Assembly (NCBI GenBank): GCA_050331735.1
Contig: JBHJGN010000098.1
Coordinates: 1-33,431 of the forward strand
Length of the DNA stretch: 33,431 nt
From: Cyanophyceae cyanobacterium
Lineage (GTDB): Bacteria > Cyanobacteriota > Cyanobacteriia > Cyanobacteriales > JBHJGN01
Direction: 5' to 3'
Shown here one piece after another: positions 1 through 33,431 of the stretch. The notes under the pieces are model-generated. The model had not been told where the DNA came from. It saw nothing but the letters and a program-made list of their open reading frames with translations, and ran no database searches. The position numbers were made by a program, and so were the translations under genes. Numbering within the stretch: the stretch's first letter is position 1; each line of letters starts with the position of its first letter.

Positions 1-79
1 ACAAGAAGCGTTGCTTGCCAGTATGAATGCGGCCATTTTTGACGGTTTTCTTGGAGGTACACTTGGGACAGCTCGGCAT
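1..79 (-). CDS. IS1-family transposase InsA-like N-terminus (partial)
   Basis: Hand translation from ATG at 79: MPSCPKCTSKKTVKNGRIHTGKQRFL(C), the CPxC...KNG...GKQRxxC zinc-ribbon of IS1 transposases. Not in the ORF track. Confidence 0.85.
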   Translation of the reverse strand, partial: MPSCPKCTSKKTVKNGRIHTGKQRFL

Positions 80-127
80 TGTTACAGAACGTTACTTCTT
101 TACAACCCTACCATACCCATCATTACC
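1..127 (-). mobile_element. Left end of an IS1-family insertion sequence (runs off the window start)
   Basis: Minus strand begins GGTAATG at 127-121, matching the IS1 terminal repeat start GGT(A/G)ATG. An InsA-like ORF follows 48 nt inside. Confidence 0.8.
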
Positions 128-200
128 TCTAGAGCTTTACCGCCTCCGGGAAACAACTGGCACACCGGAGCTACTTCCGGCGGCTAAGTTGAGCAAGCTC

Positions 201-229
201 AATAGCAGCGGTTAGAAACCGCCGCTATT
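201..229 (-). terminator. Stem-loop downstream of the HNH-like gene
   Basis: Minus strand AATAGCGGCGGTT-tct-AACCGCTGCTATT, 13-bp stem with one G-U pair; weak U-tract. Confidence 0.4.
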
Positions 230-321
230 CTGAATCCCGAACTGACGTTATTAGCAATTAACAAGACAGTAGAAAGTCAGCCTCTCCGCCATGCTCTAAC
301 AAGCGGTTACAGTGAAACTTG

Positions 322-594
322 TTACCGGTGAACGCGAACGCGCTTGTTAGGGTCTTGTTTCTTAATCCAGGCTAAAAATTTTTGCATTCTCGGTTCGCTA
401 CGGAGCTTGTCTGCGGTATTTAAACTTTGTGCCAAGTCTTTGTTGTTGAATAGGTGATGGAGCTGGCGGTGACAGGCAGAGCAAATATCAATCGTTGGAC
501 CCGGAGCGGCTTTTTTGCGCTTAACCGCTTGACGGGGAACGAGGTGATGAACGGTTAATTGTTCCATCTCCCTTTGACAAAGTTCACAGTTCAT
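322..594 (-). CDS. Small HNH endonuclease-like protein (YisB-like)
   Basis: CELC...TVHHLVP...ICSACHRQLH zinc-binding HNH signature. Confidence 0.85.
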   Translation of the reverse strand: MNCELCQREMEQLTVHHLVPRQAVKRKKAAPGPTIDICSACHRQLHHLFNNKDLAQSLNTADKLRSEPRMQKFLAWIKKQDPNKRVRVHR

Positions 595-726
595 TGTTGT
601 CGACTAATCGGTAGCTTATCAGCTCTAGAGCACTATGGGATCCAACGGGACGAGCTTTATCCCATCATAAAGTGAACCATTTGCTGGTCGCGTCAGTCTA
701 AAGCAACAAGAGATCGTCAGGATAGC

Positions 727-1308
727 TTGCCGGTGTTAACGAATGACCAAGCTCGGATTACTGATAGGGAGCTGGTGCTCCAATGCCAGCAGGGAGATCG
801 GGCTGCCTTTCGACAACTATATTGTCGTTACCAACCGCGGGTGAGAGCGACTCTTTATCAACTCTGCGGCGAGCGGGTTCTTGACGATCTTATCCAGGAA
901 GTTTTCTTAAGAGCGTGGAAAGGATTGCCCAAGCTGAGGGAAGCAGCCTATTTCTCCACCTGGATCTATCGGATTACCTGGAACGTTGCTTCAGAGCATC
1001 GACGCTACTCCGCTCAAACTCAACGGCGCAGTCAAGAATACCGACAAACAACGGCTCAAACATTTCAAAGTCTTGTTCGCAATGCCCCCGATCTGATGCA
1101 GCTTCATTATCAAGACTTAGTGCAAAGAGGATTGCAAAGTCTTAGTTTTGAGCATCGGACCGTGATTGTCCTGCACGACCTCGAAGATTTACCGCAAAGG
1201 GAAGTCGCTCAAATTTTACGGCTACCGCTCGGGACGGTAAAATCCCGTCTTTTCCATGCTCGCAAAGCTATTCGCCAATTTCTTCAGCAGCAAGGAGTCT
1301 CGCTATGA
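727..1308 (+). CDS. ECF-type sigma-70 family RNA polymerase sigma factor
   Basis: Region 2 (DDLIQEVFLRAW...FSTWIYRITWN) and region 4 (EVAQILRLPLGTVKSRLFHAR). Confidence 0.93.
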   Translation: MPVLTNDQARITDRELVLQCQQGDRAAFRQLYCRYQPRVRATLYQLCGERVLDDLIQEVFLRAWKGLPKLREAAYFSTWIYRITWNVASEHRRYSAQTQRRSQEYRQTTAQTFQSLVRNAPDLMQLHYQDLVQRGLQSLSFEHRTVIVLHDLEDLPQREVAQILRLPLGTVKSRLFHARKAIRQFLQQQGVSL

Positions 1309-1652
1309 AACATCCAGACGACGAGCGATTAATTCACTTTCTACAGCAGCATCGTCCCGTTCCGCCTTCAGGGAAGCACAATCAGGAAGAACAGTTAATG
1401 GCACTCGTTGAGAGACGCACCAAGCCTCGTTTGTCTCGCTGGATTGTTCCTGGGGCAATTGCTACCAGTTTACTGTGGGGAGGCGCTCGCTTTCTAAGTC
1501 CTCCCCTGCAAACTGCCAAGGAAACGGAACCCCTAGAAATCTTTTTAACCAACAGTTGGAACAATCTGTTAGAAAATAACTTGAGCGATCGCCCAACTTC
1601 TGAAGCTGATTCGCTACGTCCGCAGCCTCAGTTGGTTCATTCAGAAGATTAA
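1305..1652 (+). CDS. Putative membrane-anchored anti-sigma factor
   Basis: ATGA overlap with the sigma gene stop; DERLIHFLQQHRPVPP N-terminus, one hydrophobic segment, LEIFLTNSW motif typical of cyanobacterial ECF partners. Confidence 0.7.
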   Translation: MKHPDDERLIHFLQQHRPVPPSGKHNQEEQLMALVERRTKPRLSRWIVPGAIATSLLWGGARFLSPPLQTAKETEPLEIFLTNSWNNLLENNLSDRPTSEADSLRPQPQLVHSED

Positions 1653-1961
1653 CTTCGTCTCATTCCATGAAGATTGGCAGCTCTAAGTTTTTGGAGATTG
1701 CTGTTATCCCTGACTCCAACAGCCATCATTATTGTTTGTAGTTAGTAGGAACAATTAACGATCAACAATGAATAATTCTTCAAGCGAGGTCGTTCTCATC
1801 CTCCTCCCACTTGGAAGAATGTAACGATAGACACAATAATTTATCAACAAAAGTAGTAAATCTAAACTTTACTACTGCATATCTTATGTTCCTGTGCTTG
1901 AACAGTGGAGAGCGATGGGAGTGTGCTCGCGTCTCGCGTTAATATTTATCAATAGTAACCG

Positions 1962-3443
1962 ATGAAGAAAAAATGGCTGTTAGCAACGGTCTCTGTCGTT
2001 TTTGCCCTATCTATTATTTTGGTTCAGGGAAGAGCTGAGCGCGTTATTGCCCAAACGACAGACGAGATTCCGGCAGAGCTAGAAATGGTGACTTCGGCAG
2101 ACTATCCGCCCTACGAATTTCGAGATACTGCCGCTGGCAATGAAATTATCGGCTTTGATATCGATATTGCTAACTATATTGCCGACGAATTGGGGTTTGA
2201 ACTAGAAATTACCGATACGGATTTTAACGGCATTATCCCGGCACTACAGTCGGGTCGGGCTGACTTTGCGATGGCGGGGATGACTCCAACCGAGGAGCGC
2301 CAACAGAACGTCGATTTTTCCGAGATTTACTACGAAGCCAAAAATACGATCGTAGCAACGCAAGGCAGCAATCTGACCCAGCCGGAAGATTTGGCCGGTA
2401 AAACTGTCGGTGTTCAGCTTGGTTCTACACAAGAGGAATCGGCGCAAACGATGGCAGAATCTGTAGATGGAATGCAGATTAAGCCTCTGAATCGGACGAG
2501 TGAAATTATTCAAGAAGTCAAAGCCGGTCGTGTAGATGCTGCCATTATCGAAGACACTATTGCTAAAGGCTTTGTGGCATCTAACCCGGATTTAGAATTT
2601 AGCACGATTCCGAATACCGAAGCGGCAGGTTCTGCCGTTGCTTTTCCACAAGGGTCACCTCTAGTTGATGATTTCAACCGCGTTCTCGAAGAGATGAAGG
2701 AAAGCGGCGAATTGGACAGGCTGGTGAACAAGTGGTTCGGCGATGGAGAGACGGATGCGAGTCCGGACAATGAGGAAGTGAGCAGCGCGCTATCGTTTGC
2801 CAGAATTGTGCCGAGCATTCCGTTTATTCTCAAAGGAATTGGAGTGACGCTGCTGTTTACGGCTCTTTCCGCTCTTTTTGGCTTCGTCTGGGGAACTGTA
2901 CTATCGCTATTCAAAATTTCCAATATTACACCGCTGACTTGGTTTGCCAACGCCTATACCTCAATATTTAGAGGGACACCGCTGCTGTTGCAAATTGCGA
3001 TTGTTTACTACGCGACACCACAGCTCACTGGCTACGATATTCCGGCCCTGCTAGCAGGCGTCATTACCTTTACGCTCAACTCTGGAGCCTACATTTCTGA
3101 AACAATTCGCGGCGGTATTCTAGCGGTTGACAAAGGACAGCGAGAGGCGGCGCTGTCGCTAGGGGTTCCCTACAAACCAATGATGTTGGATATTATTTTG
3201 CCCCAGGCGATTAAGAATATTTTGCCCGCGCTGGTGAACGAAAGTATTGCCCTCCTCAAAGATTCCGCTTTGGTGTCAACAATTGGGGTGGCTGATTTGT
3301 TACGTCGCGCTCAAATAGTCGGAGCCGAACAGTATATTTACTTTGAGCCTCTGCTATTTGCTGGTGCTGTTTACTATTTAATGGTGATGAGCTTGACCTG
3401 GGGAGGCTATGCCCTTGAAAGACGATTACAAAGTAGCAGTTAG
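1962..3443 (+). CDS. Polar amino-acid ABC transporter, fused substrate-binding protein and permease (BgtB/ArtPQ-like)
   Basis: Signal peptide, SBP family 3 motifs (TSADYPPYEF, GFDIDIA), HisM-type permease (FRGTPLLLQ; AYISETIRGGI...GQREAA). Confidence 0.92.
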   Translation: MKKKWLLATVSVVFALSIILVQGRAERVIAQTTDEIPAELEMVTSADYPPYEFRDTAAGNEIIGFDIDIANYIADELGFELEITDTDFNGIIPALQSGRADFAMAGMTPTEERQQNVDFSEIYYEAKNTIVATQGSNLTQPEDLAGKTVGVQLGSTQEESAQTMAESVDGMQIKPLNRTSEIIQEVKAGRVDAAIIEDTIAKGFVASNPDLEFSTIPNTEAAGSAVAFPQGSPLVDDFNRVLEEMKESGELDRLVNKWFGDGETDASPDNEEVSSALSFARIVPSIPFILKGIGVTLLFTALSALFGFVWGTVLSLFKISNITPLTWFANAYTSIFRGTPLLLQIAIVYYATPQLTGYDIPALLAGVITFTLNSGAYISETIRGGILAVDKGQREAALSLGVPYKPMMLDIILPQAIKNILPALVNESIALLKDSALVSTIGVADLLRRAQIVGAEQYIYFEPLLFAGAVYYLMVMSLTWGGYALERRLQSSS

Positions 3444-4158
3444 AGTCGAGGATTTGCACAAATCCTTTGGAAATCTCAAGGTTCTTCAGGGGATTTCGAC
3501 CGAGATTGGCAAAGGGGAAGTGGTGGCGGTCATTGGTCCTTCTGGATCGGGGAAGTCCACGTTTCTGCGCTGTTTGAATTTGCTGGAAACTCCCACATCC
3601 GGCAAGATTTATATTAACGGAACGGAAATTACGAAGCCGAAAACCGACGTGCTGAAGCTGCGGCAAAAGGTCGGGATGGTGTTTCAACATTTCAACCTGT
3701 TTCCCCACATGACGGTGTTGAAGAACGTTACCTACGCGCCCACGAGGGTTAAAAACGTTGACAAAGCGAAGGCCCAAGAAAAGGCGATGGAATTGTTAAC
3801 CCGCGTTGGGCTACCAGAGAAGGCAGATACCTATCCAGCAAAGCTATCGGGAGGACAAAAGCAGCGAGTCGCGATCGCCCGCGCCCTGGCGATGGAACCG
3901 GAGGTGATGCTGTTCGACGAACCAACCTCTGCCCTCGACCCGGAAACGGTGAAAGAGGTGCTAGAGGCGATGCAGGATTTGGCGAAGACAGGGATCACGA
4001 TGGCGGTGGTGACTCACGAAATGGGCTTCGCGCGGGAAGTAGCCAACCGGATTCTGTTTCTCGATGGCGGACGACTCGTCGAAGATTCGCCGCCGAATCG
4101 GTTCTTTGCCAATCCAGACTGCGATCGCGCCCGTCAGTTCCTCGAAAAAATGCTGTAA
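3409..4158 (+). CDS. Polar amino-acid ABC transporter ATP-binding protein (GlnQ-like)
   Basis: [30 protein letters not shown]. Confidence 0.95.
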
Positions 4159-4361
4159 CTGGCTTTAGTTAACTCACTATTCGTATCGAAACCAATAGCG
4201 ACGGCTACGCTAGCTTGCTTTATGTTCTATTTCGTTCCCGTATTAGCTGAAGAGCGGGTAGTCGGCGGTTCGTGGAAACTGGAGGTTTCTTGAATAAAAC
4301 CGCGAGCGATCGCTTAATATCGACGCAGAGAAGATGTAGCCACTAGACGATCGAGAGTCTC

Positions 4362-4436
4362 ATGGCGAGTCAAGAACTGAGTACCAGCGCTCAAAAAGTT
4401 CAAGATGCTTTCTCAGAGATGGGGTTGAGCTTTCAG
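4362..4436 (+). pseudogene. 5' fragment of a YbaK/EbsC-family (aminoacyl-tRNA editing) gene
   Basis: MASQELSTSAQKVQDAFSEMGLSFQ resembles the LSxSAQxVQxAL N-terminus of YbaK/EbsC proteins; similarity is lost after ~25 codons. Confidence 0.55.
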
Positions 4437-4586
4437 TGCGCAAATCACAGGCGGCAAAGTGATTTCGATTCAATGAGCAAGCGTAGCCGCATAAGAATTG
4501 GCAGTTTTTATGGGCGATCGCTCTTGCGTTTCCGAACTATCCGAGTCTGCCGCTGATCTTACCCGTTAGAGCTATAGACCTACATT

Positions 4587-4663
4587 TGGCAGAAGTGGCG
4601 GGACTCAAACCCGCACCTATCTGGTTGTTTAAACCGATGCTCTGCCAGTTGAACTACACCGAT
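4587..4663 (-). ncRNA. Degenerate tRNA-like element with encoded 3' CCA
   Basis: Minus strand: ATCGGTG TA GTTC-AACTGGCA-GAGC A TCGGT-TTAAACA-ACC(A)GA TAGGT GCGGG-TTTGAGT-CCCGC CACTTCT G CCA. D and T arms pair well; the acceptor stem has 2 mismatches and the anticodon stem a bulge. Confidence 0.8.
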
Positions 4664-5035
4664 AGACAGCTCACGGGGTCGGAAGTAGTTCCGACCCCGT
4701 GTCCTCAGCAATAGTCCCCGAACCCACCCTCACCAGATTCAACAGATCAACACGCGGTAGTCAAGTGTTATTTTGCACTGTACTCTTGTCACATTGCTGG
4801 GCGTAACCGATAAATCGGATTTGAACCGTTTGCGCTTGCCCGCAGCGCGCCAAGGAAGTGTCGTTTCGTAGGACACAGATTTCCAACTTGCCCAGTTAGC
4901 GGGTTGTGTTCGCCTCTGCTGGCTCTGGATACCAACTATTGTTTAACTATCCACCAACTTCAAGCTCCGCCCGAAGGAGTGCAAGCTCCAGGGCAGTTTT
5001 ACGTTCTCAGGAAACCTCCGAACTCTGCCCTGGCT
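4587..5035 (-). ncRNA. Candidate ~450-nt structured RNA downstream of the DIP1984-family gene
   Basis: Stems at 4988-4996/5025-5033, 4926-4953, 4854-4884, 4832-4848, 4816-4828 (T-loop), 4797-4802/4890-4895, 4726-4732/4793-4799 and 4672-4701 (13-bp perfect), ending in a tRNA-like module. No ORF of 60 aa or more on this strand. Confidence 0.65.
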
Positions 5036-5038
5036 GCT

Positions 5039-5491
5039 TTAAGCAAGCTCAACCTGCCAGTTTAGGGCTTGAATCTGCGCGTCTAAAAGACGATGCTCTT
5101 GGGACACCCGATCAAGCTGACGCTGTAAGTCTGCAATATCAACGGTGCTTACAAATCGCACCTCTGACCGACTGTAACGGTTACTGGTAACGGCGGCGTG
5201 CTGAATTAAGTTACTTAAGACATTATGCTTAGCGATCAGCGTGTCGCGCTGTGCTAAGGCATCCGATAGTGTGCCCTCAGTAAAAGCAGTGTTTGAGTTC
5301 GTCCGGTTAATACGCTGGATCAGACCAGTTAGCTCAGAAATTGTTGCTTCTAGCTCTGCTAAAAGCGCTTGGGGGTTTTCAGGAGGCTGATCGCCCTCTT
5401 GGACTTGAGCACTTCGCATCAATCGCTGACTGAGTTGAGAAATTTTCTTTTGACAATCAGCCCGTAAGATGAGGGCTTCCGCGAGCTTCAT
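5039..5491 (-). CDS. DIP1984-family helical/coiled-coil protein
   Basis: Family signature MKLAEALILRAD...QVQEGDQPPENP...RINRTN...RYSRSEVRF...LDAQIQALNW; strong SD AGGAGG upstream. Confidence 0.9.
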   Translation of the reverse strand: MKLAEALILRADCQKKISQLSQRLMRSAQVQEGDQPPENPQALLAELEATISELTGLIQRINRTNSNTAFTEGTLSDALAQRDTLIAKHNVLSNLIQHAAVTSNRYSRSEVRFVSTVDIADLQRQLDRVSQEHRLLDAQIQALNWQVELA

Positions 5492-5691
5492 CGTCTTTAC
5501 CTCCTCGAATAAAAATCCGTTTTACTATTGGCTCCCCTAGGAAGTAGGTAGATGTCCAAAAATTTTGAATGACAGTTGACTGGCTTTACTTTTCCCGGCT
5601 TTCCTTGATGGTTGACTTAATTGGGTCGATCAATTTAGCGAGAGCATACAGGCGATGTAGGATTTGAGCCTACGCTCTTCTATTGTTTGAG

Positions 5692-6075
5692 TTATGCCAG
5701 TGAGGAAAGAGAGGCTTCGTGCCTCTGCCACAGCTTGTAGAGCAAGAACTCGGTGCGATCGCTCAGCACAGCTAAAAACGTTCCTTCAAGAGCGTCACTA
5801 CTCTCGGCGAGCCAGCTTCCGTGCAGGTTAACCTCTACTAGCTCATCATCAACAGCCATGACGGTGAGCAAGCTGCCCTCCCGTTGCAGCCTCATTTCTA
5901 GCTGCTCTAACTCAGGAATATCACCAGGCAACAGAAAGGAAGCACAACCTGGTTCAACATAGAGAGCTTGTCCTAAGCGCACAGCCAGGAGGACTCGCTG
6001 GGTAATGACCATCTCTGGGGAGGTTACAACTCGCTCCATAAATAGTCCTACTTCGGTATAGTTCAGCTTCAACAT
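5692..6075 (-). CDS. Cyanobacterial alr0857-family conserved hypothetical protein
   Basis: MLKLNYTE...RVLLAVRLGQALYVEPGCASFLLP...VEVNLHGSW...EGTFLAVLSDRTEFLLYKLWQ; SD AGGAGG upstream. Confidence 0.8.
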   Translation of the reverse strand: MLKLNYTEVGLFMERVVTSPEMVITQRVLLAVRLGQALYVEPGCASFLLPGDIPELEQLEMRLQREGSLLTVMAVDDELVEVNLHGSWLAESSDALEGTFLAVLSDRTEFLLYKLWQRHEASLSSLA

Positions 6076-6176
6076 TGGCCTTACCTCCTTCCTGATGTGG
6101 AATCAGCTATCGATGCTGGTGTCTCGAGCCAAACTTTGAGTCATTGATTTTGTTAAGCTGGCCCAAACTTCACCTC

Positions 6177-6217
6177 AAAAAATAACCCCCGCTTCTGGTA
6201 CTTAGAAGCGGGGGTTA
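6177..6217 (-). terminator. Intrinsic terminator
   Basis: Perfect 14-bp stem (6183-6196/6204-6217, TAACCCCCGCTTCT) followed by T6 on the minus strand. Confidence 0.85.
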
Positions 6218-6563
6218 GGGCGTAATACGCTGTACCTATGTCGGTGTCAGAATGGTCCTACACCTCCCGCTTTTAAGCAGATGATCCTCATTGAGCCCAC
6301 TGGCAATGGCTACATCAATGACCGTAATGGCGGATCTGCCGCTAAACTGAGCCGCGTCCTCAACGGAGCACAGGCCGGAGTGCTCCTGTATCGATAACGG
6401 CTGATACTGCATCAAATAGCAGCCCACCATTCCGCGCTCACGCCCAAGCAGCGCCAGTGCAGTGCCTAAACCGCGACCGGGTTGGCACTGGAGGGCGTTG
6501 CGTAGGATAGATAGAACGAGGGGAATCATGGCAGACTGTAGTATTTGTATTACAAGCTGAGAT
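6177..6563 (-). ncRNA. Predicted ~385-nt transcript (sRNA or leader RNA, possibly encoding the 97-aa ORF 6236-6529)
   Basis: Bounded by a near-consensus promoter and an intrinsic terminator, upstream of the alr0857-family gene. Confidence 0.5.
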
Positions 6564-6569
6564 TCTCAG

Positions 6570-6598
6570 ATTTTATACTTGCCGCTTGAGATTGTCAA
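6570..6598 (-). promoter_or_regulatory. Sigma-70 promoter
   Basis: Minus strand TTGACA (6598-6593), 17-nt spacer, TAAAAT (6575-6570). Confidence 0.7.
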
Positions 6599-6722
6599 CT
6601 CTTTATTTTAATTAGCGCTGTGGGCGTGGGGCAAGCAGCTTGCGCTGCGGGAAAAGGGAAAGCGCTTTTAGGCGCAGGGAAAGAAGTCGTTCCGCAAGAA
6701 CAGTTTCCCCGTCCCGAAGGGA

Positions 6723-7586
6723 CTACCCTCGATTCGTACAAAAAACCCCAGCAATCACTAATGCGCCGCCTACAGCTAAGGCCAACGTAATCGGTTCTCC
6801 TAGAAGTAAAGCCGCGAGCAGAATGGCCGCTATGGGAACAAGATTAATGAAGATCGAAGCTTTGGCCGCACCGATGGAGCGTACTCCTGAGTAGTACCAG
6901 CTAAAGCCAAGGGCTGAACCAAACAGCCCTAGATAAAGAACGGCTAATCCCGCAGCGAGGGAAAGCTTTTGAATGTCGGTCATTAAGCCATGCTGCAGTG
7001 CTGGAGGCAATAAGGCGATCGCTCCCACAATACAGGCAGAGGTTGTCGCCACCAGGGGAGACAACTGGCCCATGACCTGCTTACCCACCAGCGTATAAAC
7101 GACCCAACTGGCAACGCAGCCGAACATAAATAGGTCTCCAATCTGCACTCCTCCGGTCAGCAAGTCGAGAGGATTGCCTCGACCAATGACGATGGCAGCC
7201 CCCCATAGCGAGGTGGCGATGCCCAGCAGCTTCAGAGGCGTGAGGCGTTCTCCTAAAAATAGCGCCGAGAAGAGGGCGATCGCAATCGGATTGAGCGCGA
7301 CAATCAGTGCTGCCCGTCCTGCCGGAACTGTTTGTAGTCCTAAAAAGAAGAAAATATTGTAGGCAAACACCCCGCTTAATCCGAGCACCAGGATTTGTGG
7401 GAGTTGCCGGAGTTTCAGTGCTAAGCCCCCTTCTAGAGAATAAGTCACAATGAGTAAGGCAACTGTGGCTATAGCAAAGCGCATGAACGCCACCGCGAAC
7501 GGATCGACACTTTCAACAACGAGGCGACCCGCGATAAACGTGCCTCCCCAAACGATTGCCGTCAGCACCAGTTGCACGTAAACCAT
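6723..7586 (-). CDS. DMT/EamA-family transporter
   Basis: About 10 TM helices; WGGTFIAGR, FMRFAIA, ASIFINLVP, LLGEPIT. Confidence 0.92.
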   Translation of the reverse strand: MVYVQLVLTAIVWGGTFIAGRLVVESVDPFAVAFMRFAIATVALLIVTYSLEGGLALKLRQLPQILVLGLSGVFAYNIFFFLGLQTVPAGRAALIVALNPIAIALFSALFLGERLTPLKLLGIATSLWGAAIVIGRGNPLDLLTGGVQIGDLFMFGCVASWVVYTLVGKQVMGQLSPLVATTSACIVGAIALLPPALQHGLMTDIQKLSLAAGLAVLYLGLFGSALGFSWYYSGVRSIGAAKASIFINLVPIAAILLAALLLGEPITLALAVGGALVIAGVFCTNRG

Positions 7587-7728
7587 AGTTTTCTTGACGC
7601 TTTAGAATCGTTGCCGTCTCACCTTCGCAAGAGTGCCATCCGTTTTGCCCTTCTGCTCAGATTTGAATAGCTCAACAATACAGTTTTCCCTACTTTCTCA
7701 CGGTCTCGCGCTCAATGAGCCAGAATAT

Positions 7729-8208
7729 CTACAGTTTGACAACTTGTGTCTTGCTGTGCCTAGGGGAATTAAACTTGTCGTCGGTCAACCACTGCTGCGG
7801 TCGATAAGTTCCAAAGACCCGATCCCATACATCTATAGATAAACCATAGTTACAGCGGCAACTATACTTGTGATGCAGATAGTGAACTGGGACTTTCATC
7901 CAGAAGCATTGAGCTGGATGTTCGTGTTGCAGTTGGTGCGTATAAGCGGCAAAAGCAGCAAAGGCTAATCCTCCTAAAATAGCGCCAATTCCGGCTGACC
8001 AGGAAACAAAAAACAGCGGGCAAAAGACCAAAGCGGCCTGACTGTAGCTTTTAAAGTCCTGTAGTACTCCGAAGCTTTCTTCGTAATGATGTTTGTAGTG
8101 AGAAGTTAAAGATCCAAACCAGGGAAAAGTGTGCATCGAGCGGTGAGCCCAGTATTCAATCAAGCTAGAAAGAATCACTGCGAGGACAAAAAAAGCGATG
8201 ATGATCAT
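7729..8208 (-). CDS. Sterol desaturase/fatty acid hydroxylase-family protein
   Basis: His boxes EYWAHRSMH, HYKHH, YTHQLQH, HYLHH and NYG...WDRVFGT. Confidence 0.85.
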   Translation of the reverse strand: MIIIAFFVLAVILSSLIEYWAHRSMHTFPWFGSLTSHYKHHYEESFGVLQDFKSYSQAALVFCPLFFVSWSAGIGAILGGLAFAAFAAYTHQLQHEHPAQCFWMKVPVHYLHHKYSCRCNYGLSIDVWDRVFGTYRPQQWLTDDKFNSPRHSKTQVVKL

Positions 8209-8519
8209 AAAGTCTGTTGTTACATCCTTGTAGTATGGTGATGGTGAGTGAGGAGCACGGTCATAAAGTTAGATTAGGAGTGTAAGCCACCAGCGGAAAA
8301 AGACTGGTTAATCTTACCAGCGATAGCTCTTCTTAGCAAAACTTTACTTTTCTAGCTAGCTTGTTTATGGACTACTCGGGCTGAGACGATGTTCCAGATT
8401 TGAAGCTGAGCGCAAGGACTATCTATCTCCAGGCATACTCGATGCGATCGCTTTTTCTCGTCGCCACTGTAGCAATTGAAACGGCAAGCTCATAAACTTT
8501 ATGGTTTGCTAGTCGTCAA

Positions 8520-10370
8520 ATGACTACTCTAGCCACCCCCTTATCTTCACCCCCTCTAGATGTTCCCGCCCCTCTCGGCACAGTGGTGGCGGAGTATCGG
8601 ATTGACGCTGCTAGCGCGATCGCCTATCGAGTTCAAGCCGGACAGTACATTCAGATTATCGATGTAGAAGGCGCTCAGTGTTCAGATTTCTTGGCCTTTG
8701 CTGGAGACGACTACAGTGAAGAACTCGACGGCACCGTTACCCGTACGCTCAACGCCCTCGCCATGCCCCAGGCAGGACTACACGGCAAGTACTTTTCCCA
8801 AAATATGCAGCCCCTGGTCGAGGTGATCCAGGATACCTGCGGACGGCACGATAGCTTTCTGCTGGCCTGTACCGACAAGTATTATGAAGAGGCTGGCTAT
8901 CCGGGGCATGGGAGCTGTAGCCAGAACTTTAACCTGGCCCTGCAACCCTATGGATTAGCTCCGCGTCCCGGTTGGGCAGCAGTCAACTTCTTTTTTAACA
9001 CCAGCATTGACTGTCATGGCGAAATTGTGTCTGAACAATCCTGGTCGCGTCCGGGGGACTATGTGCTGCTTGAGGCCAAGCAAGACCTCCTCTGCGCCAG
9101 TTCTGCCTGCCCAGACGATATTGACCCAGCTAACGGCTGGAACCCGACACCAATTCATGTCCGCATCTACGACGCTGGGGAGCATTTTGCCAAAGCCATT
9201 GGCAGAAGAGCCGCCCCCGATGCCCCAGTTCGTCTTACTCAGCCCAGCGGCTTTACCCGTTCGATTCGGGAACTCACCGATGATTTAGTTGAATACAATG
9301 GCTTCTGGGTTCCCAACCGCTTTGCCAACCACGGGGACCACGATGAGTATTGGGCGCTGCGAGAACAAGCCGTCCTCCTCGATCTCTCCGCCCTGCGTAA
9401 ATTTGAAGTAACCGGAGAAGACGCGCTCGCGCTGCTCCAGCGAGCGTTCTCGCGGGATGTCGCTAAACTGGCCGTCGGACAGTCTACCTACGGCTGTTTG
9501 TTAAACCATCACGGCGGCATCATCGACGACGGCATTGTTTTTCGTCTGGGAGAATCTGCCTATCGCTATGTAGGCAACTGCGATACAGATCGAGATTGGC
9601 TAGAAAAGGTAGCCAGACAAGACAACTTACAGGTAGCGGTGCAGCCTGCGAGCCATCGGCTCCACAACCTGGCTATTCAAGGACCGCTAGCTCGCAAGAT
9701 TCTGCGCTCGCTCACTCAGCTTGACCCTCAGTGGCAGCTCAACCTAGAGGAACTGCGCTACTTTCGCTTTGCGACAGGCTGCGTCGCCGAGATTCCAGTC
9801 CTGATCTCGCGCACGGGCTACACCGGCGAACTGGGCTACGAACTGTTTGTCCATCCTGACGATGGGGCAGCCCTGTGGCAGCGATTGCTGGCCGCCGGAA
9901 AACCGTTGGGACTGATGCCGATGGGGATGCTGGCCCTCGACCGCGCCCGCATTGAAGCCGGTTTACTCAGTGCTGGCTACGAGTTCGACGATTTAACCTC
10001 TCCCTATCAGGCGGGGATTGGCTGGACGGTGGCCCTGAAAAAGCCGGACTTCATCGGTAAAGCCGCCCTCGAAAAAATTAAGGCCCATCCTCCTAAAGTT
10101 GCCGTTGGCTTAGTGCTAGACGGCAATCGCGTGGCGAGTCACGGGCAGTGCGTCTACGCCCTCGGCGAACGCTGGCGCGCCGGCACGATTACGAGCGGCA
10201 CGTTTTCTCCCCTGCTCAACCGCAGTATTGCCCTGGCACAAGTAGTCCCAGAGTACGCCGAACCAGGAACGACGCTAGAGGTTGGGTTTTTAGATGGACA
10301 AATCCGCCATCAGGCTGTGGTTGGTCCCCTCGCGGCTTACGATCCTAGTAAAAGTAAGGTGAGAAGTTGA
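8520..10370 (+). CDS. DUF1989 + GcvT aminomethyltransferase fusion (TMAO demethylase Tdm-like)
   Basis: N-terminal DUF1989 (IIDVEGAQCSDF, DTCGRHD...AC...HGSC...SSACPDDIDPANGWNPT); C-terminal GcvT (DLSALRKFEV, SRTGYTGELGYE, ARIEAGL). Confidence 0.85.
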   Translation: MTTLATPLSSPPLDVPAPLGTVVAEYRIDAASAIAYRVQAGQYIQIIDVEGAQCSDFLAFAGDDYSEELDGTVTRTLNALAMPQAGLHGKYFSQNMQPLVEVIQDTCGRHDSFLLACTDKYYEEAGYPGHGSCSQNFNLALQPYGLAPRPGWAAVNFFFNTSIDCHGEIVSEQSWSRPGDYVLLEAKQDLLCASSACPDDIDPANGWNPTPIHVRIYDAGEHFAKAIGRRAAPDAPVRLTQPSGFTRSIRELTDDLVEYNGFWVPNRFANHGDHDEYWALREQAVLLDLSALRKFEVTGEDALALLQRAFSRDVAKLAVGQSTYGCLLNHHGGIIDDGIVFRLGESAYRYVGNCDTDRDWLEKVARQDNLQVAVQPASHRLHNLAIQGPLARKILRSLTQLDPQWQLNLEELRYFRFATGCVAEIPVLISRTGYTGELGYELFVHPDDGAALWQRLLAAGKPLGLMPMGMLALDRARIEAGLLSAGYEFDDLTSPYQAGIGWTVALKKPDFIGKAALEKIKAHPPKVAVGLVLDGNRVASHGQCVYALGERWRAGTITSGTFSPLLNRSIALAQVVPEYAEPGTTLEVGFLDGQIRHQAVVGPLAAYDPSKSKVRS

Positions 10371-10382
10371 AGGAAAGATGCC

Positions 10383-10976
10383 GTGGAAAAAAACTCTCCA
10401 GGAAAAGATCGTCAATCATCCCCCTTTTCCCCTTCCCCTTTCCCCTTGCCCCCGCCTTCTGCTCAATCATCAGCATTCATCGACCTCAAAAACTATCACC
10501 TGTGGGACTTTGCCGGAGTTGATGGCTTGCAGTTGGCTAAAAAGTTGGTTGGTGATCGCGCTGTTCGGATCGCTCCCTTTCAGTCCTGCGAGGCTCAGCT
10601 TCTAAACTTCCCTTGTTCTGTGTTGCGGCTGTGTGAAGGAAATTTTCGCATCGGAATTCAGGGTCAAGTCGCAGAAATTGAAACTATTTTGCAGAAACAT
10701 CAAGCTGGTTTAAAAGTGTGGCTCAAACCTTGTCGAGCTATGCAGGCGATCACGCTCACCGAGACTCTGGGTCTCAAAATCTTGCCTCAGCTTATGACCG
10801 CAAAACCGCCTTACCGTTTAAAAGGGTTGCAAAATAATTGTGCTGTTCCAGCTCGTCTTGATGGCATGGCTGTTTTATGCTGGAGACATGCCATTGCGGG
10901 AGCGGCAGTCGTTGAACTTCACGTTGGGGCCAAAGATATCGCGCTTCAGTCTACTCTGAAGCGCTACTGTTGCTGA
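10383..10976 (+). CDS. Sarcosine oxidase gamma-subunit-like / folate-binding-fold protein
   Basis: Directly follows the GcvT fusion; SVLRLCEGNFRI and QNNCAVPARLDGMAVLCWR resemble SoxG-like segments. N-terminus includes a translated TCCCCTT-type repeat; start uncertain. Confidence 0.5.
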   Translation: MEKNSPGKDRQSSPFSPSPFPLPPPSAQSSAFIDLKNYHLWDFAGVDGLQLAKKLVGDRAVRIAPFQSCEAQLLNFPCSVLRLCEGNFRIGIQGQVAEIETILQKHQAGLKVWLKPCRAMQAITLTETLGLKILPQLMTAKPPYRLKGLQNNCAVPARLDGMAVLCWRHAIAGAAVVELHVGAKDIALQSTLKRYCC

Positions 10977-11093
10977 TATGCTGATAGTCGATGAAAAACC
11001 ATTGGTGGCGGTTTATTAGCTATTTCAGTCGAGAGGCCAACTTCTGACTCCTGATGGCTGTTAGATATACTTTTGTTGCGCTACCTTAGCCTC

Positions 11094-11135
11094 GTATCTC
11101 TGTATACAGTCCTCTTGCTTCTCCGCGTATACAGT
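11094..11135 (+). promoter_or_regulatory. NtcA-activated promoter
   Basis: GTA-TCTCTGTA-TAC (11094-11107), 22 nt, then -10 TACAGT (11130-11135): canonical GTA-N8-TAC-N22-TAN3T. Confidence 0.8.
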
Positions 11136-11178
11136 ATTCAAATGACCTCGACTAAGGTTTAAAGACTGACCAAACTGC

Positions 11179-11847
11179 ATGAATTACACATTTGATTTTT
11201 CAGTCATCTGGGAAAATCTAGACGTATTAGCAGCCGGGGCTTGGCTAACCTTAAAAATGTCCCTGCTGGCGATCGCCTTTGGTCTGATCCTGGGCATCAT
11301 CGGCTCGTTACTAAGAACCTCCGCCAATCGTCTGTTGAACTGGATTGCTTTAGCGTATGTAGAAGTGATTCGCAATACGCCTTATCTCATTCAGCTCTTT
11401 TTTATCTTTTTTGGACTTCCTAATTTAGGAATTAGATTAACGGCAGAACAGGCAGCGATTCTCTCTTTAGCGATTAACTTTGGCGCTTATTCCACTGAAA
11501 TTGTGCGCTCGGGTGTAGAAAGCATTGCTCAAGGGCAAATTGAAGCGGGGTTAGCCATTGGCTTCAAAAGACTAGCCGTGTTCCGCTATGTTGTGATTCC
11601 TCCAGCCTTAGCCAACATCTATCCAGCCTTGATTGGTCAGGTGGTTCTTGCCGTTTTGTTTACCAGCGTCGTCTCTCAAATTGCAGCGGAAGATTTAACC
11701 TACGCTGGCAATTACTTAAATTCTCGGACTTTTCGCAGCTTTGAAATTTATTTCACCATCGCGCTGCTTTACCTAGGAATTGTCTGGCTAATCAAAGTTC
11801 TCGCCTTTCTAATTGAAGAGCGCGTATTTGAGTTTAAAAAGTATTAA
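11179..11847 (+). CDS. Amino-acid ABC transporter permease
   Basis: IRNTPYLIQL; AYSTEIVRSGVESIAQGQIEAG (EAA loop). Confidence 0.93.
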   Translation: MNYTFDFSVIWENLDVLAAGAWLTLKMSLLAIAFGLILGIIGSLLRTSANRLLNWIALAYVEVIRNTPYLIQLFFIFFGLPNLGIRLTAEQAAILSLAINFGAYSTEIVRSGVESIAQGQIEAGLAIGFKRLAVFRYVVIPPALANIYPALIGQVVLAVLFTSVVSQIAAEDLTYAGNYLNSRTFRSFEIYFTIALLYLGIVWLIKVLAFLIEERVFEFKKY

Positions 11848-11859
11848 TTAAGAGCCAAA

Positions 11860-12507
11860 ATGGAAGGATTTACCCTCTCGCGGATTCTCATTAACCTGCT
11901 CATTGCCACTCAATGGACGATTATTTTATCGCTAATTGCTTTCGTTGGTGGGGGAATTGTCGGTTTTTTGGTTACCCTAATGCGCATTTCCTCCAACCGA
12001 TGGATTAAGGGGATTAGTCGCATTTACGTTGAGTTTTTTCAGGGAACGCCTCTATTACTCCAGCTATTTCTGGCCTTTTTTGGGATATCTGTCGTGATTG
12101 GGGTGAATCTCTCCCCTCTGCAAGCGGCAACGCTGGCGCTAACGGCCTATACCAGCGCTTTCCTCGGTGAAATTTGGCGCGGAGCCATTGAAGCGGTTCC
12201 GAAAGGACAATGGGAAGCGGGTTCAGCGATTGGGTTTGGCTACTTCAAACAGCTACAGCTCATTATCTTGCCTCAGGCGATCAAGTTAGCGATCGCCCCC
12301 ACGGTTGGCTTTTTGGTTCAGGTTATTAAGGGAACTTCTCTAGCCTCGATTATTGGGTTTACTGAACTGTCCCGCGCTGCTGCCCTGATCAACAACGTGA
12401 CTCTGGATTCCCTCTTAATTTTTGGGCTAGCGGGCTTAATTTACTTTGTTTTATGCTATCCCCTTTCCACCTGGAGCCAGCAGTTAGAAAAGAAATTTAC
12501 CTACTAA
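11860..12507 (+). CDS. Amino-acid ABC transporter permease
   Basis: FQGTPLLLQL; EIWRGAIEAVPKGQWEAG; IKGTSLASII. Confidence 0.93.
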   Translation: MEGFTLSRILINLLIATQWTIILSLIAFVGGGIVGFLVTLMRISSNRWIKGISRIYVEFFQGTPLLLQLFLAFFGISVVIGVNLSPLQAATLALTAYTSAFLGEIWRGAIEAVPKGQWEAGSAIGFGYFKQLQLIILPQAIKLAIAPTVGFLVQVIKGTSLASIIGFTELSRAAALINNVTLDSLLIFGLAGLIYFVLCYPLSTWSQQLEKKFTY

Positions 12508-13407
12508 ATGATCATGGTTGCAATCTGTAGAGCATTTTCTCAGGGAAAACGGCTATTAGCCTTATTCTTCGCCAGTTTTTTCCTATCGGTTAGTATTGCT
12601 TCTTGCACGGGGGGATCGAGTTCAGTTACCCAGGAAAATGTGGAAGCAGAAAACGTGGCGACGCTGGCCTCAGTGGGGACAACTCTCACTGAAATTAAAC
12701 AAGCCGGGAAAGTGGCGATCGCCGTTCCCAATGATTTTCCGCCCTTTGGTTTCGTCGATTCCTATTTGAACCCGATTGGCTACGACATTGATATGGCTGA
12801 AGAGGTCGCCAAGGGACTTGGCGTTGAACTAGAGCTTAAGCCAGTTGTTGGCAACTACCGCATTCCTTTTCTACAGACCGACCGCGTGGATCTGATTATT
12901 TCTAGCTTAGGTAAGAACGAAGAACGGGATCTGATTATCGACTTTTCCCAGGCTTACGCTCCTTTCTTTTCCGGGATCTATGGAGAACCGGGAATTGAAA
13001 TTGCCTCGATGGAGGATTTAAAAGGACACACCGTTGGCGTCGCGCAAGGCTCTTTAGAAGACTTAGAAGTTTCTAAGCTGCCCCAAGGTAGCGTAGATAT
13101 CAAACGCTTTGCCAACAATAGCCTGACGGCTGCTGCCCTGGTATCGGGTCAGGTGGAGTTGATTGCGACGGCGAACGTGGTCGCTGCCAAACTGATCAAA
13201 GATAATCCCGGCAAAGAAATTGCCAGAAAATTCATTATGAAAAACTCTCCCTGCTACGTTGGCGTTCGAGAGGGAGATGCAGCCTTGCTAGCACAGGTCA
13301 ACACCATTATTGCCGACCTCAAGCAGTCGGGGAGATTAAATGAGCTGTGTCTAGAGTGGTTTGGCGAACCGTTGCCGTCGGATATTGGCTCGGCATCAGC
13401 AACGTAA
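12508..13407 (+). CDS. Amino-acid ABC transporter substrate-binding lipoprotein
   Basis: Lipobox-like IASC; DFPPFGF, GYDIDMA, RIPFLQTDRVDLII. Confidence 0.92.
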   Translation: MIMVAICRAFSQGKRLLALFFASFFLSVSIASCTGGSSSVTQENVEAENVATLASVGTTLTEIKQAGKVAIAVPNDFPPFGFVDSYLNPIGYDIDMAEEVAKGLGVELELKPVVGNYRIPFLQTDRVDLIISSLGKNEERDLIIDFSQAYAPFFSGIYGEPGIEIASMEDLKGHTVGVAQGSLEDLEVSKLPQGSVDIKRFANNSLTAAALVSGQVELIATANVVAAKLIKDNPGKEIARKFIMKNSPCYVGVREGDAALLAQVNTIIADLKQSGRLNELCLEWFGEPLPSDIGSASAT

Positions 13408-13428
13408 CCGACATCGCTCAGTTATTTA

Positions 13429-14232
13429 ATGAGGAATACTATCCTAATGACTAACTTCCAGCCCAAAACCAGTCAAACAAACACCGCAACGCAGAGTCAA
13501 CCGACGATCGTGGCTCAAGATGTGGAGAAATGGTTTGGCAAAGATTTTCACGTCCTCAAAGGCATCAGCCTCACGGTCAATCAAGGGGAAGTCGTTGTGT
13601 TGATGGGACCGTCTGGTTCGGGAAAATCCACCTTTATTCGCACGTTTAATGGCTTAGAACCCTACCAAAAAGGCCGCATTGAAATCGACGGAACTAAAAT
13701 TTCTCACGACAGCAAAGGCATTGAAAAGGTGCGTCGAGAAGTGGGCATGGTGTTTCAGCAATTCAACCTGTTTCCCCATCTCACCGTTTTAAAAAATGTT
13801 ACCCTCGGACCAACTCACCTGCGCGGAATATCTCAGTCAGCAGCGAAGGCCCAGGCGATGGAGTTGCTGGAAAGAGTTGGCATTGCCCGCCAAGCCAAAA
13901 AGTATCCCGGTCAGCTATCTGGTGGTCAGCAGCAGCGAGTGGCGATCGCCCGCGCCCTCGCCATGCAGCCGAAAGTGATGCTGTTTGACGAACCGACCTC
14001 CTCCCTCGACCCCGAGATGGTGCGGGAAGTTCTAGACGTGATGCGAGGACTGGCCCAGGAGGGCATGACGATGGTTTGCGTAACCCATGAAGTGGGCTTC
14101 GCCCGCGAGGTTGCCGACCGGATCATCTTTCTAGCCGATGGCAGACTGGTTGAGGATACCACCCCAGACCGGTTTTTCAATAATCCTAGTCACGAACGAA
14201 CTCAGCAGTTTCTGGAGCAGATTTTGCATTAA
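13429..14232 (+). CDS. Amino-acid ABC transporter ATP-binding protein
   Basis: [29 protein letters not shown]. Confidence 0.95.
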
Positions 14233-14324
14233 GTAGCCGAGTAGTCTCAACCTAACTTCTGTGTTTGTAGAGATGGATCGAGTTAGTCCGCTAGTGCAAA
14301 CGGGCGTTAATGCCGAGAATCTTA

Positions 14325-14528
14325 CTACAGTCCAGGATAATAGGCATGACCTAAGCTTTCACTCAGTTTGATGAGCTTTTGAGCATTCCAGCCTTGGCTG
14401 CATCCGTGAAGATTGTGAGTTCTGTTCAGACCCGGGCAGTAACCATGACCCAAGCTTTCACTTAAGCCGATGAGCTGTTCGGTTGTCCAGGCTTGAGAAT
14501 TTCGTGTTAAATTTTTTGCTGTTTTCAT
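14325..14528 (-). CDS. Small protein with two internal 24-aa repeats
   Basis: SQAWTTEQLIGLSESLGHGYCPGL and SQGWNAQKLIKLSESLGHAYYPGL; the DNA copies differ at many synonymous sites. Confidence 0.75.
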   Translation of the reverse strand: MKTAKNLTRNSQAWTTEQLIGLSESLGHGYCPGLNRTHNLHGCSQGWNAQKLIKLSESLGHAYYPGL

Positions 14529-14829
14529 TTTCTTTTCTGTTTTTGTAGCGAAATATACTGCTTATTTATCTATATGCTATCTAGATTTCGTAACGAATGC
14601 AACGAAAAGTAACCGAATCTTGATAGAGCCGGAAAAACCTTCTGGAGTCGATCTGGAATGCCGAGAACAGATGAGAAAAAACGGCAATTACCACCGAGAG
14701 GCACAAACATTGAGGAATATGCCCATTCTGCCCGCGAGAATTTTCTCCTACCTAGTAAAAAGAAAGCATGCTTAATTTTGCCTTTTTCCCCAAGCCATCG
14801 ATCTGGGTAGCAGCTAAATTAGGACAGTA

Positions 14830-15714
14830 CTAACCGTTTGATTGAATATTGAGCGACCAATCGTAGTCAAGATATTTCACTCGATAATTGCCTTCACGGA
14901 GATACTCCGCGTCTTCAGCGCTGACATAATTACTAATGAAATTGAGAACGGCTCTTTGCTTTTCATTCCCCGTAAAGCCCTCATCGGTGCCATAGTCAGG
15001 GATCCAGTCTTGACCGTACCAGTCGAAGATGGCAGAAATGGAGACGGTATTGTTTTGGCGGTCTATCTTTAAGCCACTTTGAGGGTTAGATAACCAGGCG
15101 GTTACCTGGTCGTCTAGCTGAGTATCTAAGCGATCTCCGCGGTAGGGTTCGTTCCGCAACGGGGGACAGCTAATGGCCGCACATACCAAAGCCGCATGAA
15201 GACGCGGCTCATTATAATCTTGTCTAAGCGTACCGTGTTCGATGCCGTCAAGGGATTTGTTTTGACCGACAACCAGGTATTGCGCTTTCTTCCACACTTG
15301 CGGAATATCGCGGATGCTGTCTTTGAGTGGGTCTTGGTTAATGATGGCAGCCAGAGTATAAGAGTTGTAAGCATTCATCAGAAACGCGATCTGTTCCTCT
15401 TCACTCCAGTTAAGAAAGGTTTCGGGAGCAACCTCCCCCAAACTGCGATTAAATTTATCTAAAGGTTGACGATTGGCCTGTAATTCTTGGTAGGCTACCA
15501 GTCCCTGATCGTTAACGTATTGACTTAACAGAGACGCATAGCTATCGTAGCTAACAGCTTGGCTAGGACGAACAGCCGTCGCCGCTTCCGATTCATTCGG
15601 TTCAATTTCGCTTAGGAGAGATTCAGGCTGAGAGCAGCCTGTGAGAATGGCGATCGCCGATAGGAAAAACAGCGATCGCTTAAGCCAGGAGAACATCATC
15701 GTGCTAATTTTCAA
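14830..15714 (-). CDS. DUF547-domain lipoprotein
   Basis: Lipobox LTGC; AFLMNAYN, LDGIEHGTLR, EPRLHAALVCAAISCPPLR, IFDWY, YDWSLN. True start may be the ATG ~15699. Confidence 0.9.
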   Translation of the reverse strand: MKISTMMFSWLKRSLFFLSAIAILTGCSQPESLLSEIEPNESEAATAVRPSQAVSYDSYASLLSQYVNDQGLVAYQELQANRQPLDKFNRSLGEVAPETFLNWSEEEQIAFLMNAYNSYTLAAIINQDPLKDSIRDIPQVWKKAQYLVVGQNKSLDGIEHGTLRQDYNEPRLHAALVCAAISCPPLRNEPYRGDRLDTQLDDQVTAWLSNPQSGLKIDRQNNTVSISAIFDWYGQDWIPDYGTDEGFTGNEKQRAVLNFISNYVSAEDAEYLREGNYRVKYLDYDWSLNIQSNG

Positions 15715-15801
15715 ACCAACGGTGACAGTAGCCAGTTTGGTTGGTAATGATTAAGCTGACATGAGACAGCGTTGAAAATAAACTTTAAAGTTTATTTCTG
15801 G

Positions 15802-16044
15802 TTAAGGAGTTCTTGTCGGTACGCGCCTGCTGGCTGATGACTGGAATGGTGGCTCTCCCCAAACCATGTGTGAATAGGAAACGCCGCGATACTTGAGGGA
15901 GGCGATCGCTTCTGGAACGAGGGCAGATTTTGGTGAGCGTCTTTGCCAAGGAACGCCTCGATACATCCCAGAAACAGTAGGGACAGAAATCCCTAAGTTT
16001 TGACTAGGGCGCTGGTAGCGAACGCCGCGATAAGCAAGCTGCAT
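15802..16044 (-). CDS. DUF4278-domain small protein
   Basis: Three YRGV motifs (MQLAYRGVRY, GMYRGVPW, LKYRGVSY). Confidence 0.88.
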   Translation of the reverse strand: MQLAYRGVRYQRPSQNLGISVPTVSGMYRGVPWQRRSPKSALVPEAIASLKYRGVSYSHMVWGEPPFQSSASRRVPTRTP

Positions 16045-16568
16045 TATTTTCTTCTCCCAATACAGAGTTAATGATTTCCGTGTTTAACTCTAGGTATCGG
16101 GTCTCTTTTTTATGCAAACAGGCAGGTTTCTATGACAATCTTCAAAACCATCGGGTTCCTCACTGGGTCACCATATTGCTGAATCACCTACGATGGCGGG
16201 GAAGATTTGAATCATACATGGTAACTGAAAAGACGAGCTAAATATGTCAGCTCTAGCGACTGAGAATCACGTTCTTATCTCCAGGGCATAACAGTTATGC
16301 AAAAACAGGGGGGTTCTGTTCAGGTTGCGATCGCTTCTGCTTTCAGCAAGCTCAAAACGTAACACGAGCACTTGTATAGATTGTCTTGATTGGTTATCAG
16401 ATCGTTTTATCTTTAATAACTACATTGGATAGCAGGTTGTTAGTTTGAGAGTCTCTGAACTAGACTCAACGTTCCAGCTACTCCGCAGGATTGCACGTCT
16501 ATTTTGCTATTCGAGCGTGAAATCAAAAGTACAATGCTGACATCAGCAAAAACAGTCTTCCTTCTATC

Positions 16569-17095
16569 TCATAGCTGCTGATGATTCTCAGATTGGACAT
16601 ATTCTAAAATTGCATAAATATTATTGTTTAAAGGAGAAACGGCATCGAGTGTGAGGTAAGCACCCTCTTGAGGCTGTCATGCTTCATAAGCAGCACGCAT
16701 TCTTTCTACATGGCTCCAATCTATTTCTGGTCTCCCCGGAATCTTGCGGTTGCGCCTCTCTACTCGTTGGCGATGCAGCGTAATATCTGAACAGATTGTC
16801 TTAATTCCGTAAAAAGATGCACCGTGAGAACGGGCTAACTCTTGCCAGTGTTGACGCGCTAAAACCGTATGTGCTGGAGTATCTATAATGACAGATTGTT
16901 CAAGCCACAATTGCCGCTGTACAAGCATAGTTAGCAACGCCTCTGCGGCAACCAAGAAATTATTTTGATTAGGAACGCGAAACTGGACCAAGGTTCCTAG
17001 CATCCAATCGAGGGCAAAGACTGGCGTATGCAAGAGCTGCCCTACTGCTTCTGATAAAGTACTTTTGCCAGTACTTAGAATAAGAGAAGAATAGC
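16569..17095 (-). pseudogene. AAA_33-type P-loop kinase pseudogene
   Basis: In-frame LILSTGKSTLSEAVG upstream of the ORF (Walker A missing its first residues); SVIID, IKTICSD..LHRQRVERR; internal TGA at 16677-16679 followed by in-frame QPQEGAYLTLDAVSPL. Confidence 0.75.
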
Positions 17096-17579
17096 ATTGG
17101 AATCGAAGACGGTAGTGGAGCTATCGACAATGAGAAGATTTGAAGTACCGGTTCCCGGGGCTACTAGAGGCGGTGTTGAACAATTGCTCCACGAAACAAA
17201 AGCTGCCCTGCCCATAACTTACAAGCGGCTCGGAACATCTTCAAACTTTACGGTAGTGTCAAAAAGGGAATAAGGCATTATGGTAGTGTATGAAGATCCA
17301 CGGCCAGCCAAGGTGGTTGCGGATACTCTTCGAGAACGCCAAACGGTTCCTGAAAAACCGCGAGACATGCTGCCGCGAGGTGCAGTTGAACCGTTCGAGG
17401 TAACTTTTCCCACTGTTTTTGCTAGCTTTCAATCGTCAGTGTAGATGATTGCACACGCTGCTTGCCGGTATGAATACGACCAGTGTTGACAGTTTGTTTG
17501 GAGGGGCCTTCCGGGCAGCTAGGCATTGTTACGCAGCGTCTCTACCAGTTTACCCAAACTAGTCATGACCTCTGGAGCT

Positions 17580-19367
17580 CTACTCTACCGAGAGTTCTTC
17601 CTCTTGGGGAGGGTCAAAAGCAAGAGTAAGCCGATAAGAAAAAGACTGTTCGGCTTGAGAAACAATCGTGAATTCGTAGTAACCCGATTCTGGCAACACC
17701 CCAGACCATTGACGGGCGGTGGTATCTTCTAGCATGTTCACTTGGCCAGAGGGAGAGTAAATCGAAAATAGCGCGTCTTGCCCAGCGAGCAAATCTACCT
17801 CCATTATCTGGTCGGCCTCTAAATAGATCGTGTAGGCTTGCCCCTCTCCTGGAGCGAGAGTTCCCCGCCGCCGAATGATAGAGTCATCAGGCTCAATTTG
17901 TTCGAGAGCGTCTCCTGAGCGGAGAGCGTTGAGTTTATCAAGGGCGATCGCCTGCCAAATCTGGGTGAGCGGCTGCGCTAGGGGCGGCTCTTGGTCTGGG
18001 AACCGCTGGAAAAACTCGGCATCTACCAAATCGTAGAGGGCGCGGCTGCTGAGGTGAAGCTGATTAACAGCTCGCGTCAGGCGATCGCTCGTGGTGCGAT
18101 CGTAGCTGCCTAATCGTTGACGAGCCTCAGCGCTGAGAAAAGCGAGCTGCTCTAAATACTCAGCAGCAATCTCGTTCCGGCGCTGCTGCCGCTTTCGTCC
18201 CGCTTGTGGCGCGAGCGTTCCTCGTTGAGAAGGATACCGCTGGTCAAAAGCCCAGTCAGTCAATTCGTCGAAGAAATCCGTCTTAATGTCCAGAGTCCGG
18301 CGACGACGCTCTAAAGACACCTGTTGCTGCCGCTGTTGAAATAAGGGCTCTGGAGGCTGAGAGGGAGAGGGCTGTGGCTGCTGAAGGACTGTCTCCGTAA
18401 TGGCAGTAGTGGCCTGCTGCTTCAGCCAGGCTTTACCAGCAAACCAGCCACCAATCCCCGGACCAACAATCACCGCCATCGCAAGCACTGCCTTGCCGAC
18501 GCACCCAGTTACGGAACCTCTGGTTGTAGGCACTGGCTGAGCGGTCTTTGGTAAGCGTTGTGGTCGAGTCATGGGAAAGTGAGCTGGTGGTAGCGCCTTT
18601 CTGAGGGCCTGGATTACTTCTGTTGCTGAACTGAAGCGCTTCTCTGGTTTCTGAGATAGCATTCTCTGCAAAATTCTGGTGAGCTGAGGACTCAGAACTA
18701 GCTCTTGCTGCCAGTCCCAGCTAGCAGTATGAGGAACGGGTGGTACTTTACCGCTTAGCAAGACGAGACTGGTCATGGCTAGAGCACAGAGATCGTTATG
18801 AGGCATGTCTCCTAAGTAGGCTGACTCAGCAGGAACCGCTGGTGTTTTTATCGGTGTATAACCACGTTCAATTTCTCGAAACACGAGGATGGGCAGGGCA
18901 TCATCGCTACGCAACACGATTGTATCTGGAGAAATGTGTCCGTGAACGACGAATTTAGCGTGAATATAATCTAGAATTGGTAATACCTGTAGTAATAACG
19001 CCGTTATTTCTAGTTCGCTAAAGCCTGGTTGTCTCTGCCGAAGGCGATGCTGTAAAAGACTGCGGTAGGTTTTTCCCGGCATGTAGTCCTCAACCCAAAA
19101 CCAGCAGGGTTTTCCTTGGAACTCGGTTTGAAGCAGTTCTCGAAAGCGCGGAATTTGGGGATGGTTGAGCTGGAAAATAGCGTTTTCCGCTCCCTGCTGC
19201 TTTGAGGAAATTCGGGCCTGACAAGAGTCTGAGATTTCTCTAAGAACGAACAGCTCGTTGAGGTGAGTCAGATCTTCTGCTAAATAGCTTTGGCGAGCGT
19301 CTGCTAACGGTTGCAAAATCCGATAGCGGCCTAATTCCCCTGAATAAATAAGCTCTTTCATTGACAA
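17580..19367 (-). CDS. Membrane-anchored Ser/Thr kinase-like protein with degenerate catalytic motifs and C-terminal PPC-like domain
   Basis: GRYRILQPL, LNHPQIPRFREL, LDYIH...ISPD, RMLSQKPEKRFSSATEV; one TM segment; C-terminal WSGVLPESGYYEF. Confidence 0.85.
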   Translation of the reverse strand: MSMKELIYSGELGRYRILQPLADARQSYLAEDLTHLNELFVLREISDSCQARISSKQQGAENAIFQLNHPQIPRFRELLQTEFQGKPCWFWVEDYMPGKTYRSLLQHRLRQRQPGFSELEITALLLQVLPILDYIHAKFVVHGHISPDTIVLRSDDALPILVFREIERGYTPIKTPAVPAESAYLGDMPHNDLCALAMTSLVLLSGKVPPVPHTASWDWQQELVLSPQLTRILQRMLSQKPEKRFSSATEVIQALRKALPPAHFPMTRPQRLPKTAQPVPTTRGSVTGCVGKAVLAMAVIVGPGIGGWFAGKAWLKQQATTAITETVLQQPQPSPSQPPEPLFQQRQQQVSLERRRRTLDIKTDFFDELTDWAFDQRYPSQRGTLAPQAGRKRQQRRNEIAAEYLEQLAFLSAEARQRLGSYDRTTSDRLTRAVNQLHLSSRALYDLVDAEFFQRFPDQEPPLAQPLTQIWQAIALDKLNALRSGDALEQIEPDDSIIRRRGTLAPGEGQAYTIYLEADQIMEVDLLAGQDALFSIYSPSGQVNMLEDTTARQWSGVLPESGYYEFTIVSQAEQSFSYRLTLAFDPPQEEELSVE

Positions 19368-19639
19368 GATCCATCATGGACTGTTAGCTCAACACATTGC
19401 CAGACCTCGGTACTACAGCTCTTTTAGCACTCGTGTCCTCAACGGGAGAAAAAATTAATTCCCTAATTGCTCTATTAATTTAAAGTAAATTGCTCAATCA
19501 TCGTCAGTGTTTTGGCTCAACTTCAAACGATTTCCGCGACAATAGCCGTTGGCTTAACAGGCATTATACAAAGTAGACCTGTACAGAACAGGCAAGCCGG
19601 AAAAAAGTTAAGCGCAATTACAACCGGAGCACACTCTGA

Positions 19640-20179
19640 ATGACAAACATGATCGCCTTCACTAAAAAAATCATCCTCTTACTCTGTCTAGTGGTCACGC
19701 TGCTGTCAGGGACAGGGTCTCCAGCCCTAGCCGTCCTTCGTCAACACCATTCGGCGACAGGCTTGCGGTATCACGTGCATCACTCCTTACCGGATCGAGA
19801 GGGCCGGGCTTGGCAAGTGCTGGTTTTTCCAGATAACTCTGATCCCAGACGCTACTCGCTGCGACTGGTTGGGTTTCCTGGTTTAGCAAATTTTGTCCAT
19901 CCCGCTCCGTTAGAAATTATGACCTCTACTGGGATTTTGCTGGCCAGCGATCGCCTGGTCCACTCAGCACCAGCTCCCAACGTTGGGCAATACGATATCA
20001 GCAACATTCTGACACAGCTCTCGTCGCCAGAATCACTTCAGCTCTTGGTGCCTCTCCAACAGAAACAGCTCGTTTTGGAGATTCCTCCGCCAATCCTGAT
20101 CGAGTGGCAGTGGTTGCTTGAGCAAAGCAGGACTCCAGGGAAACGCTCTGCGTCTCGCCACAATGTAACAAAATATTAA
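19640..20179 (+). CDS. DUF3122-domain secreted protein
   Basis: Signal peptide; SLPDREGRAWQVLVF, LRLVGFPG, HPAPL, APNVGQYD, EWQ. Confidence 0.85.
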   Translation: MTNMIAFTKKIILLLCLVVTLLSGTGSPALAVLRQHHSATGLRYHVHHSLPDREGRAWQVLVFPDNSDPRRYSLRLVGFPGLANFVHPAPLEIMTSTGILLASDRLVHSAPAPNVGQYDISNILTQLSSPESLQLLVPLQQKQLVLEIPPPILIEWQWLLEQSRTPGKRSASRHNVTKY

Positions 20180-20271
20180 AACTCTAGGGTTTGGCATAAA
20201 ACAGGAAGCGAGAACCCTGAGTAGTGACTAGGAGTCAAACACCATTAAAGCCGGAGTGAGGGGCAAAATTC

Positions 20272-20925
20272 GTGAACTATGTATCTAGCCATGAGCATCC
20301 AGACCAGCTAGCCGTGCTCTGGCAAACGCGCTTGTCAAAAGATAATCCTCAGTACAATCCTGAAACGAGACAGAGCATTGTTTGCTGGCTACTGGATGGA
20401 ACACACGAACGATCAATTCCAGACTCTAACCAGCTTGTGATCGAGAGCAATCGTCGCTACCAAATTTTGCAGCAGCGCTACTTAAATGAGGAACCGACGC
20501 AAGCCTACACCAATTTGATAGAGCGCTTGAATGTTCTGGTCATCAAGCATTTGTCTTTAGATGGGGCCATAGCAGAGCGGGAACAGCAAAGAAATCTGGT
20601 GAGCTTGATTCAACGGACCATCCAGGAGTTGCTCACTAAACAATCTATCGCTCAAAAAATTATCAGCATTGCTAAACATACAGCAGATCTGCGCCTCCGC
20701 AATGCTTTCTTACTGGCCGAGCTTGAGGAATATTTTCTCAAGTTGCTGCTGACTCGTTCTCAGCTCTTTCAGCAGTTTTCGACGCGTCTCAATACTCAGT
20801 CGGCGCAGGGTTCAGAGTCTCAAACTCTCTGTCAACAGGCACAGGAAACGAGCAAAATATCTCTAAATTCACCGGACGCAGAAGAGTCCCGAGCTCGTCC
20901 ATACGCTAGCTGCGCTCCTGGGTAA
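20272..20925 (+). CDS. Shortened HetZ-related protein (N-terminal part only)
   Basis: WQTRL...TRQSIVCWLL...RRYQILQQRYL...AYTNLIERL...RLRNAFLLAELEEY resembles HetZ-related protein 2. Confidence 0.65.
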   Translation: MNYVSSHEHPDQLAVLWQTRLSKDNPQYNPETRQSIVCWLLDGTHERSIPDSNQLVIESNRRYQILQQRYLNEEPTQAYTNLIERLNVLVIKHLSLDGAIAEREQQRNLVSLIQRTIQELLTKQSIAQKIISIAKHTADLRLRNAFLLAELEEYFLKLLLTRSQLFQQFSTRLNTQSAQGSESQTLCQQAQETSKISLNSPDAEESRARPYASCAPG

Positions 20926-21018
20926 GCTTGAGTTCAACAGGCAGGGTATCTTTTTGAATTTTGCCTGTCGAATTTCCACGTCTGATCGGCTTAAGCTTCC
21001 CTCGCTAAAGCTTTCGGC

Positions 21019-22236
21019 TTACCTGGTAGCAGCCTCTTTTTCCTGACTCAGGCGGTCAAGATTCTCTTGGACAGTCTGCTGAACTTTGAGCATAACCGCG
21101 TTAACAGTTGCTGTGCGATCGCGCTGGTAGTCAGCAAAGCAGTTCTTGAGACTAATCGGCTCTCCAATTTCGACCCTCGCTTCCCGAAAACCTTTCGGAG
21201 GAGGCTGATCGATATCAAACACCTCGCGCTCTAGCCGAATCAGAGTATCTAAAAAGCGTTCTGGAGTCGGATGAGCGGCGACGTAGCCATCGTAGATAGC
21301 GTCAAAGTTGAACAGTCGCTTCACGGACTTCTCGATGAGAGCTAAATGGTAAGCGTGATCGCTGTTCAATTCATGAGCTTCTACCTCATCCATTTGAGTT
21401 TTTAAGGCATACTCAATTTTGTATGTCCGCTCCCGCACCAATTCATGGAGATTAGAGGTAATCCCCAATAAATATTCGCATTTTTCGAGGGCGTGGGTTC
21501 TGAGCCTGGAGATGCGCTGTTCCCAGGATGGCTCCTCAGCCTGTAGTCCGTAATCTTGCTCGATTTTGACGAGGACTTGCTCGGCGATCGCTTGCAGTCT
21601 TTGATAAGCAGTAGCATCCGCTTCTCTGTTGAGCCTTAAAGCTTTTTCGAGGCGGTTCAACGTTTGCTCAATGACCCCACTCATGTCCTGGGTATAGCGA
21701 TATTTAATGCTCACCGGGACGGCATAAAGTTCAGGGAGGGGTTCCTCCTGTTTAAAAGACTTGTTCATCGCCTGAAACGCTAGCTGCACGGCTCCAGCTC
21801 GAAACGGCATCACGGTATCGTTTTGAAAGGAGCATCCTCCTTCTGGGAAAACCACTAAATGGCACCCTGGCTGTCTGAGGAGGGTCAAGGTTTGAGCAAT
21901 ACTGGGACGATCGACTAAACCACGCCGAATCGAATAAACTCCGAGGCGCTGAAGAATGCTGCCCAGGGAACTGCTCAGGAGTTCGAGCGCAGCTAGGTAG
22001 TAAAACATCTGCCCGACTTGGGCAGAAAGCGTAAACATGACGACTGGATCTTGAAAGGTGGGATGATTCGGCAGCAGCAGCAGTCGCTCGTCCCTAAGTA
22101 AACGCAGCTTCTCTAGGCTGTGGGGACTGATAACCAGTTCAAACTGGTAGAACCAGCGCGTCACCCCAGGAGAGATGAACTGAGCGAGGCGAACTAGAAA
22201 GGGATTCAGCCGAGGTGGATAAAAGCTCTGCGCCAT
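21019..22236 (-). CDS. PlsC-type 1-acyl-sn-glycerol-3-phosphate acyltransferase family protein
   Basis: NHPTFQD (HX4D), YSIRRG, FPEGG, VPVSIKY. Confidence 0.9.
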   Translation of the reverse strand: MAQSFYPPRLNPFLVRLAQFISPGVTRWFYQFELVISPHSLEKLRLLRDERLLLLPNHPTFQDPVVMFTLSAQVGQMFYYLAALELLSSSLGSILQRLGVYSIRRGLVDRPSIAQTLTLLRQPGCHLVVFPEGGCSFQNDTVMPFRAGAVQLAFQAMNKSFKQEEPLPELYAVPVSIKYRYTQDMSGVIEQTLNRLEKALRLNREADATAYQRLQAIAEQVLVKIEQDYGLQAEEPSWEQRISRLRTHALEKCEYLLGITSNLHELVRERTYKIEYALKTQMDEVEAHELNSDHAYHLALIEKSVKRLFNFDAIYDGYVAAHPTPERFLDTLIRLEREVFDIDQPPPKGFREARVEIGEPISLKNCFADYQRDRTATVNAVMLKVQQTVQENLDRLSQEKEAATR

Positions 22237-22311
22237 CAGAATATCTAAGCCATTAGATATTTAATCATCATAAACAGCGAGCGCCACCCCTTTCAAAGAG
22301 ATTTGTCCACT

Positions 22312-22752
22312 TTAGCGATTGTCTGCCGTTTTGTCGTAGGTGACTTCAATCACCGTATGGACGTTGCCTCTGGGAGTATAGTCCCCCGTGATTTTGGCTG
22401 CTAGGGGTTCGCAGGCAGCCACAAAGTCATCTAAGATTTGATTGACCGCTTCTTCATGGGAAAGATAGCGATCGCGGTAGCTGTTGATGTACAGCTTCAG
22501 CGCCTTTAACTCGACAACGCGCTCGTCTGGCGAATAGATGATGGTCATCGTGGCAAAATCTGGATAGCCAGAAAAAGGACACTTACAGGTAAATTCTGGC
22601 AGCGTAATATTGATACTGTAGCGACGACCAACGCGGGGATTAGGAAAGGTAATTAGTTGTCCTTGGGCGATCGCCCGTTCGCCGTATTTCTCGGTAGTTT
22701 GCTGGGAAGGTTGATTCATAGATTTATGGGGTGTAGGAGCCGATTTTTCCAT
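22312..22752 (-). CDS. queF: NADPH-dependent preQ0 reductase QueF
   Basis: PEFTCKCPFSGYPDFA, VELKALKLYINSYRD..SHEE, TPRGN. Confidence 0.96.
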   Translation of the reverse strand: MEKSAPTPHKSMNQPSQQTTEKYGERAIAQGQLITFPNPRVGRRYSINITLPEFTCKCPFSGYPDFATMTIIYSPDERVVELKALKLYINSYRDRYLSHEEAVNQILDDFVAACEPLAAKITGDYTPRGNVHTVIEVTYDKTADNR

Positions 22753-22892
22753 TATGGCAAGCTGAGCGAGCGCTCCTGCCTCGGTTTATACATCCTCCCC
22801 CTGCCCGGTGCGCTCCTGACAGCAGTAGAGGAATAGAGTGATAGGATAACATTAGCAATATACTAAACCCCGTTTCTTGCTCGATTCTTCGT

Positions 22893-23327
22893 ATGTCTTC
22901 AACGACCCTACCGCCTAAACTCGAACGCATTGTTGAGCGCTTTAAGCGGCGTTCTAACCCCAAGCAGCGCTACGAACAACTGCTATGGTATGCCAAAAAG
23001 CTTGCAGAGATGCCCCAGGAAGATAAAACCCCAGAGAACAAGGTTCCTGGCTGTGTTTCTCAGGTATACATTACTGCTAATTTAGAGGCTGGTAAGGTGG
23101 TCTATCAGGGAGACTCAGATGCTCAGCTTGTTAAAGGCTTAGTGGCGCTGCTTATTGAAGGATTAAGCGGCTTAACGCCCGCAGAAATTGTTCAGGTGAC
23201 TCCTGACTGGATCGACGAGACCGGATTAAAAGTCAGCCTAACTCCTTCCCGCGCTAACGGCTTCTACAATATTTTCCAAACGATGAAGAAGAAAGCACTG
23301 GGGTTTCAATTGGGGATGTCGGCTTGA
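22893..23327 (+). CDS. sufE: Cysteine desulfuration protein SufE
   Basis: NKVPGCVSQV, GDSDAQLVKGL, LTPSRANGF. Confidence 0.95.
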   Translation: MSSTTLPPKLERIVERFKRRSNPKQRYEQLLWYAKKLAEMPQEDKTPENKVPGCVSQVYITANLEAGKVVYQGDSDAQLVKGLVALLIEGLSGLTPAEIVQVTPDWIDETGLKVSLTPSRANGFYNIFQTMKKKALGFQLGMSA

Positions 23328-23360
23328 AAAGCAACGGGGAAGCACACTGCTTGTGGGGAC

Positions 23361-23410
23361 TTGTTGATGGTTGATAGTTAATGGCTGATAGAACAATCAA
23401 CCATCAACAA
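23361..23410. repeat. Inverted repeat built from heptamer repeats between convergent genes (probable bidirectional terminator)
   Basis: TTGTTGATGGTTGAT (23361-23375) / ATCAACCATCAACAA (23396-23410), perfect 15 bp. Confidence 0.75.
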
Positions 23411-23422
23411 TGAACATTAAAT

Positions 23423-24454
23423 TCACACTACCCCTGGCTCCAGCATGTCAATCTTGCCAATATCGGCATCGATGACAGCCTCTATTCCGATTGGAATTGT
23501 CAAGATTGGCTCTAAGTGACCAATTTGAGCGCCAGACCACGCCGGAACCCCTAGGGGTTGAATATGGTCTTGCAGCACTTCTTCAAGCGTCAGCGAGCCA
23601 TAATCGGCCTCGGGGAGACAGTCAATGCACTGACCGAAGACGAAGCCAGCCAGACCATCGAGTACGCCAGCAAGCTTCAGATGGGTGAGCATGCGATCGA
23701 CGCGGTAGATACTTTCGCCCACGTCTTCAATAAATAGAATCGCCCCGCGCGTATCGGGAAAATACGGCGTACCCACTAGGGCAGACAGTACCGATAGATT
23801 TCCCCCCATGAGCTTGCCTCGCGCTCGTCCGGGGCGAAGAGTCCGCACGCGGTACTTGACCTGCATGAGGCGGTCAGCATCGCTGCTGTCGAGCTGATTT
23901 TCGTAGCTGACCTGGTTTCCGGCAAACAGAACGCGGCGAAAAGACTCAGTTTGGGCCGGTCGCCACGAGGTTAACCCGTTGGGACCGTGAAACGTGATTA
24001 ATCCAGTTTGAGCATAAATTGCTAACAGCAACGCCGTGAGGTCGCTAAAGCCAACCACAATTTTGGGATTTTGGCGAATAGTATCGTAGTTCAGGTAAGG
24101 TAAGATGCGGCTACATCCCCAGCCACCGCGAATCGGCAGCAGAGCGTCGATTTGGGGATCGGCAAAAAATTGGTTAATATCGGCAGCGCGATCGCGGTCC
24201 TTCCCGGCAAAATAGCCGTAGCGGTCGAGTAGATGAGGGGCCAAATACGGAACTAACCCTAGCGCCTGCACCGCATCAAGAACGATGTCTAACTCCTCCT
24301 CAATAAACGTTGCTCCCGCTGGACTAATTAAGCCAATCCCCGCTCCTGGCTGCAATTTTGCCGGTTTAAGAACGCTGGTACTGGTGGCCGACGCTGAGGC
24401 AACACTGGCGGTGATCGCAGCTGCACCGTAGAGAAAATGGCGGCGAGCGATCAT
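23423..24454 (-). CDS. LD-carboxypeptidase (peptidase S66, LdcA/MccF family) with Tat-like signal
   Basis: ARRHFL twin-arginine motif; RGGWG, GFSDLT, HGP, GGNLS, FIEDVGE, IGH. Confidence 0.93.
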   Translation of the reverse strand: MIARRHFLYGAAAITASVASASATSTSVLKPAKLQPGAGIGLISPAGATFIEEELDIVLDAVQALGLVPYLAPHLLDRYGYFAGKDRDRAADINQFFADPQIDALLPIRGGWGCSRILPYLNYDTIRQNPKIVVGFSDLTALLLAIYAQTGLITFHGPNGLTSWRPAQTESFRRVLFAGNQVSYENQLDSSDADRLMQVKYRVRTLRPGRARGKLMGGNLSVLSALVGTPYFPDTRGAILFIEDVGESIYRVDRMLTHLKLAGVLDGLAGFVFGQCIDCLPEADYGSLTLEEVLQDHIQPLGVPAWSGAQIGHLEPILTIPIGIEAVIDADIGKIDMLEPGVV

Positions 24455-24497
24455 AGCAATCTTTCAACCATACTCATGAAGTAGCAAGGCCGCAACA

Positions 24498-25007
24498 TCA
24501 TGGAGAATCTTGATCGGAAATGGCACGGGTACAGGACCAGTTGCTCGGCAAAGCAGAGGGCCATCCCATCCGAATGGCTTCTGGACAGATCGTCATCACG
24601 GTTAACTGACAGTCAATGAGCTGAAAACCTTCTTTCTCGCACTGCTTTAAACTTTGCTTAAGAATCGAGTCGTTTTTAAACTCGATCGTCTTATTGCACT
24701 GAATACAAACAATGTGATGATGATGATGAGGATACGGTTGATTGAGTTCGTAGTGTTTGTGTCCTTCGGCTAATTCTAATTCTCGCAGGATGCCCATTCT
24801 AGCCATCAGCTTCACGCTACGATAGATGGTCGAAAGACTAATTGCTTCTTCGCGGTCCTCAAGGAGATGATGGAGTTCCTCGGCACTCAAATGATTGCCG
24901 CGAGGAAGATTTTGAAAAACGTGCAGTATTTTCTCCCGCTGCGGCGTTAACCGCCACCCTCTGGAATTTAGTTCGGCTTTCAATGAATTGGCTGTGTAGT
25001 GAGCCAT
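24498..25007 (-). CDS. fur: Ferric uptake regulator (FurA-type)
   Basis: RLTPQRE, HLSAEEL, SLSTIYR, HHHHIVCIQC. Confidence 0.95.
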   Translation of the reverse strand: MAHYTANSLKAELNSRGWRLTPQREKILHVFQNLPRGNHLSAEELHHLLEDREEAISLSTIYRSVKLMARMGILRELELAEGHKHYELNQPYPHHHHHIVCIQCNKTIEFKNDSILKQSLKQCEKEGFQLIDCQLTVMTICPEAIRMGWPSALPSNWSCTRAISDQDSP

Positions 25008-25212
25008 GCTAAAGTACTCTCAAGTTAGACCTCTGTAAACGATGATAGATGCTATCGCCATCCATTTGCAACAATCTTTACTAATTGATAAAGCTCTGCA
25101 AGTTTCAAACGAGCACAAGAATCAGGGGGTGAGAAGGAAGAAGTTTCCCGCTGCTCGGAGAATTGTTGAGTGTTCGTGGTTGATAGCAATAATTAATAAT
25201 CAGCCACAAACA

Positions 25213-25254
25213 CTCAAAGCAGCCGCCGGAATGATTTCCGGCGGCTGCTTTGAG
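25213..25254. repeat. Perfect 19-bp GC-rich hairpin in the fur/methyltransferase intergenic region
   Basis: CTCAAAGCAGCCGCCGGAA-tgat-TTCCGGCGGCTGCTTTGAG. Confidence 0.85.
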
Positions 25255-25435
25255 CAAGCTCAATTCCTAATCCATAGGGTGAATAAATTTAGTAGCCTTT
25301 TTCTAAGGAGGCTGCTCGGGTTGCGAAGAACACATTGTATTGACCCCAATCAATTATAAACTTTTCAGTGAGAGGAAGAAGCGTATTGGATGATACGTTT
25401 GTCCATCTCTATAAATCTCAGGAGAATTTTATCTC

Positions 25436-26707
25436 ATGCAATCGGTAGGAGAAAAAACCTATACCCAAGCGGTACGGGAGGGGAAATACGATCTCTACGT
25501 TGGTAACTTATTTGGCAAGTACGACAACGTTCGTACCTACTGGGAAGACCAACTGACTCGTATTGCTCTGCGTCCTTTCCTCAGTCATTTGGTAGCCAGT
25601 AAGTGCGAGGCAGGGCAAAGGTTGCGCATTGCTGACCTCGGCTGCGGTGCGGGACAGGGATATCAAATCTTGACTAAGATTGACCGCCAAGATCTCAATC
25701 TGGGCCTACAGCACCAGCGGGTCATGCCCGAAGATGAAATTGCGACCTACTTGGGTCTGGATATCAGTCCAGCGATGGTGGAAAAAGGACAAGTTCTCTT
25801 TGCCGATAAGCCCCAGGTACAGTTCGCCCAAGCAGACTTGCGTCAGGGACTTGGAGAGGTCAAGAAACGGGAATCCCCGTTTGACCTCTATTTCTCATCC
25901 TACGGCTCTCTTTCCCACCTCGAGCGTCAGGATTTAGTGCGGCTGTTAAGCGATGTTTGCCAACATGGTCGTGAGGGGAGTCTAATTGTCCTGGATTTAC
26001 TGGGGCGGTATTCCATCGAATGGCCGAGTTTTTGGTCGGCTGCCTCAGAAGCGGAAAAGGTCCGCCAGTACTCCATGAGTTATCTCTACTCCGAATCTAG
26101 TCGTCAGCAGCTCGATATCGAGAGCTTTCCCCTGCGCTTCTGGACGGGAGAGGAAGTTCGGCAATTGACAGCAGAACTGACGACCGCCACCGGAGTTGGT
26201 TTAGAAGTTGTTAAACTGATGGACCGCTCTCTACTGGTTGGTCGCCATACGGATACGCGGGAGTACAATCCTCAGCTTAAGCCGATTCGCCGCTTAATCA
26301 ATTCCCTGCATGAAGACTACTTACGAACCGATTTAGCAGAACTCATCCTCGACCCCGCTTTTGTTCCCGAACACCCCCAAGTTAGTTCCTGGCTGCAGGA
26401 ACTGATCAAATGCTGGAACATTTTGGTAGAGTACTGCCAACACCGCCTCTCCCACAACTTTTCGCTGCCAGAATTGAAAGGATGGAATGAGTTTCCCCAA
26501 CCTTTGCAGTTTGCGCTGATGACTATTGACCGAGTGATTGCTGATGTTGGCTGGATGTGGTACGGCGACCCCCGTGCCAACATTATTGAACCACAGCTCG
26601 GCTACGCCTTACGCACCCTAGAATACGAAATGCAGCGGGGCTGGGGCTGCGGTCACGGATTGGTCGCCATTCTTAGAATTCAAAACGAAGCAAAGCTGTC
26701 GAGCTAA
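25436..26707 (+). CDS. Class I SAM-dependent methyltransferase
   Basis: IADLGCGAGQG, LGLDISPAMV, QADL, FDLYFSSYGSLSHL; SD AGGAG. Confidence 0.88.
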   Translation: MQSVGEKTYTQAVREGKYDLYVGNLFGKYDNVRTYWEDQLTRIALRPFLSHLVASKCEAGQRLRIADLGCGAGQGYQILTKIDRQDLNLGLQHQRVMPEDEIATYLGLDISPAMVEKGQVLFADKPQVQFAQADLRQGLGEVKKRESPFDLYFSSYGSLSHLERQDLVRLLSDVCQHGREGSLIVLDLLGRYSIEWPSFWSAASEAEKVRQYSMSYLYSESSRQQLDIESFPLRFWTGEEVRQLTAELTTATGVGLEVVKLMDRSLLVGRHTDTREYNPQLKPIRRLINSLHEDYLRTDLAELILDPAFVPEHPQVSSWLQELIKCWNILVEYCQHRLSHNFSLPELKGWNEFPQPLQFALMTIDRVIADVGWMWYGDPRANIIEPQLGYALRTLEYEMQRGWGCGHGLVAILRIQNEAKLSS

Positions 26708-26740
26708 CTTAAGATAAACAGCACAATATCTCGTCAAGGA

Positions 26741-26789
26741 TTGATGGTTAATTGTTGATAGCCTATTTCAATCAACAATTAACCATCAA
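26741..26789. repeat. Perfect 19-bp inverted repeat built from heptamer repeats
   Basis: TTGATGGTTAATTGTTGAT (26741-26759) / ATCAACAATTAACCATCAA (26771-26789). Confidence 0.8.
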
Positions 26790-26831
26790 CAAGCAACTCT
26801 ATTCCATCAATGCATTCCCAATCTAAGCACA

Positions 26832-27917
26832 ATGGCACAAGTTCGTCTGCAAGGAATTACCCGCCGCTTTGACAATACGATCGCTGTAGAAGAGATTACC
26901 TTTGCAGTTCCCGATGGTCAGTTCTGGGTACTGGTGGGACCGTCAGGCTGCGGTAAATCAACAATTTTGCGTACTATTGCAGGCTTAGAAACGGCTACGG
27001 AGGGAAATCTTTATATTGGCAATACTTTAGTCAATACAGTGCCAGCGCGACAGCGGGATGTGGCGATGGTGTTTCAAAACTACGCTCTCTATCCGCATAT
27101 GACGGTAGCCGATAACCTGGCGTTTGGGCTGCGGATGCGCAAAACCGACGACAAAATAATCGCTCAGCGCCTAGAAACCGTGGCGCGATCGCTCAACATT
27201 GCTCACCTCCTTCAGCGCAAGCCCGCGCAGCTTTCCGGGGGACAGCAGCAGCGCGTAGCCTTGGGAAGAGCGATCGCCCGTCAACCGCAGGTGTTTTTGC
27301 TCGACGAACCCCTGTCAAATTTGGATGCTCAGTTGCGCGACGACACCCGGGCTGAACTCAAGCAGCTTCACGAGCGCGTGGGCATTACCACCATTTATGT
27401 TACCCACGATCAGATCGAAGCGATGACCCTGGCCGAGCGGGTGGTGGTCCTCGATTGGGGACGGGTACAGCAAATTGGTGCTCCCCAGGAAATCTACGCT
27501 CACCCCGCTAACCGCATGGTGGCGACGTTTTTGGGAAATCCGCCAATGAATATCATTCCCGTCACCTATCTGGACGATTCCTTTACTTTTAATCATCAGT
27601 CTCTGCCCGTTCCCAGCCCTATGAGGCAGCAGCTAGGGCTACAGCCAGGGCAAGGATTCGCTCTCGGCATTCGCCCAGAAGCCGTTGCGCCAGCACTAGA
27701 AGAGTCAGACGGTCAGCTAACGATGGAAATTGATGTCGTCGAACCCCTCGGACGAGAAACGTTGATTAGAGGTAAACTACCCCAGTCGGAGATTGCGTTT
27801 AACTGTATTGCTCCTGCCTCTTGGCGAGGGCAGCGAGGCGATCGCCTGGGGGTGAGGATCAACAGCGAGTGCCTCTTTTTGTTCGATGCAAACAGCGGTA
27901 AAACTCTTTATCCTTGA
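26832..27917 (+). CDS. MalK/UgpC-type carbohydrate ABC transporter ATP-binding protein
   Basis: [38 protein letters not shown]-terminal TOBE region. Confidence 0.94.
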   Translation: MAQVRLQGITRRFDNTIAVEEITFAVPDGQFWVLVGPSGCGKSTILRTIAGLETATEGNLYIGNTLVNTVPARQRDVAMVFQNYALYPHMTVADNLAFGLRMRKTDDKIIAQRLETVARSLNIAHLLQRKPAQLSGGQQQRVALGRAIARQPQVFLLDEPLSNLDAQLRDDTRAELKQLHERVGITTIYVTHDQIEAMTLAERVVVLDWGRVQQIGAPQEIYAHPANRMVATFLGNPPMNIIPVTYLDDSFTFNHQSLPVPSPMRQQLGLQPGQGFALGIRPEAVAPALEESDGQLTMEIDVVEPLGRETLIRGKLPQSEIAFNCIAPASWRGQRGDRLGVRINSECLFLFDANSGKTLYP

Positions 27918-27984
27918 TGATAAAGGTTGATTTCTCCGAGCACTTATTGGCATCGTCTTTTCTTCAAGGTTTGCTGTTCGATCT

Positions 27985-28236
27985 CAAACGGCCACCGTTG
28001 CTAGCCAACCGTCCTCCTTTTTTTCCAGCTAGCCTTGGATGAGTTAAGTCTCTCTGCAGAACAGGTGTCGATGGGAGGAGATCATACCAATTCCGATATT
28101 GGTGGAGCTAAAGCGGTGAGCTTGACCGGTATAGAGTCAAAAGAAAGTATCAAGAAGCATTAATCAACAATGCCGACATCCAACCCGTTCGAGTGTTAGC
28201 CTCCATTGCCCAAATTGAGAAAATTTTAGGAGACTA
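27985..28236 (+). pseudogene. Frameshifted C-terminal fragment of a HAD-IIA hydrolase
   Basis: Hand translation across frames: QPSSF/FQLALDELSLSAEQVSMGGDHTNSDIGGAKAVSLTGI ... ADIQPVRVLASIAQIEKIL*, matching the KP...MVGD...DI.GA...G and PD.VL.SIA motifs. Confidence 0.7.
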
Positions 28237-28304
28237 ATAATTTTCTTCGCAAGCGAAGAAGATTAGCTAATTTGCGTTAGAATAGATAAGCTGCCAAATG
28301 ACAA

Positions 28305-28378
28305 GGCTCAGTAGCTCAGTTGGTCAGAGCAGGGGACTCATAAGCCCAAGGTCGGGTGTTCAAATCACCCCTGAGCCA
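28305..28378 (+). tRNA. tRNA-Met(CAT), probably elongator; CCA not encoded
   Basis: GGCTCAG/CTGAGCC acceptor stem, GCTC/GAGC D-stem, anticodon loop CTCATAA, T-arm GGGTG-TTCAAAT-CACCC. Confidence 0.95.
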
Positions 28379-29068
28379 TCATCATTTCCAAGTTCTAAAG
28401 CACGTTTTAGCCCTCCATCTCAGAAATTAGTTAGGGGCGTTTGGGGGAAAGATTGGGGTAAGTTTGGGGCAAATTAACTGATGAAACGGAAAGCCCCAAA
28501 GAGGCCCGTTCAAATGGGCATTCTTCATAGTAGTCTGAGAGAGATCGAGCTCTACAGAGTCTCTAGACTAGATCAACTCTTGCGTCGATAATCTGCTCCC
28601 AAACTCCAAGTCTACTACTAAACCTTTCTGGGTACTTTAGCGGTTCAGAATTTCTATCATCCCAGCGGCAGACTCAAGCGCGTCATCGCTAAAATCAACT
28701 TTATGAATATGGGCGAGAGCTTCTCATTACGATTAACAATTACTTGAATTGCCCCTACTCCCAATTTTTAATGGTGAAATATTGGCGCGAAACTTGAGCG
28801 ATCGCTGGGTACGTTTTGACTAAACTTTGGCGACGGCGGCGCAGCTTAATTTTTTGGCTTCTGTTGCCTCTCTTGGTCCTGGTGCTTGACGGTCGGCTGA
28901 AGCTAGGTAATCGGACGCTCCTGCTACTTCAGTAGAGGCTGCCTTGTTCTTGAGCTGTTGGGGAGGCAGCGTAGTGAGGTGGCAGCACAAAGAGAACAAC
29001 AAACTCTCAAGCGTCTATTGCTCCCAAATCCGCATCTCAAACCCCTGTTTCCTTCCTTTGCAAACCCT

Positions 29069-29096
29069 TCTGCCGTCTGCCGTCTGCCTCCTGCCT
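29069..29096. repeat. Heptamer tandem repeat (STRR-like), 4 copies
   Basis: TCTGCCG TCTGCCG TCTGCCT CCTGCCT. Confidence 0.7.
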
Positions 29097-29333
29097 TACC
29101 TAATTTTTAAGTGGAGTATTTAAACCGGATCTGGTATGATATTTCCTTTGAGCGGAGTTTTCTCCTTCTCAGGCATCTTCGTCGCTCATAGCGAATTGGA
29201 GTTAGTCAAACCACTGTAGGAGGACGGTACTCCTCTAGACTTGATTGCTCGTCAATCTGTTGCATGAGGACATATTTATGTAGAATTGACGCAATCTAAG
29301 AGCCGTTGGAGAACTGAGAGTAGAATATAAGCA

Positions 29334-29930
29334 ATGCCTAACCCGGTCCTACTCGTTCATGGTCTTTTCAGGGGCGCGCGCGTTTTTGGGCCTATGGCTG
29401 CGTATCTAACGGCTCAAGGATGGACAATCTACTGCTTCGACTTAAAGCTGAATTACGGTCGCTGGGGATTGGATCGCATTGCTCTTCAAATAGCAGACTA
29501 TATTAGGTTAACTTTTCCCCCTTCACAACCGCTAGATTTAGTAGGGTTAAGCATGGGAGGACTACTCAGCCGTTACTACGTTCAGCGTTTGGAGGAAATC
29601 GAGCAGGTACAGAGATTGGTAACAATCTCATCGCCCCATTGCGGAACGCAATTAGCGTATGCTTTACCTCTGCCCCTGTGTATTCAGATGCGTCCGGGCA
29701 GTGTATTTCTAAGGAATTTAAATCAAGATACAAAGCGTTTGGAGCAGCTTAACTTGACCTCGATTTGGACTCCTTACGATTTTATTATTGTTCCAGCTAG
29801 TAGTTCGCGGCTAGGAATTGGGGAAGAAGTCAAGCTGTCAGTTTTAACCCACGCTGCCATGGCTAGGGATCGTCGCTGTTTTGAGGCGGTTGCTCACTCA
29901 CTCCGTACTCCTCTGAAAACCTCATCTTAA
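29334..29930 (+). CDS. Alpha/beta-hydrolase (small lipase/esterase)
   Basis: PVLLVHG, GLSMGG nucleophile elbow, SSPHCGT, SIWTPYD, THAAM. Confidence 0.9.
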   Translation: MPNPVLLVHGLFRGARVFGPMAAYLTAQGWTIYCFDLKLNYGRWGLDRIALQIADYIRLTFPPSQPLDLVGLSMGGLLSRYYVQRLEEIEQVQRLVTISSPHCGTQLAYALPLPLCIQMRPGSVFLRNLNQDTKRLEQLNLTSIWTPYDFIIVPASSSRLGIGEEVKLSVLTHAAMARDRRCFEAVAHSLRTPLKTSS

Positions 29931-30004
29931 ATTTGGTTGTGTCGTTAAAGTCATGTTTTGAAGGGTTAGTGGATAGTGGTTGTTAACAACTGATTTTTAC
30001 CCTG

Positions 30005-30697
30005 CTATCTCAATCCCGATAAAGTATCGTTACAAGATTGACTGGCATCAGTCAAGCAGATCAAATTATCTTCTCGAATTGAAATCGAACCCTGCTGACG
30101 CAGCTTGCCCATTAAGCGAGTTACAGTGACGCGTGTTGAACCAATGGCGCTGCCTATTTGGGCATGGGTTAAAGCATAGGGGAGACAATAACCACCTTCT
30201 ATCGGTTCGCCGTATTCTTCGACAAGCAGAGTGAGAAACCCGAGTAGTCTATCTATAGTCCGTCTTTGCCCTAACGTACTCAACCAGAGTAGTTTGCGCT
30301 GGTGCTGGTAGCGAAAGGCTTCAAACACTTCTCTACGAAAATGAGGCCAGTTTTCTAAATCGTACCAGTACAGCCAAACAACCGCAGATTGATCGACGTG
30401 GCTATAGGCCTGAAGCGTAAAGGGAGACTGAGCTACAATTTCAAAAGGTTGGCCAGAACCAACGAACCCCAAGAAAGTTTCCTCCGGTTGTGAAGAGTGT
30501 TCTTCGGCAGACTGAGTTTGTCCAACAATACGGACGGCTCCTTTTTGAACTAAATAGAGTAAACCGGGGCGAGTTGGAATCCGTTCGTCTTTTTTGAATA
30601 CTCGTTGACGATAATGAGATTGGGCCCAGTCCAGAATTCGCTGCCAGGTGAGAAAAGGACGAGAAGCCTCGGTTGGAGGAAAATTAGACGAATACAT
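30005..30697 (-). CDS. devH: Crp/Fnr-family transcriptional regulator DevH
   Basis: SRPFLTWQRILDWAQ N-terminus and LTHAQIGSAIGSTRVTVTRLMGKLR HTH characteristic of cyanobacterial DevH. Confidence 0.85.
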   Translation of the reverse strand: MYSSNFPPTEASRPFLTWQRILDWAQSHYRQRVFKKDERIPTRPGLLYLVQKGAVRIVGQTQSAEEHSSQPEETFLGFVGSGQPFEIVAQSPFTLQAYSHVDQSAVVWLYWYDLENWPHFRREVFEAFRYQHQRKLLWLSTLGQRRTIDRLLGFLTLLVEEYGEPIEGGYCLPYALTHAQIGSAIGSTRVTVTRLMGKLRQQGSISIREDNLICLTDASQSCNDTLSGLR

Positions 30698-30773
30698 AGG
30701 ATGAGGAGCACCTTAGCTGCTCCGGTTTTCTCGATTCTACACGGAAAGCAAAGTATCAAATAATACTGCTATC

Positions 30774-31685
30774 TTGCTGAATAATCAACTGACAGTTCCC
30801 CTAAAGCACTCTAGTTTACAAAGCCTATTGCAGCAGTGTCTCCTAAAGGCTGTATTTCTCCTGCAACAACGTAACTGTATGGAGTTTAACAAGGATTTAC
30901 TGTCCTCTGCTGCCGACGTTCCGATGCATCGGCTCAACACTCCTGCCGAAATTATCTATCGCAGTGCGATCGCCTTAAAGATTGCTGGTAAACACTCGCC
31001 CCAATTAGTGGCCCGACAACTGGCAGAAATTCTCCCTGAAGTCCATGTGAGCGTTGTACAAACTCAACCGCTGTTAGCGATCAAAATGAAGATGGCACCG
31101 GGTGGCTGGCTTGATTTTCCGATTAGCGATCGCGCTTTAGCGCTTTGGTTACAGCAGCTTCCTCAACTCTTTAACACTCCTCCGCTGACAGGGCCTTGGC
31201 TCACCTCTACTGCTTTCTTTGGGCTGCAGTACGCTCATGCTCGCTGCTGCTCGCTCCTTCGTCTAGGTCACGAACAGGGGCTGATTACTCTGAACTGCTC
31301 ATGCCAAGCTGAATGGCGGTGGCTCAAACCGAAGCCAATTCCTTGGTTGAGTCCAAATTTTCTGCTCGCTCAGCCAGCAGAACGGCACTTAATTGCTCAG
31401 TTGCTTAAGGTAACGGATACCTCCTATTCAAATAGGGCTCAGACCCACTCACTCAACGTTCCACCGGAGTTGCCTCCGGCGGCTGCATTGAGCAGGCTCA
31501 AGCTGGCACAACATCTTAGTCAATCTGTTCTTCAGTTTGAAAGATGCTGCCGAATTTTTGGAGATATACAAACCGAGCAGCCTCGTTTATCCCAAGCAAG
31601 ACTAGGCTTATTGGCTATTGCTCAGTTTTTCTTGCAAAATCTACTGCAAAAGCAGTTTTTGACAACTGCTGCCGAAGAATTGTGA
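30774..31685 (+). CDS. Stand-alone DALR anticodon-binding-domain protein (ArgRS C-terminal-like)
   Basis: YRSAIALKI, PGGWLDF, LQYAHARCCSLLRL, CRIFG, QARLGL...AEEL; start uncertain. Confidence 0.8.
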   Translation: MLNNQLTVPLKHSSLQSLLQQCLLKAVFLLQQRNCMEFNKDLLSSAADVPMHRLNTPAEIIYRSAIALKIAGKHSPQLVARQLAEILPEVHVSVVQTQPLLAIKMKMAPGGWLDFPISDRALALWLQQLPQLFNTPPLTGPWLTSTAFFGLQYAHARCCSLLRLGHEQGLITLNCSCQAEWRWLKPKPIPWLSPNFLLAQPAERHLIAQLLKVTDTSYSNRAQTHSLNVPPELPPAAALSRLKLAQHLSQSVLQFERCCRIFGDIQTEQPRLSQARLGLLAIAQFFLQNLLQKQFLTTAAEEL

Positions 31686-31752
31686 CACACCCTGTCAAGG
31701 TGAATAATTGTAACAAGACGTTTGTTGTGACAAATGTTATGTATACTTTCTG

Positions 31753-31817
31753 TGTGTGAGGAGCGAACCAGAAAAAGAACCGAGACGAAACACGGCCAGT
31801 CGTCGGTTCTTTTTTTG
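31753..31817 (+). ncRNA. Yfr2-family-like cyanobacterial small RNA
   Basis: -10 TATACT at 31742-31747; 5' GTGTGAGGAG; hairpin AAAAAGAACCGA..GAAACAC..TCGGTTCTTTTTTT with GAAACA in the loop and a U-tract. Family name from recalled motifs. Confidence 0.6.
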
Positions 31818-31937
31818 ATGGAAGAAAACTCTTCTGCTGCTCAGCGATAATGTTGCGTATCCTTGGGGAAGCTGATTAGAGCTAGATTGTTGACAATTGT
31901 TGCTTACTTGTAGCCAACCAAAACCAACTTCCATTGG

Positions 31938-33248
31938 TTATGAGTAATGATGAGAATTTGAGTCAACTTCCGATCCATTCCATACTCGAACGACACGTCC
32001 GACAATCTGCTTGCCCAGCCAAGGAGTATTCGCACACAGAGATTGAAGATTGTGGGCTTCAACAGTCCAGCTTGTTTGAGGATCAAAAAGAGTTAGCTCG
32101 GCTTTATGTCCAAGAGCGCAGCTAATTGGTTCTTGATGCAAGCATCTTTGCGGCCCTACACTAAGGGCTTGCCAGAGCTGAGTAGCAGTCCATTCGCCGC
32201 TGGTAACAAACTGCTGCCACAACAGAGGCAATGCCAGCTCTAAACCAATAGCTCCGGCTGGAGCTTCGGCAAAAGCGACAGTTTTCTCTTCGTATGTATA
32301 GGGAGTATGATCGACGGCGATTGCATCGATAATCCCTTGTCTAACTCCCTCAATTAAGGCCTCTCGATCTGAACCAGTTCCCAAAGGAGGGTCAAGTCGC
32401 AGGTTCGGGTCATAGCTTCCAGTTGCTCTAGTATCCAGGAGCAAATGCATCCAGGATGTACTCGCAGTCACAGGTACTCCTCGGGCTTTAGCATCAGCAA
32501 TCAGCTCTACACTGCGACGAGTTGATATTCTCATCAAATGAGCAGGGGTGTCAGCAACGGCGATTACTTCTAGTAAAGCAGCGATCGCGGCTGATTCTGA
32601 GAGCGCCGGATCTCCAGAGAAGCCATAGCGGAGTGAATCAACTCCTTCACGGACTACGCCATCCCGTTTCAATCGTGGACTAGCCGCTACTAGCCCGACT
32701 GGCTTTTTCAGTTGATTTAAATACTTCAACGACTGCAGCAGTAAATTGAAGTCTTCTATGGGTTCTGCATGAACAAAACCAAGGACTTGCTCTGCTAAAC
32801 TAGCAAGCTCAGTTTGTTGCTGTTGATTCGTTAAGGCTCCCCAGAACTGAATGTCGGTCAAGCTTGACAAATAGCTTTTGTCGTTTGCTGCTCGTATTGT
32901 CGCTAACTGCTTCAAGCTAGGAATTGCTACGGACTGATCCCCAGAAAAAACGGGATTCGGCATGACCGCTATTCGAGTAAACCCTCCGGCAGCAGCGGCA
33001 GCAGACAAGCTCGAGAAAGTTTCCCGATGTTCGAATCCGAGTTCTCCACTGCGGCTATAAAGATCGACTAAGCCGGGCCCCAAAATTAGTCCCCTACAGT
33101 CTAAGCTCGCTTCTTCAGAAGTAAAATTTAAATTATCTGCGATTAGTTGAATTTTTCCATCAGCAATGGAAATATCTGCCACTTTATCGATACCGGAAGC
33201 AGGTTCGACAACTCTAACCTGTTGCAGTACTACACTAGAATGATTCAT
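31938..33248 (-). CDS. pyrC: Dihydroorotase-like protein (PyrC/PyrC')
   Basis: PGLVDL, AAAAGGFT..MPN, LRLDPPL, IDAIAVDHTP, GAIGLE, NTPW.G; the N-terminal HxH is replaced (DLYSRSGE). Confidence 0.85.
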   Translation of the reverse strand: MNHSSVVLQQVRVVEPASGIDKVADISIADGKIQLIADNLNFTSEEASLDCRGLILGPGLVDLYSRSGELGFEHRETFSSLSAAAAAGGFTRIAVMPNPVFSGDQSVAIPSLKQLATIRAANDKSYLSSLTDIQFWGALTNQQQQTELASLAEQVLGFVHAEPIEDFNLLLQSLKYLNQLKKPVGLVAASPRLKRDGVVREGVDSLRYGFSGDPALSESAAIAALLEVIAVADTPAHLMRISTRRSVELIADAKARGVPVTASTSWMHLLLDTRATGSYDPNLRLDPPLGTGSDREALIEGVRQGIIDAIAVDHTPYTYEEKTVAFAEAPAGAIGLELALPLLWQQFVTSGEWTATQLWQALSVGPQRCLHQEPISCALGHKAELTLFDPQTSWTVEAHNLQSLCANTPWLGKQIVGRVVRVWNGSEVDSNSHHYS

Positions 33249-33254
33249 AGATCA

Positions 33255-33297
33255 AAAACCAAAGCCTCCTTTTAGTCCGATTGAACCGAAAGGAGGC
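33255..33297 (-). terminator. Terminator downstream of 5S rRNA
   Basis: Minus strand GCCTCCTTT...AAAGGAGGC followed by TTTGGTTTT. Confidence 0.75.
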
Positions 33298-33311
33298 GAA
33301 GGAAGAAGAGA

Positions 33312-33429
33312 CCTGGCACCGAGCTATTGTCCCAGCCGGTGACCCGACCAGTATCTTCGCCGCTGCTCCGTTTCACGCTCGAGTTCGGGATGGAGTCGAG
33401 GTGGTTCCCAAGCGCTGGCGGCACCAGGA
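33312..33429 (-). rRNA. rrf: 5S ribosomal RNA
   Basis: Minus strand TCCTGGTG...CCATCCCGAACTCGAGCGTGAAAC...GAAGATACTG...AATAGCTCGGTGCCAGG. Confidence 0.96.
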
Positions 33430-33431
33430 AA

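Follow-up and report, generated by a model that had tools for sequence, protein, structure and literature searches.

The 33,431-nt stretch of DNA analysed here (the window) contains a gene for a small protein of the DIP1984 family (DUF6847), followed on the same strand by a conserved structured RNA and, further on, by the remains of a tRNA gene (Table 1). The family assignment, already made in a sequence-only reading of this DNA, is borne out by a full-length match of the product to NF038048 (195 bits for a cut-off of 70, residues 2-149 of 150), by a match to PF20935 (185 bits, cut-off 27) and by similarity to PDB entry 3kdq (E 2e-38). The AlphaFold model of the protein features four long predicted helices (pLDDT 83), and a Foldseek search with this model returned 3kdq alone, i.e. 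a member of its own family, with no other fold analogue and no recognisable RNA-binding fold. The family is large, with 4240 clusters (90% identity) matching the window protein. Its members are frequent on Acinetobacter plasmids, where they are wrongly labelled "septicolysin". Upstream of the DIP1984 gene lies an alr0857-family gene whose start matches those in two tRNA array loci (L036 and L065), and whose family is also present in locus L033. The terminator-like hairpin further upstream marks the limit of a possible transcription unit.

Table 1. Features of the DIP1984 locus, listed in the direction of the minus strand (positions are those of the window)
Feature	Position	Strand	Remarks
Terminator-like hairpin	6183-6217	-	14-bp stem, then a T run; lies 5' of the alr0857-family gene
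alr0857-family gene	5692-6075	-	Upstream of the DIP1984 gene, same strand; NF045647, 144 bits
DIP1984 family (DUF6847) protein gene	5039-5491	-	150 aa; UAA stop at 5039-5041
Spacer between stop codon and conserved RNA	4943-5038	-	96 nt, two hairpins; genome-specific
Conserved DIP1984-associated RNA	4703-4942	-	Model R1, 164 bits, E 6e-43
P1 outer helix	4934-4941 with 4709-4716	-	5' strand CAAUAGUU, 3' strand GACUAUUG; read directly
Near-invariant GGUA	4930-4933	-	5' side of the large P1-P2 internal loop
5' strands of P2, P3 and P4	4906-4929	-	P2 4924-4929, P3 4915-4921, P4 4906-4910; compensatory changes
Internal-loop motif GGCGAA	4909-4914	-	Within the 5' strand region 4906-4929
P5 hairpin CUAAC/GUUGG	4883-4899	-	96% of cells paired
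Variable hairpin GUGUC/GACAC	4858-4876	-	Length and sequence vary, or hairpin missing, in relatives
P7 hairpin GCGC/GCGC	4832-4848	-	Both-side changes in 4/4 pairs
Pseudoknot, P7 loop GGGC with GCCC	4838-4841 with 4799-4802	-	96.7% of cells paired
T-arm-like hairpin CGG-UUCAAAU-CCG	4816-4828	-	Optional module
3' strands of P4, P3 and P2	4732-4753	-	P4 4749-4753, P3 4740-4746, P2 4732-4737
Near-invariant G-rich GAGGGUGGGUUCGGGG	4716-4731	-	3' side of the large P1-P2 internal loop
Perfect GC-rich hairpin, 13 bp	4672-4701	-	No U tract; genome-specific; z -5.8
Degenerate tRNA-like element with encoded CCA	4587-4663	-	Derived from array tRNA-Thr(UGU)

The conserved RNA measures 240 nt in the window, compared to a family median of 215-221 nt and an overall range of about 200-240 nt, and its match to model R1 is the only one in the genome. 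It is closed by a long stem with interruptions, and further contains hairpins, a pseudoknot and a G-rich loop that is invariant. The outer helix P1 covaries across clades, reading GAGCAAG/CUUGCUC in cyanobacteria as against GAUGCAG/CUGCAUC in Acidobacteriota, and the longest helix formed at this position averages 6.18 pairs when a sequence is combined with its own 3' tail, versus 4.75 with the tails of other sequences. In the large internal loop between P1 and P2, the tetranucleotide GGUA is found in 200 of the 203 aligned RNAs and the G-rich pattern GAGGGNGGGNNNGGGG, with variable N positions, in 188. A T-arm-like hairpin of consensus GGUUCRANYCC occurs in 118 RNAs, and a short linker takes its place in relatives that do not have it. 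No supported helix of at least four pairs was found in the segment at about 4754-4798; a hairpin suggested there by RNAalifold from eight sequences fails in Acidobacteriota. Since just one of six RNAs tested has a G-quadruplex in its minimum-energy fold, such a structure is retained here as a speculative reading of the G-rich sequence.

Support for this structure was obtained from three alignments. Among 60 RNAs found by RNA pattern, 96.0% of cells are paired over 31 pairs including the pseudoknot (26-42% in a control with slid partners), and both-side changes occur at 18 pairs, two of four in P5 and two of four in the pseudoknot among them, values that were reached in none of 500 shuffles. 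In 77 RNAs found via the protein and in 66 mostly actinomycete RNAs, 96.2% and 93.2% of cells are paired, respectively, with both-side changes at 26 of 27 pairs in each set and at all four pairs of P5, figures that favour the model because both alignments were fitted to it. The subgroup of the window RNA is shifted by one column at P7 and the pseudoknot in alignment A3, and the pairs given for the window were read directly. Five covarying helices, a pseudoknot and about 20 near-invariant unpaired bases are thus maintained across at least seven phyla. Covarying structure downstream of DIP1984 homologs in different phyla, as anticipated in the sequence-only reading, is therefore present, though confined to a core of some 240 nt. 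That reading had not recognised the RNA as a named family, and indeed a scan of the window RNA against Rfam 15 yielded no match, so that it belongs to no catalogued family. No description of it was found in literature searches on DIP1984/DUF6847, Y RNAs and RtcB/Ro60.

The association of this RNA with the DIP1984 gene holds in both directions. Starting from the protein, R1 matches on the same strand just 3' of the gene in 77 of 80 DIP1984 loci, the three misses being loci where the available sequence ends 11-226 nt after the gene; a second scan gave such a match in 66 of its 68 loci. Starting from the RNA, a DIP1984 gene lies upstream in 62 of 64 loci found by RNA pattern, and the other two are truncated RNA copies. 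In whole genomes sampled from two phyla, the RNA and a DUF6847 gene above cut-off share their carriers exactly, 6 genomes out of 151 in one sample and 3 out of 121 in the other, and are adjacent in all nine. The loci come from at least seven phyla. R1 further matches behind DIP1984 on a Picosynechococcus plasmid (102 bits), in Streptantibioticus (48 bits), on an Enterococcus faecium plasmid (39 bits) and in 4/6 IMG/VR loci, and weakly on an Acinetobacter baumannii plasmid (13.7 bits, E 0.002). Culturable carriers include Leptolyngbya sp. PCC 7375, Picosynechococcus sp. PCC 7003 (with the copy on a plasmid), Paenibacillus glacialis DSM 22343 and Streptomyces. The earlier proposal that the gene and the RNA behind it form a unit agrees with this conserved same-strand arrangement, the two abutting in most relatives, and with their exact co-occurrence in both phylum samples; such comparison strongly supports their being a single module.

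Protein match and RNA model lie a median of 10 nt apart, with a gap of at most 20 nt in 63 of 77 loci, which leaves no room for a separate RNA promoter in most of them. With P1 beginning at or beside the stop codon, such proximity would also be expected of a cis-acting element in the 3' untranslated region of the DIP1984 mRNA, serving as a protective 3' end or as an autoregulatory binding site and having no role in trans. Intact RNA and gene are never found apart, and a cis element would give the same linkage. We nevertheless regard this explanation as rather unlikely. An RNA of about 220 nt with five covarying helices, a pseudoknot and some 20 near-invariant bases goes far beyond what known 3' stabilisers need, and its outer helix closes it as a discrete unit. 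Moreover, 13 of the 77 loci tolerate an insertion of 28-490 nt separating the RNA from the gene, and an insertion is found in the window as well; in array loci, the RNA has tRNAs at its flanks that processing would remove.

Between the stop codon and the CCA end of the tRNA-like element (4587-5038), no open reading frame of 60 aa or more is present, and the whole 461-nt stretch folds better than 100 of 100 shuffled sequences (z -2.73). Several elements outlined there in the sequence-only reading are indeed present, namely the hairpin CCAGGGCAG/CTGCCCTGG and the next one in the 5' spacer (z -2.46), the 13-bp hairpin and a cloverleaf called by ARAGORN. Two others did not survive comparison with relatives: TGGATA/TATCCA would take the 5' strand of the conserved P2, CAGCAAT/ATTGCTG the 3' strand of the conserved P1, and neither is kept. 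The 5' spacer and the 13-bp hairpin are particular to this genome. The spacer is missing from most relatives, the 13-bp hairpin was sought in relatives and not found, and neither the 5' spacer nor the 3' tail has a further copy in the genome that would mark it as a repeated element.

The tRNA-like element had been taken for a tRNA mimic forming an integral domain of the RNA. ARAGORN calls it as Phe with anticodon AAA, yet it scores 28.9 bits against the Rfam tRNA family, just below the threshold of 29. Its acceptor stem has 5/7 pairs and its anticodon arm requires an insertion, with the D and T arms kept; folding for minimum energy does not give a cloverleaf (z -1.44). It aligns with the tRNA-Thr located behind the RNA in three relatives (L033, L043 and L065), and with an array tRNA-Thr sited farther downstream in another (L064). 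The element is accordingly better described as a positional homologue of the array tRNA-Thr(UGU), decayed in this genome, whose Phe-GAA and Thr-UGU tRNAs are normal and which lacks any cluster of three or more tRNA genes. Its nearest relatives, on the other hand, carry the module within arrays of 9-21 tRNA genes per locus, and at least five same-strand tRNA genes within 3 kb are found in 15 of the 64 loci, from two phyla. In one of these relatives (L075) a tRNA begins inside the final bases of the RNA match. Since a tRNA abuts the RNA in array relatives, RNase P could set the 3' end of the RNA, and maturation via the flanking tRNA is plausible in array-embedded relatives on the strength of this arrangement. 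Judged by sequence comparison, the module of the window is a stripped-down copy, with one decayed tRNA-Thr left and two genome-specific hairpin insertions added.

These observations also bear on the original proposal of a single RNA of about 450 nt, running from the stop codon to the CCA end, with the tRNA mimic as its integral maturation domain. The structured nature of the entire stretch, the D and T arms and encoded CCA, the abutting tRNA of array relatives and the fact that this is the sole tRNA-like element kept from an ancestral array are all compatible with it. However, outside the array subgroup the conservation of the core does not extend to the 5' part of 96 nt, the 13-bp hairpin or the tRNA-like element, and the last has a sub-threshold score, two acceptor mismatches and an altered anticodon arm. 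In relatives, the roughly 240 nt of the core alone are conserved, and an extended RNA of this kind is to be considered quite improbable.

Clues to the function of the module come from its neighbourhoods in other genomes. Of the 64 loci, 25 have a divergent Ro60 gene upstream and the remaining 39 are without a Ro60-like gene; Microcoleus is among the carriers with such a neighbour. This neighbour of about 480 aa has no match in Pfam or NCBIfam; phmmer finds a TROVE chain of the PDB at E 0.52 only, and a profile of 11 sequences finds no TROVE. Its best 13 Foldseek matches are all Ro60/TROVE proteins (E 2e-8 to 7e-6), and among named ESM Atlas clusters those closest to it are TROVE at 0.96, so that its identity as Ro60 derives exclusively from the ESM Atlas and fold comparison. 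Genes for RNA ligase, Tpt1/KptA, RtcB, HNH endonuclease and AAA ATPase adjoin the module in other loci. In high-GC actinomycete loci, clustering of neighbourhoods was swamped by spurious long open reading frames. The statement, in the sequence-only reading, that DIP1984 genes often occur near RNA-repair genes is supported for other loci by the Ro60-like, RNA ligase, Tpt1/KptA and RtcB genes, and its remark that the window has none is correct: no RNA-repair gene is found in the window or beside the module in this genome, and no TROVE or Ro60-like gene in the genome as a whole. As this genome has neither Ro60 nor a tRNA array nor an adjoining repair gene, a role in stress or repair is proposed on the basis of other genomes.

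In some loci a repair gene follows 33-330 nt downstream of the RNA on the same strand. Together with the T-loop-like hairpin, this could indicate a riboswitch-like or T-box-like 5' leader controlling RNA ligase, RtcB, Tpt1 or AAA ATPase genes. Such a function is highly improbable, since the downstream gene changes from locus to locus, with the upstream DIP1984 gene as the constant neighbour, and the window has no gene of this kind: the next open reading frame listed (4362-4556) is on the opposite strand and has no family match.

The closest known counterparts of the module are the Y RNAs, exemplified by YrlA and the Deinococcus Y RNA. Like these, the RNA is closed by a long stem joining both of its ends (here P1-P4, with compensatory changes), and is encoded beside the gene of a putative partner protein in loci with RtcB or RNA ligase. 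Its conserved purine-GCGA-purine loop motif on the 5' strand, and the hairpin resembling a tRNA T arm in the distal domain of many of its members (those 118 of 203), may be further points of resemblance. It differs in being about twice as long as the 80-130 nt given for Y RNAs in PMC4201824, in its pseudoknot and invariant G-rich junction, and in having DIP1984 rather than Ro60 as its obligate neighbour, including in genomes without any Ro60. Of the near-invariant T and D arms in the tRNA-like domain of YrlA, the T arm may have its counterpart in the hairpin of those 118 RNAs; a D arm was not identified. In PMC4201824, the YrlA motif GNCGAAN0-1G is tied to Ro60 binding. The exact GNCGAA occurs in 20 of the 203 RNAs, compared to RGCGAR at the equivalent place in 170 (GGCGAA in the window). 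Neither YrlA (RF02553, gathering threshold 69 bits) nor Deinococcus_Y_RNA (RF01053, 80 bits) matched the RNA in the window at E up to 10, or anything in the whole genome. When nine related loci were compared with Rfam at E up to 1, the RNA was likewise unmatched, and sub-threshold YrlA matches fell on tRNA pairs.

Could the RNA then be a true Y RNA, with Ro60 as its partner, DIP1984 as an accessory, and copies without Ro60, such as the present one, as leftovers? The end-to-end stem, the resemblance of RGCGAR to GNCGAA, the T-arm-like hairpin and the divergent Ro60 genes with RNA ligase, Tpt1 or RtcB nearby point in this direction, as does the finding of few YrlA RNAs in cyanobacteria by the YrlA authors. 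Against it stand the failure of RF02553, RF01053 and other Rfam families to match even when E values of up to 1 or 10 were admitted, the doubled size, the rarity of the exact motif, and above all the linkage of every intact copy to DIP1984, whereas 39 of 64 loci and the entire genome studied here are devoid of a Ro60-like gene. We consider this identity improbable.

A second point of comparison is provided by the tRNA arrays and the TrcR regulon of Anabaena, which resemble the array-embedded relatives with their recurrent HNH endonuclease, RtcB, AAA ATPase and alr0857-family genes. According to passages of PMC8421152 and PMC10272220, translational stress in Anabaena induces such arrays along with rtcB and alr0857, the latter being a member of the TrcR translational-stress regulon (PMC10272220), and all4315 is said to be linked to tRNA arrays (PMC8421152). 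These passages mention neither DIP1984 nor the RNA, and the window, for its own part, has lost the array. The TrcR and array promoter repeats, in the form given in PMC8421152, were not found near the locus; in the genome one form has three one-mismatch matches and the other none, all matches being far from the locus (chance expectation about 0.6).

More generally, the module recalls tmRNA with SmpB, where translation is rescued by a structured RNA several hundred nucleotides long, which contains pseudoknots and tRNA-like portions and has a single small protein dedicated to it. The core RNA of the window differs in lacking a tag reading frame and an acceptor end. Identity with tmRNA, RNase P RNA, 6S RNA or a group I intron was also considered, and none of these was called by ARAGORN or Rfam.

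Because the RNA is found directly behind the gene in many phyla, often among RNA-repair or tRNA clusters, RNA and DIP1984 protein very likely work together, as a ribonucleoprotein not described so far. The explanation that we favour, and which seems to us probable on present evidence, is that an uncatalogued family of structured RNAs located behind DIP1984 genes forms with the DIP1984 protein a Y-RNA-like ribonucleoprotein that acts when RNA is damaged or translation is under stress. The lack of a recognisable RNA-binding fold in DIP1984, the segment of the core without supported pairing and the missing TrcR repeats count against it. From the RNA family and its structure, its strict linkage to the gene that it adjoins, and the other genes around it, we infer the following sequence of events. 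The RNA would be transcribed as a 3' extension of the DIP1984 mRNA or, in array-embedded relatives, as part of a tRNA operon transcript. It would then be trimmed to the outer helix P1, by tRNA-processing nucleases where tRNAs flank it, and would bind DIP1984, probably at the junction of GGUA and GAGGGNGGGNNNGGGG, to yield a stable particle. Under RNA damage or translational stress this particle may then act much as Ro60-Y RNA particles do, with the optional T-arm-like module presenting a surface like that of tRNA to nucleases or to enzymes that handle tRNA.

One may go further, and suppose that DIP1984 and its RNA represent a new class of widely transferred bacterial ribonucleoproteins apart from Ro60-Y RNA, in which a G-quadruplex-like junction between P1 and P2, with GGUA facing GAGGG-N-GGG-NNN-GGGG, is clamped by the four-helix protein, and in which the T arm mimics tRNA. 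Such a particle, travelling with supernumerary tRNA arrays and RNA-repair genes, would sense nucleases that cut tRNA or act as their decoy, or else would be an adaptor bringing ligases to broken tRNAs during translational stress. This extended scenario is a possibility that we put forward tentatively, and that taken as a whole is rather doubtful.

The DIP1984 RNA adds a large covarying RNA to the set of such molecules that are uncatalogued, and may account for the scarcity of YrlA RNAs in cyanobacteria. The divergent Ro60 genes near the module would represent a branch of Ro60 overlooked by the Pfam TROVE model. By its occurrence in horizontally spread tRNA arrays and beside Ro60, RtcB, RNA ligase and Tpt1, the module would join Y-RNA-type particles, RNA repair and stress-induced tRNA operons. 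For DIP1984/DUF6847 itself, a large family with a crystal structure since 2009 and without known function, an obligate structured RNA partner would provide the first testable hypothesis.

The sequence-only reading had proposed one RNA of ~450 nt, running from the stop codon of the DIP1984-family gene (DUF6847, PF20935) to a tRNA mimic with CCA (4587-5038). Its assignment of the gene holds, as a complete ORF scores well above the cut-offs of both family profiles. The region 3′ of the gene has no ORF of at least 60 aa on the minus strand, and the fold of the 461-nt downstream stretch beats 100 of 100 shuffles (z -2.73), in agreement with the proposed structured, non-coding nature. Only part of this stretch aligns with relatives, however. 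BLAST matches of 4587-5038 against 60 relatives were confined to query positions 232-332, in 7 genomes, with a DIP1984 gene just upstream of the matched region, and the conserved block in the alignment of relatives corresponds to window positions 4703-4942, hereafter the core. The first 96 nt past the stop codon, a 13-bp hairpin and the tRNA-like element fail to align with relatives; the 96-nt spacer and the hairpin are single-copy insertions in the genome itself, not seen in relatives. A single 450-nt RNA is thus quite improbable. Nevertheless, as that reading had anticipated, alignment of the regions downstream of DIP1984 homologues across phyla yielded a conserved RNA with covarying pairs.

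Coordinates of features in the window and in two related loci (L012, L039)
Feature	Position	Strand	Basis or remark
tRNA-like element	4587-4663	-	ARAGORN tRNA call, anticodon AAA; Rfam tRNA 28.9 bits (threshold 29)
Conserved RNA core	4703-4942	-	~240 nt
DIP1984-family protein gene, complete ORF	5039-5491	-	NF038048 195 bits (cut-off 70); PF20935/DUF6847 185 bits (cut-off 27)
alr0857-family gene	5692-6075	-	immediately upstream of DIP1984
EamA/DMT transporter gene	6723-7586	-	upstream of DIP1984 locus
tRNA-Met(CAT)	28305-28378	+	
Cyano-1 RNA (RF01701)	31750-31819	+	44 bits (gathering score 41)
5S rRNA	33311-33428	-	end of window
Gene with predicted Ro60-like fold	L012:3722-5158	-	ORF cluster 1; plus 24 other loci
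Conserved ORF, ~135-158 aa	L039:1896-2327	+	ORF cluster 14; plus 7 other loci; between Ro60-like gene and DIP1984

The structure of the RNA was written from a pair scan of an alignment of 60 distinct RNAs. An outer helix P1 and the inner helices P2, P3 and P4 close the molecule; P5 and P7 are hairpins, and the GGGC loop of P7 forms a pseudoknot with a GCCC further downstream. Standard pairs fill 96.0% of 1852 cells, and sliding the 3′ partners by 1-3 columns lowers this to 26-42%. Both sides have changed in 18 of the 31 pairs, and none of 500 shuffles reached any observed measure. P1 is misaligned in this alignment and was therefore tested separately. Pairing the 5′ flank of each RNA with the 3′ tail of the same RNA gives a longest helix of 6.18 pairs on average, against 4.75 with the tails of other sequences; P1 of the window has 8 pairs, and clades show a compensatory difference (GAGCAAG/CUUGCUC versus GAUGCAG/CUGCAUC). 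Two sets of RNAs found via the protein, 77 RNAs and 66 mostly actinomycete ones, are 96.2% and 93.2% paired, each with changes on both sides in 26 of 27 pairs. Both sets were aligned by fitting to the model and are thereby biased in favour of the structure, but the signal is still visible over slid controls of 26-41%.

Two near-invariant elements are unpaired and lie at the P1/P2 junction: of 203 RNAs, 200 have GGUA on its 5′ side and 188 have GAGGGNGGGNNNGGGG on its 3′ side. The loop motif RGCGAR is found in 170 of these 203 RNAs, and a T-arm-like hairpin GGUUCRANYCC in 118, a short linker taking its place in the remainder. Direct checking confirmed that the window coordinates of every RNA element agree with the sequence. 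For the stretch ~4754-4798 the pair scan gave no supported pairing; two Paenibacillus RNAs (L017, L028) carry an extra insertion of ~30 nt in the central region that lacks supported pairing. The junction between two helices reads G3-N-G3-N3-G4 (N variable), plus GG opposite. Its resemblance to a G-quadruplex is kept as speculation because, of 6 RNAs, energy models give such a fold for only 1. The L017 RNA has a fourth GGG tract, and is the sole one of the six with a G-quadruplex in its minimum-energy fold.

Linkage of the RNA with DIP1984 was examined from both sides. An IUPAC pattern built from the most conserved 3′ part of the RNA, searched against contigs of one genome per species, found 63 loci in cyanobacteria, Pyrinomonadaceae/Blastocatellia, Paenibacillus, another Bacillota MAG and a Chloroflexia MAG. 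Among the 64 pattern loci including the window, ORF clustering placed a same-strand DIP1984 gene directly upstream in 57, and tblastn located it in 5 more, in which it runs off the contig, has a frameshift or has lost a part; the other two (L033, L060) hold truncated RNA copies only. L060 and L061 lie at most about 4 kb apart on one Pyrinomonadaceae contig, the L061 RNA being complete and behind a DIP1984 gene, that of L060 lacking both the 5′ strand and the gene. In L036, L048 and L081, which are decayed copies of the module, deletions have brought the DIP1984 coding region right up against the RNA's 3′ half.

Scanning with a 16-sequence DIP1984 alignment gave at least 534 loci, the best 80 of which were tested with the RNA model (218 positions). 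In 77 of these 80, which come from Cyanobacteriota, Acidobacteriota, Chloroflexota, Bacillota, Armatimonadota and Gemmatimonadota, a same-strand match closely follows the gene; in the 3 misses the sequence ends 11-226 nt past the gene. The gap between protein match and RNA match has a median of 10 nt and is at most 20 nt in 63 of 77, and 13 loci with gaps of 28-490 nt resemble the window with its 96-nt spacer. A further scan, with a protein of Streptantibioticus as its lead sequence, gave at least 584 loci; of the best 80, 12 already-examined repeats were excluded, and 66 of the 68 tested have the RNA, mostly in Actinomycetota, plus Ktedonosporobacter, a Bryobacterales MAG and Conchiformibius. 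The RNA also follows DIP1984 in Streptantibioticus, on plasmids of Picosynechococcus and Enterococcus faecium and, as a weak match, of Acinetobacter baumannii, and 4 of 6 IMG/VR contigs have a match. Two whole-genome samples started from neither RNA nor protein. Of the 151 genomes taken from the window's phylum, 6 had a DUF6847 score above the cut-off, and the same 6 had strong RNA matches, always adjacent; two other genomes gave one weak partial RNA match and one sub-threshold protein match. Among 121 genomes from the phylum of a Pyrinomonadaceae MAG, both occurred, adjacent, in the same 3. RNA and DIP1984 are strictly adjacent and co-occur, in counts that include related genomes and hence non-independent samples. 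A purely cis-acting 3′ UTR element of the DIP1984 mRNA would occupy the same position, and is considered unlikely; a leader for the genes downstream of the RNA is very improbable.

The RNA had been taken to belong to no named family, and Rfam searches bear this out. Window positions 4587-5038 gave nothing at gathering scores and, at E up to 10, only the subthreshold tRNA match as a relevant one; Rfam 15 had no match to the RNA in related loci at gathering scores (12 loci) or at E up to 1 (9 loci). The Ro60-bound bacterial RNAs YrlA (RF02553) and Deinococcus_Y_RNA (RF01053) had no match across the genome, and no description of a DIP1984-associated RNA was found in those parts of the Y RNA literature covered by the search. 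That the molecule is a Ro60-bound Y RNA proper appears improbable. The papers that a full-text search turned up on DIP1984, DUF6847, PF20935, 3KDQ or septicolysin name the protein in plasmid or genome annotation only. Its sole solved relative, 3kdq, is titled "uncharacterized conserved protein"; the AlphaFold model predicts four long helices (pLDDT 83), with which Foldseek found no match other than 3kdq. DUF6847 is also present in Deinococcus radiodurans, a control genome for both whole-genome samples and the organism of the first bacterial Ro60 and Y RNA studies.

The tRNA mimic invoked by the sequence-only reading has a called cloverleaf and an encoded CCA, but it is degenerate and, outside the array relatives, not conserved with the core. 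In the closest relatives the module lies inside tRNA arrays, with 9-21 tRNA genes each in L010, L033, L043, L064 and L065 and 4 in L036; the same holds for Adonisia, Leptolyngbya PCC 7375 and a Leptolyngbyaceae MAG. The gene after the RNA is tRNA-Thr(UGU) in L033, L043, L065 and L075, in the last of which it starts at 2192 and the RNA match ends at 2198. The tRNA-like element aligns with the array tRNA-Thr, keeping D and T arms, 5 of 7 acceptor pairs and, as in L033, an encoded CCA, with an altered anticodon loop. The genome has 39 tRNA calls, with normal tRNA-Phe(GAA) and tRNA-Thr(UGU), and no cluster of three or more. The element is probably the last, decaying gene of a lost tRNA array; it may, with a good deal less confidence, still serve as a processing handle.

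Three genomic contexts recur around the module. A gene of ~480 aa lies upstream in 25 of the 64 loci, every one of them cyanobacterial; no Pfam (including TROVE) or NCBIfam match was found for it. Its AlphaFold model, of modest confidence (pLDDT 67, pTM 0.41), predicts helical repeats and, after them, an alpha/beta domain. Foldseek gave 13 matches with E up to 0.001, and all of these, its best, are Ro60/TROVE proteins (E 2e-8 to 7e-6), D. radiodurans Rsr among them; in the ESM Atlas, the closest clusters that bear a name are TROVE/vWA_Ro60 (0.96 and 0.95). On this model the protein folds like Ro60. These loci also hold an RNA ligase (PF09414 with OB domain) or Tpt1/KptA; the ORF of ~135-158 aa found in some has no Pfam or NCBIfam match. 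Secondly, 15 of 64 loci (6 cyanobacterial, 9 acidobacterial) show five or more tRNA genes on the same strand within 3 kb, some with HNH endonuclease, AAA ATPase and RtcB genes nearby. Plasmids and phage-like contigs form the third context. The IMG/VR viral contig L239 carries DIP1984, a weak RNA match (29 bits) and 8 tRNA genes within 5.5 kb, and the link to tRNA clusters therefore reaches phage-like elements. Long cyanobacterial tRNA arrays are described as spreading horizontally and as induced by translational stress, with rtcB and an HNH gene under common regulation with them (PMC8421152). Among the targets of the repressor TrcR is also asr0855-alr0856-alr0857 (PMC10272220); the alr0857 family, next to DIP1984 in the window, recurs in array loci L033, L036 and L065. 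A DMT transporter is listed in the Anabaena TrcR regulon table (PMC10272220), and its likeness to the transporter gene upstream of our locus may be coincidence.

The covarying RNA, its strict adjacency and co-occurrence with DIP1984, and the RNA-repair and tRNA-array neighbourhoods point to an RNA-protein particle, a reading we favour at somewhat better than even likelihood; the likelihoods given for it and for its rivals overlap in part. The RNA would be co-transcribed with the DIP1984 gene and trimmed to P1; DIP1984 would bind it at the invariant junction, and the T arm, where present, would offer a tRNA-like surface. By analogy with Y RNA particles, the particle may help the cell respond to RNA damage or to translational stress. 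As to Ro60 itself, Pfam-based censuses in bacteria would undercount the cyanobacterial branch represented by the ~480-aa neighbour.
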